From: Patescibacteria group bacterium
GTDB lineage: Bacteria > Patescibacteriota > Patescibacteriia > JAQUQO01
Length of the DNA: 64,000 nucleotides
NCBI GenBank assembly: GCA_028716045.1
Contig: JAQUQO010000001.1
Span: forward strand, 862,343 to 926,342
Reading direction: 5' to 3'
Shown here: one piece after another, positions 1-64,000 of the stretch
Layout of the letters: each line of letters opens with the position of its first letter
Numbering within the stretch: the first letter of the stretch is position 1
Position numbers and translations under genes: made by a program
Notes under the pieces: generated by a model
The model's input: only the letters and a program-made list of their open reading frames with translations
What the model was told of the DNA's origin: nothing
Databases searched by the model: none

Positions 1-29
1 ATATTAAAGAGTTATTGTCAAGATTTTAT

Positions 30-1022
30 TTATAGCAAACCGATTATTTCTTTAACTTCCCCTATGGTTTTTTGCGCTATTTTTTGAGCTGTCTGCCGTC
101 CGTCGGCCAAAATTTCCTCCACGTATTTTTTATTTTTTTGGAGTTCGGCTCTTCTGGCGCGGAAGGGGGCAAGATAATCGGCAATAGCTTTGGCCACGGC
201 GGTCTTCATCTCACCGTATTTGACATTATGTGTGGCCACTTGCGTTTTGAAATGTTTTATAACCTCCTCTTTGCCAAAATATGTCAAGAGGTTCAAAAGA
301 TTTTTCCCTCCGGCTGGCAATTCTTTTTCATCTCCCGTTCCCGTCGGCGCCTTTTTGATTTTATTCAAAATAGTTTCCGGCTCATCGTGGATAGAAATAT
401 AAGTTTTTTCCCCGTCGCTTTTACTCATTTTTTTCTCCGGTTCGATTAAACTCATAATCTTGGCCGTTTCGGTCAGATAACCGGCGGGTTCCTCAAAATA
501 ATTTACTTTAAAGCGATTATTAAACCAGCGAGCGGCGTCTTTGGCGAGTTCTAAATGCTGGGTTTGGTCTTGTCCGACGGGAACCAGGTTAGCGTGATAA
601 AGTAAAATATCGGCGGCTTGAAGAATGGGGTAGGTGAGTAGTCCGGTATTGATATTTTTAATATTTTTTTGAGCCTTGTCTTTATATTGAGTCATTCTTT
701 CTAGCTCTCCGATCGGGGTAAGGGAATTAAATATCCAAGCCAACTCGGTGCATTCGGGAATTTGCGATTGGATGAAAATGGTTGATTTTTCCGGGTCAAC
801 GCCCGCCGCCAGATAATCCAAAACCAAATCTAAAATTTGGTTCTTTTTTTCTTTGGGGTCATAAGCAACGGTAATGGAGTGATAATCAGCCACGAAGAAA
901 AAACATTTATATTTTTTTTGGAGCTCCACCCAATTTTTAAGCGCGCCTAAATAGTTGCCGATGTGCAGGTCGCCGGTCGGCTGCATTCCCGAAAGGACAA
1001 TTTTTTTAGTATCTTTATTCAT
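30..1022 (-). CDS. trpS: tryptophan--tRNA ligase
   Basis: 330 aa. Class I aaRS signatures GDLHIGNYLG (HIGH-type) and KMSKS. N-terminus GMQPTG typical of TrpRS. Confidence 0.9.
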   Translation of the reverse strand: MNKDTKKIVLSGMQPTGDLHIGNYLGALKNWVELQKKYKCFFFVADYHSITVAYDPKEKKNQILDLVLDYLAAGVDPEKSTIFIQSQIPECTELAWIFNSLTPIGELERMTQYKDKAQKNIKNINTGLLTYPILQAADILLYHANLVPVGQDQTQHLELAKDAARWFNNRFKVNYFEEPAGYLTETAKIMSLIEPEKKMSKSDGEKTYISIHDEPETILNKIKKAPTGTGDEKELPAGGKNLLNLLTYFGKEEVIKHFKTQVATHNVKYGEMKTAVAKAIADYLAPFRARRAELQKNKKYVEEILADGRQTAQKIAQKTIGEVKEIIGLL

Positions 1023-1098
1023 ATTATTTTAGTTTAGCAAAAAATTTAGAGAAAGAAAAGTAGTAGTGTGATATGCCCTCGCTCCCTTTAAAACCGAA

Positions 1099-1120
1099 GC
1101 CGCGACATCGATGTCGCGGC
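1099..1120. terminator. perfect 22-bp palindrome GCCGCGACATCGATGTCGCGGC between two minus-strand genes (putative terminator/hairpin)
   Basis: Palindrome read directly in the sequence. Only a weak U-run follows on the minus strand. Confidence 0.4.
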
Positions 1121-1152
1121 TACAAACAACTTTTAATGCCAGAAGTAATTCC

Positions 1153-2283
1153 TTACAACTTATCCAAAACTTTTTGATATAAACTACATGGTATGACCAC
1201 GTCGTCTTTTGGTGGGCATTTACAATTGAATATGCCCTTCCTGACTTTATAATTTTGGCTCCTCTCCCAAATATCTTTTAATTTTTCTTTTTTTACATTT
1301 CCTTCTATTTCTGTGAAGCCCGGGCAGCCAACAACATTACCATTGGCAGTCACATATAGCCCACAGGCAATTTGGTTACAAGGATGAATACCGGGCATGC
1401 AAGAAATACCCTCTCTTTTGATTTGCTCAATTGTTTGTATCCCATTCTCTATGTTCCAAGAGTAAATCTTTATAAATAAATCGTACTTTTGTTTTTCTGA
1501 TAAATCATACCGTTTTAGAAATTCTTTATCAATTTGTTTTCCGCTTGTCATAAGAAAATTAGGAATAAGATATATATTCCTTCGGCGAGCGTAAACATAG
1601 AGATCAAAAATTTCATCGTAATTTTCCTTGGTGATTGGTCCTAATTCAAGAGCCAGCCTAGTGGGGTTTGATTTTGTAAAACCAGCATTTACTAAATTTA
1701 TTAGAGCCTGATTTCTAACGAAAGAATGATTTTTTATGTTCCCCACCAATCCATCTTGTTTATCTGTGTCAAAAGATTGAAAACTGAGCATAAAACTAAC
1801 TTTCAATTTGGAGAGTTCGTTACACAATTCTTGTGCCGACTTAATTCCGTAAGCACGATAGAATTTTTTGGCTTCTTCATCATTTCCCAAAACTTGCCCT
1901 TTTGTAAATACTGCTACCCCAATATTTCTTTCGGTCATGTCTTGAAGAAATTTTAAAAAATTACTATTTTGTGTAGGTTCTCCGGCGCCGCAAATTTTAA
2001 TGCTTTGTAGCCCCAATTCCCTAGCTTCATCTATTACACTAATTAATTCATCATAAGTTAGATCTCCCTTCAGGGTGTCATCAATAACATTTCTTTTTCT
2101 AAAACAAGCAGGGCAATTTAAAGAACAGAACCTGCCGAAATCTATGTCTAGCATTAAAAGTTTGCCTTTGTTTTTTTGAATTTGTTTTTCCGGGAAAAAT
2201 CCGAAATATTCCATAGTATTTTGGAAATTTTGGGGAAATTTACTCGGGAATATTTCCGGTATTTTTGGAATTATTTTGAGCAC
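1153..2283 (-). CDS. radical SAM protein with C-terminal Cys-rich (SPASM-like) region
   Basis: CSLNCPAC (CX3CX2C) near the N-terminus. Several C-terminal Cys pairs. Confidence 0.7.
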   Translation of the reverse strand: MLKIIPKIPEIFPSKFPQNFQNTMEYFGFFPEKQIQKNKGKLLMLDIDFGRFCSLNCPACFRKRNVIDDTLKGDLTYDELISVIDEARELGLQSIKICGAGEPTQNSNFLKFLQDMTERNIGVAVFTKGQVLGNDEEAKKFYRAYGIKSAQELCNELSKLKVSFMLSFQSFDTDKQDGLVGNIKNHSFVRNQALINLVNAGFTKSNPTRLALELGPITKENYDEIFDLYVYARRRNIYLIPNFLMTSGKQIDKEFLKRYDLSEKQKYDLFIKIYSWNIENGIQTIEQIKREGISCMPGIHPCNQIACGLYVTANGNVVGCPGFTEIEGNVKKEKLKDIWERSQNYKVRKGIFNCKCPPKDDVVIPCSLYQKVLDKL

Positions 2284-2320
2284 AATAATTTTTTTAAAGA
2301 ATTGGGCTTATTCCGTCTAA

Positions 2321-4090
2321 CTATACCTCTATGATTACCGGCAAAATCATCGGCCGGCGTTCGGTTTTCATAAAGAGAAATTGTCCGATGTCATTACGAA
2401 GTTTATTTTTCAGGTCGGAACTTTGAGCGGCAGTTCGGGGGTCTTTATCGTCAAGTATTTTTTTGGCTTTGCGGCGGGTTTCTTCAACCAATCGTTTATT
2501 TTCTTTCATATAAATAAAACCCCGAGAAATAATATCCGGATTGCCGACTAAGCGTCCGGTTTTGGCTTCAATGGTGGCGATAATCACGAGCATACCGCTT
2601 TCAGACATCACTTGCCGGTCACGCAGTACGATATTGGAAATATCCCCGATTCCCAGTCCGTCCACAAAGACGTAGTCGGTATTGGCCTTGCGTTCGTAAA
2701 TTTTTACTTTATTATTTTTGAGTTCAAAAACACTGCCGTCGTCCAAAACGAAAACATTGTTTTTATTATAGCCCAAACCATAGGCGATATTTGCCGCTTC
2801 CTTGAGAAAATAATGGTTGGCATACACCGGCAGAAAATAGGTCGGTTTAATTTCCCTGATCATTTCTTTGATGTCCGCCGCCGTGCTGTGTCCCGAAGAG
2901 TGGACATCCATAATATCAGAATGGATAACGTGGTCGCTTAAGCGATAAAGATTGTCTTTGAGTCGTTGGATTGTTCTTTCATTGCCGGGAATAACCGAAG
3001 AAGAAAAAACAATGGTGTCCTGCTTTTGGATTTTGATATTTTTATGAGCGCCGCGGATGATGCGCGATAAAACCGCGTGGCTTTCTCCTTGCGCGCCGGT
3101 GCAAATGACAATAATTTTATTATCCGGATAATTATTGATTTGCTCTATGTTAATTAAAGTCCCTTTGCCGATTTTAATGTAGCCGAGTTTTTGGGCTATT
3201 TCTACGTTAGCTTTCATGCTATAACCGTCCAAAGCAACCTTTTTGTTAATTTGCGTCGCGTATTCCAAAATTTGTTTAATTCTTTCCACTTGAGAAGCAA
3301 AGGTGGCAATAATAATTCTGCCCGGCGCTCCGGAAATAAGCTTCTTCAAATTTTCGTACATAATTTTTTCCGGCACTCTTTCCCTGGAAGAAGTAGCCCC
3401 CAAACTTTCCAGCATCAGAATTGAGGGTTTTGGCGTTTTGGTTAAATAATTGTAGGTAATTTTTTCTCCGTGGATCGGATTTTGTTCCATGGTCCAGTCG
3501 CCCGGGTGAATAACAGTGCCCGCCGGAGTTTCAATTGTCACGCCCATGGCATCCATTATAGAGTGTTCCACGCGGAAGAATCCGACGCGGAAAGAACCCA
3601 GAGCGATTTTTTGTTCAAAATTTTTAACCGCGATAGTTTTCAGCCGGCCCGAACTGCCTTTTTTATAATCCTCTTGGCGGTGCTTTATCATGGCTAAAGT
3701 CAGGTCGCGGCCGATAATAGTCGGGTTGCCGATTTGTTCCAAAAGTATGGGGGCGGCGCCGATATGGTCTAAATGACCATGGCTGAAGATTACTCCCCGA
3801 ACATTTTTTTCTTTACCTTTGAGGTAGGAAATGTTGGGAATAATATAATCAATTCCCGGCATATCTTCCTCGGGGAACTGGATGCCCATGTCTAAAATGA
3901 CAATATCATTGCCATATTCAAAGACGGTCATATTACGGCCGACTTCTTCGTTGCCGCCCAAAATGATGATGTTTAATTTTTTTCCGTCGTCGTTTAATTT
4001 TTTTGCCCCATCGCCATAATGATAAGGACGAGCCGGGCGTCTTTTCATTCGGCGCTCGCTCGGATTTTGTTTTTTGTATTTGTAATACAT
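2321..4090 (-). CDS. rnj: ribonuclease J (metallo-beta-lactamase/beta-CASP)
   Basis: 589 aa. HGHLDH metallo-beta-lactamase motif. Length and architecture typical of RNase J. Lys/Arg-rich N-terminal extension. Confidence 0.8.
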   Translation of the reverse strand: MYYKYKKQNPSERRMKRRPARPYHYGDGAKKLNDDGKKLNIIILGGNEEVGRNMTVFEYGNDIVILDMGIQFPEEDMPGIDYIIPNISYLKGKEKNVRGVIFSHGHLDHIGAAPILLEQIGNPTIIGRDLTLAMIKHRQEDYKKGSSGRLKTIAVKNFEQKIALGSFRVGFFRVEHSIMDAMGVTIETPAGTVIHPGDWTMEQNPIHGEKITYNYLTKTPKPSILMLESLGATSSRERVPEKIMYENLKKLISGAPGRIIIATFASQVERIKQILEYATQINKKVALDGYSMKANVEIAQKLGYIKIGKGTLINIEQINNYPDNKIIVICTGAQGESHAVLSRIIRGAHKNIKIQKQDTIVFSSSVIPGNERTIQRLKDNLYRLSDHVIHSDIMDVHSSGHSTAADIKEMIREIKPTYFLPVYANHYFLKEAANIAYGLGYNKNNVFVLDDGSVFELKNNKVKIYERKANTDYVFVDGLGIGDISNIVLRDRQVMSESGMLVIIATIEAKTGRLVGNPDIISRGFIYMKENKRLVEETRRKAKKILDDKDPRTAAQSSDLKNKLRNDIGQFLFMKTERRPMILPVIIEV

Positions 4091-4145
4091 AGCTCGTTTT
4101 AATTTTTAAAAGATAACGCTCAGCGTTAGAAGATAAATAAAATGT

Positions 4146-4229
4146 GCCGATGGTGGGAGTTGAACCCACATCCCGCTAAGCGGGACAGCGCCCTGAACGC
4201 TGCGTGTCTACCAATTCCACCACATCGGC
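4146..4229 (-). tRNA. tRNA-Leu(CAG), long variable arm
   Basis: Reverse complement GCCGATGTGGTGGAATTGGTAGACAC...TTCAGGG anticodon loop...GGTTCAACTCCCACCATCGGCA. 7-bp acceptor stem, long extra arm. Confidence 0.8.
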
Positions 4230-4317
4230 CTTTCGGTTCGCTCCGCTCACTCAAGACCTGATTAATATTAAACGTCATTTTTTCTAAATAATCTTGAGCG
4301 AAGGGAATGAGTCGAAA

Positions 4318-4335
4318 GATTCCACCACCTCGGCC
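4318..4335 (-). repeat. 18-nt partial copy of the tRNA-Leu 5' end (GGCCGAGGTGGTGGAATC), about 90 nt upstream of the intact tRNA
   Basis: Direct comparison with the 5' ends of tRNA-Leu at 4229 and at 25997. Same upstream context (AAAGGCCGA). Confidence 0.45.
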
Positions 4336-4395
4336 CTTTAACACCGGCAGGCGGGTTTGCCGGATTTCTGTGGCCTTAGCTTTGATTGTCTTTAA

Positions 4396-6405
4396 TTAAA
4401 AGTTTAAATTTTTTTTGGTTTTTATGTACCACTTCTCTATCTTAGCGAAACGGTCAGAGGGTATAGTCAAACGATTAGCAACTATTCCTTTAATTTTTTT
4501 ATCCATGACATACGTATAGGTCGGGGAATAAAGGAAAATAGCCGGCAGTTCTTTGCTCATAATATCCTGAAACTCTTTGTATTTTTTGCTACGCTCTTCG
4601 GTGTTGATAGTTTGCCGGGCGTCTTCTAAAAGTTCGTCAATGTGGCGATTGACAAAAATGGCTAAATTGAGTCCGGGGTGAGAATTTTGTGAAGAATGCC
4701 AGAAAGGATAGGGGTCGGGGTCGGAACCGACGATTTCCGAATATAATAAAATTTCGTAATCTCTGTTTTTAATTGTTTCGCGGCGGATATCGGCGGGCGG
4801 AACAATAATCAGATTAACTTTAATGCCAATTTCCTGCCAGTAATTTTTTATCAGTTCCGCGGCTTTGACATTTTCCGCTTGGTTGACGGTGGTTAAATTT
4901 AAAGCTAAGATTTCCCCGCTTTTTTTCCGGAAAAAGTTTTGACCCTTGTCAATTTCGTTGTTAATTTTTTCACTGATAATTTCAGCGGGATCTTTAGTTT
5001 CCGGATTATTTTCCACCGCCGGTAAATTGTTTTCCCCCGCAGCGGCAGCCGGAGGGGTGCTCGTTGGTTGTTTGGCTTTTTCTTCCTCAAGTTTTTTCAG
5101 TTCTTCGGCCAGGCGATTATTTATATAATCTTCAATAGGTAGGATTTCCCATTTTAATTCGTCAAGAATTTTATTAGCCTCGGATAAATTAAGGTCATAT
5201 TTTTCCGTTTCATTGGTATAGCCAAGATAGCCCGGGAGAATGGGCCCGTCAATTACTACTCCTTCCCCGCCCAGTATTTCTTCTAAAATTTTCTGCCGGT
5301 CCAAACTCAGAGCCAGCGCTTTCCTTAAATTTTTATCCTTAAGGACATCCTTTTTTGACTGATTGAAAAAAAGAGCGGTGTATTGAGGTATTTGTAGGGA
5401 ATAATAGACCAGACCTTTGTTTTTTTCCACCACAGATTTCAATTCCCGGGGCAGAAAATTTACACCTTCGGTATTTTTATTGCGCAAGGCCTCAACGGCG
5501 CTGTTAAAATCAGGATAAAATTTGAAGTTAATTTTTTCTATAAAGGGTCGTCCCAAATAATAATTTTCGTTGCGCGATAGACGATAGGATTTTATGTTGC
5601 CCAGCCGATCTTTGGTCAAGCTTTCAAATCTAAAGGGGCCAGACCCTATTGGTTTTAGGTTGTATTCCGCCAAGTGAATGTTGGCCGGGGGAATCTCGCC
5701 CCAAATATGCCTTGGCAAGATGCCAAAAGTAAGAATTTCAATGAACGGTGCGTAAGGTTCTTCAAGAGAAAAAGAAATCTTATAGTCATCAATTTTAGAA
5801 ACAGTTACTCCGCGAAAGCTCGGCGCGAGCGGACTGCGATATTCTGGGTCTTTAATGCTTTCCACCGTAAAAATAACATCATCGGCGGTAAAGGGGGCGC
5901 CATCATGCCACAAAACATTTTGTTTAAGATAAACAGTATAAACTTTTTGGTCCGCGGTTATTTCCCATTTTTCCGCCAGATCCAAAACTATTTCCTGGTT
6001 CTCGTTGTATTGCAGTAAGCTGGAAAAAATTAAACGGCTCAAATCGCGGTCAACCTCGCTGGTTTGCGCCAACACCGGATTAAGGTAGCGCGGTGTTCCC
6101 ACTAAACCCTCAGTATATTCGCCCCCGTAGGAAGGGGAATAGGTCACCCGCTCCTTGTAAGTCATCCAGCCCAAAATTCCTAAGGCCAGTACCGCTGTTG
6201 CCAAAACAATTTTTATCAGTAAATTTTCAGTGGGGCCGAGAAATTTAGGAAGGTGTTTTAGCTGTTTAAAACTGGGAATACGCGATTTTGACAAAGACAA
6301 AACCAGCTTTTTGTCTAAATCCGCTTGTTTGACAAAAGGCCGAGGATTGTTATTTTTTTGGACTTCGTCATTTTTGGAACGACGAAAAAAATCTTGAAAT
6401 TTCAC
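4396..6405 (-). CDS. ABC transporter substrate-binding protein, family 5 (peptide/nickel type), membrane-anchored
   Basis: 669 aa. N-terminal TM helix. SBP_bac_5-like core. Pro/Ala/Glu low-complexity insert. Confidence 0.65.
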   Translation of the reverse strand: MKFQDFFRRSKNDEVQKNNNPRPFVKQADLDKKLVLSLSKSRIPSFKQLKHLPKFLGPTENLLIKIVLATAVLALGILGWMTYKERVTYSPSYGGEYTEGLVGTPRYLNPVLAQTSEVDRDLSRLIFSSLLQYNENQEIVLDLAEKWEITADQKVYTVYLKQNVLWHDGAPFTADDVIFTVESIKDPEYRSPLAPSFRGVTVSKIDDYKISFSLEEPYAPFIEILTFGILPRHIWGEIPPANIHLAEYNLKPIGSGPFRFESLTKDRLGNIKSYRLSRNENYYLGRPFIEKINFKFYPDFNSAVEALRNKNTEGVNFLPRELKSVVEKNKGLVYYSLQIPQYTALFFNQSKKDVLKDKNLRKALALSLDRQKILEEILGGEGVVIDGPILPGYLGYTNETEKYDLNLSEANKILDELKWEILPIEDYINNRLAEELKKLEEEKAKQPTSTPPAAAAGENNLPAVENNPETKDPAEIISEKINNEIDKGQNFFRKKSGEILALNLTTVNQAENVKAAELIKNYWQEIGIKVNLIIVPPADIRRETIKNRDYEILLYSEIVGSDPDPYPFWHSSQNSHPGLNLAIFVNRHIDELLEDARQTINTEERSKKYKEFQDIMSKELPAIFLYSPTYTYVMDKKIKGIVANRLTIPSDRFAKIEKWYIKTKKNLNF

Positions 6406-6429
6406 AGCAGATTTAAATTAGCTCCGCCG

Positions 6430-6648
6430 TTATTTTTGGAGCACCAGCAAGAGAAGGGCTGTTCCTAAAAAGAGTATGGAGAAGATTATAGTTGAAATAA
6501 AAAGAGATTTCTCGATTCCTCTTTTGGTCCGGTAAACATTGCTTTCTCCCCCAAAAGCTGAACCCAGGCCAGTCCCTCGGCGCTGTAATAAAATCACAAT
6601 CATCAGCAGAACGGCGATAACGATTTGTAGAATAGTTAGATATTTCAT
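6430..6648 (-). CDS. secG: preprotein translocase subunit SecG
   Basis: 72 aa, two TM helices, LLQRRGTGLGSAFGG motif typical of SecG. Confidence 0.8.
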   Translation of the reverse strand: MKYLTILQIVIAVLLMIVILLQRRGTGLGSAFGGESNVYRTKRGIEKSLFISTIIFSILFLGTALLLLVLQK

Positions 6649-6787
6649 AGTATTTAAGAGTTTACCATCGGATTAGATAAATGTCAAGCGCTTTTATGGC
6701 GAAACTCATTTTGGCCGTTTTTTTAGGCCTTTATTTTCTAACCGTTATTTTAATGATATACTATTTATGTAGAAAACACAAAACATC

Positions 6788-7498
6788 ATGGCCTTGAGCA
6801 AAAAGATAGTAAAATTTTTTTTAATTATTCTTTTATCCCTACTGATATTAGCCGGGTTATTTTTTACGGGGATTTTTTATTTTAAATCGTTGAATGACGA
6901 TTTAAAATCAGGGGAAAATATTCCTTCGGCGCCGAGCGAGCTGTTTAATCCTCAATTATTATCTTTACGCTCTCAATTGGAAACCGCTGATGACCCGCGT
7001 TTAGGGCCGGACGATGCGCCAATTACTATTGTGCAGTTTATGGATTTCCGCTGTCCGGTTTGCGCCGAGGCCTTTCCAGTTTTGCGGGAGCTTAGTTATT
7101 TATATAAAGATAAGGTTAAATTTATTTTGCGTGATTATCCTTTAAAAGCCGAGGAGTCGTTAAATTTTGCTTTAGCCGGAAATTGCGCTCTGGAACAAAA
7201 AAAGTTTTGGCCGTTTCACGATAAGATGTTCCAGTATAAAGATAAGATTACTTTGGAAAATTTGTCTCAATACACCGAGCAGGCGGGCCTTAATAAAGAA
7301 AATTTTAGCGCCTGTCTAAATTCGGAAAGATATAAGAAAGAAGTTTATGACGATATTGCCGATGCCCAAGCGCTGGGAGTAAAGGGCACGCCCACTTGGT
7401 TTATTAATGGCTATAAATTTGAAGGAGCCGTCCCATTGGAACAATTTAAGGAAATTATCGGCGGCGTGTTGGAGAGAATGGAGACAGGCAGCAAATAG
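6788..7498 (+). CDS. DsbA-family thiol:disulfide oxidoreductase (thioredoxin fold)
   Basis: N-terminal TM helix, CPVC active-site motif, DsbA-like length. Confidence 0.75.
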   Translation: MALSKKIVKFFLIILLSLLILAGLFFTGIFYFKSLNDDLKSGENIPSAPSELFNPQLLSLRSQLETADDPRLGPDDAPITIVQFMDFRCPVCAEAFPVLRELSYLYKDKVKFILRDYPLKAEESLNFALAGNCALEQKKFWPFHDKMFQYKDKITLENLSQYTEQAGLNKENFSACLNSERYKKEVYDDIADAQALGVKGTPTWFINGYKFEGAVPLEQFKEIIGGVLERMETGSK

Positions 7499-7521
7499 GC
7501 AAGATAATTTTTTATAAAAAG

Positions 7522-7554
7522 AAAAAGCCACTAGTTATTAGCTAGTGGCTTTTA
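7522..7554. terminator. intrinsic terminator hairpin AGCCACTAG-TTATTA-GCTAGTGGCT plus U-run
   Basis: Perfect 10-bp stem followed by TTTT. Downstream of the dsbA-like gene. Confidence 0.6.
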
Positions 7555-7706
7555 TGTCGCCGGTTATTTTTTTTCCAAGGATTACTTTGCCAAGGAATAA
7601 ACCCGCGGTGCTTTAATTCCCCCTTCCTTTCCATTTTGCGGATTATCTCCACATAGTCCTCAACCATTAAAACTGTTTTAGGATTTTTAGGTTTTTTTGC
7701 TCCCAT
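7542..7706 (-). CDS. small hypothetical protein (54 aa, MGAKKPKNPKTVLMVEDYVEIIRKMERKGELKHRGFIPWQSNPWKKNNRRHKSH)
   Basis: Not in the ORF track because it is under 60 aa. Strong SD (AGGTGGGAGGA) 6 nt before the ATG on the minus strand. The stop lies inside the terminator hairpin. Confidence 0.3.
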   Translation of the reverse strand: MGAKKPKNPKTVLMVEDYVEIIRKMERKGELKHRGFIPWQSNPWKKNNRRHKSH

Positions 7707-7878
7707 TTTTTCCTCCCACCTTAGGTTTGTTTCTGTAAAGGCGCTGTTTGTATTTTACCGCCAAGGGAGTGCGTTGTCAAACTAGATGCCCAGCAATTTT
7801 ATATTTTAACCCACCCCTTGACCGTCTCTTGATTTTATCTTATACTTACTATTAATTAATTTACTTATCCACATCCTC

Positions 7879-10731
7879 ATGCCGCAGGAAAAAATAATCA
7901 TCAAGGGCGCGCGAGTCCATAATTTAAAGAATATCAACGTCAATATTCCTAAAAATAAACTCGTGGTGATAACCGGTCTTTCCGGTTCGGGCAAATCCTC
8001 GCTGGCTTTTGATACTATTTATGCCGAAGGCCAGCGCCGTTACGTGGAATCGCTTTCTTCTTACGCCCGCCAGTTTTTAGGAGTAATGGACAAGCCGGAT
8101 GTTGATAAAATTGAAGGATTGTCCCCGGCTATTGCCATTGACCAGCGGTCTTCTTCCACCAACCCCCGTTCCACGGTCGGGACCATGACGGAAATTTATG
8201 ATTATTTGAGATTGCTTTACGCCCGCGCCGGCCGTCCCCATTGCCCGAAGTGCGGCAAGCTGGTGGCTAAGCAGACGGCTAACCAAATTGTTCAAAAGAT
8301 TTTAACTCTTCCCTCCAATCAGGATATTTTAGTCCTTTCGCCGGTTATTCGCGATGTTAAGGGCGACCAGCACGGGACCATTAAAGAAATTAAAAAAGCC
8401 AATTATAAAAATATCAGGATTGACGGAGAATTTTTAAGCGTGGAGGAAGCGGAAAATCTCCATTTTGATAAAAACAGCAAACATACCATAGAGGTCGTAG
8501 TCGGGGGATTTAATACCACTGACATAGATTGGGAAAAATTGCCCAAAGTGATTGACGCCGCCCTAGACCTTGGCAACGGATTTATTTCCGTTTATCTGCC
8601 GGACAACAAAGAGAATATCACCATGAGTGAATTTTTTGTTTGTCCGGAGTGCGATATTTATTTGCCGGAAATTGAGCCGCGGCTTTTTTCTTTTAACTCT
8701 CCCAATGGGGCTTGCGCCAGCTGTTCCGGCCTTGGCACCACACTGGAAGTCATACCTGATTTAGTCATACCCAATAAAAAGCTGACTTTAAATGAAGGAG
8801 CGATTAAGCCCTGGACGCGCATTTCGGGGAATCAAAGCTCGCAGAATAAACTGCTGAAAGAAGTGGCTAAAAAACACGGTTTTACCCTCTCCAAGCCGAT
8901 AGAAAAATTAAAAAAATCGGAAGTGGATGTTATTTTACATGGAACCGGCGAGGAAATTTATAACGTGGATGGGGAGGAAATGAAATTTGAGGGTGTAGTA
9001 AATTATTTAGCCCAAAAATATCGTGAAACCGACTCCGATTATATCCGCAAAGAAATTGAAAATTACATGCAAATTAAGATTTGTAAAACCTGCGACGGCA
9101 AAAGGTTGCGGCCTGAAGCTTTAGCGGTGACTGTCGGAGGATATTCCATTAATGATTTGGTGCGTTTTGATATCGGGAAATTAATTTCCTTTTTTAAGGA
9201 ATTAACCGGCGTTTCCAAAAAATCGGAGTTTAATATAAAGAAGGAAGAAACCCTGTCGGTTTCCGAAAAAAAGATTTCCGACCTTTTAATCAGGGAGGCG
9301 TTGGTGCGCTTGCAACATTTGGCCAATGTCGGCTTAGTTTATTTGAATCTTGACCGTCCTACCACCACCCTTTCCGGCGGAGAGGCCCAGCGCATTCGTC
9401 TGGCCACTCAAATCGGTTCGGATCTCTCGGGCGTAATTTATATTTTAGACGAACCGTCAATCGGTTTGCATCAGCGCGATAATGATAAGCTGATAGAAAC
9501 TTTGCGCGAACTGCAAAAGATCGGCAACACGGTGATTGTGGTGGAGCATGATAAATCAATGATGGAGGCGGCGGACGAAATCATTGATATCGGCCCCGGC
9601 GCGGGAGAATACGGCGGGCACATTGTCGCCCAAGGCTCTCCGGCGGAGATAAAAAAAGACAAGAGTTCGCTCACCGGCAAATATCTAAGCGGGAAATCAA
9701 AAATAGAATTACCCAAAGAGTATCGCCGGGGCAGTAATAAATTTTTAATTATTGAAGGAGCTTCGGAATTTAATTTAAAAAATATCACCGCCAAGATTCC
9801 TTTGGGGAAACTGGTTTGCCTTACCGGCGTTTCCGGTTCTGGCAAATCAACTTTGATGACTGAAATTTTAGCCAAGGCCTTGGCTAAAAAGTTTTATCGC
9901 GCCAAAGATGAGCCGGGCAAACACAAAGCAATTAAGGGCATGGAAAATATAGATAAGGTTATTACCATTGACCAGTCGCCCATCGGCCGTACCCCGCGCT
10001 CCAATCCCGCGACTTATACCGGTGTGTTTACTTACATCCGTGATTTATTTACGCTGACGCCGGAGGCCAAGATGCGCGGTTATGATGCCGGCAAGTTCAG
10101 TTTTAATGTCCGCGGGGGGAGATGTGAATCCTGCGGCGGCGACGGCTTTGTCAGAATTGAGATGCAGTTTCTGCCCGATGTTTATGTGGAGTGCGAAATT
10201 TGTCATGGCAAACGCTATACGGCCGAAGCGCTGGAAATTCATTATAAGGGGAAAAATATCGCTGGTGTTTTGGAGATGACCGTGGAAGAGGCGAGGAAAT
10301 TTTTTTCCGATATTGAAATCATTAAGGATAAATTAAATATCCTCTGCGAAGTGGGGCTGGGTTATATCAAGCTCGGCCAGCCGGCGCCCACTCTTTCCGG
10401 CGGTGAAGCGCAAAGAGTGAAATTGGCGACTGAATTGTCCCGCCGCGCCACCGGCAAGACGCTTTATATTTTAGACGAGCCGACCACCGGCCTTCATTTT
10501 GAGGATATCAAGAAATTATTGATTGTCTTAAACCAATTGGTTGACAAAGGAAATACGGTTTTGATTATTGAACATAATTTAGATGTGGTAAAATGCGCTG
10601 ACTGGGTTATTGATATGGGGCCGGAAGGGGGAGACGCGGGCGGATATATCGTGGCCGAAGGAACGCCTAAAGACGTGGTTAAAGTTAAAAAAAGTTTTAC
10701 GGGAGAATATTTAAAAAAGTTTTTAAAATAG
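7879..10731 (+). CDS. uvrA: excinuclease ABC subunit A
   Basis: 950 aa. Two ABC ATPase modules ([23 protein letters not shown] signatures). Zn-finger Cys clusters. Typical UvrA N-terminus. Confidence 0.95.
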
Positions 10732-10761
10732 TGTTAAAATTGCCAATTAATAAAAATAAAA

Positions 10762-10793
10762 AACGGGCGGTTGATAACCGTCCGTTTTGTTTG
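10762..10793 (+). terminator. intrinsic terminator after uvrA
   Basis: ACGGGCGGTT-GAT-AACCGTCCGT hairpin followed by TTTTGTTT. Confidence 0.6.
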
Positions 10794-10854
10794 AAATTCC
10801 TTTTTAATCATTGGCGAGTAGCCAGTTTCTAATTTTCGTCTTCCATACAGTGGG

Positions 10855-11256
10855 TTATTTAATGTTGTTAAATAACCAGAATAGGTTGTATAGACCAATG
10901 AACAGAATGATGATTATACTGCAGATTAGGCTAATAGCCAGACCGAGAATCAAGCCGAAAATCAGACCGAAAAACAGGCCGAGGAATAGACTGATGAGTA
11001 GGCCATCAACTAGGATGCTGGGGTCTTTCTTTATTACAAATATTATAGTATTTGTAAAAATGAGAGCAGAAAGGATATCCCACCAGCGCGATATAGGGAA
11101 AGGCAGTTGATAAACAGTCCCTTCGCCCAGAGATATTTGGGTTAACTCCGGCACTTCACCGGCAATAAAATACCATATGCCCCAAAAAAGGGCGAAGAAA
11201 GCAGCAGAAAGTATTGACCATCTGACCGTCAGCTTCTTTGTTCTGTTCCAATCCAT
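10855..11256 (-). CDS. hypothetical small membrane protein with repetitive GL/FG-rich C-terminus
   Basis: 133 aa, about 3 TM helices. C-terminal LFLGLFFGLIFGLILGLAISL encoded by periodic CAGACCGA/AATCAGGCCGA DNA repeats. Confidence 0.5.
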   Translation of the reverse strand: MDWNRTKKLTVRWSILSAAFFALFWGIWYFIAGEVPELTQISLGEGTVYQLPFPISRWWDILSALIFTNTIIFVIKKDPSILVDGLLISLFLGLFFGLIFGLILGLAISLICSIIIILFIGLYNLFWLFNNIK

Positions 11257-11363
11257 TTCTATTTCCTCCTATAAATTAAGATTATTTTATTGTCAAAGAC
11301 ATCTGGTTAAATTTAGCATAAGTATATTATTTTGTCAACCCCGCCTTGGACGGGGCTAAGAAT

Positions 11364-11407
11364 AAAAAAACCGTCCCGTCCCGAGTGCTCGGGACGGGAC
11401 GGTTTTT
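11364..11407. terminator. strong bidirectional intrinsic terminator (A7-CCGTCCCGTCCCGAG-TGC-CTCGGGACGGGACGG-T5)
   Basis: Perfect 15-bp stem flanked by A-run and T-run. Downstream of minus-strand rplS. Confidence 0.7.
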
Positions 11408-11415
11408 AGGTCATT

Positions 11416-11757
11416 TTATTTTAGAGGAGTTTCTTCCAGCTTTCTGACAAATCCCTTTTTCAAAAAGTTTAGTTTAGCTCGACGAACTTGCGCTTGTTTG
11501 ACTGGCTCAATTTTAACCAGCGTCGGCAAGTGGAGAGGAAAAATTTTTTCCACGCCAATCCCTTCGGAAATTTTTCTGACGGTGATGGTCCCGCCTTTTT
11601 CTTGGCCATGCTTTTTAGCGATTATCATTCCTTCAAAAATCTGGATGCGCTCTTTTTCTTCGCCCTTAGCGTTTAATTCTTTAATTTTTTGATGGACGCG
11701 CACGGTCATTCCCGGTTTTAATTCCGGCAATTTCATTTCGGTCTGTTGCTCGGTCAT
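11416..11757 (-). CDS. rplS: 50S ribosomal protein L19
   Basis: 113 aa. Typical L19 sequence and length. Confidence 0.9.
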   Translation of the reverse strand: MTEQQTEMKLPELKPGMTVRVHQKIKELNAKGEEKERIQIFEGMIIAKKHGQEKGGTITVRKISEGIGVEKIFPLHLPTLVKIEPVKQAQVRRAKLNFLKKGFVRKLEETPLK

Positions 11758-11829
11758 ATATGCTGATTATTATTTTTTAATACTTGTATTCGGTAGTTTA
11801 TTATAAGTATATAAATATGTCAAGATATA

Positions 11830-11855
11830 AAAACCCCGTTATTTAACGGGGTTTT
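11830..11855. terminator. intrinsic terminator AAAACCCCGTTA-TT-TAACGGGGTTTT
   Basis: Palindromic hairpin with flanking A-run and U-run. Downstream of minus-strand gene 11868-12293. Confidence 0.6.
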
Positions 11856-11867
11856 GGCGATTCTTCT

Positions 11868-12293
11868 TTAGGGCCTTCTTAATTGGGCCAATGTCTTTCT
11901 CATCTCCTCGGGAATAAAGGGGTGGTCAAACTCACAAATTTTCCATTCTTTGATTTCAAGACTTGGGAAATTATGAATTTTGTCGGGAGAAATGGCGCCG
12001 GGCGGGGTAAGGGAGTTCTCTAGGGATTTTGCTGACTTGAATAGTTTTTGAAATTCTTTCGGCGGTTTTTTATAAGAAGAGAAGGGTTTGATGTTATTTT
12101 CCAAATCCAAGAAAATTTCGGCGAGCAATACATGATAAATCATTTTTTGGGCTTCCGGCAAAGTTTTCCCTTGAGCCACCACATCGTATTCAAGGCACTG
12201 AGCGGAAAAAATGGTACTCCCGTCAGTAGTTTTGTTTTTAATAATCAAAATACTGACTACTATTTTTTGTATTTTTTGCTCTTTATTTTCCAT
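11868..12293 (-). CDS. hypothetical protein, possible HicB-like (RNase H-like fold) N-terminal domain
   Basis: 141 aa. FSAQCLEYDVVAQGKTLPEAQKMIYHVL resembles the HicB/UPF0150 pattern. No adjacent hicA-like ORF. Confidence 0.45.
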   Translation of the reverse strand: MENKEQKIQKIVVSILIIKNKTTDGSTIFSAQCLEYDVVAQGKTLPEAQKMIYHVLLAEIFLDLENNIKPFSSYKKPPKEFQKLFKSAKSLENSLTPPGAISPDKIHNFPSLEIKEWKICEFDHPFIPEEMRKTLAQLRRP

Positions 12294-12328
12294 CTTTTTA
12301 CCCTCCTTGGGTTGTAGTTGTAAATGAA

Positions 12329-12892
12329 CTATGGTTTGTTTAATTCTTTTCGTACTATTTTATATATTTTAGCAAATTTTTCTTCAGCTGACAAATTTGT
12401 GGAATCAATCACGTAATCGTAATGGCTTTTGTCGTAGGCGTCAAAACCATAGTATTGTTGGTAGCGTTTTTTGTCGCTGGCGATACGTTCTTGATTAAGC
12501 TGTAAAACATCCTCCACGCTTTTGGCGGTTTTGCCTTCATTGCGTTCCGCGTTTTGCCGGAGGTCCTGCCAGATTCTTTTCGCCCCTTCCATTTCTTCAA
12601 CATCAACAAAGATTTTTAGGGCCCGTGGTATGAAATAAAAACTCGTCCGCCCTTCAATGACAAAGTTATCCTGAGTTTCGCCGAGTTTTTTTTGCAACTC
12701 ATCCACTTCTTTATCGGTTGTCGGGTCGGTTTCTCCCAGTTTGTTATATTCTTCCAGAGTCAGCCCCCGTTTTTTAGCCGCTTCGCGCCTAAGCCCGCCC
12801 ATATAATAATGAGGCCAGCCGAGCTTTTTGGCCAATTGTTTAGCCACGGTGGATTTCCCCGAGCCGGGCATGCCGCCCAACACTATAATCAT
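12329..12892 (-). CDS. P-loop nucleotide kinase, cytidylate-kinase-like
   Basis: 187 aa. Walker A GGMPGSGKST at the N-terminus. Size and layout of the (d)CMP/adenylate kinase fold. Confidence 0.55.
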   Translation of the reverse strand: MIIVLGGMPGSGKSTVAKQLAKKLGWPHYYMGGLRREAAKKRGLTLEEYNKLGETDPTTDKEVDELQKKLGETQDNFVIEGRTSFYFIPRALKIFVDVEEMEGAKRIWQDLRQNAERNEGKTAKSVEDVLQLNQERIASDKKRYQQYYGFDAYDKSHYDYVIDSTNLSAEEKFAKIYKIVRKELNKP

Positions 12893-12896
12893 AAAA

Positions 12897-13826
12897 TTAT
12901 TTTAAAATTTTAAGGATATAATTTAATTCTTGGGGCAATGGGGACGAGAATTCTTTCCAGTCATTATTCAAATCACGCCAACCCAAAAGGGAAGCGTGCA
13001 AAAAAACTCTTCGGCAGGCGACCGTTTCTTTTAATTTTTTTGTTTTATAGAGTTTGTCGCCGACAATCGGATGACCGATGGCTTTCAAGTGGACTCTGAT
13101 TTGGTGAGTGCGTCCGGTTAGCAATTTTATTTTTAACAAGCTAAAATGGGTAAACTTTTTTATAATCTCATATTCAGTTAAGGCCTCTTTGCCCTCGACA
13201 TTTTTGGGCCTGGCTGCCATGAGCCCCCGGCCGGTTCTGGCAATGGGAAAATCAATTACTCCTTCGTTTTTGGGCGGGTGGCCATAAACCAAGGCCGTGT
13301 ACTCCTTTTTTATTGTTCTTTCCCGAAACTGTTTTTTGAGCGATTCAAATCCCGCTTCCGAGCGAGCAATAATTAACAAACCAGAAACGTCTTTATCTAT
13401 CCTATGGACGATTCCCGGCCGAGCGGGGTCAGCGCCGATTTTTGCTACTTCCGGATATTTTTTTATAACTTCATCAATGAGTGTGTTATTTTTATGAACA
13501 TTATCAGGATGAACAACCAGCCCCGCTGGCTTATCAACCACGATGAAATTTTTATCGGCGAACACCACGGGAATGTTTAAGTCACGGTTTTTTCCAATGT
13601 CAGAAGAGGACCTCTTCTCTTTATTTTTTATTTTTTTAACAGTAATAACGTCGCCATCTTTTAAAAAGGCATGGACTTTGGCCGGCCGGTTATTTACCAA
13701 AACCGTCTCTGATTTAATTATTTTTTGGATTTGCGCGCGCGATAAATCATTAAGTTTGGCGGTGAGCCATTTGTCCAGTCGTTCTCCGGAGGTAGTACTG
13801 TCAATTTTAAATTCCCGAATAGCCAT
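12897..13826 (-). CDS. rluD: RluA-family 23S rRNA pseudouridine synthase (RluD-like, N-terminal S4 domain)
   Basis: 309 aa. HRIDKDVSGLLIIAR catalytic motif. S4-like N-terminus. Confidence 0.75.
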   Translation of the reverse strand: MAIREFKIDSTTSGERLDKWLTAKLNDLSRAQIQKIIKSETVLVNNRPAKVHAFLKDGDVITVKKIKNKEKRSSSDIGKNRDLNIPVVFADKNFIVVDKPAGLVVHPDNVHKNNTLIDEVIKKYPEVAKIGADPARPGIVHRIDKDVSGLLIIARSEAGFESLKKQFRERTIKKEYTALVYGHPPKNEGVIDFPIARTGRGLMAARPKNVEGKEALTEYEIIKKFTHFSLLKIKLLTGRTHQIRVHLKAIGHPIVGDKLYKTKKLKETVACRRVFLHASLLGWRDLNNDWKEFSSPLPQELNYILKILK

Positions 13827-13828
13827 AA

Positions 13829-15334
13829 TTATTCCACTTCTTCGTATTTTTTAAAAAATGCTTCCTTGTTTTTCTTTTCGTATTCGCCTAGATTCGGCTC
13901 CAGCTTTTTTAAATCCTCGCCCGGCAGTTTATTTAATTCCCCGGCTCTCTGTTCCAGATATTTTTTAGTATTTTTTTTCTTGTCTTCCAGAACTTCTCCC
14001 AGCAGGGCTTTCAGCAGAAAACCAATACGCGGCCCCGGCGGCATTTTAAAAATTTTCATTAAATCATTACCGTCAATTTTAAGCATGGAAGTGGTAATGG
14101 CGTCCATTTGCACTTCCTGTATTTTTCGTTCCAACACCTGAAGTTTCCAGGGCTTGGCTTTGGGCCGACCCATGCCCAGCCGGTCGCAGATGCGCAGGCG
14201 GATAAGGTCATTGACATTGTCTTTGCCGACGCGCGCCAGCAGACGGCGCACTCCGGCATCGGTCACCTCGCCCAAACTGTAGTAAAACATATGATGGCGG
14301 ACGAGATGAGAAATTTTTTCGGTCAGTTCGTTGGAATAGCGCAGGCGGTATAATATTTTTTTGGCAATTTTCGCGCCCACCAAATCGTGATTGAAAAAAG
14401 TGCTGGTTTTTCCCAGGCCCCTTTTGGTCTGCGGTTTGGCGATGTCATGGAGCAGGGCGGCCAGGCGGATTTCCAAATCGTAATTTCTTTCCGCGGCAAA
14501 ACCAAGTGATTTAGTCAGATGCTCAAAGACGGTATAAATGTGGCTGCGGTTTTGAGTTAACCCCACCCCCGCAGTCAGTTCCGGAATAAAAATTTTTAAC
14601 AGATTTAATTTGTATAAAAGATTCAGGCCTTCTTCGGCTTTGGCCGACATGATTATTTTAGTGAATTCATCGCGAATTCTCTCGGCGCTGATTTTTGAAA
14701 GTCCTGCGGCGTTTTTCTTTATCGCTTCCCAAGTATTTTTTTCAATCAGAAACCCCAGCTGGCAGGCCAGGCGCACGGCCCGCAACATTCTGGTGTAATC
14801 CTCGGCGAATCTTTCTTCCGGCTTGCCGACAGTGCGGATGATTTTTTCTCCCAAATCTTTTTCTCCTTCAAAGGAGTCAATTAATTTCTCCGTTGTGAGT
14901 TGTGAGTTGTGAGTTGTGAGTTTAAGCGCCATGGCATTAACTGTAAAATCGCGACGGGATAAATCTTCCTCAATAGACAGTTTGAAATTTGATTGCACGT
15001 CAAAATCTTTATATTTACCGGTGCCCCATGATTCTTCCGTGCGGGGTAAGGCGATATCAAACGGTTCTTTGATTTTTTTGTTCTTTGGCAGAAATTTAAA
15101 AACTCCGAATGCTCCCCCGACTAAATCCACCCGCCCCTCTTCGGCTAAAAATTTTTCCAGTTGTTCGGGCGCAACATTTCTGACCACAAAATCGTAGTCA
15201 TAAGTGGTTCGTCCTAAAAGCAAATCGCGTACCGCCCCGCCCACTAAAAAAATTTCCGCTTGAGGAAAAGACCTAAGCAATTTTTTTATCCAAGAAAACT
15301 CGGTATTTTTTAAAATTTTTTCCAGATTCTTCAT
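13829..15334 (-). CDS. cca: CCA-adding tRNA nucleotidyltransferase / poly(A) polymerase family with HD domain
   Basis: 501 aa. GGAVRDLLLG...DYDF head-domain motif. HD motif (LLHDIAK). Contains the in-frame 7-bp tandem repeat listed below. Confidence 0.8.
   Translation of the reverse strand: MKNLEKILKNTEFSWIKKLLRSFPQAEIFLVGGAVRDLLLGRTTYDYDFVVRNVAPEQLEKFLAEEGRVDLVGGAFGVFKFLPKNKKIKEPFDIALPRTEESWGTGKYKDFDVQSNFKLSIEEDLSRRDFTVNAMALKLTTHNSQLTTEKLIDSFEGEKDLGEKIIRTVGKPEERFAEDYTRMLRAVRLACQLGFLIEKNTWEAIKKNAAGLSKISAERIRDEFTKIIMSAKAEEGLNLLYKLNLLKIFIPELTAGVGLTQNRSHIYTVFEHLTKSLGFAAERNYDLEIRLAALLHDIAKPQTKRGLGKTSTFFNHDLVGAKIAKKILYRLRYSNELTEKISHLVRHHMFYYSLGEVTDAGVRRLLARVGKDNVNDLIRLRICDRLGMGRPKAKPWKLQVLERKIQEVQMDAITTSMLKIDGNDLMKIFKMPPGPRIGFLLKALLGEVLEDKKKNTKKYLEQRAGELNKLPGEDLKKLEPNLGEYEKKNKEAFFKKYEEVE
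14892..14922. repeat. (GTTGTGA)x4.4 perfect 7-bp tandem repeat inside the cca coding sequence
   Basis: Read directly. On the coding strand it encodes LTTHNSQLTT. The unit length is not a multiple of 3. Confidence 0.9.
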
Positions 15335-15392
15335 GTTTATATTGTAGCATAAAGCGGGGGCTAGGGTAACAAAAGGCGCGGGGATAGTGGTA

Positions 15393-15421
15393 TTGACAAA
15401 ATTTAAGTGGTATGTTAAGAT
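15393..15421 (+). promoter_or_regulatory. sigma70-like promoter TTGACA-N17-TAAGAT
   Basis: Consensus -35, 17-nt spacer, TAAGAT -10. This -10 recurs in several promoters in the window. Confidence 0.5.
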
Positions 15422-15427
15422 GGTTTG

Positions 15428-15558
15428 TTGTTCATTTAAAATCGGGATAGTGGGCCATTCGTGGTTTTAAATCCACGGAAGTCCTTTCCATAAGTACAGG
15501 GTAAAATTTGTTTTACCGGTTTTTGTATTATTCACCTTAATTAAAGGAGAAAAACACA
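15428..15558 (+). promoter_or_regulatory. structured ~130-nt 5' leader with two hairpins; the second is terminator-like and followed by a U-run (possible attenuator)
   Basis: Hairpins CGTGG-N9-CCACG (15460-15478) and GGTAAAA-TTTG-TTTTACC (15500-15517) followed by GGTTTTTG. SD AAAGGAG lies 9 nt before the ATG. Confidence 0.35.
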
Positions 15559-16239
15559 ATGGCAGAAAAGGCAAAGAAAAATCCGTTTTTGGTCTGCTCG
15601 TCCGACGAGAAATGTTTTCTCGTTGAGATAGAGGGTACCGAACGTCTTCTGATGGACCAGATGACAGGAGAAGAGATTGTCGAGACATTGATTCGTCGCA
15701 AAAGGCAGCAAGCTAAGACGGACGTCTCCCTTGAAGATTTGGCATCCGAGTCAATTTACCGCGACGGAGAAAACAAAATTATTATCCCCGCGGTAAATCT
15801 GCTGTCTTGCCTCCGTGAGGCCGGCAAACAGATTCCTTGGGGAGCGACTTCAAGTAAAAAGAGAATCACCAAAGCCGACGGCACCACCATGCTTCACTCC
15901 TTTCTGAAAATCCCCGATGCCAACCTTATTCTTGAGCTTCCCGAAGAGGGAGTTAACAAGGAGGGCTGGGCTGTGGATGTGCGCAAGGGGAAGCTGAAAG
16001 ACGGCACAGCCGTAGGGATTGTCAGGCCCTTGTTTCGGGAATGGTCGTTTAAAGTCAAAATTTACATTGACTTTTATACCTCCGAAGTGACTCCCGAAAT
16101 GGTCGGCAAGCTTTTTTTCACGGCTGGCAAATCGGTCGGACTTTGTGCTTTCCGTCCGGCCTGCGGTGGTCCTTTTGGCACTTTCCACGTCAAAAGCTGG
16201 GAAGAGGTTAAGGCCCCTGCAGCTGAAGAAGCCGCGTAA
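15559..16239 (+). CDS. hypothetical protein, no family recognised; G+C-richer than its neighbours
   Basis: 226 aa. Own promoter and SD. Codon usage visibly richer in G/C-ending codons (CTC, GTC, GAC) than flanking genes. Gly/Cys-rich C-terminal segment GLCAFRPACGGPFGTF. Confidence 0.6.
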   Translation: MAEKAKKNPFLVCSSDEKCFLVEIEGTERLLMDQMTGEEIVETLIRRKRQQAKTDVSLEDLASESIYRDGENKIIIPAVNLLSCLREAGKQIPWGATSSKKRITKADGTTMLHSFLKIPDANLILELPEEGVNKEGWAVDVRKGKLKDGTAVGIVRPLFREWSFKVKIYIDFYTSEVTPEMVGKLFFTAGKSVGLCAFRPACGGPFGTFHVKSWEEVKAPAAEEAA

Positions 16240-16258
16240 AAAGTTGCGTAATGAATTT

Positions 16259-16286
16259 GGGATAGGGTTAAAATTTAACCCTATCC
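16259..16286 (+). other. perfect 13-bp stem-loop GGATAGGGTTAAA/TTTAACCCTATCC just after the stop codon; no U-run, so not a terminator
   Basis: Read directly in the 3' UTR of gene 15559-16239. Confidence 0.5.
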
Positions 16287-16374
16287 AACCGATTGTTATG
16301 GTTTTCGTTTATTCTCAGTGCGTTATTGTTCAGTAGACCAAAGCCTCGTAAGGTGGTGTAACCTACCGCAGCTC

Positions 16375-16412
16375 GGGGCAAGGTCCATTAAGACCTTGCC
16401 TTTTTCTTTTTT
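16375..16412 (+). terminator. intrinsic terminator, copy A of the locus-specific hairpin family (GGGGCAAGGTCCATTAAGACCTTGCC + U-run)
   Basis: Stem-loop plus TTTTTCTTTTTT. Ends the 3' UTR / sRNA-1 of gene 15559. Confidence 0.65.
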
Positions 16413-16436
16413 GCACCCCCCTTGTCATTTAATTTA

Positions 16437-16464
16437 TTTAAAGTTAACAGATTTTTTGTAATAT
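16437..16464 (+). promoter_or_regulatory. candidate promoter TTTAAA-N16-TAATAT (TG immediately upstream of the -10)
   Basis: Motif spacing read directly. Weaker -35 than the other promoters. Confidence 0.35.
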
Positions 16465-16470
16465 AGCTAT

Positions 16471-16630
16471 CTTTTGTGCCGCGTTTTTCACTTGTGCAGC
16501 GTGTTGTCTGGCGTAGCAATCCAGAGCTCAGCACACTTTACAGCCCTAAAGTTTCGTAGAGTAAAGTCTTGCCCCCCACCGTTCAGTTCGCCACAGGGCA
16601 GAGTCCATTGAGACCCTGCCTTTTTTATTT
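16471..16630 (+). ncRNA. putative small RNA unit 2 (~155 nt), ends in terminator copy B
   Basis: No ORF. Bounded by promoter and terminator. Shares the motifs GCGTAGC...CCAGAGC...AGCACA...CAGGGCAG with unit 3b. Confidence 0.4.
16594..16630 (+). terminator. intrinsic terminator, copy B (CAGGGCAGAGTCCATTGAGACCCTGCC + T6)
   Basis: Near-identical to copies C and D. Confidence 0.65.
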
Positions 16631-16688
16631 CCTTTAACTAAGCCCCTGACACGCCCCAATGCTTGGCATCGGGGCACTCCAAAAGTGC

Positions 16689-16717
16689 TTGACAAGTTTT
16701 ATGCTGTTTGTTAAGAT
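16689..16717 (+). promoter_or_regulatory. sigma70-like promoter TTGACA-N17-TAAGAT
   Basis: Consensus -35 and 17-nt spacer. Same -10 as the promoter of gene 15559. Confidence 0.55.
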
Positions 16718-16723
16718 TTTTTG

Positions 16724-16856
16724 TTGAGTAATAATATATAGTTATAAAATGCTTTGTGATCTGCTGTGTTGTTCACCCCGACTTTCTTGGGTTCAGTAAA
16801 GCATAGCGAATTAATGTAGAGCATAGGGCCTCGAATTTTCGGGGCCACTTTTTTTA
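16724..16856 (+). ncRNA. putative small RNA unit 3a (~130 nt) with its own distinct terminator
   Basis: Promoter upstream. Terminator GGCCTCGAA-TTT-TCGGGGCC + T7 at 16826-16856. Body motif AGCATAGCGAATTAATGTAGAGCATAGGGCC is related to units 2 and 3b. Confidence 0.4.
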
Positions 16857-16870
16857 AAACACCGTATTTA

Positions 16871-16899
16871 TTGACAAAAGATGATTTCCATGCTAATAT
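16871..16899 (+). promoter_or_regulatory. sigma70-like promoter TTGACA-N17-TAATAT
   Basis: Consensus spacing. Confidence 0.55.
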
Positions 16900-16905
16900 A
16901 TATTT

Positions 16906-17016
16906 TATATAAGAGTAGCGCTTAGTTTCATTTAGTTAGGCACTGCGTAGCGCATTAAATTTCAGAGCATTGTAGCACAGGGCAGGGTCCAGTGAGATTC
17001 TGCCATTTTTATTTTT
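16906..17016 (+). ncRNA. putative small RNA unit 3b (~105 nt), ends in terminator copy C
   Basis: GTAGCGC...GCGTAGCGCATTAAATTTCAGAGCATTGTAGCACAGGGCAGGGTCC is paralogous to unit 2. Confidence 0.4.
16978..17016 (+). terminator. intrinsic terminator, copy C (CAGGGCAGGGTCCAGTGAGATTCTGCC + U-run)
   Basis: Covarying stem changes relative to copies B and D preserve base pairing. Confidence 0.65.
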
Positions 17017-17020
17017 GCTA

Positions 17021-17049
17021 TTGACAAAAATCAGAGTTTATATTAGAAT
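17021..17049 (+). promoter_or_regulatory. sigma70-like promoter TTGACA-N17-TAGAAT for the helicase gene
   Basis: Consensus spacing. SD AAGGAAA precedes the ATG at 17103. Confidence 0.6.
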
Positions 17050-17063
17050 ATAAAGATTTTTGA

Positions 17064-18923
17064 TTGTTTAAGATTAAACGTTCTTTGAGAAAGGAAATTA
17101 AAATGAATGTAGCAGTAAAGGATTTTTTAAAGCATTTTCCCCATGAAAAGATGAGGGATACACAGGAAAAGGCGTTAGAGAAAGTTGCTAGCTCAGAAAA
17201 GGGCGTAATTCTTGAAATGCCAACCGGTTCCGGTAAAACGGCGGTCGGCATAACTGTTCTTAAGACGATGGCTAAAAAAGGGAGTAAAGGTCTTTTTTAT
17301 ATTACTCCCACCAAAACTTTAGTTGACCAAATACGGCGTCTTTTCCCAAATGATGTGACAGTTATTCTTGGTCGGGCGGAGTATCAGTGCCTTTATTACA
17401 GTTCGCAAGGAATTCTCGGGATAAATGCCGAAGAATCTCCTTGCTATATGCTGAAGTGTCCACATCGCGTTGACCAAGAGACGGGTAAGGTTTGCGAAAG
17501 CGGCGTTGAACCGTGTCCTTATTTCAAAGCCAAGCATGAAGCCAAAAAACGGGCAGAGGAAGGTGGAATTGTTCTTTGCACGACCGCTTTTTTCCTTAAA
17601 AACAGGTTGACGGTAGAGGGTTGGCGTGATAACAAACCGGATGCGGTCGTTATTGATGAAGTGCATCGGTTGGCCAAAATTGCAAGGGATATTTTTTCTT
17701 ACACTCTTACCGATTATCATCTTGGGAGAGTTGCTAAATTGGTAGCGGAGTTTGACGAGAAACAAGCTGAGATTATCAAAAAGTTTAATGGGCGTTTTAG
17801 GCAGATTGCCCGGCGAAGAATATCTTGCAAGCCGTCCCTTTTGAAAATAGAAGAAGTCGAGAGCTTGATCAAGATAATGGAAAATATAGATGACCAATAT
17901 CTTGAGAAAAAAATTAGGGAAGCGGTAGATGCCGGCAAAATTAATCCCGTGGAGCAGAAAGGCGACCTTAAAACATTGGAGAATTTTATTACCAATATAC
18001 CTCGACTTATCCGGTCTCTTTGTTATGCGACTGATTTGGAAAAAGAAAATCCGCTTAATTACGTTGTCGCCTTTTATTACACAAAGGACGACCCGGAATT
18101 TGCTGGCACCAAAAGAAAGGCAAGATATTTTCTTACCATCAAAAGCTATTTTGTTATTCCGATTATCAGGCGGGTGCTTGGCAAAAAGGTAATTGCCTAT
18201 TCCGCTACTATCGGCGATAGTAGAATATTCAGTTTTGAGACGGGGATCAAGTTGCCCTTCTTTAGCTTTCCCTCTATGTTCCCCATAGAGCAGGCCAAGA
18301 TTTTTATGCCGACAGATACAAAAAATTTGGCGGTAAGCAGAAGAAGAAGGGGCGACCTGAGCAAGAGTCTGCGTCTGGTAGTGGAAACATCTTTGCTTTT
18401 TGCCAAGAAGGGCTGTCGTTCTTTGGTGGTAGTGGTTTCAGAGGAAGAACGGCAGAAGTTTTTACAGATTGCGGGCGAAAAAGGGTTGGAGGCGATAAGC
18501 TATGGGAATGGGATAAAGCCCAGAGAAGCGGCCGCTAAATTTTCCCGCGGAGAGGGGCAAGTTCTTGTGGGAACCGCTGCCAACTATTCCGAGGGTGTTG
18601 ATTTCCCCAAAAAACTTGCGCCGGTGATTTTTTTCTTACGACCCGGTTATCAACGTCCTGATGACCCGGAAACCCAGTTTGAAGAAAGACGGTTTACCAA
18701 CGGTCAGGTCTGGGCATTAAGAAATTGGCGGGTGATGTTAGAGGCGTTGCAGGTTCGGGGCCGCAATATTCGCGGCGCTGAAGATATTGGGGTGTGTTTC
18801 TTTATATCCCAGCAGTTCCGCAATTTCCTTTATACTTCTATGCCGGAGTGGTTAAAACCAGCTTACTCGGGGCAACTGACAATGGAGGGGGCAGTGAAGG
18901 AGGCGATGAAATTATTAAAGTGA
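17064..18923 (+). CDS. XPD/DinG-like superfamily-2 helicase with Fe-S (4-Cys) insertion
   Basis: Walker A MPTGSGKT. DEVH box (VVIDEVHRL). Cys cluster (CLYY...CYMLKCPH...CESGVEPCPY) between motifs I and II, as in XPD/DinG. C-terminal GTAANYSEGVDFP helicase_C_2-like motif. The likely true start is ATG 17103 (MNVAVKDFL), which has an SD. Confidence 0.7.
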   Translation: MFKIKRSLRKEIKMNVAVKDFLKHFPHEKMRDTQEKALEKVASSEKGVILEMPTGSGKTAVGITVLKTMAKKGSKGLFYITPTKTLVDQIRRLFPNDVTVILGRAEYQCLYYSSQGILGINAEESPCYMLKCPHRVDQETGKVCESGVEPCPYFKAKHEAKKRAEEGGIVLCTTAFFLKNRLTVEGWRDNKPDAVVIDEVHRLAKIARDIFSYTLTDYHLGRVAKLVAEFDEKQAEIIKKFNGRFRQIARRRISCKPSLLKIEEVESLIKIMENIDDQYLEKKIREAVDAGKINPVEQKGDLKTLENFITNIPRLIRSLCYATDLEKENPLNYVVAFYYTKDDPEFAGTKRKARYFLTIKSYFVIPIIRRVLGKKVIAYSATIGDSRIFSFETGIKLPFFSFPSMFPIEQAKIFMPTDTKNLAVSRRRRGDLSKSLRLVVETSLLFAKKGCRSLVVVVSEEERQKFLQIAGEKGLEAISYGNGIKPREAAAKFSRGEGQVLVGTAANYSEGVDFPKKLAPVIFFLRPGYQRPDDPETQFEERRFTNGQVWALRNWRVMLEALQVRGRNIRGAEDIGVCFFISQQFRNFLYTSMPEWLKPAYSGQLTMEGAVKEAMKLLK

Positions 18924-19031
18924 AACATTATAATAAATGTACAGTCCTTTATTGTAAATTACCGAACAGTATAGTGACGTTTAGTCTTCTGGCGTCACGT
19001 CGACTCGAGTCTTGAACACAACACTACTGTG

Positions 19032-19067
19032 CAGGGCAGGGTCCATTGAGACCCTGCCATTTTTTAT
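19032..19067 (+). terminator. intrinsic terminator, copy D (CAGGGCAGGGTCCATTGAGACCCTGCC + U-run), ~110 nt after the helicase stop
   Basis: Identical hairpin to copy B apart from one stem base. Confidence 0.65.
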
Positions 19068-19076
19068 CAAATCCAA

Positions 19077-19108
19077 CCTCTCCCGACAAATATCGGAGAG
19101 GTTTTTTT
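19077..19108. terminator. second hairpin CCTCTCCCGA-CAAATA-TCGGAGAGG + T7, bidirectional (serves the convergent M23 gene)
   Basis: Stem-loop read directly. Confidence 0.55.
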
Positions 19109-19133
19109 ATTTTCCCGGATAAATATAAAGCGA

Positions 19134-20456
19134 TTATTTTATATATAACAGCGGGTTCATTTTGCGCCCGTTGATGATTACTTCAAAGTGAATATGCGTG
19201 CCGGTGGAGCGTCCGGTGGTTCCCATCATAGCAATAGTTTCCCCGCGGCTGACTTGTTGGCCTCTTTTTACAAAAAGTTTGCTGGCATGGCCGTAGCGGG
19301 TTTTGACTCCATTCCCATGATTGATTAATATTTGCAACCCATATCCGCCCAGCCACCCCGCGGATTCCACCGTCCCACTTTCGGCGGCATAGAGCGGCGA
19401 GCGGTAGTCGCCGTCAATATCAAGACCGCTGTGACGCCAGCTGTAATATTGAGTGATGACACGCCAGCTGGTCGGCCAAAGCATTTTGCCGCTGGCAATT
19501 TGCGTCGACCCGGGCGGTTTCACGGCGCTTTTATCAACCGGACTCCAGGTTCTGGCAGGGGCGCTATAAACAGGAATAATCTTGCCGTCAGGCACCATTA
19601 AAATATCTCCGGTGGCGATGTCACTGGTATCAGTCAGTTTATTGAAAGCAATAATTTTTTCTTCGGTAGAACCGTATTGTTTGGCGATTTTCGCGACCGT
19701 ATCGCCCTTTTTGACTTTGTGCTCCACGCCGTCAGCCGGCAGAATTTTTAATTTGTCGCCCGGCCGGATGTAGCTGTAAGCGCTTAGGTTATTCGCCCAA
19801 AGCATAGTATTCACCGCCAAGCTGAACTTTTCCGCGATACTGGAAATAGTATCATTTTGCTCAACGATATATTCAACCGTTTCGGTGCGGGTTTTTAAGC
19901 CGAGTTTGGTGTTGGAGATATTGGTTCGGACAAGGGCAGTGTCTCCTTGGGCGGTTGGCAAATCACTTTCTTCCTCGGTGACATCTTCAATTAAATAAGG
20001 GACCGGCCGGAGAGTACTCTGAATGCCGCGCGAACTATCCAAGTAGCTCAAGAGTTTGTCTTCTTTTTCCGGTATGGCGCTTTCCTTTTCTACTATCGGG
20101 CCTTCTTCAATGGTGTAATTATAACTCAGGTCGTCTTTGACCATAGAATAAAGAATGCTCTTTTCTCCGAAATCTTCCCGGCGGGTTTCTTGGGCGTTGA
20201 GATTGTCAAAAGTTATTAAAGCGACGATGGCGATGATGACTACGTAGACAGCGTATTGATTGGTAAAGACGGAAAGAAATTTATTTTGCTGATAAACAAA
20301 AATTTTTTGCAGGAACCTTTTTATGGTTAGATAAGTTTTATAAAACGAAATTATCGCTGGCCGTCCGAGAAATTTCCAGGTTTGTCCTGCCAGCCAAGCT
20401 AAGAGCGGTTTTAGATTTTTTCTAAGAAAATTAAAAAATCTGCCAAAATAAATCAA
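19134..20456 (-). CDS. LysM-domain M23 family metallopeptidase (peptidoglycan hydrolase)
   Basis: 440 aa. N-terminal TM helix. Two LysM-like segments. C-terminal M23 motifs HSGLDIDG...HLHFEV-type (HIHFEV). Confidence 0.85.
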   Translation of the reverse strand: MIYFGRFFNFLRKNLKPLLAWLAGQTWKFLGRPAIISFYKTYLTIKRFLQKIFVYQQNKFLSVFTNQYAVYVVIIAIVALITFDNLNAQETRREDFGEKSILYSMVKDDLSYNYTIEEGPIVEKESAIPEKEDKLLSYLDSSRGIQSTLRPVPYLIEDVTEEESDLPTAQGDTALVRTNISNTKLGLKTRTETVEYIVEQNDTISSIAEKFSLAVNTMLWANNLSAYSYIRPGDKLKILPADGVEHKVKKGDTVAKIAKQYGSTEEKIIAFNKLTDTSDIATGDILMVPDGKIIPVYSAPARTWSPVDKSAVKPPGSTQIASGKMLWPTSWRVITQYYSWRHSGLDIDGDYRSPLYAAESGTVESAGWLGGYGLQILINHGNGVKTRYGHASKLFVKRGQQVSRGETIAMMGTTGRSTGTHIHFEVIINGRKMNPLLYIK

Positions 20457-20588
20457 CCCTCTTAAAAAAAGAAGGCCGGATTTAATAGCTATTTTTTTGA
20501 GGTAATTTAAGATATATTTAAGGTTATTTACGCCCGTATTCTCTATAATATCATAACCGCGGCTGTTTTTAAAGATTGTTTTTAGAGA

Positions 20589-20618
20589 TTGACAGTTTGT
20601 TTTGCTTATTGATATGAT
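20589..20618 (+). promoter_or_regulatory. sigma70-like promoter TTGACA-N18-TATGAT
   Basis: Read directly upstream of hppA. Confidence 0.5.
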
Positions 20619-20654
20619 ATATTCAACCCTAAAAATTAATGTAAAAAGAGTTTT

Positions 20655-22640
20655 ATGTCAAGTTCTCTTATTTTTGCTTTGGTCGCGGCAATTTTAGCCA
20701 TCGTCTACGGTTTAGTTCTAGCGAGTTGGGTTATTAAGCGCCCGGCCGGTGATGAAAAAATGCGAGCCATTGCCAGCGCCATTCAAGACGGCGCTAAGGC
20801 GTATTTAGCGCGCCAGTATAAAACCATCAGCGTTATTGCCGTGGTTTTATTTTTACTTTTAGGATTTTTTGTCGGCTGGGTCGTCGCCTGCGGATTTTTA
20901 ATCGGCGCGATTTTATCGGGCTTGGCGGGAATTATTGGCATGAATGTTTCGGTCCGGGCCAATGTGCGCACCGCCGAAGCCGCGAAAAGCGGAATGGCCA
21001 AGGCCTTTCAAGTTGCCGTGCGCGGCGGTTCCGTGACGGGATTTTTAGTGGTTGGCTTGGGACTTTTGGGAGTAGCCGGCTTTTACGCCATTACGAAAGA
21101 TGTTCATGCTTTGATTGGCTTGGGTTTTGGCGGAAGTCTAATTTCTATTTTTGCCCGCTTGGGCGGAGGCATTTATACTAAAGCCGCTGATGTCGGCGCT
21201 GACCTGGTCGGCAAAGTGGAAGCCGGCATTCCGGAAGACGACCCGCGCAATCCGGCGGTGATTGCCGATAATGTGGGAGATAATGTCGGCGACTGCGCCG
21301 GTATGGCCGCTGATTTATTTGAAACCTATGCCGTGACGTCAGTGGCGGCAATGCTGCTGGGCTTTTTATTATTTAAAGGATTTGACAAGGCCCTGCTTTA
21401 TCCCTTGGTGTTGGGCGGGGTTTCTATCATCACTTCTATAATCGGAATTTTATTTATTAAATTGGGAGCCAAACAAAATATTATGGGCGCTCTTTACAAA
21501 GGGCTTATCGTTTCCGGAGTTTTGGCCGCGATTATTTTTTATCCGGTGACTAATATGCTTATGAAGGGTAATGGTCTTTACGAGCCGTGGAAACTTTATT
21601 TGGCTTCCTTGATTGGCTTGGTTGTCACCGGACTTTTAGTTTTTATCACTGAATATTACACCTCCACAAAGTATAATCCGGTAAAATCAATTGCCCGTTC
21701 CTCCGAAACCGGACACGGTACCAACATCATCGCCGGTTTAGCGGTTTCCATGAAATCCACTGCCTGGCCGATTATTGTCATTGCGGGAGCTATTTTAGGA
21801 GCTTACGCTTTAGCCGGAGTATACGGAATCGCCGTGGCCGCCGTGGCCATGCTTTCTCTGGCTGGAATTATTGTGACCATTGATTCTTACGGTCCGGTTA
21901 CTGATAACGCCGGCGGGATTGCCGAGATGGCGAATCTGCCGGAGGATGTCCGCAATATCACCGACCCCCTGGATGCGGTGGGTAATACCACCAAAGCGGT
22001 GACCAAGGGTTATGCCATTGGTTCCGCGGCCCTCGCGGCTTTGGTACTTTTTGCCGATTTCACGCACGCCATCGGCGGCGGCTTCACTTTTGGCATTGAT
22101 AATCCCAAAGTTTTAGTCGGTTTGTTTATCGGCGGACTATTGCCTTACTATTTCGGAGCGTTAGCTATGCAAGCCGTCGGCCGCGCGGCGGGGAAGGTGG
22201 TGGAAGAAGTGCGCAATCAATTTAAGACCAAACCGGGGATAATGCAGGGAACGGAAAAACCCGATTATGGCAAAACGGTTGATATCGTGACTGTGGCCGC
22301 CATTAAACAAATGATTGTTCCCGCTTTGATTCCGGTTGTCGTTCCGATTTTAATTGGCTTTATTTTAGGGATTGAGGCCTTAGGCGGTCTTTTGGTTGGC
22401 AGTATTATCACTGGCGTTTTTGTCGCTATATCTATGACTACCGGCGGCGGCGCTTGGGACAATGCTAAAAAATATATTGAGAAAGGAAATTTTGGCGGCA
22501 AAGGTTCATTCGCTCATCAGGCGGCGGTTACCGGCGACACCGTCGGCGACCCGTATAAAGACACCGCTGGTCCGGCGATTAATCCCATGATTAAAATTCT
22601 TAATATCGTGGCGCTTTTGATAGTGGGATTGTTGTTATAA
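20655..22640 (+). CDS. hppA: membrane-bound proton/sodium-translocating pyrophosphatase
   Basis: 661 aa polytopic. Signature [19 protein letters not shown] and DNVGDNVGD. Confidence 0.9.
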
Positions 22641-22670
22641 ATTTAGAATAAAAATTAAATAATATTTATC

Positions 22671-22706
22671 GTAGAGACGCGATTAATCGCATCTCTACTT
22701 TTTTTT
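22671..22706 (+). terminator. intrinsic terminator after hppA
   Basis: GTAGAGACGCGAT-TAATCGCATCTCTAC hairpin + T8. Confidence 0.65.
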
Positions 22707-22713
22707 GCAGGGC

Positions 22714-22742
22714 TTGACAAAATATTATATTTGTGGTATGTT
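22714..22742 (+). promoter_or_regulatory. candidate promoter TTGACA-N17-TATGTT
   Basis: Spacing read directly. Confidence 0.4.
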
Positions 22743-22788
22743 GTTTTGTTGTTCTATTTTAAAAAATAATGAATTGGAGGAATTTAAA

Positions 22789-22980
22789 ATGGGGAATAAA
22801 AATGGTGAAAAGAAGCTTTCTACTCCTGAAGAGTATTTGAATGATCTTAATAAACGCATAGCTTCGTATTCTGAATTACTGCGGCAGAAGATCGCCAGAG
22901 ATGATTTATACCAATCCCCCGAATATTTAGGGGCAATGGATAAGGTGGATAAAATAATTGAGAAAGAAACGATTACTTAA
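22789..22980 (+). CDS. small hypothetical protein (MGNKNGEKKLS...), in-frame TAA then ORF continues to 23139
   Basis: SD GGAGG 8 nt upstream of ATG 22789. The same frame stays open after the TAA at 22978 for 52 more codons up to the terminator. Confidence 0.35.
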   Translation: MGNKNGEKKLSTPEEYLNDLNKRIASYSELLRQKIARDDLYQSPEYLGAMDKVDKIIEKETIT

Positions 22981-23152
22981 GATGATTTACGGGAAATCAA
23001 AAAAATATTTTTGCAATGGGATCCCGAAGGAGCCAAAATCGCTTTCAGTCAAATACTCAAGAAAACTCCCACAGAAGCACGTCAGAATATGAAAGATACT
23101 TGGGCTCAAGTATGTTCAGAAGAACCCGCAGCCGAGTAAAAAATTCGTCTTC

Positions 23153-23186
23153 AAAAAAGCAGGAATAAATCCTGCTTTTGTTTTTA
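23153..23186 (+). terminator. intrinsic terminator GCAGGA-TAAA-TCCTGC + U-run
   Basis: Read directly. Confidence 0.55.
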
Positions 23187-23261
23187 TAATCAGACACGCG
23201 CTTGACTAAATCGTAAAAATTTACTATAATCCAAGATGTTTTATTAATCATAATTTTTTGT

Positions 23262-24551
23262 ATGCAGGTTAGTTTAAGTAAATTAGCCAAGGGTCAAGTG
23301 GAACTTAATCTGGAGGTTGGAAATGACGAAATGAAAACATTTTTGGAAAAAGCGGCTGAACAATTATCAGTAAATAATAAAATTAAAGGGTTTCGGCCGG
23401 GCAAGGTGCCTTATGAAATCATCAAGAAAGAATTTGGTGAGATGGCAATTTATGAGGCGGCCTTAGACAGAATTGTCAGTAAAACTTTTTTTGACGCGGT
23501 TAAAGAAAACAATCTGGAGACAGTTGGTCAGCCGAAAATTGAGGTAATAAAATTGGCTCCGGGCAATCCTCTTGTTTATAAGGCAACAGTCGCTCTTTTG
23601 CCCAAGGTAACTTTGGTTGACTGGAGAAAAATGAAAGTGGAACGTAAAAAAATAAATATCACCGAAGAAAAACTTAGCAAAGCCCTGGAAGAATTAAAAA
23701 AAATGCAAAACAAAGAGATTTTAGTTGACCGTCCGGCGGAAGGCACTGATAAAATCATCGTGGATATGGAAATGTATTTGGATAAAGTTCCGGTTGATGG
23801 CGGGCAAGCCAAGGGTCACGCGATATTTCTCGGGGAACCGTATTTTGTGCCGGGATTCAGAGAAAAAATTCTCGGTCAGAAAAAAGGTGAGGTAAGAGAA
23901 TTTATTTTGGAGTTTCCTCAAGAACATTATCAAAAGAATCTGGCGGGCAAAAACGTGGAATTTAAAGTGACGTTAAAAGATGTTTATAAAGTGGAACCGC
24001 CGGAGCTAAACGATGATTTTGCCAAAGGTTTGGGACAAAAATCATTAGAAGAATTAAAAAAGATATTAAAAGATAACCTTGACCGCGAAGAAAATCTTTA
24101 TGAAGACCAGCGCAGTGAGGGTGAAATGCTGGAGAAACTGGTTAAGGATTGTAAGGTTGAGGAAATTCCGGAAATTCTTTTAGGGGGCGAAGTGGAAAAA
24201 ATGATTTTGGAATTAAAAGACAATGTTTCAAAACAGGGCATGAAATTTGAAGATTACGTCGCCAATATCTTAAAAAAGAAACCGGAAGATTTAAGGAAAG
24301 ATTTTTTGCCTCAAGCCGAGCGGCGAGTGAAAACCGCTTTAGTGATAAGGGGGGTGGCAGGGCAGGAAAATATCAGCGTGGAAGAAAAAGATATTGACGA
24401 AGAGGTTAAAAAAATGCTATCTTTATATGCAGACAGTCCGGAGATTCAGGAAAGTATTAAATCCCAGAGCGGCAGAGAATATTTAGCCAATTTAATCAGA
24501 AATCGCAAAACAATAGATTTATTAAAAAAACAAATTATTAAAACCGCGTAA
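23262..24551 (+). CDS. tig: trigger factor
   Basis: 429 aa. N-terminal ribosome-binding motif GFRPGKVP. PPIase middle domain. Confidence 0.9.
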   Translation: MQVSLSKLAKGQVELNLEVGNDEMKTFLEKAAEQLSVNNKIKGFRPGKVPYEIIKKEFGEMAIYEAALDRIVSKTFFDAVKENNLETVGQPKIEVIKLAPGNPLVYKATVALLPKVTLVDWRKMKVERKKINITEEKLSKALEELKKMQNKEILVDRPAEGTDKIIVDMEMYLDKVPVDGGQAKGHAIFLGEPYFVPGFREKILGQKKGEVREFILEFPQEHYQKNLAGKNVEFKVTLKDVYKVEPPELNDDFAKGLGQKSLEELKKILKDNLDREENLYEDQRSEGEMLEKLVKDCKVEEIPEILLGGEVEKMILELKDNVSKQGMKFEDYVANILKKKPEDLRKDFLPQAERRVKTALVIRGVAGQENISVEEKDIDEEVKKMLSLYADSPEIQESIKSQSGREYLANLIRNRKTIDLLKKQIIKTA

Positions 24552-24557
24552 CTTCTT

Positions 24558-25415
24558 ATGAAAATCGGCGGGCATTTTGTAACGAATAATGGGATTAAAA
24601 ATATTCCGGCCAAAGCCAAAGAACTGGGGTGCGAATGTTTTCAGTTTTTTTTGCAGCCGCCCCATATTGATTCCGCTTCCATTCCCGTTTTAACCGTAGC
24701 GGAAAGTTATCTGGAGGAATTTGAAGCGGAATGTAAAAAATGTGGTTTGACCGATTTTTATGTCCACGCACCTTATTTTATTAATTTAGCCTCTGACTCT
24801 TTGCGAGTTCGTCAGGAGTCCGTTAATTTTTTAAAAACAGAGTTGAAGGCAAGCGAGATGATTGGCGCCAAATCTTTAGTCATTCATTTAGGAAGTTCGG
24901 GCGGAGAGGATGAAAAAAGCGCGATAAAAAGAGCGGCGGAAAGTTTAAAAGATATTTTGGAAGGTTATAACGGGAAGACGGGAATTCTTATGGAGATTAT
25001 TTCCGGCAGAGGGCTTATTATCGGAAGGAATTTTAAGCAGATTGGTTCTATAATTTCCAAATTGTCAGGGGAAGAGAGAGAAAAAGTGGGCGTTTGTTTT
25101 GATACTTGTCATGTCTTTGTCAACGGTTTTGATTTAAGAACCAGACAAGAGGTGGAGCAGACTTTGAAAGAATTTGACCGGGAAGTTGGCATAGAAAAAA
25201 TAAAGTTAATACACGCGAGCGATAGTCAGGAGAATATTGGTTCGGATATTGATAAACATGAATGTTTAGGTAAAGGCAAAATAGGCAGAGGGGCCTTTTG
25301 GTCTTTGTTACACGATAGCCGATTAAAAGACGTTGATTTCATAGTCGAGTCAAATTGCGGCAGCGCCAATGATGTGGAAGTTTTAAAAGGATTAAGAAAC
25401 GCCGACAAACCTTAA
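24558..25415 (+). CDS. nfo: endonuclease IV (AP endonuclease, TIM-barrel)
   Basis: 285 aa. HAPYFINLAS, GILMEIISGRG and VGVCFDTCH motifs match Nfo metal-binding segments. Confidence 0.85.
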   Translation: MKIGGHFVTNNGIKNIPAKAKELGCECFQFFLQPPHIDSASIPVLTVAESYLEEFEAECKKCGLTDFYVHAPYFINLASDSLRVRQESVNFLKTELKASEMIGAKSLVIHLGSSGGEDEKSAIKRAAESLKDILEGYNGKTGILMEIISGRGLIIGRNFKQIGSIISKLSGEEREKVGVCFDTCHVFVNGFDLRTRQEVEQTLKEFDREVGIEKIKLIHASDSQENIGSDIDKHECLGKGKIGRGAFWSLLHDSRLKDVDFIVESNCGSANDVEVLKGLRNADKP

Positions 25416-25484
25416 GTCTTGATTTTTTTAGCAGACCTGCTATAATTTTTTTACCTTGCGAAATTTAAATTTTTTATTAAGCGG

Positions 25485-25803
25485 TAGTAGTTTCCCGCCG
25501 CAGCGGGACAGGCGCTTGGTAGAACGCCCCGCCATGGCGGGGAGGTCGTCAAAACCTAAATATGGAACATTTCGTTTACATTTTACAGAGTTTAAAAGAT
25601 AGCCGATATTATATAGGTAGCACTAATGATTTAAGTAGGAGATTAGAGGAACATAATAGCGGGAAAAGAAAATCATTAAAATTTAGGAGACCCTTAGAGA
25701 CGGTGTATAGTGAAATTTTTAGTACAAAACAAGAAGCACATAAAAGAGAGTTGCAGATTAAATCATATAAGGGAGGCAATGAGTTTAAGAAGTTAATTAT
25801 TAA

Positions 25804-25815
<12 letters not shown>
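25485..25815 (+). mobile_element. putative mini insertion (~295 bp) carrying a GIY-YIG ORF, bounded by 18-19 bp direct repeats TATTAAGCGGTAGTAGTT equal to the 5' end of tRNA-Gly
   Basis: DR copies at 25485-25502 and 25798-25815. The left copy continues as a degenerate tRNA-Gly 5' half (D-arm TTGGTAGAACG retained, anticodon arm replaced by palindrome CCCCGCCATGGCGGGG). Confidence 0.35.
25562..25810 (+). CDS. GIY-YIG nuclease-domain protein (YhbQ/UPF0213-like)
   Basis: 82 aa. FVYILQS...YYIGSTNDLSRRLEEHN matches the GIY-YIG motif. The stop codon lies inside the first bases of tRNA-Gly. Confidence 0.7.
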
Positions 25816-25876
<61 letters not shown>

Positions 25877-25968
25877 CAAAGAAAAAATTATTGTATTTGG
25901 GTTTTGAAAATGTAAATTTTTTCAGAACGGACCACCCGTTTTTTATTTTTGTCGTGCGGGTTTTGGGT

Positions 25969-25989
25969 GACCCCGCCTTGGCGGGGGAA
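25969..25989 (+). repeat. 21-bp hairpin element GACCCCGCCTTGGCGGGGGAA (exact second copy at 33358-33378; related palindrome at 25537-25552)
   Basis: Exact string match seen twice. Lies immediately 5' of tRNA-Leu(TAA). Confidence 0.8.
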
Positions 25990-25996
25990 CCGAAAG

Positions 25997-26084
25997 GCCG
26001 AGGTGGTGAAATAGGTAGACACGCGAGACTTAAAATCTCGTGGATGAATAATCCGTGCGGGTTCGATTCCCGCCCTCGGCACCA
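25997..26084 (+). tRNA. tRNA-Leu(TAA), CCA encoded
   Basis: GCCGAGG acceptor stem, anticodon loop CTTAAAA, long variable arm, GGTTCGATTCC T-arm, ...CACCA 3' end. Confidence 0.85.
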
Positions 26085-26085
26085 A

Positions 26086-26174
26086 GACAACCAACAACAG
26101 AACAACAGAACAACTGACAACCCAGAACATTCTATCTCGTTGTTAGTTATTGGTTGTAGGTTGTCAGTTCCTTT
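26086..26174 (+). repeat. ~90-nt tRNA-Lys leader, copy 1 (CAACCAACAACAGAAC...GGTTGTAGGTTGTCAGTTCC), with internal inverted repeats
   Basis: Near-identical to 26401-26489. Copy 1 has an extra CAGAACAA duplication. Confidence 0.8.
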
Positions 26175-26250
26175 GCGCCGTTAGCTCAGCTGGTAGAGCA
26201 ACTGCCTTTTAAGCAGAAGGTCACAGGTTCAAATCCTGTACGGCGTACCA
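26175..26250 (+). tRNA. tRNA-Lys(TTT), CCA encoded
   Basis: GCGCCGTTAGCTCAGCTGGTAGAGC, anticodon loop CTTTTAA, T-arm GGTTCAAATCC. Confidence 0.85.
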
Positions 26251-26312
26251 GAGCGGACATCTTCGAACGTTCGTAAATTATTTTTTATTAGTGTAGTGAA
26301 AAGAAAAATTTT

Positions 26313-26399
26313 GGGTCGGTACCAAAGCGGTCAACTGGGGCAGACTGTAAATCTGCTGGCCTTGTGCCTTCGTTGGTTCGAATCCAGCCCGACCCACCA
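26313..26399 (+). tRNA. tRNA-Tyr(GTA), long variable arm, CCA encoded
   Basis: GGGTCGG acceptor stem, anticodon loop CTGTAAA, GGTTCGAATCC T-arm. Confidence 0.85.
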
Positions 26400-26400
26400 A

Positions 26401-26489
26401 GATAACAAGACAACCAACAACAGAACAACTGACAACCCAGAACATTCTATCTCGTTGTTGGTTATTGGTTGTAGGTTGTCAGTTCCTTT
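26401..26489 (+). repeat. tRNA-Lys leader, copy 2
   Basis: Segmental duplicate of 26086-26174. Confidence 0.8.
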
Positions 26490-26564
26490 GCGCCGTTAGC
26501 TCAGCTGGTAGAGCAGTTGCCTCTTAAGCAAACGGTCGCAGGTTCAAATCCTGCACGGCGCACC
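26490..26564 (+). tRNA. tRNA-Lys(CTT)
   Basis: Same body as Lys(TTT) but anticodon loop CTCTTAA. 3' end ACC (CCA not fully encoded). Confidence 0.85.
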
Positions 26565-26603
26565 GATTTTTAAGAGTGTCAGATAAATTTTCAAATTTAA
26601 TAT

Positions 26604-26635
26604 AAAAACCCCTGATATGGAATCCGGGGTTTTTA
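26604..26635. terminator. bidirectional intrinsic terminator between the tRNA array and hup
   Basis: A5-CCCCTGA-TATGGAA-TCCGGGG-T5. Confidence 0.6.
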
Positions 26636-26646
26636 ATTTTGTATTT

Positions 26647-26946
26647 TTATGCCTGCGCCGATGGAGTCGGTTTTTTAAGCGCGTCTTTTAGGGCTTTGCC
26701 GGCTTTGAACTTCGGGACGATGACGGTGGGAATTTGGATTTTTTCGCTCGGTTTTTGCGGATTAACGCCCATTCTGGAAGAGCGAGTTCTGGCAGAAAAA
26801 GTCCCGAACCCCGTGAGCGTCACTTCTCCGCCGGATTTTAACGCGGAGGTGATCGTCCCCAACAAAGTTTCAAGCATATCTTCAGCCTGTTTTTTAGAAA
26901 CATTAACCTTTTCGGAAATTAAATTTATTAATTCAGCTTTATTCAT
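26647..26946 (-). CDS. hup: HU family nucleoid-associated DNA-binding protein
   Basis: 99 aa. MNKAELI...GFGTF...RNP(Q)T arm motif typical of HU/IHF. Confidence 0.85.
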   Translation of the reverse strand: MNKAELINLISEKVNVSKKQAEDMLETLLGTITSALKSGGEVTLTGFGTFSARTRSSRMGVNPQKPSEKIQIPTVIVPKFKAGKALKDALKKPTPSAQA

Positions 26947-26986
26947 ATTATTTTTTCCCCTTTCTTCCGCCCTTGGGCGGGCTTAT

Positions 26987-27787
26987 TTATATTTTTATTT
27001 CTTTATTAATACGTAATATTTTTTCCGCCAGTTTATTTTTTGGATTGATTTCCACCAAAACACCATTGATAATGGCCGTTTCGTCTTCCGCCGCTTCAAT
27101 CGGCTGTTTGACTTGCGTCAAGAAAATTTTCAGCACATTTTCCTTGCTGGCTCCGATTATTGAATTAACACTGCCAGTCATGCCCGCGTCGCTTAGATAG
27201 GCCGTGCCCCGCGGGAGAATTTTTTCATCGGCTGTCTGGACATGCGTGTGCGTTCCGATGACGGCGGCCACGCGCCCGTCCGCATACCAGCCCAAAGCCA
27301 CTTTTTCGGAGGTAGCCTCGGCGTGAAAATCAACAATAATCCCATCTATTTTTTTATTTTTTGTCTTAGTTAAAATATCGTCCAAGGCGCGGAAGGGGCA
27401 GTCAAAGTTTTCCGAGAAAAATACCCGCCCCACCAGATTGATTACCAGCAGAGATTTTGTATCCACGGGAATAATTTTGTAACCCTCGCCTTCAACTCCC
27501 GGCGGGTAGTTGGCGGGGCGAATAATTTTATCTTTAAGCTCCGGATTTTTTAGAACTTCGTAGATTTCTTTTTTATCCCAAACATGATTGCCGGAAGTAA
27601 AAAAATCGACCCCGGCTTCAATAAGTTCTTGCATGCTTTTGGGGGCAATACCCAGGCCGTGCGCCATATTTTCGCCATTGGCAATGACAATATCCGGCGC
27701 ATATTCTTTTTTTAGTTCAGGCAAGGTTTTTTTAACGGCCTCTCTCCCTGTTTTCCCGTCAACGTCCCCCAAAAAGAGAATTTTCAT
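26987..27787 (-). CDS. ymdB: YmdB-like metallophosphoesterase (2',3'-cyclic nucleotide phosphodiesterase family)
   Basis: 266 aa. MKILFLGDVDGK and GNHVWD motifs. Immediately downstream of rny, as in Firmicutes. Confidence 0.8.
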   Translation of the reverse strand: MKILFLGDVDGKTGREAVKKTLPELKKEYAPDIVIANGENMAHGLGIAPKSMQELIEAGVDFFTSGNHVWDKKEIYEVLKNPELKDKIIRPANYPPGVEGEGYKIIPVDTKSLLVINLVGRVFFSENFDCPFRALDDILTKTKNKKIDGIIVDFHAEATSEKVALGWYADGRVAAVIGTHTHVQTADEKILPRGTAYLSDAGMTGSVNSIIGASKENVLKIFLTQVKQPIEAAEDETAIINGVLVEINPKNKLAEKILRINKEIKI

Positions 27788-27833
27788 GATGTTAGATTAT
27801 TTAGTTTTTATATGCCAGTCACTAGCTGTTTAT

Positions 27834-27862
27834 ATTATACAAAATTTAGCTAAGGTTAGCAA
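27834..27862 (-). promoter_or_regulatory. minus-strand promoter TTGCTA-N17-TATAAT upstream of ymdB
   Basis: Reverse-complement reading of 27834-27862. Confidence 0.45.
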
Positions 27863-27892
27863 CCTAATAAAAAGTCTGACCAATCGCCTAAA

Positions 27893-27927
27893 ATAAAAAT
27901 CCCCCGAATTTACTAGGGGGGATTTTT
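27893..27927. terminator. intrinsic terminator downstream of rny (ATCCCCCGAATTTACTAGGGGGGAT flanked by A-run and U-run)
   Basis: Read directly. Confidence 0.65.
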
Positions 27928-27940
27928 ATCAATATAATTT

Positions 27941-29467
27941 TTATCTGGCGTATTCTGTTACGCGGGATTCGCGAATAACATTTACTTTTATTTCTCCCGG
28001 GTATTTAAGCTCATCTTCTATTTTGGAAGCAATATCTCTGGCCAGCTTCATTGCCGCCAGGTCGTCTATTTTTTCCGGCTTGACAAAGACGCGCACCTCG
28101 CGGCCGGCTTGGATAGCGTAAACCTTTTCAATTCCTTCAAAAGACGAAGCGACATTTTCCAATTCTCCCAAACGTTGCAGATATTGTTCGTAAGTATCGC
28201 GCCGCGCGCCCGGACGGGCGCCGGAAATGGCATCTGCCACCTTGGCGATAATTCCTTCCAGAGTTTTGGGGTTATCCTCATGGTGGGCGATAGAAATATA
28301 GGCGACTTCTTCCGGCAGACCGAATTTTTTCATGATGTCATAACCGATTTGGGTATGGGTTCCCTGCACTTCATGGTCCACGGCTTTACCGATGTCGTGC
28401 AACAGCCCGCCTTTCAAAGCCACGGCGACATTGGCGCCCAATTCTTCGGCCAGCAATTTGGAAAGCAAGGCGACTTCAATGGAATGTTGCAAAACATTTT
28501 GCCCATAACTAGTGCGATACTTTAAACGGCCGAGAATCTGAACTAATTTGGGGTCAAGCCCGATGACACCGACTTCGTAAGTAGCCGCTTCGCCGGCTTT
28601 TTTAATATCCAACGCCAATTCTTTTTTGGCTTCTTCCACGGTTTCTTCAATTCTTCCCGGATGAATACGCCCGTCGGTAATTAATTTATCCAAAGTTCTT
28701 TTAGCTAAATGCCGGCGGATGGGATTAAAACCGGAAACCAGAATCGCTTCCGGAGTGTCATCCACGATAATTTCCACTCCGGTGAGCTGTTCAATAACTT
28801 TAATATTACGCCCTTCGCGGCCGATAATTCGTCCCTTCATTTCATCGGAAGGCAGGTTAACCACGGTAGTGGTGGTTTCCGTGGCATGCGAGGCGGCGAT
28901 TCTTTGCATAGTGGAAGTGATAAGAGATTTTGTTCTTCTCTCCACTTCTTCCGAGCCGTATTCTTCCAGTTTGCGGATTCTGGCCAAAAGCTCGTCTTTC
29001 ATTCTTTGTTCCGTTTGCTCCAACAGTAAATTTTTTGCTTCTTCCTTGGAAAGTTCCGCGATTTTTTCTAATTTGGCGATTTGTTCGTCGCGGATTTCGG
29101 AAATTTTTTGTTTGATTTTTTCCACCTCATTGGCCTTATCCTGCAAACGCTGACTTTTATTTTCCAAATCCAGCAATTTTTTGTCAAAAAGTTCTTCTCT
29201 CTTTTCCAGGCGGTCCTGGAGGTGTTTTAATTCCTGCCGGCGCAAAGTTTCTTCCCGTTTGGCATCGTCAATAATTTTCAGGGCTTTATCTTTGGATTCT
29301 AAAAGAATTTCTTTTTGTTTTTGTTTAGCCTCGTTGATTAAATTTTCCGCTTTGATTTCCGCGGAATTTACTTTTTGTTTGGCGATGACCTTGCGGATAA
29401 AATAACCAATAAAAAATCCTGCCAGCGCCAAGACAAGCAAGATTAAAAACCAAAATAAATTTTCCAT
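27941..29467 (-). CDS. rny: ribonuclease Y
   Basis: 508 aa. N-terminal TM helix and coiled coil. KH domain (IIGREGRNIKVIEQLTGVEIIVDD). HD domain (GLLHDIGKA). Confidence 0.9.
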   Translation of the reverse strand: MENLFWFLILLVLALAGFFIGYFIRKVIAKQKVNSAEIKAENLINEAKQKQKEILLESKDKALKIIDDAKREETLRRQELKHLQDRLEKREELFDKKLLDLENKSQRLQDKANEVEKIKQKISEIRDEQIAKLEKIAELSKEEAKNLLLEQTEQRMKDELLARIRKLEEYGSEEVERRTKSLITSTMQRIAASHATETTTTVVNLPSDEMKGRIIGREGRNIKVIEQLTGVEIIVDDTPEAILVSGFNPIRRHLAKRTLDKLITDGRIHPGRIEETVEEAKKELALDIKKAGEAATYEVGVIGLDPKLVQILGRLKYRTSYGQNVLQHSIEVALLSKLLAEELGANVAVALKGGLLHDIGKAVDHEVQGTHTQIGYDIMKKFGLPEEVAYISIAHHEDNPKTLEGIIAKVADAISGARPGARRDTYEQYLQRLGELENVASSFEGIEKVYAIQAGREVRVFVKPEKIDDLAAMKLARDIASKIEDELKYPGEIKVNVIRESRVTEYAR

Positions 29468-29750
29468 AGTTATCTCCTATTTTATTCTCGACCGAGAAGA
29501 GATATTTAGCGAGATGAGTGAAGTTACAAACAAACTATATCCGCGTTTGGCGGGCAATTTTTACTTTCGCAGTTTGCTATATAAATTACTCATGAAGTTT
29601 GCTAATTACCAAAGTTTTATCTATAGATAAACCCTTCTTTTCTTTCATTTCGGCCATTTTTGAGCTTTTCCTTTCGGGTCGAGAACTTTTATTTATTATT
29701 GATGAATCTATCTTAACACAGGGCCGGTAAATTGGCAAGGCCGCGCGTTT

Positions 29751-29779
29751 TTGACATTCTTTTTCAGATTTGTTATAGT
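29751..29779 (+). promoter_or_regulatory. sigma70-like promoter TTGACA-N17-TATAGT for purF
   Basis: Consensus spacing. SD AAGGAGG 7 nt before the ATG. Confidence 0.55.
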
Positions 29780-29839
29780 GGATTTTCCCGAGAGGAACCT
29801 TGAAAACAAAATAACTTTAAAAATAAAGGAGGAAGAAAG

Positions 29840-31276
29840 ATGTGTGGAATAGTAGGCGTTAAAGGCCATCCGGAAGGATTGAATCTTTTATTTTTAGCTC
29901 TTCTGGGGCTTGAACACCGTGGCCAAGCGGCAAAAGGCATTGCCGCTCTTACGCGACTAGATCCTTTGACCATTAAAGTGTTAAAGGACCACGGGTCGGC
30001 GGCCGAGGCTTTGCGTCCCGAAGTATTCGTTAAAGAGGGTTTGCTTAATCAACTGGTTATCGGCCATACTCGTTGGCCGACGCAAGGCGATAATTCCAAG
30101 CGTAATATCCAGCCGCACTTTTCCCAGACCTATGCCGGAAAAATCGCGCTGGCAAGCAATGGTGATATTGTGAATATGGATGAACAGAGGAATTTTTTGA
30201 GGTCGCGCAATATTAAAATTTACAGCGAAAACGATGCCGAAATTATCGCCGCGTCCATCATTTATCAGATGTTTATTAGAAAGCAGAAGAAGGATACGGT
30301 GGAGGCTATTTTTCAGGTAATGGAACATATTAAGGGTTCATTTTCTGCCGTGATGATGACAGAGTTTGACGAGAAGCTTTACGCTTTCTGCGACCCGCGC
30401 GGCATTCGGCCGCTGATTATGGCGCAGATTAATGAGCGCGGCAATCCTTACTTTGTTTTTACTTCCGAGGATTGCGTAATTGATAATTTTGTCAATTACG
30501 GCCAGGATTCTTGCGTAATAGAAAAGCGGTGGTTGGAGCCCGGGGAAATAGTTGAGGTTGATAAAAACAAGGCCAAAAGCTATCTCTACCACGAAAGAAT
30601 GAGTAGGCAATTTTGTATTTTTGAATTTATTTACTTTTGCCGTCCGGACTCTTGCGATTGGCGGGGCCAGTCTTTTTATTCCATTCGTGAAAACTTTGGT
30701 CGCGAATTGGCTCGCGAGCATCCGGTTAAGGCTGATATCGTTGTGCCAGTCCCCGAGAGTGGCATACCCGCAGCTATTGGTTATGCGCAAGAGTCAAAAA
30801 TCCCGTTCGCTTTTGGTATCCTCACCGAGCGGGGGTTTGGTAAGAAAAGAACTTTCATTGAAATGGACCCCCGAGGGTTGAGCAAGATTAAATACCACGT
30901 GATTAAAGATGTGGTTCGCGGGAAAAGGGTAGTAGTGGTAGACGATTCGGTGGTTCGCGGTAATGCTTCGTCCCATATCGTCGCGGAGTTATTCAAAAAC
31001 GGCGCTAAAGAAGTTCATTTACGAATACCCTCCCCGCCCTATCGCTATTCTTGCGATTTAGGAGTAGAAACAAGGGACCCCGATACTTTAATCGCTTCCC
31101 GCGCTGATGGCGATATTGAAAAAATTCGTCTTTATCTCGCTTCAAATGATTGGGGCCCGCCGACCTCGCTCGGCTATCTTTCCCTTGATGGAGCCCTTAA
31201 AGTTGTCGGTCTCAAACGGGATAATATGTGCCACCACTGTTTCTCCGGCGAGCATCCTTTGCGTCCCCAAAAGTAA
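29840..31276 (+). CDS. purF: amidophosphoribosyltransferase
   Basis: 478 aa. N-terminal MCGIVG (Ntn Cys1). C-terminal PRTase motif VVVVDDSVVRGN. Confidence 0.8.
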   Translation: MCGIVGVKGHPEGLNLLFLALLGLEHRGQAAKGIAALTRLDPLTIKVLKDHGSAAEALRPEVFVKEGLLNQLVIGHTRWPTQGDNSKRNIQPHFSQTYAGKIALASNGDIVNMDEQRNFLRSRNIKIYSENDAEIIAASIIYQMFIRKQKKDTVEAIFQVMEHIKGSFSAVMMTEFDEKLYAFCDPRGIRPLIMAQINERGNPYFVFTSEDCVIDNFVNYGQDSCVIEKRWLEPGEIVEVDKNKAKSYLYHERMSRQFCIFEFIYFCRPDSCDWRGQSFYSIRENFGRELAREHPVKADIVVPVPESGIPAAIGYAQESKIPFAFGILTERGFGKKRTFIEMDPRGLSKIKYHVIKDVVRGKRVVVVDDSVVRGNASSHIVAELFKNGAKEVHLRIPSPPYRYSCDLGVETRDPDTLIASRADGDIEKIRLYLASNDWGPPTSLGYLSLDGALKVVGLKRDNMCHHCFSGEHPLRPQK

Positions 31277-31330
31277 AAATTATTCCAATCAAAAAAGAGC
31301 GTCTAAACTTAGCCGCTCTTTTTTATTTTT

Positions 31331-32026
31331 TTATAATTCTTTAAGATATTTTTGCCAATTCTCGGCCGTTATCTCCCCGATGTCAACGGCATCTTTTAAT
31401 TTATATTTTCCAATTTCAGTTCTTTGCAATTCTTCTAGATACGCGCCGCGATTAAGAGCGAGTCCGATGTCATAAGCCAGCGAGCGAATGTAAGTTCCCG
31501 AAGAACACTGGATTTTGATTTTTAGGCAAGGATAGTCGTATTCCAATAATTCTATTTTATAAATCGTAATTTGTTGGGGTTGCCGTTCTATTTTTTTGCC
31601 TTGGCGCGCCAGTTCGTATAGTTTTTTGCCATGGACTTTTTTGGCGGAAAACATCGGCGGGATTTGGGGTTGCGGGCGGAGGAATTTTTTGAGGACTTTA
31701 TTTATGTCGTCTACCGTAGGCGGGATAGTGTCACTTTGCTCGCCGTCTCTTGTATTGAAATCAGTAATTTTTCCTTCCGAGTCATAAGTATCAGATATTT
31801 TTCCGAGTCGCAGGGTGGCAATATATTCTTTATCCAATTTTACAAATTTATTTATTTCTTTAGTAGCTTCCCGTCCCACGCCGACAATAAGCAGGCCCGT
31901 GGCAAAAGGGTCTAATGTTCCGGCATGGCCGATTTTTTGTATACCGGTCATACCTCGCAATTTAGCTATCACGTCATGCGAAGTCCAGGATTTGGGTTTG
32001 TTGATGAGGAGAAATTCGATGTTCAT
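31331..32026 (-). CDS. truB: tRNA pseudouridine(55) synthase
   Basis: 231 aa. [13 protein letters not shown] motif, TruB N-terminus. Confidence 0.85.
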
Positions 32027-32209
32027 ATTTTATATTTCCCCCTCCTTATCTAAGAGAGGAGTTTTTATTACATCTTCAATTCTACCAGTCCTTGACAGAA
32101 TGGGCAAAAATAGTATAATAAAGGTACTCTTTCATAACGAAAGAATCCTGGACCTCGGGGAAGAGGTGAAAATCAAATTTCGGGCAATGTAGCCTGAAAG
32201 GAGTACAAA

Positions 32210-33133
32210 ATGGGTAATAAGTGGATGACTCAGGATTGGACTACTGGCGACTTAAATGCTTTGGTCAAAAATTTAGGCGGAGAAAAAGTCGCCAGAAAAA
32301 TCCAACGAGGAGAAGTAAAGGTAATGTTTAAGGATGTTATGGAGGTGTTCTTTGACAAGCACGGCCGTCGGATTCCTAACGGTCTACAAGCTAGAGTCCG
32401 CGATGCGGACAGGGAATTTCAGCTGGTTCAGCCGAAGCTGGAAACAGATATTGATTATCTTGATCGCCTTAAGCGATTACATGAGGGTCTCAATTCGTAT
32501 ACGAAGATTACCGGCGAACAATTCAAGGCGGAAACTGAACGTCTCTTGGTTCTGATTCGGAGCAACCCCCAAGTTGCCAATATTACCAAGGGTATTTGGT
32601 TGCCAGTGGTTCTACCTCGACTCACAGTTAACAACCTCGGAGTCACTCTTAAGCAGTATCTTGAAGCAGTCGGCAAGAGCTACACTAAAACCTTTAGCGA
32701 TCGGAGGTTTTGCAACATTTGCAAGGGCACTTTGGCGGGCGAGGTCAATATTGTCCCAAGAAGCCGGCATGACCAGCTTATTGAGCGGATGGAGCAAGGG
32801 CCGGTTGTTGGGCTTCACTTCCCAAACCCACTACAGGGGTTTTCCATTGATGCCAGCAGGGAACAAATGTCAGTATTACCGGAATGGTTTTTTCTTTCCG
32901 GCATAGATACTCCCATTGCCATGGTGATGTATCCTGACATCCTAGCTCGCGACTTTAATACGCCCGGACTGTATATGGCCGCTCTTTCTTTGCAGTCCAC
33001 TAGCTGTTCGCTCTATTTTAAGGCCGATAAAGACGAGCTTGACTTCGCCCACACGCCCCTTCTGGCCAGCGTCAACCCCGCCTGGGCTAGCGGTCTTCTT
33101 TTTCTCGGGCCAGCCAATTCAGCGGGTGCGTAG
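32210..33133 (+). CDS. hypothetical protein, no recognisable family; markedly more G+C-rich than its neighbours
   Basis: 307 aa. SD GAAAGGAG upstream. Composition and codon choice differ from the flanking truB and infB. Confidence 0.6.
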   Translation: MGNKWMTQDWTTGDLNALVKNLGGEKVARKIQRGEVKVMFKDVMEVFFDKHGRRIPNGLQARVRDADREFQLVQPKLETDIDYLDRLKRLHEGLNSYTKITGEQFKAETERLLVLIRSNPQVANITKGIWLPVVLPRLTVNNLGVTLKQYLEAVGKSYTKTFSDRRFCNICKGTLAGEVNIVPRSRHDQLIERMEQGPVVGLHFPNPLQGFSIDASREQMSVLPEWFFLSGIDTPIAMVMYPDILARDFNTPGLYMAALSLQSTSCSLYFKADKDELDFAHTPLLASVNPAWASGLLFLGPANSAGA

Positions 33134-33218
33134 TGCTAACCCCACACGCCGTCGGTATAGCCGATATTAGTCAGACTGAAATTCGGTTTTCTCCGTCAAA
33201 GGCAAACAAGTAATCCCC

Positions 33219-33251
33219 AGCTCAATCCATAATCCGGATTGAGCTTTTTTA
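33219..33251 (+). terminator. intrinsic terminator GCTCAATCC-N7-GGATTGAGC + T6
   Basis: Read directly. Confidence 0.6.
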
Positions 33252-33290
33252 TTATCATTTTCCTATATTTTAATGTTGTAATGTATAAAA

Positions 33291-33319
33291 TTGACTATCC
33301 CTTCAAATTGTTATAAGAT
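33291..33319 (+). promoter_or_regulatory. promoter TTGACT-N17-TAAGAT for infB
   Basis: Read directly. A leader of ~100 nt contains the 21-bp hairpin repeat. Confidence 0.5.
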
Positions 33320-33357
33320 AAGAACGCTGTTATAAAATTATTTTTTTATGTCATTGC

Positions 33358-33378
33358 GACCCCGCCTTGGCGGGGGAA
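33358..33378 (+). repeat. second exact copy of GACCCCGCCTTGGCGGGGGAA (flanked by ATTGC/GCAAT)
   Basis: Identical 21-mer to 25969-25989. Confidence 0.8.
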
Positions 33379-33421
33379 GCAATCTCTAAATGTCAGGGTT
33401 TTCGCGAAGACAATAAATTTT

Positions 33422-35386
33422 ATGAATGTCACCGAACTAGCCAGAAAATTAAAAGTGACCACCGAAGATTTGCTCAATATCTTGCCGCAGATTGGTTTTG
33501 ATATTGGCCAAAAAGCCATTAAGGTTGACGACCGCACAGCCGAACGCATTATCCGCGAATGGCCGATGAAGATGAGAGAATTGAAAAAAAGATTGGATGA
33601 GTCAGCTGTGGGAGAAGAAGGTGCAGAGGAAAAAGAAGCAGAAATAAAAGAAGTTAAAATCCCGCCGGTGATTATAGTCAAAGATTTCGCGCAGAGATTG
33701 GGCTTGCCAGTCACCCAGGTTTTAATGGAGCTTATGAAAAGCGGAATCCTTTCCGCCCAGAATGAAAAAATAGATTTTTCCACGGCGACTATTGTGGCCG
33801 AGGATTTGGGCTACCAAACCGTGCCCGAAGGAAGTTCGGAAGAGGAAATTAAAATCAGCGATAAAATTTCGGAATTATTAAAGGATGAAAAGGATTTAGA
33901 ATATCGCGCACCGGTGATTGTGGTTATGGGACACGTTGACCATGGTAAGACCAAACTTTTAGACGCTATCAGAAAAACCAATGTTATGGAATCCGAAGCC
34001 GGAGGCATCACCCAGCACATTGGCGCTTATCAGGTGCAAAAAAACGGCCGGGCTTTGACTTTTATTGACACCCCGGGCCACGAGGCGTTTTCAGCCATGC
34101 GTTCGCGCGGAGCAAAAATCGCCGACATTGCCATTCTGGTGGTGGCCGCTGATGACGGCGTCAAACCGCAAACCCGGGAAGCAGTGGATATAATCAAAGC
34201 GGCTAAATTGCCATTGATTGTGGCGATAAATAAAATAGATAAAGAGGGCGTGAATATTGATAAAGTTAAGTCTGATTTGGCAGAAATCGGTTTGACGCCC
34301 GAGGATTGGGGCGGCAAAACAATTTGCGCGCCCATTTCCGCCAAGCAGAACATCGGCATTGACGAACTTTTGGAAGTTTTGCTTTTAGTAGCCGATATGG
34401 AAAAAGAAAATATCAAAGCTAACCCCGCGGGCAAACCGGTGGGCGTAATCGTGGAATCGCATATTGATGCCGGCGAAGGACCGGTGGCCACTTTACTTGT
34501 CAAAAACGGCGTTTTTAAAGCCGGCCACTTTTTGGGCGTTGATAATTTTCTTTATGGCAAAGTCCGTTCCATGAAAAATTGGAAAGGCGAGCAGGTGATG
34601 AAGGCCGGTCCGTCCATGCCAGTAAAGATTTTGGGATTTAAAATGGCGCCATTTGTGGGCGATGTAGTGGAAGGCAGAGAGAACGACAAGGGTCTGGAAA
34701 GAGATTGGAAAAGCAAAAGGGCTAATGAAGAAGTGAGCGTGATGGTGGGTCAAAAAAAGAAAGCCAGCGCCAAAGACTTGAATATTATTTTAAAAGCTGA
34801 TGTCTTGGGTTCGTTGGAAGCCATAGTCGCTTCCATAGAAAAAATTTCTCATCCGGATTTGAGCATTAATATCGTGGGCAAGGGACTGGGCAATATCACC
34901 GACAGCGATACTATGGAAGCCGAGGCCAGCAATGCCGAAATCATCGGTTTTCACGTTGGCGCCAATCAGGGCGTGGAAACTGTGGCGCAGGAGAAGAAAG
35001 TCGCGATAAAATATTATTCTATTATTTATAAGTTGTTGGAGGAACTTAAGGCGGAATTGGAGGGTTTGTTAGAAGCGCAGATTATTCGCCACGTTACGGG
35101 CAAATTAAGGATTATCGCGTTATTTAAGAGCGCTAAGGATACTATGATTGTCGGAGGGAAAATCACGGAAGGTAAAATTTTTAATGGTTCCAAATTTAGT
35201 ATCTGGCGAGGGAATAATAAAGTCGGAGCAGGAGCTATAAAAGAATTGCAGTCAGCCAAGATGGCGGTTAATGAGGCGGTGGAAGGGGAAGAGTGCGGTA
35301 TAAATGTAAAAACCGATACGGCCATTGCAGTCGGTGATATTTTGGAATGTTATACGGAAGAAAAGAAAGAACAAAAAATAAATTAA
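33422..35386 (+). CDS. infB: translation initiation factor IF-2 (short form)
   Basis: 654 aa. G-domain GHVDHGKTKLLD, DTPGHEAF, NKID. Confidence 0.9.
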   Translation: MNVTELARKLKVTTEDLLNILPQIGFDIGQKAIKVDDRTAERIIREWPMKMRELKKRLDESAVGEEGAEEKEAEIKEVKIPPVIIVKDFAQRLGLPVTQVLMELMKSGILSAQNEKIDFSTATIVAEDLGYQTVPEGSSEEEIKISDKISELLKDEKDLEYRAPVIVVMGHVDHGKTKLLDAIRKTNVMESEAGGITQHIGAYQVQKNGRALTFIDTPGHEAFSAMRSRGAKIADIAILVVAADDGVKPQTREAVDIIKAAKLPLIVAINKIDKEGVNIDKVKSDLAEIGLTPEDWGGKTICAPISAKQNIGIDELLEVLLLVADMEKENIKANPAGKPVGVIVESHIDAGEGPVATLLVKNGVFKAGHFLGVDNFLYGKVRSMKNWKGEQVMKAGPSMPVKILGFKMAPFVGDVVEGRENDKGLERDWKSKRANEEVSVMVGQKKKASAKDLNIILKADVLGSLEAIVASIEKISHPDLSINIVGKGLGNITDSDTMEAEASNAEIIGFHVGANQGVETVAQEKKVAIKYYSIIYKLLEELKAELEGLLEAQIIRHVTGKLRIIALFKSAKDTMIVGGKITEGKIFNGSKFSIWRGNNKVGAGAIKELQSAKMAVNEAVEGEECGINVKTDTAIAVGDILECYTEEKKEQKIN

Positions 35387-35463
35387 ATCCAAATCCTTAA
35401 AGTTTAATAAGTAGTGTAGTTTTTTATAAAAATTATTAACTAAGTAATCTAGGTTATTTTTTT

Positions 35464-35790
35464 ATGTCCAAAGTAGATTTAAATTCACAAAATTTTAAAA
35501 AAGAAGTGCTGGATTCCAAAGAAGTGGTGTTAGTTGATTTTTGGGCGTCGTGGTGCGGGCCTTGCCAGATGCTTGGTCCGATTTTAGATGACCTCGCCCA
35601 CGAGCTTGATGGTCAGGGGATAAAAATCGCCAAGGCCAACATTGAGGAAAACGAGGATTTAGCCAGCCAGTATCAGGTGATGAATGTGCCAACCATGTTT
35701 ATTTTTAAGGGCGGAAAAATTATTGATCAGCTCGTCGGTTTCATTCCCAAGGAAGAATTAAAAAAGAAGCTCATTTCTTATTTAAAATAA
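35464..35790 (+). CDS. trxA: thioredoxin
   Basis: 108 aa, WCGPC active site. Confidence 0.85.
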   Translation: MSKVDLNSQNFKKEVLDSKEVVLVDFWASWCGPCQMLGPILDDLAHELDGQGIKIAKANIEENEDLASQYQVMNVPTMFIFKGGKIIDQLVGFIPKEELKKKLISYLK

Positions 35791-35791
35791 T

Positions 35792-36721
35792 ATGGTTTAC
35801 GATACGATAATTATCGGTTCCGGTCCGGCGGGATACACGGCGGCAATTTATGCTTCCCGCGGCAGTTTAAAAACTTTGTTAGTTGACGGGTTGCAGATTG
35901 GTGGTCAGCTTATTATGACCACTACCATAGAAAATTTTCCCGGGTGGCCGGAAGGAGTTTTGGGAATAGAATTGATGAATAAAATGCGCCAGCAAGCCGA
36001 ACGATTCGGTACGGAAATAAAATCCGGCGAAGTTAAGGAAATTGATTTTAAAGCCCGACCATTCAAGGTAAAAACCGGCGATTCCGAGTTTGAAGGAAAA
36101 ACAATCATTATTGCCACCGGCGCTTCGGCGCGCTGGCTGGGTTTGCCTGAAGAGAAAAGATTGCGCAATGGCGGAGTTTCCGCTTGCGCCACCTGCGACG
36201 GATTTTTTACCAAGGGCAAAGAAGTGGCGGTTATCGGCGGAGGAGATACGGCTATGGAAGAAGCGAATTTTTTGACTCGTTTTGCCGATAAGGTGACGGT
36301 TATTCATCGTCGCGAGGAATTACGCGCTTCTAAAATCATGGTGGACCGCGCCAAGAGCAATCCCAAGATTGAATTTTTACCAAATTATGAGGTGATAGAA
36401 ATTTTAGGCGATAAAAAAGTGGAAGGCCTGCGTCTTAAAAATACTAAAACAGGGGAGTTAAAAGAATTTAAATGCGCAGCGGTATTTTTGGCCATTGGCC
36501 ATCAGCCCAATGTCGGATTCTTGAATGGCAAGATAGAATTGGATGAGAGAGGATATATCAAAACCGAATCTAACTCCACCCAAACCAATATCCCGGGAGT
36601 ATTTGCCGCCGGCGATGTGGCTGATTCGCGCTATCGTCAGGCGATTATTGCCGCCGGCCGTGGTTGTATGGCGGCTAAAGAAGCGGGGTGGTATTTAGAG
36701 GACGGAGAAAATAAAAAATAA
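35792..36721 (+). CDS. trxB: thioredoxin-disulfide reductase
   Basis: 309 aa. GSGPAGYTAAIY FAD motif. Redox-active CATC. NADPH GGGD motif. Confidence 0.9.
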   Translation: MVYDTIIIGSGPAGYTAAIYASRGSLKTLLVDGLQIGGQLIMTTTIENFPGWPEGVLGIELMNKMRQQAERFGTEIKSGEVKEIDFKARPFKVKTGDSEFEGKTIIIATGASARWLGLPEEKRLRNGGVSACATCDGFFTKGKEVAVIGGGDTAMEEANFLTRFADKVTVIHRREELRASKIMVDRAKSNPKIEFLPNYEVIEILGDKKVEGLRLKNTKTGELKEFKCAAVFLAIGHQPNVGFLNGKIELDERGYIKTESNSTQTNIPGVFAAGDVADSRYRQAIIAAGRGCMAAKEAGWYLEDGENKK

Positions 36722-36803
36722 TTTTAAGCTTATTTTTTATTATAAAGTTACTTTGATTTTACGGTTAAGCTTAAAAATCTTTTAGCAAATTAATTATAAA
36801 GAT

Positions 36804-37739
36804 ATGAAAAATATTATAGTTACTGGCGCCACCGGACAAATTGGTTCAGAGTTGGTAATAGAGCTGAGAAAGAGGTATGGAGAACAAAACGTTGTGGCCG
36901 TTGGCCATTCTCGGCCGATAGCCGGAGAATTGGCGGTCGGTCCTTTTGAAATCGTTGATGTCACTAATAAAATTGCGCTGGATGAATTGGTGAAAAAGTA
37001 CCAACCAGATGCCGTTTTTCATTTGGTGGGGATTTTATCTGCCGCGGGAGAAAAAAATCCGGAGTTGGCTTGGAATGTTAACATGGGCGGTTTGAAAAAT
37101 GTTCTGGATATCGCTCGTGATCGCGGTATAAAAAAAGTTTTCTGGCCGAGTTCAATCGCCGCGTTTGGACCAACCACGCCCCGTGATAATACCCCGCAGC
37201 ATACCGTTCTTGAACCAACCACCATGTACGGAGTTACCAAGGTCGCGGGCGAACTCTTGTGTCAATATTATTGGAAAAAATACGGACTTGATGTTAGAAG
37301 TTTGCGTTATCCGGGCTTAATTAGTTATAAAACACCCCCGGGAGGCGGCACCACGGATTATGCGGTAGCGATTTATTTTGAAGCGGTAAAAAACAAAAAA
37401 TATGACTGTTTTGTCGGACCGGATACGGTTTTACCCATGATGTATATGCCCGACGCTGTTCGAGCCACCATCGAACTAATGGAGGCCCCAGCGGAAAATA
37501 TCAAAATTAGAACTAGCTACAATCTAACTGCTTTGAGTTTCTCCGCCGAAGAACTAGCTCAAATGGTCGCCAATCACGTCCCCGGATTTACTTGTGTTTA
37601 TCATCCCGATGACCGGCAAAAAATCGCTGATTCCTGGCCTCGGTCGATAGATGATAGCTCAGCCAGAGCAGACTGGAAATGGAATCATACTTTCGATTTG
37701 GAAAAAATGACAAAGGACATGCTGAATAATATTAAATAG
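36804..37739 (+). CDS. NAD-dependent epimerase/dehydratase family protein, L-threonine 3-dehydrogenase-like (SDR-type)
   Basis: 311 aa. MKNIIVTGATGQIGSEL N-terminus. YxxxK region. Resembles UDP-Glc-4-epimerase-like TDH. Confidence 0.55.
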   Translation: MKNIIVTGATGQIGSELVIELRKRYGEQNVVAVGHSRPIAGELAVGPFEIVDVTNKIALDELVKKYQPDAVFHLVGILSAAGEKNPELAWNVNMGGLKNVLDIARDRGIKKVFWPSSIAAFGPTTPRDNTPQHTVLEPTTMYGVTKVAGELLCQYYWKKYGLDVRSLRYPGLISYKTPPGGGTTDYAVAIYFEAVKNKKYDCFVGPDTVLPMMYMPDAVRATIELMEAPAENIKIRTSYNLTALSFSAEELAQMVANHVPGFTCVYHPDDRQKIADSWPRSIDDSSARADWKWNHTFDLEKMTKDMLNNIK

Positions 37740-37821
37740 AAAGTTGAAGGCGGTCAGAGGGTTAGGCACATAAGATACACACTATATTCACAGGATACTA
37801 AGAAAAGTCAGAAAATAGCTT

Positions 37822-37850
37822 AAAAAAGAGGCCGATTAGCCTCTTTTTAG
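37822..37850 (+). terminator. intrinsic terminator AAGAGGC-CGATT-AGCCTCTT + T5
   Basis: Read directly. Confidence 0.55.
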
Positions 37851-37931
37851 TTATTTTTTAGATTTGATTTTTTTGTTAAAAAGGGGTAGAATTAAAACAA
37901 TTATTTTTAATTTTTTAGTTAAAATAGCCTT

Positions 37932-40900
37932 ATGTTTCCTCGGTATAATTTTAAGAAAATAGAAAAAAAATGGCAGAAGCAATGGGAAAGCGACGGTATT
38001 TATCATTCCACACAAGATTTTAATAAAAAGAAATTTTATTCTTTAATTGAGTTCCCTTATCCGTCCGGTCAGGGGCTTCATGTCGGTCATCCGCGCAGTT
38101 ATACGGCCATGGATTTGATTTCCCGTAAAAAAAGGATGGAAGGTTTTAATGTTTTGTATCCCATCGGCTGGGACGCTTTTGGTTTGCCGGCGGAAAATTA
38201 TGCCATTAAAACCGGCATTCATCCGGCCAAGGCCACCGCCGCCAACATTAAAACTTTCAAAAAACAAATTAAGTCGCTCGGACTTTCTTTTGACTGGTCG
38301 CGCGAGATTAACACCACCGACCCGGCCTATTACAAATGGACACAGTGGATGTTTTTGCAACTCTTCAAACATGGTTTGGCTTACAAAACAAAAATCGCCA
38401 TCAATTGGTGTAAGAACTGCAAAATCGGTTTGGCTAATGAAGAAGTGGTTAATGGCAAATGCGAACGTTGTGGTGGTGAAGTGGAAAAGCGCGAGAAAGA
38501 ACAATGGATGATTAAAATTACCAAATACGCGCAAAGGTTACTGGATGATTTGGACAAGGTTGATTATTTGCCGCAGATTAAAGAACAGCAGAAGAATTGG
38601 ATTGGAAGAAGTGAAGGAGCGCTTATTGACTTTGGACTACGGACTACAGCTGACCGTTTGCGAGAAGATGCGGTAGTCAGTAGTCGGAAAGCCGTAGACA
38701 AAATTAAGGTTTTTACGACCAGACCAGATACTTTGTTTGGCGCGACATATATGGTTCTCTCACCGGAGCACGGGATTATTAAAAATTTAGAATCAAGCAT
38801 TACGAATTACGCAGAAGTGAGAAAATATATTGAGCAAGCCAAGAGAAAGTCGGATTTAGAGCGCACGGAATTACAAAAAGAAAAAACCGGTGTAGAAATT
38901 AAAGGCATTAAAGCAATTAATCCGGTTAATGGCGAAGAATTGCCGATTTGGGTGGCGGATTATGTTCTCGCGAGTTATGGCACCGGTACGATTATGGCAG
39001 TGCCGGCACATGATGAGAGGGACTTTGAATTCGCCAAGAAATATAGTTTGCCCATCAAAACAGTTGTTACTACCCGTAAAGATAATATTGTTGGCGTTGG
39101 CGCAATGATTGAAATAAGGGGCGGTAAATTTTTATTTCAAAGAAGAGATAAAAATACTGACAGAAATCCGGGTATGCTGGCATTTTTTGGCGGCGGTATA
39201 GAAAACAACGAAGATACGGAAGAAGCTTTGAAGAGAGAAATTAAAGAAGAGCTTAATTTAGAAGTAAAAGATAATTTTGTATTATTGAATAAATTAGAAA
39301 GCCATAATTTCCCCGGGAAATATCTGGATATTTTTTATGTCAAAAATATTGACGAGAAAAATATCAAACTTAGTGAGGGTGATGCTATTAAAAAACTTGA
39401 TTTGTCGGAAGCTTTAGCCAGAACCGATGTTACACCCTTTACGAAAAATGTTATAAAGTATTTATTAGAAAAAAAATGTTTTACCGAAGAAGGCATAAGT
39501 GAACATTCTGATTTTTTGAACGGCTTGTCCACCCCTGAAGCTAAGGGAAAAATGATTAACTGGTTAGAAGAAAAAGGCGTGGGCAAAAGGGCGATAAATT
39601 ATAAACTTCGCGATTGGGTTTTTTCCCGCCAACGTTATTGGGGAGAGCCGATTCCGCTCGTACATTGCGAGAAGTGTGCCCATTCGACAAGCTCAGGGCA
39701 GGGCTGGATTCCTGTTCCGGAAAAAGATTTGCCGGTTAAACTTCCCAAAGTAAAAAAATACGAACCGACGGATACGGGCGAATCGCCGCTGGCGACCATA
39801 GAAAAATGGGTAAATGTAAAATGCCCGAAGTGCGGCGGAGCGGCTAAAAGAGAAACGGACACCATGCCCAATTGGGCGGGTTCGTCTTGGTATTTTTTAC
39901 GTTATACCGACCCAGCGAACGATAAGGAATTCGCGAACAGAGAGAATTTGAAATATTGGATGACGGCTTGCCCCGCCAGTCAAAATAAATGTAGCGAAGT
40001 GGGCGGGGTGGACTGGTATAATGGGGGGATGGAACATGTCACTTTGCATCTTTTATATTCCAGATTTTGGTATAAATTTTTATACGATATTGGCGCGATT
40101 CCTAAAGAGTGCGGCGATGAGCCATACAAAAAAAGAACTTCGCAGGGTATGATTTTAGGCGAAGGTGGGGAGAAGATGTCCAAGTCGCGCGGCAATGTTA
40201 TTAATCCCGACGATGTTGTTAAGGAGCATGGCGCGGATACTTTCCGCGTCTATGAAATGTTCATGGGTCCGTTTGACCAGGCGATTCCTTGGGATACGCA
40301 GGGGGTTATCGGCTGTCGTAGGTTTTTGGAAAGAGTGTGGCGGTTACAAGAAAAAATAACTAAAAATGTCATTCCGATCCCGAGTTCTCGGGATGAAGAA
40401 TTTGGGTCGGATCCTTCGGTCGTCCCGAGTGCTCGAGACTCCCTCAAGGATGACAATCTTAAGAAGTTGCTTCACAAGACGATTAAAAAGGTTACCGAGG
40501 ATATTGAAGAGATGAAATTTAATACAGCTATTTCGCAAATGATGATTTTAGTAAATGAGATGGAAAAGCAGGAAAAGATTCCCTCAATTTATTATTCCAA
40601 ATTGTTGATTCTTTTGGCTCCTTTCGCTCCGCATATTACTGAAGAGCTTTGGCAAAAGGTAGGCCCCGCCTCTGCCGAAGCTACGGCGGGCAAGAATAAA
40701 AAAAGTATACATTTGGAGAAGTGGCCGGAACCCAATTTAGAATTAATAAAAGACACAGAAATTATTTTAGTCATTCAGGTCAACGGCAAGGTTCGCGATA
40801 ACATCACCGTTCCCGCAGACATTTCCGAGAAAGAAGCCAAGAAACTGGCGCTGGAGTCAGAAAAAATTAGAAAGTTTGTGCCCGGTGAACCGAAGAAAGT

Positions 40901-40940
40901 TATATTTGTGCCGGGGAAATTAATTAATATAGTTACTTAG
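37932..40940 (+). CDS. leuS: leucine--tRNA ligase carrying an inserted NUDIX-box domain
   Basis: 1002 aa. HVGH (PYPSGQGLHVGHP), KMSKS (KMSKSRGN) and editing-domain motifs (AVPAHDERDFEFAKKY). A ~140-aa insert contains GGGIENNEDTEEALKREIKEELNL, which matches the Nudix box GX5EX7REUXEEXGU. Confidence 0.9.
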   Translation: MFPRYNFKKIEKKWQKQWESDGIYHSTQDFNKKKFYSLIEFPYPSGQGLHVGHPRSYTAMDLISRKKRMEGFNVLYPIGWDAFGLPAENYAIKTGIHPAKATAANIKTFKKQIKSLGLSFDWSREINTTDPAYYKWTQWMFLQLFKHGLAYKTKIAINWCKNCKIGLANEEVVNGKCERCGGEVEKREKEQWMIKITKYAQRLLDDLDKVDYLPQIKEQQKNWIGRSEGALIDFGLRTTADRLREDAVVSSRKAVDKIKVFTTRPDTLFGATYMVLSPEHGIIKNLESSITNYAEVRKYIEQAKRKSDLERTELQKEKTGVEIKGIKAINPVNGEELPIWVADYVLASYGTGTIMAVPAHDERDFEFAKKYSLPIKTVVTTRKDNIVGVGAMIEIRGGKFLFQRRDKNTDRNPGMLAFFGGGIENNEDTEEALKREIKEELNLEVKDNFVLLNKLESHNFPGKYLDIFYVKNIDEKNIKLSEGDAIKKLDLSEALARTDVTPFTKNVIKYLLEKKCFTEEGISEHSDFLNGLSTPEAKGKMINWLEEKGVGKRAINYKLRDWVFSRQRYWGEPIPLVHCEKCAHSTSSGQGWIPVPEKDLPVKLPKVKKYEPTDTGESPLATIEKWVNVKCPKCGGAAKRETDTMPNWAGSSWYFLRYTDPANDKEFANRENLKYWMTACPASQNKCSEVGGVDWYNGGMEHVTLHLLYSRFWYKFLYDIGAIPKECGDEPYKKRTSQGMILGEGGEKMSKSRGNVINPDDVVKEHGADTFRVYEMFMGPFDQAIPWDTQGVIGCRRFLERVWRLQEKITKNVIPIPSSRDEEFGSDPSVVPSARDSLKDDNLKKLLHKTIKKVTEDIEEMKFNTAISQMMILVNEMEKQEKIPSIYYSKLLILLAPFAPHITEELWQKVGPASAEATAGKNKKSIHLEKWPEPNLELIKDTEIILVIQVNGKVRDNITVPADISEKEAKKLALESEKIRKFVPGEPKKVIFVPGKLINIVT

Positions 40941-40950
40941 ATAGAAATAT

Positions 40951-42246
40951 ATGAAGATAAGCATCATTGGCGCTGGCTATATTGGACTTACGTCCGGAGC
41001 AATTTTTGCCGATTTAGGCAATACGGTCTGGATGATAAGAAGGGATAAAGAAAAAATTGAAGATTTGAAAAAAGGAATTTGTCCGATTTATGAGCCCGGG
41101 CTGGAAGAAATAATCAGAAAAAATCTGAAGGTCGGCCGGCTCTTCCCTACCACGGATTACGCAGAAGCCGTTCCTAATTCTGATGCCGTTTTTATTTGCG
41201 TCGGGACCCCTTCTTTGGAAAATGGAGAAGCTGATTTATCCCAAGTAAAGACCGCCGCTCAAGAGATTGCCAAATATTTACAGGGCTATACTGTGATTAT
41301 TGATAAAAGCACCGTGCCCATCGGTACGGGAGATTTAGTCAAAGACATTGTCAGCAAAAATGCTCCGCAGGGAGCCACCTTTGATGTTGTTTCTTGCCCG
41401 GAATTTTTGCGTGAGGGTTCGGCGGTTAATGATTCGCTTAATCCAGACCGCATCGTCATCGGTTGTGACAGCCCCAAGGCCTTGGCAGTGATGTTGGAAC
41501 TGCACAAACCCCTGCCCGGGGAAAGAGTACTTACTGACGTAAAAACAGCCGAAATGATTAAGTATGCTTCCAATGCCCTTTTAGCCACAGAAATTTCTTT
41601 TATCAATAGTATTGCCAATATCTGCGAACGTTCAGGCGCGGATGTGACCAAAGTAGCGGCAGGCATCAGATTAGATAAGCGCATCGGCAAATATGCTTTT
41701 TTGGATGCTGGTTGCGGTTATGGAGGCGCTTGTTTTCCTAAAGACGTTAAAGCGCTTATTTCTTTAGCTAAGGATTATGATTATGATTTTAGTTTGTTAA
41801 AAGAGGTGGAGGAGGTAAATAAAAATCAGCGTAAGTTAATGGTGGGGAAAGTAAAAAAATTACTTCCCGATTTAGCCGGCAAAACAATAGCTGTCTGGGG
41901 GCTGGCTTTTAAACCCAATACCGATGATATGCGCGAAGCGCCGTCAGTTGATGTCATAGAATTTTTACAAAAAGAAGGAGCTAAAATAAATGCCTTTGAC
42001 CCGGTAGCAGAAAAAGTGGCGAGAAAGATTTTACAGGATGTTCATTATTTTAATGATTGTTACGAGTCGGTGCGAGGGGCTGATTGTTTGGTCATTATTA
42101 CCGATTGGAATGAATTTAAGGAATTGGATTTAAATAAAGTTAAAGATTTAATGGCGGGAAAAAACATAGTAGACGGGAGAAATATTTATGACCCGCAAGT
42201 TGTTCGCGACCTTGGCTTTAATTATTTAAGCATCGGGAGAGTTTAA
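40951..42246 (+). CDS. ugd: UDP-glucose 6-dehydrogenase
   Basis: 431 aa. N-terminal GAGYIGL Rossmann motif. Catalytic Cys region (GGACFPKD). Confidence 0.85.
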
Positions 42247-42248
42247 TT

Positions 42249-43175
42249 ATGACTATTTTAGTTACCGGTGGCGCCGGTTTTCTTGGCTCCCACCTCTGTA
42301 AATATTTATTAGACAAAGGCGAAAAAGTAATTTGCCTGGATAATTTTTACACCGGCAGAAAAGAGAACATTGAAGAATTATTAGCCAATAAAAATTTTAA
42401 ATTAATTGAACATAATATTATCAATCCACTTGAGATGGATGTTGACCAAATTTATAATTTGGCTTGTCCCGCTTCGCCACCGCAGTACCAAAAAGACCCT
42501 TTGTTTACTCTAGACACTTGTTATTTGGGGGTAAAGAATATGCTGGAATTAGCGGTTAAGAATAAGGCCAGAATTTTACAGGCCTCAACTTCAGAAGTTT
42601 ATGGCGACCCCTTGGAACATCCGCAGGCAGAAACTTATCGAGGGCATGTTAATCCCATCGGAATCCGCAGTTGTTATGACGAGGGGAAAAGGATTGGCGA
42701 GACACTTTGTTTTGATTATCACCGCCGCAAGAGTGTTGATATCAGAATAATCCGTATCTTTAATACTTACGGGCCGAACATGGACCCGCAAGATGGGCGG
42801 GTAGTCAGTAATTTTATTACGCAGGCGTTGCGGGGGGAAAATTTAACTATTTATGGCGATGGCAGCCAGACGCGTTCTTTCTGCTATGTTAGTGATTTAA
42901 TAGAAGGCATTTATCGCATGATGAACCAAGATGAATTTTTGGGGCCAGTTAATTTAGGCAACCCTAACGAGTTTACTGTTAAAGAATTGGCGGATAAAGT
43001 TTTGAAAACGGTGGGCGCTAAAAGTAAAATTGTCTATCAACCTTTGCCGGCTGATGATCCTCAACAGAGAAAGCCGGATATAAGTTTAGCTAAAGAAAAA
43101 TTGGGCTGGGAACCAAAAGTTCAGTTGGAAGAGGGGCTTAAGAAGACCGTGGAATATTTTAGAAGCGCTATTTAA
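42249..43175 (+). CDS. UDP-glucuronate decarboxylase (UDP-xylose synthase)
   Basis: 308 aa. [16 protein letters not shown]...[14 protein letters not shown], typical UXS. Confidence 0.8.
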
Positions 43176-43216
43176 TTTATTTGTATATTTGTAGCAATTA
43201 TTAATTTGTATATTTT

Positions 43217-43402
43217 ATGAAAGTTAAAGTTGATAAAACTAAATGTATCCATTGCGGGACCTGTGTCGCTTTAGCTCCGAAGTATTTTCGTTTTGGAGAA
43301 GACGGGGAGATTGAAGTAATAAATGAGGAAAAAATTCCGGCAGAGCTTTTAAAACAAGTAGCGGATTCCTGCCCGGGTCAAGCGATAAGTTTTGAAGAAT
43401 AG
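43217..43402 (+). CDS. small ferredoxin (single [4Fe-4S]/[3Fe-4S] type)
   Basis: 61 aa. CIHCGTC...DSCP Cys pattern. Confidence 0.6.
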   Translation: MKVKVDKTKCIHCGTCVALAPKYFRFGEDGEIEVINEEKIPAELLKQVADSCPGQAISFEE

Positions 43403-43415
43403 ATATAATTGAAAA

Positions 43416-44711
43416 ATGTCAACATATAAATTCTATAAAGATAGCGCGATTTATGTTGCCGGAACTTTTTTAAGCGGCGGACTTGGTTATGCTTTTCATT
43501 TTGCCGTTTCACGGTTGATGCCCGTGAGCGAATACGGAGAATTACAGAGTTTAGTTTCTCTTTTTAATATCGCCGGGATTTTTAGCGCAGCGGTGCTGTA
43601 TTTTGTTATTAAATATTCCTCGGTTTTTGCCAAAAATCTTGATTATTCGGCCACTGGACAATTTTTAATAACCGTCCGGAAGAGTTTAACCAAATGGGCC
43701 GGATTTTTTTTATTAGGATTTTTATTGGCCAGCCCGTTGTTTTATCATTTTTTACATTTAGAATCTTGGTGGGGGCTTTTTATTTTTATTTTCAGTTCTT
43801 TTATTGGTCTAATTGCCGTAGTTTACAGCGGAGTTCTTTCCGGTTGGGGGAAATTTTTTGAAATAAATGTTTCAGGAGTAGTTGGTTCTTTGATAAAATT
43901 TATTGTCGGCATAATATTAGTTATATTTTTACCGTCGGCCCCCAGTGCGGCCATGGCATTTTTGTTATCCGCGATTGTCAGCTGGATAGTGGTTGAGAGA
44001 TATTGCGGTAGATTTAATTTTTTCTCCAGCATATCCGTTGCGGGGGAGAATTGGCAGAAGCGATATTTCCCTCAGATTGATATTAGAAAGAGTTTAGTGC
44101 CGATTTTTATTTTTTCCGCGCTGGTGACTTTTATCGGTAATATCGACGTAATTTTAGTGAAATGTTTTACCAGCGCCGAACTCACCGGTTATTACAGCGC
44201 GCTTTCTCTTTTGGGTAAAATTATCTTTTGGGTGAACTCGGCAATTATCGCCGTAGTCCTGCCCTCGGCCTGTGCCAATGGTTGCGAGGGGCGCGGGTTA
44301 AGCCGCAGAATGTTTTGGGGCGCTTATGGGTTGTTAGCCGGTTTTAGTATTATTTCCACGGTTATTTATTTTTTCTTCCCCGGGCTTATCATTTCCTTGC
44401 TTTTTGGGTCTCGCTATGTTATATTTATGCGAGAATTATGGCTTTTTGGAGTCCTCGCCTTAGCGATGTCTTTTTTAATTTTTGAAGCAAATTTGGCGTA
44501 TGCCCGGCATGATTTTAGAATTTCTTATATTTTAGGTATTGTAGCGGCGTTAATGGCTAGCGGTGTCAGTTTATATCATCAATCAATAACGCAAGTGGCC
44601 ATGGCAATAATCGGGAGTTTGGCGGTTGGTTATATTTTCGCTTTAATCCTAAATTTTCGCCGCCATCAACGGCCGATCCTTGAGGTAAACACGGAGATTT
44701 TAAATAAATAA
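43416..44711 (+). CDS. polysaccharide biosynthesis membrane protein (Wzx/MOP-flippase-like)
   Basis: 431 aa, ~12 TM helices. Location in the glycan cluster. Confidence 0.5.
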   Translation: MSTYKFYKDSAIYVAGTFLSGGLGYAFHFAVSRLMPVSEYGELQSLVSLFNIAGIFSAAVLYFVIKYSSVFAKNLDYSATGQFLITVRKSLTKWAGFFLLGFLLASPLFYHFLHLESWWGLFIFIFSSFIGLIAVVYSGVLSGWGKFFEINVSGVVGSLIKFIVGIILVIFLPSAPSAAMAFLLSAIVSWIVVERYCGRFNFFSSISVAGENWQKRYFPQIDIRKSLVPIFIFSALVTFIGNIDVILVKCFTSAELTGYYSALSLLGKIIFWVNSAIIAVVLPSACANGCEGRGLSRRMFWGAYGLLAGFSIISTVIYFFFPGLIISLLFGSRYVIFMRELWLFGVLALAMSFLIFEANLAYARHDFRISYILGIVAALMASGVSLYHQSITQVAMAIIGSLAVGYIFALILNFRRHQRPILEVNTEILNK

Positions 44712-44721
44712 AATTACGGAG

Positions 44722-45663
44722 ATGTTGAAATTTATTTCTATCATTATTCCGGTATGTAATGAAGAAAAGAATATCCCCCTGCTTTATGGGGGACTTTTTA
44801 GGGTTTTAAAAGAGCTGGAGAATTTTTATCAAGTCGAAATAATTTTTGTAAATGATGGCAGTAACGATAAGTCGGGGGAAGTTTTAAATAATTTGGCAAA
44901 GCAAGACCCAAAGGTAAAGTTTATAGATTTTTCCCGTAATTTTGGCAAAGAGATTGCTCTCACCGCCGGTTTGCATCACGCCACGGGCGAAGCGGCGATT
45001 ACTATGGACGCCGACCTCCAACACCCAGCGGAGCTGATTCCGGAATTTTTAAAGAAATGGGAAGCCGGTGCCGAGGTGGTTATCGGCGTGCGCAGTAAAG
45101 ATAAAAAGGAAGGGTTAATAAAGAGAATTGGCTCTTCTTTATTTTACACAATTATTAATTTAATCAGCGAAACCAAGGTTGTCCGCCGGGCGACAGATTT
45201 TCGTTTGATTGACAGAAAGGTTATTAACGAATTCAATCGTTTCAGCGAACGCAATAGAATGGCGCGGGCCTTGATTGATTGGTTAGGATTTAAGAGGGGA
45301 TATATCTATTTTGACGCCAATTCCAGAAAATTTGGCAAACCAAGATATACCTATTGCAAATTGATTAAGTTAGCCTTGTCCAGTTTTATTTCCTTGAGCT
45401 TATTGCCTCTTAAGCTGGCGGCTTATCTTGGGACATTGATAACCCTTAGCAGCGGAAGTTTTCTAATAGTGATGTTTATAGTGCGGTGGTTTTTTGACGA
45501 AATATACTTTAGTTCAATCTCATTTGTTATTATGTTCAATGTTTTGTTATCCGGGGTTGTTTTAATGTGCCTCGGTTTTATCGCTTTATACATAGGGAAT
45601 ATCCATGGTGAGTTATTAAACCGACCTCTATATATAATTAAAGATAAGCGTAATTTTAGGTAA
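44722..45663 (+). CDS. family 2 glycosyltransferase, polyprenyl-phosphate sugar transferase type (GtrB/ArnC/DPM1-like)
   Basis: 313 aa. IIPVCNEE, DGSND, MDADLQH motifs. Two C-terminal TM helices. Confidence 0.75.
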   Translation: MLKFISIIIPVCNEEKNIPLLYGGLFRVLKELENFYQVEIIFVNDGSNDKSGEVLNNLAKQDPKVKFIDFSRNFGKEIALTAGLHHATGEAAITMDADLQHPAELIPEFLKKWEAGAEVVIGVRSKDKKEGLIKRIGSSLFYTIINLISETKVVRRATDFRLIDRKVINEFNRFSERNRMARALIDWLGFKRGYIYFDANSRKFGKPRYTYCKLIKLALSSFISLSLLPLKLAAYLGTLITLSSGSFLIVMFIVRWFFDEIYFSSISFVIMFNVLLSGVVLMCLGFIALYIGNIHGELLNRPLYIIKDKRNFR

Positions 45664-45672
45664 GTATTTTAT

Positions 45673-46776
45673 ATGGGCAAGAAATTTTATTTTTTTGTGG
45701 GCACGGAAGCGGAGCTTATAAAAATCATGCCGGTTATGAAAGAATTTAAGGACCGCGGTCTTGATTTTAAAATCATCGCCTCCGGACAAAATGTTATCAA
45801 GGGCAGTGAGATGCTTAAGTTTTTAAATATAGAAAAAGTTGACCTCTGCCTTTATGATAAAAAAATCAAAGCCTCGGCCCTGAGTTTATTTTGGTGGTTT
45901 TTGAAAACCTTGATTAAAGCCCCCTTTGCCCTAAGAAAAGAATTCGCCGGCTTAGACAAGAGCAATACTTTTTTAATAGTCCATGGAGATACGGTGACTA
46001 CCGTTATGGGGGCCATAGTTGGTAAATTTTATGGGTTGAAGATAGTGCATTTGGAGGCCGGATACAGATCATTCAATTTTTTCCGGCCCTTCCCCGAAGA
46101 AATTGACAGAGTGCTGACTTCATATTTTGCCGATATTCATTTTTGTCCCTATGAAAAAAATTTGGAAAATTTAAAAAATAGGAAGGGGCAAAAAATAAAT
46201 ACTTTTTATAATTCCGTTATTGACAGCTTGCACTTGGCTATAGCCGCGGATTCGTCTGGTGGCGTATTTAGTAAATTACAGGGCAAAAAATATTTTATTC
46301 TTATTTTGCATAGGCAGGAAAATTTATATAATGATAAATTAGTAAAATCTTTGGTTAAATTTGTTTTTGACTTTTTTCCGGATAACCTTTATTGTCTTTT
46401 TGTAATGCATGCTCCCACCAGGTTTGTTTTGGAAAAGCTCGAACTCTTGGAAGACATAAGCAAAAAAGAAAATATTATAACCGTAGATCGCCTGCCCTAT
46501 ATGCAGTTTATTAAATTATTTAAACAAAGCGAATTTATTATGACCGATGGTGGCAGCAATCAGCAAGAAGCGTATTATTTAGGGAAGCCATGTTTGATTT
46601 TAAGGGAGATTGTCGAAGTGGATTCCGAGGGAGTTGGAGAGAATATGGTGTTAAGCGAGTTAAGTCTTGATAAAATTAAGGATTTTATACTAAACTATAA
46701 TCAATATAAGAGGCCTATAATTTATCCTAATATAAAGCCCAGTAAGATTATAGTTGACACTTTGTTGTCTTATTAG
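45673..46776 (+). CDS. UDP-N-acetylglucosamine 2-epimerase family protein
   Basis: 367 aa. Epimerase_2 motifs (GTEAELIKIMPV, HLEAGYRSF). Confidence 0.65.
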   Translation: MGKKFYFFVGTEAELIKIMPVMKEFKDRGLDFKIIASGQNVIKGSEMLKFLNIEKVDLCLYDKKIKASALSLFWWFLKTLIKAPFALRKEFAGLDKSNTFLIVHGDTVTTVMGAIVGKFYGLKIVHLEAGYRSFNFFRPFPEEIDRVLTSYFADIHFCPYEKNLENLKNRKGQKINTFYNSVIDSLHLAIAADSSGGVFSKLQGKKYFILILHRQENLYNDKLVKSLVKFVFDFFPDNLYCLFVMHAPTRFVLEKLELLEDISKKENIITVDRLPYMQFIKLFKQSEFIMTDGGSNQQEAYYLGKPCLILREIVEVDSEGVGENMVLSELSLDKIKDFILNYNQYKRPIIYPNIKPSKIIVDTLLSY

Positions 46777-46787
46777 ATTATTTTCTA

Positions 46788-47890
46788 TGATTAATATCAA
46801 TATTTCCAAGCCAATAATTGAGAGGGAGGAGATAGAGGCCGTTAATGCCGTTTTGAATTCCGGCATGTTGGCGCAGGGACCAAAAGTCAAGGAATTGGAA
46901 GAGAAATTTGCCGAGTATAGCGGCACTCGGTATGCGGTCGCAGTCAATAGCGGTACGGCCGCTTTGCATGCGGCGATGTATGCCGTCGGCGTTGGGGAAG
47001 GAGACGAGGCGATAACTACCCCCTTTACTTTTGTGGCTACGGCCAATTCTATTTTAATGCAGAAGGCCAAGGTTGTGTTTGCCGATATTTCCGAAGAAGA
47101 TTTTAATATAGATATTAATAGTATCAAAGAAAAAATCTCTGCCAAAACCAAGGTTATTGCTCCCGTAGACTTATTTGGTCAGATATATAATATAGAAGGA
47201 TTAAATCGCTTAGCGGCCGAACGGGGCATAAAAATTATAGAAGACGCCTGCCAAGCAGTGGGAGCGGAATATAAAGGCAAGCGAGCGGGTAGCTTTGGAA
47301 CCGCTGGGACTTTTTCTTTCTATGCCACAAAAAATTTAATGTCCGGAGAAGGGGGGATGATAGTGACCGACGATGCGGAAGTTTACGAACAGGCCAAAAG
47401 ATTTAGGCACCATGGGCAATCGGAAAGCACCAAATATGAATATTTTGATTTGGGGTACAATTATCGGATGACCGATTTGGCGGCTGCTATCGCCCTCGTC
47501 CAACTTTCAAAAATTGAAAGGTTTAATGCCCGCCGCGCGGAGAATGCCGAAATTTTGGGGAGCGGGCTGGCAGATGTTGAAGGCCTTATTGTGCCAAAAG
47601 TAAAAGATGATTATAAACATGTTTTTCATCAATTTTCCGTAAGAATAACACCGGAGTTTAAACTGAGCCGCGAGGAATTAATGGACGCTTTGAAAAATAA
47701 AGGTATCGGCACGGCTGTTTTCTACCCTAAGCCGCTTCATTTGCATCCGCATTTCAAGAAATTTGGCTATCAAGAGGGAGATTTTCCGGTGGCTGAAAAA
47801 ATCAGCCGAGAAATTTTATCATTGCCCGTGCATCCTCTTTTGGGAAGAGAAGAAATGGAGTACATCATAAAATCAATCAGAGAAATTTAA
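46788..47890 (+). CDS. DegT/DnrJ/EryC1/StrS family PLP-dependent sugar aminotransferase
   Basis: Start taken at ATG 46788 (the longer ORF overlaps the upstream gene). Motifs GTAALHAA, SFYATKNL. Confidence 0.85.
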
Positions 47891-47893
47891 AAT

Positions 47894-49063
47894 ATGCCTT
47901 CTTCAAAAAAAATAATTTTATCGGGTAATGAGGCCATCGCCCGCGGCGCGTATGAAGCCGGGTTGCGTTTGGCTGCGGGCTACGCCGGCACTCCTGCCAG
48001 CGAAGTGATGAATTATCTTGTGGCCAGGCAATCAGATGATTTTTATGCCGAATGGAGCAGCGATGAAAAGGTGGCGTTAGAAGTTTGTTTGGGTGCCAGC
48101 ACTCTCGGCCAGAGGTCGCTTTGTTCCATGAAAGCAAATGGCTTTAATATCTGTTTAGATACTCTAATGAGTTTAACTAAAAAAGGAATTACTGGCGGCA
48201 TGGTTTTTGTGGTTGTTGATGATCCGGAAGTGAGGTACTCCGATGTTTATCAAGACACTAGGGAATTTATGAAAATTATTGGCTTCACTATTTTGGAGCC
48301 GCAGACCATTGAAGAATGTTATAGCGCCGGGAAAGAATCTTTGGCTATGTCGGAAGAAAAAGGCCAGCCGGTATTTATCAGAATTACCAACAAGTTGGGG
48401 CATCTTTACGCGCCCCTTGAGGTTGGAGAAAGGGAAGCGCCCCGACCGCCCAAGTTTGATGACACCCCTTTCAAATTTAATCCTTATTCCAAAGAGAAAG
48501 AAAAAATAATTCCTTATTTTTGCCCCGGCTGTCCGCACGAAGGATTTTATAGAAATTTTTCCGTACCGGAAGGCTATATAATAAATGGCGATATTGGCTG
48601 TTATGAAATGGCCGGTTTTGGCAACAACGGGAAAGATGATAAACCCATCAGGGAAATTATTGATACTTTATTTGTAATGGGTTCGGGATTAAGCGTGTCT
48701 CAGGGGCAGTTGATTTGCGGACAAAAATCAATAGCTTTTTGCGGAGATGGAACTTTTTGGCATTCCGGAATTAATGGCTTGATTAACGCCGCTTACCATA
48801 AACATAACATTATACTTATCATAATGGATAATTCTTGCACGGGCATGACTGGACAACACCCGGTGCCCGATTTGTCCATAGAAAAAATGTGCGAGAATCT
48901 TGGCTGCCATGTAAAGATTGCGAATCCTTATAAAAAAGAGGAGGTCCAATCGGCTGTTGCCGAAGCTCTGGAAAATCCTGACCGAATCAACGTTATAATC
49001 AGCCGGGCGATGTGTATGATTAAATTTAAAAGATTACAAAAATCCAATGAAGTACATAATTAA
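47894..49063 (+). CDS. TPP-dependent 2-oxoacid:ferredoxin oxidoreductase alpha-like protein (IorA-like, lacks an Fe-S domain)
   Basis: 389 aa. N-terminal SGNEAIARGAYEAG...YAGTP. TPP motifs CPGCPH, GDG...DNSCTGMTGQ. Confidence 0.5.
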   Translation: MPSSKKIILSGNEAIARGAYEAGLRLAAGYAGTPASEVMNYLVARQSDDFYAEWSSDEKVALEVCLGASTLGQRSLCSMKANGFNICLDTLMSLTKKGITGGMVFVVVDDPEVRYSDVYQDTREFMKIIGFTILEPQTIEECYSAGKESLAMSEEKGQPVFIRITNKLGHLYAPLEVGEREAPRPPKFDDTPFKFNPYSKEKEKIIPYFCPGCPHEGFYRNFSVPEGYIINGDIGCYEMAGFGNNGKDDKPIREIIDTLFVMGSGLSVSQGQLICGQKSIAFCGDGTFWHSGINGLINAAYHKHNIILIIMDNSCTGMTGQHPVPDLSIEKMCENLGCHVKIANPYKKEEVQSAVAEALENPDRINVIISRAMCMIKFKRLQKSNEVHN

Positions 49064-49382
49064 AGGCCTCGGCGGTCAAGGCGCTTGGTTTTTGGCCCAA
49101 ATCACAGCGGAAGCGCTGCTGAAGAAAGGAGTGGAAGATTTTACTTTTTTAAAAGAGTTTGATGAGGGTCAAAGAAACGGAGAAATTAAAATTACCTTTA
49201 ATCTACCTTTTGATTTTCCGGACAGAGAGCTCGTGTTAAAGGAACATAATATGGTTGAACTGCGCGGCATAGTAAGGGATTTGGATTTAGATGAATCAGC
49301 CGTCGAAGAGGCTCTTAAAAAATTAAAACCAAATTCTTTCGTAAAAAATATAGAAATATTTAAAAACGCAAAAATTAATTAA
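49047..49382 (+). CDS. small IorB/PorG-like subunit (GLGGQG motif)
   Basis: 111 aa. MKYIIKGLGGQG N-terminus. Overlaps the previous gene by 17 nt. Confidence 0.4.
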   Translation: MKYIIKGLGGQGAWFLAQITAEALLKKGVEDFTFLKEFDEGQRNGEIKITFNLPFDFPDRELVLKEHNMVELRGIVRDLDLDESAVEEALKKLKPNSFVKNIEIFKNAKIN

Positions 49383-49392
49383 TTTTAATAAT

Positions 49393-50454
49393 ATGTCCGA
49401 AGAAAAAAATTACGAAACAAAAATTAAATTAGTAATCTGGGATGCCGATAACACCCTTTGGGACGGCACAGTTTATTATCGAGACAAAGAAGCGATAAAA
49501 ATAAAGCCGGGCACTAAAGCCGCCCTGAAAGAGCTTGATAAGAGAGGAATTATTAGCACGATGTGCAGTAAGAATAATTATGAAGACGTGGACGAAATGT
49601 TAAAAAAGTTTGAAATTAACGAATATTTTAAGGAGCCGCAAGTGGGGTGGGGGTTAAAATCCGAAGCCATTAAAAAATTAGCCGATATTTTTAAAGTTTC
49701 TTTTGAGCAGATATTATTTATTGACGATGATCCTTTTCAGAGGGCAGAGGTGACAGCTACTATCTCCGGTCTTAATGTTACTGAGTTAGCCGATCCCATA
49801 GATATTTTAAATATCGATGGCATTAAACCAAAAAATGAGACAGACGAAGACAAAGAAAGAGTAAAGATTTTAAAAGAAGCGAGAGACCGAGAAGAGGCGG
49901 AAAAGAGTCATGGCGGTAACTATAAAGATTTTTTGCGTCAGTGCGGAATTAAAATGTTTGTCAGAAATGTAGAAGAGAAAGATTGGCCGCGAGTGACCCA
50001 GTTATTAAATAGGACTAACGAATTAAATGCCACCGGCAATCGTTACCAACTAGACGAACTAAAGAAATCTTTTGAAGTTAATAAAGATAAAGTGTTTATA
50101 GTAGAGCTAACTGACAAATTTGGTGATTATGGTTTGATCGCCGAAACCATCATTGATACTACCGAACCGGGCGTTTGGTCAATCCGCGACCTTACCGTTT
50201 CTTGTCGCACCATGGGGCGCGGCATAGGAAGCACTTTAATTTTAGTCACTTTACATTTAGCCAAAAAGGAAGGAATCAGAAAGGTCAAAGGTTACGTTAA
50301 GACCACTGAATCTAACTGGAGAATGCAGCCATTATTTGAAAAAAGGGGATTTACCCAAATTTCTGACGAAGGGGAGGTAAAAAGATACGAATTTGATTTG
50401 AATAATGAAATTATGAAATATCCCGATTGGCTTGATATAACTATAAATATTTAA
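49393..50454 (+). CDS. HAD-superfamily (FkbH-like) phosphatase domain fused to a GNAT acetyltransferase-like domain
   Basis: 353 aa. LVIWDADNTLWDG (HAD motif I). C-terminal CRTMGRGIGSTLI GNAT motif A. Confidence 0.5.
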   Translation: MSEEKNYETKIKLVIWDADNTLWDGTVYYRDKEAIKIKPGTKAALKELDKRGIISTMCSKNNYEDVDEMLKKFEINEYFKEPQVGWGLKSEAIKKLADIFKVSFEQILFIDDDPFQRAEVTATISGLNVTELADPIDILNIDGIKPKNETDEDKERVKILKEARDREEAEKSHGGNYKDFLRQCGIKMFVRNVEEKDWPRVTQLLNRTNELNATGNRYQLDELKKSFEVNKDKVFIVELTDKFGDYGLIAETIIDTTEPGVWSIRDLTVSCRTMGRGIGSTLILVTLHLAKKEGIRKVKGYVKTTESNWRMQPLFEKRGFTQISDEGEVKRYEFDLNNEIMKYPDWLDITINI

Positions 50455-50466
50455 TTAAATATTTTT

Positions 50467-51042
50467 ATGGCAGACGGAAAGAATATTCTTATCCATCTAA
50501 CAGTAGAAGTTTCTCCGGAGGCCGAAATCGGCGAGGGCACGCGCATTTGGCAGAATTCGCAAATCCGAGAAGGGGCAAAAATAGGGAGAAATTGTATTTT
50601 AGGGAGAAATGTTTATGTGGACAGCGATGTGGTGATTGGCAACAATGTTAAAGTACAAAGCAATGTTATTGTGTGCCGCGGTCTTATCATTGAAGACGGA
50701 GTATTTATCGGACCCTATGCGTGTTTTGTTAATGACAAATCGCCGCGGGCTATTAATCCCGACGAATCTCTTAAGACGAACAGCGACTGGGAGATGGCCA
50801 AAACTATCGTGAAAAAAGGGGCTTCCATAGGAGCAAATGTCACCTTGACCGGAGGCCTGACAGTCGGAGAATTTTCTTTGATCGGTGCTGGCGCTTTAAT
50901 TACAAAAGATACCCTTCCTTTTGGGCTTTATATCGGGCACCCCGCCAAACTTGTGGGTTATGTTTGCAAGTGCGGCAAACGGCTTGAAAATAAATGCCCT
51001 GTTTGCGAGATGTCCTTAGCGGATATAAAAAAAGAAGAATAA
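50467..51042 (+). CDS. hexapeptide-repeat sugar N-acetyltransferase (WbpD/PglD-like) with C-terminal Zn-ribbon
   Basis: 191 aa. LbH repeats. C-terminal CKCG...CPVC. Confidence 0.7.
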   Translation: MADGKNILIHLTVEVSPEAEIGEGTRIWQNSQIREGAKIGRNCILGRNVYVDSDVVIGNNVKVQSNVIVCRGLIIEDGVFIGPYACFVNDKSPRAINPDESLKTNSDWEMAKTIVKKGASIGANVTLTGGLTVGEFSLIGAGALITKDTLPFGLYIGHPAKLVGYVCKCGKRLENKCPVCEMSLADIKKEE

Positions 51043-51051
51043 AGTTAAATA

Positions 51052-52025
51052 TGGATAAATTGAAGGTTGCTGTTATTGGGACCGGCAATATGGGCCGCAA
51101 CCATATGAGAAATTATTTTGAAATGCCGCGAGTTAACTTAGTGGCTATTTGTGATGTAAACCGAAAAGCAGGTGAACAGCTGGCGCTTAAATATGGCTGC
51201 CTTTTTTATGAGGACTACCATAAAATGTTTAATGAGCAACAGATTGATGCCGTTTCCATAGCAGTACCTACTTTTTTGCATCATCAAGTTGCTAGCGATG
51301 TTTTAATGAAAAAAGTACATGTGTTGTTGGAAAAACCCATTGCGGTGAATTTAGAAGAAGCACGCGACATAATTACCAAGGCGAAAGAACAGGGAGTTAA
51401 ATTAATGATCGGGCACATTGAAAGATTTAATCCGGCAGTGCAAAGAGTTAAAGAATTGATTGACACCGGACGATTTGGAAAAATTATATCTCTAAATATC
51501 AAAAGAGTGGGGGGCCTGCCTCCGCAGCTTAAACAAGCTAATGTGGTTATAGATTTGGCCATTCATGATATCGATATTTCTAATTATTTGTTTGGTGATC
51601 TGCCCGAGAAAATTTATGGCTATAAATCCAAAAATTTATTACAAGAGCAAGAAGATAGCGCCAATATACTACTGCAGTACAAAAGGGGATGTTCATTTAT
51701 TGAAGTTAATTGGGTTACTCCGGTTAAAATAAGAAATATGGACATTACCGGAACTAAAGCCTTTGCTCGGTTGGATTTTATCCATCAGAAAATTACTTTG
51801 TATGAAAATTGTTATCTGAATGAAGGATTGGATAGTTCCTATAAAGATTTTGGGGAATTCGTTTCTAAATTCAGTTTAACGGATAAAATAGAAATTGGTG
51901 TAAATGCCAAGGAATCGCTTCAATGTGAATTGGAAGAATTTATCAATTGCATAGTAGAAGATAGAGAGCCAATTGTTTCCGGGGAAGATGGTTATAAAGC
52001 CCTGGAAGTCGCTTTAAAATTTTAA
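51052..52025 (+). CDS. Gfo/Idh/MocA family NAD(P)-dependent sugar oxidoreductase (WbpB-like)
   Basis: Start taken at ATG 51052 (MDKLKVAVIGTGNMGRNH Rossmann N-terminus). Confidence 0.75.
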
Positions 52026-52026
52026 T

Positions 52027-53091
52027 ATGACGGAAACAGCCAAAGTAAGCATCATCATGCCGACGCTTAATTCCTCTTCCACTATAAGAAAGGCGCTGGA
52101 GTCCATTCGCAAACAAAAATATGACCAGAGTTTGGTTGAGATACTGGTAATTGACGCCGGTTCGTATGATCAGACCAAAAAAATAGCGGCTGAATATGGA
52201 TGTAAGATTTTGCCAAACCCTAAAACTCAGCAGGAATATGCCAAGCATATTGGAATATTGTCAGCCAGTGGCTCGGTAGGAATTTTTTTAGATTCTGACG
52301 AAGTGTTGAGTAATGATTTGGCTATAAAGAGAAGGGTGGATATTTTGTCTGGAAATTCTTCTTTGAAAGTCGTCCATTCGGGTGGGTACAAAAAACCGGC
52401 AGGGTTTTCTTCAGTCAATGATTATATTAATAATTTTTCCGATCCCTTTGTATTTTTTATGTACGGGATTTCTTCCCAGTATCCATTTTTTTTGGATTGC
52501 TGGAAGAGAAAATATTTGTACACCGGAGAATCGGAATCTTTTGTGTCTTTTAAATTTAAAAAGAACGATGCTATACCCGTGGTTGATATGTGCGCCGGTA
52601 ATGCTATGGATTTGGATTATTTCCGGGAAAAGTTCAAAGATATTTTGCAGGATGAAAAAATCGTTCCGCGCATATTTTATTTGATAGTTGGGGACGGCAA
52701 AGAGGTGGCCTTACTAAAAAATGATTTTATCATCCATTACTCCGCGGACAGCTATAAAAAGTTTATTAATAAAATAAAATGGCGGGTCATTGTGAATTTG
52801 CATTACAGAGAAATGCCGGGGACAGGATTTTCAAACAGGGAAGAATTTCAACCGCGTTGGTTTAGGTTTAAAAAATATTTATTTATACCCTATTCATTAA
52901 GTATTATATTGCCATTCGCGTCCGCCGCTTATTTTTCCATTAAAAGAAAAAAGCCGGTTTTAATGGTCCACCTTCCTTTGACTTTTTATACCGCCTGTAT
53001 TATATTATGCCAGTATTTCCTAAAAATTTTGGGCATCAAGCCGAAGATAAAAACATACGGAAATGAAGAAAGAGAATTAGTAATAAATTAA
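52027..53091 (+). CDS. family 2 glycosyltransferase with C-terminal membrane segment
   Basis: 354 aa. SIIMPTLNS...[13 protein letters not shown] motifs. Confidence 0.65.
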
Positions 53092-53093
53092 CT

Positions 53094-54134
53094 ATGGAAA
53101 AGAAAAAAGCTTTAATCACGGGAATCACGGGGCAAGATGGCAGCTACTTAGCTGAATTTTTATTAGATAAAGGATACAAGGTTTATGGAATTCAGCGCCG
53201 GTCCAGTAGCTTTAATACGGAGCGCATTAATCACCTTTATGACAATCCGAATTATCCGGATTTTTTAACCTTTTATGGAGATTTGTCCGATGGGGGAAAT
53301 ATAAGGAAGATTCTGCAGGAAGTGCATCCTGATGAAATATATCATTTGGGCGCGCAGTCGCATGTGCGAGTAAGTTTTGACATTCCCGAATATACCGGAG
53401 ACGTTACAGCCCTTTCCACTGTCAGGATATTGGAAGCGATCAGGGGAGAGGGTTTGAAGACTAAATTTTATCAGGCTTCCTCATCTGAAATGTTTGGCCA
53501 AGCGGTGGAAATCCCCCAAAAAGAAACAACCGCCTTTTACCCCCGTAGCCCCTATGGTTGTGCCAAAGTTTATGCTTATTGGATAACTAAAAATTACAGG
53601 GAAAGTTATGGTTTATTCGCCTGCAATGGCATTTTGTTTAATCACGAATCCCCGCGCCGCGGAGAAACTTTCGTGACCCGCAAAGTAACCAGAGGATTAT
53701 CTAGAATAAAATTAGGTAAGCAAGATATATTAAAAATAGGAAATTTGGAGGCACGGAGGGATTGGGGCTATGCGCCCGACTATGTCAAGGCAATGTGGTT
53801 AATGATGCAGAGAGAAGTGCCCGATGATTATGTGATTGCTACCGGAGAATCGCATTCGGTCAGGGAATTAATTGAAGAAGTGGCTCGTTGCTTGGATTTT
53901 GACTTGGTTTGGCAGGGAGCCGGCCTGGAAGAAAAGGGAGTTGATACCGAAAGCGGAAAGATAATTGTAGAAATAGACCCGGTATATTATCGTCCGTCTG
54001 AAGTGGATGCTTTGCTTGGCGATGCCAGTAAAGCAAAAGAAAAGCTGGGTTGGGAACCCGTGGTTAAGTTTAAGGAATTAATAGGTATAATGGTTAAGGT
54101 TGATTACGATCGGGAAAGCAAAATAAATTATTAA
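53094..54134 (+). CDS. gmd: GDP-mannose 4,6-dehydratase
   Basis: 346 aa. [21 protein letters not shown]-terminus and ESPRRG motif. Confidence 0.9.
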
Positions 54135-54136
54135 AT

Positions 54137-55072
54137 ATGGCGGTTTCAAAGAAAATTTTTGTGGCCGGAGGCACTGGTTTTTTGGGTAAAAGAGTAATCA
54201 AGCGGCTGAAAGAAGACAGTTTTTCTTATTGCACGACATCTTTAAGTAACGGCGTCGATTTTAGAGACAGGAAGCAGGTGCAAGATTTTTTTGATAAAGA
54301 AAGACCAGATATTGTGATAAATTGCGCCGCTTATGTCGGCGGAATTAAATTTGGTTTGGAGCATGAAGGGGAAATTTATTACAATAACATTTTGATGAAC
54401 GCAAATCTTATAGATGTTTCCCGCGAGCACACAGTGAAAAGATTTATAAATCCGATTTCCAATTGTTCTTACCCGGATGTTACGGAAAAAGATTTTAAAG
54501 AAGAAGAGTGGTGGGATGGCCCGCTCCACCCCTCAGTTTTAGTTTATGGTTTTGCGAAAAAGGCGACCTGGGTTCAATCTTACGCTTACCATAATCAGTT
54601 TGGCATGGATTTTATAAATCTTTTGGTGCCCAATATGTATGGCCCCGGAGACCACTTTGAAGAAGTCCGCTCTCATGCCCTCGGTGCGTTGATTATGAAG
54701 ATAGTTGAAGCGAAAAAAGCAGGCAAACCGGAAGTAATTGTTTGGGGAACGGGCAAGCCCGTGAGGGAATGGCTTTACGTTGATGATTGCGTGGAGATTT
54801 TATTAAGGTCTATGAATATTGACGCTATTTCCGAGCCGATTAATATAGGTCAAGGGCGGGGGGTTTCTATAAAAGAAATGGCAGAAATTATACAGCAAGT
54901 CGCCGGTTATGAAGGGAAATTGGTTTTTGATGCTTCCAAGCCGGACGGGGCTCCTTATAAAATTATGAATGTAGAAAAAATGAAAAAGATTTTTAACTGG
55001 GTGCCGGAAACAAAATTAGAAGACGGCATAAAGCAAACCGTGCAATGGTATTTAGAAAATGTTAAAAAATAA
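54137..55072 (+). CDS. fcl: GDP-L-fucose synthase-like NAD-dependent epimerase/reductase
   Basis: 311 aa. SDR/epimerase fold (VAGGTGFLG). Directly downstream of gmd. Confidence 0.6.
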   Translation: MAVSKKIFVAGGTGFLGKRVIKRLKEDSFSYCTTSLSNGVDFRDRKQVQDFFDKERPDIVINCAAYVGGIKFGLEHEGEIYYNNILMNANLIDVSREHTVKRFINPISNCSYPDVTEKDFKEEEWWDGPLHPSVLVYGFAKKATWVQSYAYHNQFGMDFINLLVPNMYGPGDHFEEVRSHALGALIMKIVEAKKAGKPEVIVWGTGKPVREWLYVDDCVEILLRSMNIDAISEPINIGQGRGVSIKEMAEIIQQVAGYEGKLVFDASKPDGAPYKIMNVEKMKKIFNWVPETKLEDGIKQTVQWYLENVKK

Positions 55073-55076
55073 AAAT

Positions 55077-55487
55077 ATGGTCGAAGAAGAAATTAAAGAA
55101 GGTGATTTATTGATAGCTAAAATAATCAGAGACCAGGGGTGGCCAGATAATTTGCAATTTTATTCGAACGATTCTGATTTTTTGCAGGTGGCCACCTGGA
55201 ATTATGGCGCCGGTAAGCATCTAAAGGCACATGCCCATAAAATATGCGAAAGAACTTCCGATAGAACAAACGAGGTCCTGTTTATTAAACAGGGGAAAAT
55301 TAAAGGTATATTTTATGGCGAAAACGATAAATTAATTTCTGAAAAGGAATTAAGCGCCGGCGATATTGTGATAATTTATGCCGGCGGGCATGCTTACGAT
55401 ATTTTAGAAGATAAGACCCAGGTTTTAGAAATTAAGAATGGCCCTTATCCCGGGTTAGAATTGGATAAAAAAATTATAGAACGATAA
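55077..55487 (+). CDS. cupin-fold protein (possible sugar ketoisomerase, FdtA/WxcM-like)
   Basis: ~136 aa from ATG 55077. His cluster HLKAHAHK and Gly-rich beta-strand pattern of cupins. Family assignment is weak. Confidence 0.3.
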   Translation: MVEEEIKEGDLLIAKIIRDQGWPDNLQFYSNDSDFLQVATWNYGAGKHLKAHAHKICERTSDRTNEVLFIKQGKIKGIFYGENDKLISEKELSAGDIVIIYAGGHAYDILEDKTQVLEIKNGPYPGLELDKKIIER

Positions 55488-55513
55488 TTTCAATTTTTTA
55501 ACTCATAATTATT

Positions 55514-56437
55514 ATGAGCGAAAAACGTTTTGAGATAAAAGAGCATGATAAACAATCTTTTTCACCAGAACAAAAGGAGTTAGTCGATGAAATAAAAGAA
55601 ATTACCGAATTACAACTTCGGAATATCCCCGAATCCCATGGCATAGAACATACGAAGTTGGTTGAAGGGTTTGCTCATTATTTAGCCACTCAAGAAGGGG
55701 CTAATGTTTTTGAAATAGCCATCGCCGCTTGGCTGCATGATTGGGGCAGAGTTGGTGAAAAAGAACGAAGAGAAAAGAATACTTCTGTCCCCCATGCTAA
55801 AATTTCACGAGTCAAGTCGCAGAGGATGTTATTAGGCCCTCTTTTGGAGGAAGGCAAATTAAATTCCGGCGAGTATCAGCGAATTTTAAAGATTATAGAA
55901 ACACACAGTGATTTACCCGGAGAACCGATGTTGGAAAAAAAGATTATTCGCGATGCCGATCGCCTAAGTCGCATGGGCGCGATAGGTTTATGCCACTTAA
56001 TGGAAGCAGGGGAAGAAAATAAATTACCCTTATATAAAGAAGGAAGGCCTATTTTACGATCGCCAGATCCCAAATCAGTAATGGATGTGCAATGCGTGAT
56101 TGACGACATAAATTATTGTATTGATTGGGCAAGTATTTTAGAGACAAAAGCCGCGCGGAAATTGGTAGAAGAATACCACTTAGTGGATCTTTTACAGGAA
56201 TTTCTAAAAACTTTTGCTAAATATAAAAATCAGATTCGTCCGGAAATTTTAATAAAATGGGTTTCCGAAGAAGTAGGCGCGATAAGAGTAAAACGGGCTG
56301 AAATTGAAGAAAAATTCAAAACAGATAAAATAAAATGCGAGAAAGAATTATTAAAATTAGAGGACCCTGGTATTTTTAACGAAAATCGATTAAAGAAATT
56401 TTTAGCGCGGATGGAAAATAACGAAATTTTGATTTAA
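55514..56437 (+). CDS. HD-domain metal-dependent phosphohydrolase
   Basis: 307 aa. HGIEH...AAWLHDWGR...D HD motif. Confidence 0.6.
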   Translation: MSEKRFEIKEHDKQSFSPEQKELVDEIKEITELQLRNIPESHGIEHTKLVEGFAHYLATQEGANVFEIAIAAWLHDWGRVGEKERREKNTSVPHAKISRVKSQRMLLGPLLEEGKLNSGEYQRILKIIETHSDLPGEPMLEKKIIRDADRLSRMGAIGLCHLMEAGEENKLPLYKEGRPILRSPDPKSVMDVQCVIDDINYCIDWASILETKAARKLVEEYHLVDLLQEFLKTFAKYKNQIRPEILIKWVSEEVGAIRVKRAEIEEKFKTDKIKCEKELLKLEDPGIFNENRLKKFLARMENNEILI

Positions 56438-56452
56438 TTATTACGTTTAATT

Positions 56453-57553
56453 ATGGCCGAGCAAAAATTTATTAATCAAATGGAGCCCTGGTATGGGGAA
56501 GAAGAAAAGAAGGCAATAGCGGATTATTTAAATTCTGGCGGGTGGATTATGGAATTTAAAAAAACCAGAGAGTTTGAGCAGATGATAGCGGAATTTTGCG
56601 GAGCGAAATATTGTAGCGTAGTGGCTAACGGGACGGTGAGCTTATTTATAGCTTTAAGGGCGATTGGTGTCGGACCCGGCGATGAAGTAGTGGTTCCTGA
56701 TTATACTATGATCGCCACTCCCAATGCCGTAGTGCTTGCCGGCGCCAAGCCAATTTTTGTAGACGTGGATGACTCTTTGTGTTTAGATGTTGATAAAGTT
56801 TCAGGGGTTATCAATGAAAAAACTAGGGCGATTTTTCATGTAAGTATAAACGGCCGAGCCGGCCGGTTGGAAGAATTGAAGGAGTTATGCGACAGAAAGG
56901 GTTTAATTTTGCTTGAAGACGCGGCGCAATCCCTCGGATCCTTTTATAAAGGAAAGCATTTGGGTAATTTTGGGGCGATCGGCAGTTTTTCTTTCAGTGT
57001 TCCTAAAATTATCACCACCGGACAGGGCGGGGCGCTTATTACTAATGACGAAGATTTATATAAAAAAATTTGCAAAGTAAAAGATTTCGGCCGGGTTAGC
57101 GGCGGCTGTGATATTCATGATGAATTTGGGTGGAATTTTAAGTTTACCGATTTGCAGGCGGTTTTCGGTATTGAGCAAATGAAAAAGCTTAGAGACCGCA
57201 TAACAAGAAAGAAAAATATTTGCAAGTTTTACGCGGAAAAACTTAAGGGAGTGCCCGAGGTGGAATTAATAGGCACCGATTTAGAAGAAGTTTCCCCTTG
57301 GTTCATAGAAATACTGGTGGAAGATCCGCAAAAGCTAAGTGATTTTTTAAAGGAAAAAAATATAGGTTCCAGGGCGTTCTATCCCGCCATCCATACGCAA
57401 AAGATATACAGCGATGTCGCCGGAGAATTTCCCAAAGCATCACGTTTTGCCAAGAGGGGGCTATGGCTGCCATCAGCGAGCCAGCTTGGAGAAGAAGATG
57501 TAAAGAGAGTTTGCCAAGCCATAAAAGATTATTTTGCGACTAACCATAATTAA
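56453..57553 (+). CDS. DegT/DnrJ/EryC1/StrS family sugar aminotransferase (second copy)
   Basis: 366 aa. GTVSLFIALRA, SFSVPKII motifs. Confidence 0.85.
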   Translation: MAEQKFINQMEPWYGEEEKKAIADYLNSGGWIMEFKKTREFEQMIAEFCGAKYCSVVANGTVSLFIALRAIGVGPGDEVVVPDYTMIATPNAVVLAGAKPIFVDVDDSLCLDVDKVSGVINEKTRAIFHVSINGRAGRLEELKELCDRKGLILLEDAAQSLGSFYKGKHLGNFGAIGSFSFSVPKIITTGQGGALITNDEDLYKKICKVKDFGRVSGGCDIHDEFGWNFKFTDLQAVFGIEQMKKLRDRITRKKNICKFYAEKLKGVPEVELIGTDLEEVSPWFIEILVEDPQKLSDFLKEKNIGSRAFYPAIHTQKIYSDVAGEFPKASRFAKRGLWLPSASQLGEEDVKRVCQAIKDYFATNHN

Positions 57554-58212
57554 TGTTATTGAAGTTGAAAGATTTTTTAGATTTATCTGTTTATACTCTA
57601 AAGGAAGAGGGTTTTTTTTCTTTTTGTCAAAAGGCATTAGCACATTTGGCGGGGAGTATTTTTAGTTATAATACCATTTTGGTTTACGAAAAAGATTTAA
57701 CCAAATTAGATAACATTTATTTTTACCCTCGTTTGGACGGCGCTGTTCTAAAAATTATTTCTTCTATTGACGAATATAACAAAGCAAAAGAAGGGGGATA
57801 TAGTTTAGATATAGCAGTTTCCGAGCGTTGGATCGGAGAAGGTGCCATAGCTTTTTGTGTGTTTGTTGGCAGGGATTTGGCCCATCTAACATGGGTAGCT
57901 CTTAATCAAGAGACAAAGTCGCATATAGATTCAAATAATTACCAAGTCGATTTTTTAAACAAAGAAGTGGCTTCGGGAGCTTCCAAAACAAAGAAAAAAT
58001 ATTTGAGAAAGGGTTTGTATCTTTTTGTTTATTCGGAAATTTTTATCTTTTTGCATAATTTAGGCAAAACTAGGGATAAATTTACAATAAATGAAAGCAA
58101 TACGGCATCCCGCCGAGCTTTGGAAAAATTTAACCCCAGAATAATTAAAAAAATAAAGTGTCTTAGAATATTATTTTTTTCAAAGTGCCGAGAGCTTCCT
58201 TTAATTTTTTAA
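57553..58212 (+). CDS. hypothetical protein, possible GNAT-like acyltransferase
   Basis: 219 aa. Weak resemblance (C-terminal NTASRRALEKFN). Overlaps the previous stop. Confidence 0.3.
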   Translation: MLLKLKDFLDLSVYTLKEEGFFSFCQKALAHLAGSIFSYNTILVYEKDLTKLDNIYFYPRLDGAVLKIISSIDEYNKAKEGGYSLDIAVSERWIGEGAIAFCVFVGRDLAHLTWVALNQETKSHIDSNNYQVDFLNKEVASGASKTKKKYLRKGLYLFVYSEIFIFLHNLGKTRDKFTINESNTASRRALEKFNPRIIKKIKCLRILFFSKCRELPLIF

Positions 58213-58215
58213 AAT

Positions 58216-59385
58216 ATGGGCAGTACAACCGACAATAAATCTTTTTTAATAATCACCCACGGATCTTTTTCTTCTGGCTATGGCCCGGCACAGGAATTGC
58301 GCGATCTTTTGGTGCGACAAAAAAATTTGGTGGGATTTTTAGAACACCCCTTCCCTTATAGCAAGGAGATGAAAAATTCCAGAATAACCATTTTTCAAGA
58401 TGGTGAGAAGACGGAATACTGGGAGGGGCGGAAAATATGGGGCCCGGATTTTTTTTATTACATCAAAGATTTTTTTTCCACTATATTTTTTGTAATTAAG
58501 TTCAAGAAGAAATTTGATTTTTGCATCGCGGCTGATAATTTAAATTCTTTTGCCGGCTGGTTTTTAAAAAAATTAGGCGCAGTAAATAAATTGGTTTATT
58601 GGACCATTGATTACACTCCTCGCAGATTTGACAATTATATTTTGAATGAGATTTATCACTTTATAGACAGATTTTGTTGCTATCACGCCGATTTTTTATG
58701 GAATAGTTCTGTAAGGATGAAAGAAGCCAGGAGAAAAAATGGCGTTAATATTAATCGCTGTTGTCGAGAAATTATTATTAAGGACGGTTGCCGTTTTGAA
58801 AAAATAGAGCGTTTGCCCGATGAGCAAGTTGTCCCTGACAAATTGGTTTTCATGGGCCATTTAATAAAATTAAAAGGCCTAGAGCTTTTAATTCAGGCCC
58901 TGCCGCTTGTTTTAGAGGAAAATCCGGAAGCGACGCTTACTATTATAGGCACCGGCGGGGAAGAGGAAAATTTAAAGAAGATGGCGGCTGAATTGGGCCT
59001 CAAGGACAAGGTCATTTTTACTGGCTATATAGAAGATCACGCCGATGTCGAGAGAATTATAGCTTCATGCGGAATTGCCTTGGCTCCATATGTACCCGAC
59101 CCCAATAGTTTTACTTTTTTTTCTGAGGTGGGGAAAGTCAAAGTTTATCTCGCTTGCGGCTTGCCGGTTATTATTACCAATGTGCCGGAAATTGCCATGG
59201 ATATAGAAAAAGAAAGAGCTGGTTTTATAATTGATTATAAAAAAGAAGATTTAGCCGATAAAATAAATAAGTTGCTGTCCGATAGAGAACTTTATTTCGT
59301 TTTCAGGCGCAATGCCATTAAACTCGTTGAAGGATTAAGTTGGGAGAAGGTTTTTTCCCGGGGACTCCAAGAGATTGAAAAATAG
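58216..59385 (+). CDS. family 1 (GT4-type) glycosyltransferase
   Basis: 389 aa. C-terminal EX7E-like segment (EKERAGFIIDYKKED). GT-B layout. Confidence 0.7.
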   Translation: MGSTTDNKSFLIITHGSFSSGYGPAQELRDLLVRQKNLVGFLEHPFPYSKEMKNSRITIFQDGEKTEYWEGRKIWGPDFFYYIKDFFSTIFFVIKFKKKFDFCIAADNLNSFAGWFLKKLGAVNKLVYWTIDYTPRRFDNYILNEIYHFIDRFCCYHADFLWNSSVRMKEARRKNGVNINRCCREIIIKDGCRFEKIERLPDEQVVPDKLVFMGHLIKLKGLELLIQALPLVLEENPEATLTIIGTGGEEENLKKMAAELGLKDKVIFTGYIEDHADVERIIASCGIALAPYVPDPNSFTFFSEVGKVKVYLACGLPVIITNVPEIAMDIEKERAGFIIDYKKEDLADKINKLLSDRELYFVFRRNAIKLVEGLSWEKVFSRGLQEIEK

Positions 59386-59397
59386 AAAATTAAATTC

Positions 59398-61947
59398 ATG
59401 ATAAATTTTTTTAAGAGAAATAAAAATATTTTATTTTTCTCATTTTTTTCTTTAGTGCTCGCGGCACCGTTTATTTATAATATTTTTTTATATGGAGGCT
59501 CTTCGGGTACGCTATTGATGGATTCTTCCATTTTTTCTCTTAATTTGGGGAAATATTTTTCCGATTTGTTTTATAATAAATCTCATTTTCTTTTCGGCCA
59601 GTACTCCATTTTTACCATAAATTATTTTGTCTTTTATGCTTTTTGGTTTTTATTGAAAATTTTATTTACCCAGATTGTTGCTTATTTTATTTTTTGTATT
59701 CTTGCCTATTGGGCGGGATTTTATTTTTTTGTTAAACTATTTTTAGAATTAAAGCAAACTGATGATAAGCGACCGTCTTTTGCCACTGCGGATTTTAAAG
59801 AATTTGCGGTTATAATTATTTTGGGGCTGCTTTTTTTTACCTCCGTTTCTTTTTTTATCTATTTAAAAAATTCCATTACCTATGAGATCCCTTATTTATT
59901 GTTGCCCCTCGGTCTTTATTATTCCTTGAAGTTTTTAAAGACGGGCAGAAAAATTGAGCTTTTACCGCTATTGGCCTTTTCTCTGATTTTAAGCAGTATT
60001 AACTTCACTTATTTTTTGATAGATATTATTTTTATTAATTTTTTTGTTTTAGTTTTTAATTTAAGCGTCAAAAAGCCATGGAAAGAATTTTTTAAAAGAA
60101 TAATTATCGTTGATTTTCTTTTTTTGCCGACTTTTATATTACTGGCCATTTCCGTAATTATCGGCTCCCTGTATTTCGGCAGTGTTTTTGATTTGGCGGG
60201 AAAAGTATCCGAAGATTTTTATAGTTTAAATGCAACTTATTTCAATATCTTTAGGCAAACCGCCGACTGGGGTTTTTTCGGCAGCTGGCAGGGGAAATTA
60301 TATTTTGAATTTGCTAAGTTTTACGCCGAAAAATTTGCAATAATTTTTGCCCTGGCCCCGTATATTTTATTGGTTTATCTTTTGATTAAAAATAAATTAA
60401 GGGACAACCTAGGAATTATCGTTATTTTTTTAGTATCTTGGCTCACGGTTTTCCAGATGATGCTCGGGTTGAACAATCCGGTTTATAAATTTTTTTATGA
60501 TAATATTTTAGGATTCCAGGTATTTAGGAATATCACGAAGTTTTCTCCGTTGTTGAATTTTATATGGATTCTAGTCGTTTATTTATTATTTTTGAATTTT
60601 TTTAAGCAAAAACGGAATTTATGGATAGTATCTCTGCTTTTGGTTGCCGGCTTGTTGTATAATTTGCCGTATTGGCTGTATGCAGAGTGGTTTTTTGGGG
60701 ATAGAGTTGTGGGGGAGGTCCCGGCATATTGGTATGAGACCGTAGATTATTTGAATCATAATACAGACCAAAATAGCAGAGTTCTGTTTTTGCCCGCCAC
60801 CTATATTAATGACGCTTATAATTGGGGCGGGAAGATGGTTCAGATTCAGGGTAGTTTGGCCGATATTTTTTTGGATAGGAAATCTTACAGATTAAGCGAA
60901 ATTTTAATAGGAGATGCTTTTATGCAGTCCGATATGAGCAAGTTGTTTATTAACAGCCCACGCACCTTAAGAGGGAAAGAAGTGGATTATGGGTTGCTTT
61001 CCGGTTTTGTAAAAAATTATAATATGGACTATATTGTTGTTACAAAAGATTTGGTCTCCGAGTATGAGGGCGGGGCGGATTTGCCGCGGTGGCTCGAAGA
61101 AAATGGCTACAAAAAGAAAGGGGATTTTGGAGAAATGAATATTTATTATAATGAAGATAATTTTTTGCCTCTTTTCAGCGCCGGCCAGATATATTTTAGT
61201 AAGTTAGACAATAAAAAATACAGAATTTTCATAAAAGGTCTGGCCGGAACGGAAGACCTGGTATTTTTAGAGCCATATGATAAGCAATGGGAGTTATATT
61301 TGGAAAAATCCCCCGATAATAATTGGTGCCTGGAAGATAAAAAATATTGTTTAAATGGTTTGTTGGAGAGGGAGAGAGAGGAGCAGTTGACGGAAAAGTT
61401 TAATAACTTATCCGAGCCGAAGCCGTTCGCCTACGAAGTTTTGGAAGGAGAAAGTTATAGTAGCGTTGCTAAAAAATTTGAAGTGGGTTATAATGAATTA
61501 CTAAGGATAAATAAGTACCAACGGATAATGTCAGGCAAAGAGATAATTATTCCGGTAAGCCAGAAGGCGCAAGATGAATATTTTGTTGCCAAGAAAAAAA
61601 TTGAGAATGAGATTATCGGCTTGGATAAACAGCGGGTAGTGCAATGCCAGAGTCGCCACGGATTTTTTCCCGCGTTCAAGGATTTGTTTTATTCTTGGCA
61701 GAGCCCATTAGGCAAGAATGATAGCCATACTTTAGCGGGCAGTTATGCAAATGGGTGGGTTTTAGATCCCAATTATATCAAGAATAATTATCCCAAAAAT
61801 TTTTATAAAAAAAATTCGGACGGTTCTATTGATATTGAGTTAATTGTTTATTTTCGCCCACAGTCGTATTTTTATTTGGCCCTATCCTCAGTTGTGCTTT
61901 CGTTGTTTATATACGTGTTGTTTGTTTTTAATTTTTTAAAAAGATGA
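59398..61947 (+). CDS. large polytopic membrane protein with C-terminal extracytoplasmic domain (putative GT-C-type glycosyltransferase / arabinofuranosyltransferase-like)
   Basis: 849 aa. ~10-12 N-terminal TM helices, a large soluble C-terminal part, and a final TM helix. The call rests on architecture. Confidence 0.4.
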   Translation: MINFFKRNKNILFFSFFSLVLAAPFIYNIFLYGGSSGTLLMDSSIFSLNLGKYFSDLFYNKSHFLFGQYSIFTINYFVFYAFWFLLKILFTQIVAYFIFCILAYWAGFYFFVKLFLELKQTDDKRPSFATADFKEFAVIIILGLLFFTSVSFFIYLKNSITYEIPYLLLPLGLYYSLKFLKTGRKIELLPLLAFSLILSSINFTYFLIDIIFINFFVLVFNLSVKKPWKEFFKRIIIVDFLFLPTFILLAISVIIGSLYFGSVFDLAGKVSEDFYSLNATYFNIFRQTADWGFFGSWQGKLYFEFAKFYAEKFAIIFALAPYILLVYLLIKNKLRDNLGIIVIFLVSWLTVFQMMLGLNNPVYKFFYDNILGFQVFRNITKFSPLLNFIWILVVYLLFLNFFKQKRNLWIVSLLLVAGLLYNLPYWLYAEWFFGDRVVGEVPAYWYETVDYLNHNTDQNSRVLFLPATYINDAYNWGGKMVQIQGSLADIFLDRKSYRLSEILIGDAFMQSDMSKLFINSPRTLRGKEVDYGLLSGFVKNYNMDYIVVTKDLVSEYEGGADLPRWLEENGYKKKGDFGEMNIYYNEDNFLPLFSAGQIYFSKLDNKKYRIFIKGLAGTEDLVFLEPYDKQWELYLEKSPDNNWCLEDKKYCLNGLLEREREEQLTEKFNNLSEPKPFAYEVLEGESYSSVAKKFEVGYNELLRINKYQRIMSGKEIIIPVSQKAQDEYFVAKKKIENEIIGLDKQRVVQCQSRHGFFPAFKDLFYSWQSPLGKNDSHTLAGSYANGWVLDPNYIKNNYPKNFYKKNSDGSIDIELIVYFRPQSYFYLALSSVVLSLFIYVLFVFNFLKR

Positions 61948-64000
61948 AATTTTTTAAAAAGCATAAATTAATTATTTTAGCCGTGGCATTAGCGGCAGTG
62001 ATTATTGCCGCTTCGTTTTTTCATTATTTGACAAATTGGCGATTCGCCGAGAGTGAGGAGTATAATTTTAACGGTTTATCTTACGACAATTTGCTCTCCG
62101 ACCATTCTTTTGAAGATGAAAATTCGTGGGGTTTTAAAATTAGTATTGACGACAGTTTTTACAAAAATATTAAATTGAGCGGTGTTCAGTCATGTCAAGG
62201 AAGGATAAGCCTTTCCTACCTAACCGAACCCATCCGGGTAAGGTATTATCCCGAGAAATTTGAAGGTCCGGAAGCCAAAAGCACGGTTATTTTCAAATTT
62301 TACGACCCGGATGGTAACTTTGTTTCCAACCTAACCTATGTTCTAAATGGCGCTACTGACCATTGGGCCAATATTAATACGATCGCCGGCGGTATTAGTT
62401 TTATAACTAATATCAGGAATAACCATAAAGTGGGGGAAATTTCCGAAGTCAGTTTTGACAATATCTTGAAAGATCAAAACAACGGCGCTAAAAGAATCGG
62501 CGCTCCTGCCCTCAAGAAAGAAAATATCAGCAAAGTGGAGCTGGAGCTGTGGAGCTGGTACAGCCCCGCCGGAGGAGACGTTAAAGTTTCTTACGAGGGA
62601 TGGGAAAGGTACGCCTACGTTGATAGCAATGTTAATTTTAAATTTATAGATGTTTTGCATGATGAAAACTTGCAGGAGCGTTCTCCAATTTATAAAGCCC
62701 GTTATTTTCCGAGCGATGGTCAAAAATATTTGGAATTATCCGCGCCCCTCCATCATTTTTCCGAATTTACGCAAAAAATTAATTTGGAGCCGGGAACGGA
62801 ATATATTTTATTAGCCGATGCCCGCGTAAGGGCCGGTAAAAGCTCGCCCATTATAGAGATAGTTGATTCTCAAAACAACACTCTTTTTTCAGAAAGTTTG
62901 GATTTTTGTCTGGGTCAGGCGGGTTGGTACCGGTTCGGAGGAGTGTTTTCTTCAAATGGCTCCGAGGCCTTGTTAAAGTTAAAAGTTTTTAATGCGCTAA
63001 ATAAAATTAATTCCGATCGTGTTGATTTTGACAATATTTGGCTGATTAAAGTGCCGTCCGATTATAGTAGAAAGAGATATTTATCCGATATAGCGAAAGT
63101 TTTTAATATCAAAGAAGACAATAAAAATTTTATTCCCACCGCCTTGGATTATTCCAAGCTTTACGGGGAAGAATTCGCGAATGAACTCTCGGCCGCTTAT
63201 GATGGGCTGGGCGTGCCGATTTACGATTTGTATTTTGACGAAAATAAATTTTATTCCGGGGATATTAAAAGTGACAAGATAGCCGCCACTCTTGTTTATA
63301 ACGGAAATTCCTATAAAACTAAAATGAGGGTGAGGGGCGATTACGGAGTTCATTCCGTGGCACCCGTCAAGTCGTTGCGAATTGATTTTTCGGGGTCGGA
63401 ATCTTTTTATGGCAAAAGCTCCATAAATTTAATCAGGCCGTTGGTTCGAGGGTTTATCAATGAGGAATACAGTTATTATGTAGCCGCAAAATTGGGTTTA
63501 ATTAACCTGGATAATCAATTTGTGTTTCTTAGAGTCAATGGTCGACCCTATGGCTTAATGCATGAAATGGAACAATGGTCGGAGGAATTGCTTGAAAAAA
63601 ACCAAAAACCGCTAGGTGATCTGTATAGCGGCGAGGGAGATGACATGGGGACTGAAGCGCATATTAATGCTTATAAAAAAGTTACGCCAGTTTTTTGGGA
63701 TAAGTATACCAAAGACCCTTTTCAGAATAAAAATGATAATACCAACATTCTTTTGCTGATTAATTTTTTGGATTGGGGGATGCTGGACAAATTCGAAGCA
63801 ATGATTAATATGGAAAAATTTTTAATATGGAATGCCCACGCTATTTTAGTGGGTAGCACCCATCAAGACCAAGTCCATAACAACAGATTTTATTTTGACA
63901 ATACTTATGGCGGGTTTGAGCCGATACCTTGGGATATGAGGGCTTATTACGGTCCGGAGCAGATAGGCAATATCATATATAATACTTTTGCCGACTTTCT
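61945..64000 (+). CDS. CotH-like protein with N-terminal signal/TM anchor and carbohydrate-binding-like region; partial, runs off the window end
   Basis: Not in the ORF track. The frame stays open from ATG 61945 (MKFFKKHKLIILAVALAAV) to position 64000 with no stop. The C-terminal part (VNGRPYGLMHEMEQWSEE...NNRFYFDNTYGGFEPIPWD) resembles CotH kinase-fold proteins. Confidence 0.4.

Follow-up and report, generated by a model that had tools for sequence, protein, structure and literature searches.

Why should a leucyl-tRNA synthetase (LeuRS) carry a Nudix box in the middle of its polypeptide chain, and could the segment that bears it be an enzyme in its own right? The question is raised by the leuS gene of a Patescibacteria group bacterium, located at positions 37932..40940 of the 64-kb stretch of DNA analysed here (the window, 64,000 nucleotides; all the features described below lie on its forward strand). 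The first-pass annotation, which relied on the letters of the DNA and their translation, had proposed that this LeuRS contains a Nudix module of ~140 aa, inserted in-frame between the end of the editing-domain region and the conserved YKLRDW segment, and that the module might hydrolyse an AppppA-type by-product of the synthetase or act in editing.

The host protein is a bacterial-type LeuRS. Its length of 1002 aa was as announced, and it matches the bacterial LeuRS model TIGR00396 with a score of 980 bits (cut-off 548). It is identical to NCBI entry MDD5043645.1 (our exact database match P0121), which is named 'class I tRNA ligase family protein [Patescibacteria group bacterium]'. The full-length AF2 model (pLDDT 87.9, pTM 0.80) retrieved the LeuRS of Thermus thermophilus (2bte, E 3e-82) and Escherichia coli (4aq7, TM 0.85) in a Foldseek search. 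Both signatures of the synthetic active site are intact, namely HIGH (HVGH, aa 50-53, 38079..38090) and KMSKS (aa 748-752, 40173..40187): in an 89-sequence alignment of LeuRS homologues, H50, G52, H53, K748, S750 and K751 are invariant. In CP1, the editing domain, the N-terminal part (aa 221-384, 38592..39083; PF13603, 191.9 bits over these residues) contains TTRPDT, the T-rich editing motif (aa 262-267, 38715-38732), as well as AHDERD (aa 359-364, 39006-39023); their residues T263, R264, T267, D361 and D364 are invariant in the same alignment, whether or not the homologue carries an insert. Since all the synthetic and editing motifs are kept, charging and proofreading of tRNA-Leu should persist beside an independent Nudix site, as far as motifs allow one to predict. 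Two other very large open reading frames are present in the window; they encode UvrA and a weakly matching GT-C-type glycosyltransferase, and neither is a synthetase.

The foreign segment was characterised with PF00293, the AF2 model, Foldseek and an alignment of relatives. It comprises 131 aa (aa 385-515, 39084..39476), so that the insert announced by the first-pass annotation is real, only shorter than estimated. The PF00293 (NUDIX) profile covers aa 387-509 and is matched almost from end to end (positions 4-132 of 134), with a score of 43.7 bits in the context of the whole protein and of 48.8 bits (E 9e-13) for the segment proposed by the first-pass annotation taken alone, the gathering cut-off being 21.1. 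The location must also be amended: the segment does not follow the editing region but lies within the CP1 editing domain itself. Indeed, the ~40 residues after the insert align to the LeuRS of T. thermophilus and E. coli and are therefore ordinary CP1, not foreign sequence. They belong to the C-terminal part of CP1 and the return to the catalytic core (CFTEEG...GKRAIN, aa 516-560, 39477..39611), a region that aligns to residues 375-442 of T. thermophilus LeuRS and to E. coli LeuRS, and is followed by YKLRDW (aa 557-562). The strings quoted in the first-pass annotation (AHDERD, the Nudix box and YKLRDW) are all found in the protein. In canonical LeuRS, the insertion point is a short loop of 11 residues in the T. 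thermophilus enzyme (363-375) and of 9 residues in the E. coli construct (381-390), and no standard LeuRS insertion domain aligned to the segment, which is thus, as had been claimed, not a standard LeuRS feature. The linkers that join the Nudix domain to the CP1 loop are only ~5 residues long.

The Nudix box itself, GGIENNEDTEEALKREIKEELNL (aa 421-443, 39192..39260), reads G421-X5-E427-X7-R435 E436-I-K-E439 E440-L-N442-L443. Compared with GX5EX7REUXEEXGU, every specified position fits except the last G, replaced by N442; the match had rightly been called near-perfect, and the full set of predicted catalytic and metal-binding residues of the box is present. This box is the only one of its type in the six frames of the 64-kb window, and the same six-frame search found no other Nudix gene there. 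An alignment of fused and free-standing members of the family (A2) shows that R435, E436, E439 and E440 are invariant and that E427 is conserved in at least 90% of the sequences. Downstream of the box, it identifies an EG pair (alignment positions 103 and 104) that corresponds to E482-G483 of the LeuRS (39375..39380), with the glutamate invariant and the glycine at least 90% conserved; from this conservation, E482 is a putative additional catalytic or metal-binding residue. All seven family-invariant residues are found in the Nudix domain of the window. The hallmarks of the family are QxRD...PG...FGGG, the EG pair and a recurrent VTxFTK-like C-terminal stretch.

Structure prediction indicates that the Nudix fold, an α/β/α sandwich, is intact. 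The isolated domain was modelled by AF2 with a pLDDT of 93.1 and a pTM of 0.87, its pLDDT within the full-length model ranges from 84 to 96, and the predicted order of secondary structure elements (beta-beta-beta-alpha-beta-beta-beta-alpha-alpha) is that expected of a Nudix fold. When the domain model was used as a Foldseek query, 599 PDB matches were obtained at E<=1e-3, the best 50 of which are all Nudix-family proteins. The best match is E. coli MutT (3a6t, E 2.3e-9, TM 0.74/0.79), and the top matches comprise MutT, BdRppH, NudI and NudG; BdRppH is also the top PDB match at the sequence level. Profile, box and predicted fold thus concur in confirming that the domain belongs to the Nudix superfamily (PF00293).

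Assignment of a substrate through NCBIfam equivalogs and PDB sequence matches was attempted and failed, every score falling below the cut-off: the equivalog models for MutT, NudG, NudI and RppH are all far from being satisfied. An identity with the 8-oxo-dGTPase MutT was rejected on its scores (TIGR00586, 45.4 bits for a cut-off of 97.9; PRK10776, 36.3 for 148) and on a key residue. In E. coli MutT, the Lys of 'FPGGK' touches the phosphates; in the alignment to Klebsiella MutT (7syc), this Lys is replaced by Gly ('fpggkie' versus 'ffgggie'), and the family consensus at this site is FGGG/FGGx. An RppH or Ap4A-type identity was likewise discarded, as the best scores with the NCBIfam PRK00714 models were 25.7 bits for a cut-off of 139 and 23.1 bits for 116.

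We then considered how widely the insertion is distributed. It is not unique to the window: a Nudix domain is carried by 52 of the 120 closest LeuRS homologues, nearly always at the same CP1 loop; where an organism is named, it belongs to the Patescibacteria. Overall, the architecture is found in more than 50 non-identical proteins across NCBI, JGI, ENA and Logan data. Nudix domains account for about 52 of the 58 large inserts at the loop and fall into at least two groups, the sequence common to these groups being limited to the Nudix box; 49 of these 52 domains retain REx2EE. Degenerate boxes occur in a few relatives (R->M together with E->Q in P0222 and P0236, E->Q in P0238), and the N-for-G replacement recurs in many members of the family in which the rest of the box is kept. 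In other relatives, the loop is occupied by an α/β-hydrolase, a nucleotidyltransferase-like domain or unknown domains, and the insertion hot spots of Patescibacteria LeuRS as a whole contain several kinds of Nudix, α/β-hydrolase, Ham1, PD-(D/E)XK, DUF559 and ASCH domains.

The contents of the loop also vary between very close alleles. Three leuS genes with 90-100% DNA identity differ only in their cassette, which is absent from one, a type 1 Nudix in another and a type 2 Nudix in the third, and hosts that are 92-93% identical in protein sequence either have no insert or have a different Nudix. The cassette DNA of such alleles cannot be aligned, and its edges are sharp. The Nudix part of the six closest relatives is 70-76% identical, as compared with 57-62% for the host part; like the retention of REx2EE, this speaks for selection on catalysis. 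The family is not confined to one position: it is found at a second CP1 site (P0245, P0250), inside the CP1 domain of an isoleucyl-tRNA synthetase (IleRS; P0285) and in the linker between the catalytic and anticodon domains (P0241). Among the 150 nearest family representatives in a library of 1.84 billion proteins, every large host that was checked is a class Ia aminoacyl-tRNA synthetase (aaRS).

The closest free-standing relatives are Nudix proteins of 130-140 aa, one of them annotated as Patescibacterial (P0244, MEZ4210438.1, 132 aa). P0244 and P0246-P0249 are 37-41% identical to the window domain over its full length; they share its invariant residues and begin and end where it does. They are independent genes, whereas the window copy lacks start and stop codons and runs into CP1 on either side. 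Such free-standing members are the likely source of the cassette. At the two of their loci that we examined, the neighbours are other small genes and Nudix paralogues; no aaRS gene was found nearby and the context provided no functional clue. Conversely, a conserved leuS-Nudix neighbourhood was not borne out, as a free Nudix gene lies near leuS in only one of four insert-free genomes examined and none was found near leuS in the other three. In that genome (Uhrbacteria, L003), the insert-free leuS is followed, after a 3 bp gap, by a gene for a 189-aa Nudix protein that is NudE-like and whose similarity to the insert is confined to the surroundings of the Nudix box (44% over 54 aa).

The base composition of the insert differs from that of its host: its GC3 is 0.27, whereas the codon use of the host gene would predict 0.41 (P<1e-4), a contrast that speaks for a passenger cassette and is repeated in two relatives. 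Weaker codon selection on the insert could also produce this difference. A test for lateral transfer based on four-fold sites compared the window with two relatives (L001 and L002); these sites are saturated in insert and host alike, with 24-54% identity and small numbers.

The explanation that we favor, and to which we give somewhat better than even chances, is that the domain is a catalytically competent, autonomous MutT-like pyrophosphohydrolase carried by LeuRS as an exchangeable passenger cassette. What occupies the surface loop of CP1, in-frame with LeuRS, is an entire MutT-like Nudix protein of small size, so that three domains are nested one inside the other. The CP1 loop is a Patescibacteria-specific hot spot whose cassettes are gained, lost and swapped, probably by homologous recombination through the highly conserved flanks (including ...NSDFLNGL). 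Once in place, the module would most likely work on its own, hydrolysing a derivative of a nucleoside di- or triphosphate with the help of Mg2+/Mn2+ in a house-cleaning or salvage role, and by riding on LeuRS it would be expressed constitutively, as part of an essential gene, in a very small genome. The invariance of the editing motifs with or without insert, the existence of ~93%-identical alleles devoid of it, the presence of the family at several sites and that of unrelated domains in the loop all argue for a dispensable passenger rather than for a geometry-dependent part of the LeuRS mechanism, although a looser functional link may still exist. Note that the preponderance of Nudix domains at the loop and the aaRS nature of the large hosts checked exceed what a purely neutral 'permissive loop' predicts and hint at some benefit of tethering to an aaRS.

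This enrichment also speaks for a coupling of the Nudix domain to LeuRS chemistry, akin to what the first-pass annotation had suggested. The domain would then act on Ap4A or Ap3A, on mis-activated aminoacyl-adenylates (pre-transfer clearance in cis), on pyrophosphate-containing by-products or on the end of tRNA-Leu. Such a coupling would account for the recruitment of distinct Nudix groups to one CP1 loop, for the occurrence of the window-type family at a second CP1 site and in the CP1 of IleRS, and for the fact that the large hosts checked among the nearest relatives are all class Ia synthetases; BdRppH as the top PDB sequence match and the weak resemblance of other cassette types to RppH/YtkD point the same way. 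However, LeuRS can evidently do without the module, as alleles that are 92-93% identical lack it, the editing motifs are the same with or without it, and the presence of the family far from CP1, in P0241, argues against a geometry-specific mechanism. In addition, the RppH and Ap4A-type NCBIfam models score only 20-26 bits for cut-offs of 116-241, the free-standing relatives have no aaRS neighborhood at either locus, and a free Nudix gene adjoins leuS in a minority of the insert-free genomes. We therefore do not favor this coupling and regard it as doubtful. The polymorphism of the cassette among close leuS alleles, together with the diversity of the small hydrolases and transferases it contains, would also fit a cassette driven by conflict, in which the Nudix domain, like the α/β-hydrolase, Ham1 and nucleotidyltransferase-like modules of relatives, protects LeuRS in cis, perhaps by destroying adenylate-mimicking toxins or the nucleotides of phages or competitors and its turnover reflects diversifying selection. 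We know of no Nudix protein that cleaves adenylate-mimic antibiotics, and no defence or toxin genes were identified beside leuS in the window or at loci L004-L009. The insert does match the PADLOC candidate PDC-S07 over its full length (59.2 bits; the model has no curated cut-off), but PDC-S07 behaves as a generic small-Nudix model: PADLOC detects it in 99% of Enterobacter genomes (PMC12851794), so that it picks up a near-universal small Nudix and is uninformative as a link to phage defence. All in all, we deem the conflict scenario very unlikely.

Could the fold instead be catalytically dead and serve as a structural, RNA-binding or regulatory appendage? N442 in place of the last canonical glycine, the Gly that replaces the Lys of the MutT 'GGK' and the degenerate boxes of P0222, P0236 and P0238 might suggest so. 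Yet none of E427, R435, E436, E439, E440 and E482 is missing, and fused and free-standing members alike keep them without exception or nearly so, while the N-for-G swap is widespread in members whose box is otherwise kept; inactivity thus appears most improbable. As for an artefact, whether from a chimeric assembly, from a wrongly joined frame or from an intein-like element removed after translation, we give it virtually no credence. The atypical GC3 of the insert and the splitting of leuS into two open reading frames in one relative (L002) might be taken as signs of it, but the reading frame of the window gene is continuous, the identical protein is present under two NCBI accessions, on two contigs, and the same architecture recurs in dozens of non-identical proteins. 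Moreover, no Hint or intein Pfam match was obtained down to E = 1, and the residues at the junctions belong to the host loop, where insert-free relatives have them too ('...ECF...'). An intein, which would contain a Hint domain, begin with Cys/Ser and end in His-Asn before a Cys/Ser/Thr, was likewise rejected from the ends of the insert. These read ...RKDNIVG at the start and ...LLEKK at the finish, with CF next; His-Asn is absent, and CF also occurs in insert-free relatives.

In Patescibacteria, an essential and highly conserved enzyme of translation thus has insertion hot spots with contents that vary even between alleles sharing 90-100% of their DNA sequence, which amounts to a natural experiment in domain insertion and might be of use for engineering permissive sites in LeuRS. 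The hot-spot inserts may also account for the fact that NCBI gives these proteins only a general class I tRNA ligase name. A bolder proposal, quite unlikely in our opinion, is that Patescibacteria equip their class Ia synthetases, LeuRS as well as at least one IleRS, with recombination-exchanged in-frame cassettes whose hydrolases (Nudix in the window; α/β-hydrolase, Ham1 and others in relatives) are selected for action in cis on aaRS-related nucleotides; the candidate substrates would be mis-activated adenylates, Ap4A-type by-products and adenylate-mimicking toxins of competitors. Were this true, the cassettes would add a modular layer of proofreading or self-protection and represent a new kind of cis-acting quality control.

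Synthetases with extra domains and Nudix fusions are both already known; a complete enzyme nested in the LeuRS editing domain is undescribed in the searchable literature, where we found no description of the LeuRS-Nudix architecture, while the proteins are already in public databases with the Pfam domain called. With the minimal MutT-type Nudix proteins (MutT 3a6t/1mut, NudG/ORF135 2rrk, NudI 3n77 and BdRppH 3ees), the window domain shares its size of ~130 aa, the catalytic residues of the box and, as judged from the predicted model, the fold (TM 0.73-0.79, rmsd 2.5-3.2 Å); it differs from them by its sequence (20-27% identity) and by being nested in another enzyme instead of free-standing. 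NadM-Nudix (2qjo) likewise joins a Nudix domain to another nucleotide-handling enzyme, but it is an end-to-end fusion with a clear metabolic link, whereas the LeuRS-Nudix protein is a nested one with no evident pathway link. Judging by its name, the NCBIfam family NF040702 ('isoleucine--tRNA ligase, N-acetyltransferase domain-containing') is another class Ia synthetase with an extra small-molecule enzyme domain, with a different host, passenger and position. Canonical LeuRS (T. thermophilus 1h3n/2bte; E. coli 4aq7/4arc) has the same domain order, HIGH, KMSKS and CP1 editing motifs and overall fold as the window protein, with a loop of 9-11 residues where the latter has 131 aa. Finally, in a 2026 survey of domain insertions (PMC13114784), the LeuRS editing domain is reported solely among the inserted modules and in no case as the recipient; in the LeuRS of the window, by contrast, the editing domain is itself the host.

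The gene that carries the Nudix segment (leuS; 37932–40940, forward strand) encodes a 1002-residue protein that, judged from its sequence, is a bacterial-type leucyl-tRNA synthetase (LeuRS). Indeed, it scores 980 bits against TIGR00396 (cut-off 548), contains the Pfam domains tRNA-synt_1, LeuRS editing domain (PF13603) and Anticodon_1, and displays the HIGH (HVGH, residues 50–53) and KMSKS (748–752) signatures along with the editing-site motifs TTRPDT (262–267) and AHDERD (359–364), all of them invariant across relatives in an 89-sequence alignment. It matches exactly NCBI entry MDD5043645.1 ('class I tRNA ligase family protein [Patescibacteria group bacterium]'), and the annotations of its closest relatives name Candidatus Falkowbacteria and other Patescibacteria. 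In a full-length AF2 model (pLDDT 87.9, pTM 0.80), the non-Nudix remainder superposes on solved LeuRS structures (2bte, E 3e-82; 4aq7, TM 0.85). The protein also holds five short lineage-specific inserts rich in S, P, D, E, A and G, at residues 235–259, 584–591, 678–692, 814–842 and 911–925 (38634–38708, 39681–39704, 39963–40007, 40371–40457 and 40662–40706 in the window); four of the five were modelled with low confidence (pLDDT 48–69 in blocks of 10 residues).

The presence of an in-frame Nudix domain within this synthetase, as proposed in the first-pass annotation, was borne out by the profile score, the Nudix box and the LeuRS alignment. PF00293 (NUDIX) matches residues 387–509 (profile positions 4–132 of 134) and scores 43.7 bits on the full-length protein or 48.8 bits on the segment delimited in that annotation (cut-off 21.1). 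The Nudix box (residues 421–443) departs from GX5EX7REUXEEXGU at a single position, with N442 in place of the penultimate G, and a six-frame translation of the 64 kb revealed no second such box. The foreign segment spans residues 385–515 (39084–39476), and the sequence directly C-terminal of it, CFTEEG...GKRAIN, is normal sequence of the editing domain, CP1. The alignment to Thermus thermophilus LeuRS stops at residue 363 and restarts at 375, and that to an Escherichia coli LeuRS construct stops at 381 and restarts at 390; the insert therefore stands in place of a 9–11-residue loop of the editing domain (site A). It does not correspond to a standard LeuRS insertion, and it lies inside the editing domain instead of after the editing-domain region, where it had been placed.

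Structure prediction points to an intact Nudix fold in the insert. Its AF2 model, based on 51 sequences of the family (pLDDT 93.1, pTM 0.87), has the order of strands and helices expected for a Nudix domain, and the 50 best Foldseek matches in the PDB are all Nudix-family proteins, headed by E. coli MutT (3a6t; E 2.3e-9, TM 0.74/0.79, rmsd 2.7 Å) and followed by Methanosarcina mazei MutT, BdRppH, NudI and NudG. Within the full-length LeuRS model, the Nudix region is modelled with equal confidence (pLDDT 84–96).

Compared with 1.84 billion representative proteins, the insert falls into a defined Nudix family, the closest free-standing members of which are 130–140 residues long and align with it end to end at 37–44% identity; one free-standing relative, P0244, is annotated as Patescibacterial. 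Residues G420, G421, R435, E436, E439, E440 and E482 (LeuRS numbering) are invariant in the family, and Q403, R405, P413, F419, E427 and G483 nearly so. The insert holds every one of them, from which we infer that it would be catalytically competent. No NCBIfam equivalog reaches its own cut-off on the insert (MutT, 45 vs 97.9; NudG, 38 vs 156; NudI, 32 vs 95; RppH, <=26 vs >=116), and the Lys of the MutT 'GGK' is replaced by Gly. Two loci with free-standing relatives were inspected: in L010, from a Patescibacteria genome, three separate small Nudix genes (2642–3034, 5001–5399 and 7262–7711) lie within 5 kb among short hypothetical genes, and in L011 three histidine-phosphatase (His_Phos_1) genes lie near a free-standing window-type Nudix gene.

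The view that a Nudix module is not a standard LeuRS feature holds with respect to the canonical 9–11-residue loop, but the window protein is not unique: PF00293 is found in 52 of its 120 best LeuRS homologues, all the named ones being Patescibacteria. When homologues were mapped onto an insert-free reference LeuRS, the site-A region exceeded 110 residues in 58 proteins, 52 of them with a Nudix domain (REx2EE retained in 49). These Nudix inserts form two BLAST clusters, window-type (n=12) and another (n=40) that itself seems heterogeneous, with only the Nudix box in common. In other proteins site A is occupied by an α/β serine hydrolase, nucleotidyltransferase-like domains or unknown modules. 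The relatives' LeuRS have further insertion hot spots, with an α/β-hydrolase just past the CP1 return, PDDEXK_3, DUF559 and ASCH domains on the N-terminal side of CP1, and Ham1 between the catalytic and anticodon domains (Pfam PF06821/PF00561 for the serine hydrolase; 202 bits for Ham1/ITPase). The foreign domains at these spots, nucleotidyltransferase-like modules included, are complete (hosts P0125, P0153, P0127, P0174, P0180, P0215, P0221 and P0224), and some Patescibacterial LeuRS contain two or three inserted domains, with lengths up to ~1350 residues. The window-type Nudix itself occurs at the N-terminal CP1 site (P0245, P0250) and in the catalytic-to-anticodon linker (P0241, at the loop corresponding to residues 814–842 of the window protein). 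The phenomenon is not confined to LeuRS, since P0285 (1396 residues, ENA metagenome) is an IleRS (TIGR00392, 709 bits) whose CP1 region holds an LMW-phosphatase/ArsC-like domain (residues 248–384) and a window-type Nudix (box at residue 440), directly preceding the WTTTPWTLP editing motif.

In a crude NJ tree computed from the host portions, the different insert states are interspersed among closely related proteins. Cassette behaviour is plainest in a Magasanikbacteria-like group, where P0157 and P0172 carry different Nudix types while P0178, P0171 and P0175, with host proteins 92–93% identical to P0157, have no insert. Three leuS genes of this group, those of P0157, P0172 and P0178, were compared as DNA; they comprise one gene with no insert (L007, 4001–6493), one with a first Nudix type (L008, 1043–3922) and one with an unrelated second type (L009, 1698–4571). 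Their DNA is 90–100% identical over most of its length and differs only by ~450–500 bp at site A, which are missing or unalignable (40–58% identity), with identity falling off over ~60–90 bp at both edges. This pattern suggests that recombination in the conserved flanking sequence swaps the cassettes. In the window-type cluster, host (52–75%) and Nudix (29–79%) identities are only moderately correlated (Spearman 0.44), and the proteins closest to the window copy in the Nudix part (76%) differ from those closest to it in the host part. In L009, leuS is flanked upstream by an rve/HTH_38, IS-type integrase-like gene (615–1604; weak or faint Pfam hits only) and downstream by a free-standing gene (4623–5042) of the PDDEXK_3 family also found inside the P0127 leuS.

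The insert has a GC3 of 0.267, whereas the remainder of leuS has 0.458 and the codon use of the host, taken amino acid by amino acid, predicts 0.410 (P<1e-4); its value ranks lowest of 603 comparable windows across the 64 kb. Two relatives show the same contrast (L001, 0.22 vs 0.42 for the host; L002, 0.24 vs 0.56). Either a foreign origin or weaker codon selection could account for the low GC3, and synonymous sites are saturated and so give no timing of any transfer. The Candidatus Falkowbacteria locus L002 has leuS as two ORFs (4894–5694, 266 residues; 5812–7746, 644 residues), with the break upstream of the Nudix insert; a frameshift, a pseudogene and an assembly error are the possible explanations. 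In the Nudix box of a related fragment, P0001, several E residues are changed to K and one residue is inserted, perhaps through decay or a sequencing error.

As for the surroundings of leuS, the Candidatus Uhrbacteria locus L003 has an insert-free, 775-residue leuS (690–3017) followed 3 bp on by a free 189-residue NudE-like Nudix gene (3020–3589), an adjacency absent from three other insert-free genomes examined. The next gene encodes UDP-glucose dehydrogenase, as directly after leuS in the window (40951–42246). Thioredoxin reductase lies upstream of the window leuS (35792–36721), as does thioredoxin, with or without the reductase, in the Patescibacteria loci L004–L007; ComEC, a metallo-beta-lactamase-fold gene and NDK lie downstream in several relatives, not in the window. 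Elsewhere the window has a five-tRNA cluster (25804–26564; Gly-GCC, Leu-TAA, Lys-TTT, Tyr-GTA, Lys-CTT) and a separate tRNA-Leu(CAG) (4144–4229); beyond tRNA, no Rfam family reached its gathering score there.

Taken together, the sequence data are best accommodated if the insert is a complete, active and autonomous Nudix hydrolase that would behave as an exchangeable passenger of a LeuRS that is ordinary in other respects, because it is dispensable in near-identical alleles, its family turns up at several positions, unrelated domains fill the same loop and the editing motifs are constant whatever the insert state. The same four observations speak against a role in editing that depends on geometry and lend no support to Ap4A clearance, the two functions initially suggested. 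Nudix domains are strongly enriched at site A, as class Ia synthetases are among large proteins hosting the window-type family, which leaves some scope for a looser functional link between Nudix and synthetase; we nevertheless consider such a link unlikely, including a speculative role in conflict or self-protection, the sole direct hint of which, a PADLOC PDC-S07 match, is uninformative.

Multi-domain synthetases and Nudix fusions were known beforehand, and no description of a LeuRS–Nudix architecture was found in the literature searched. Such proteins already stand in NCBI, UniRef and JGI with pre-computed PF00293 labels (e.g. UniRef100_A0A1G2FBJ3), which therefore makes this an undescribed variant and not an unseen sequence. 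Its main interest lies in the cassette hot-spot behaviour within an essential gene. In a 2026 survey of domain insertions, the LeuRS editing domain appears solely as an inserted module, never as a host (PMC13114784).
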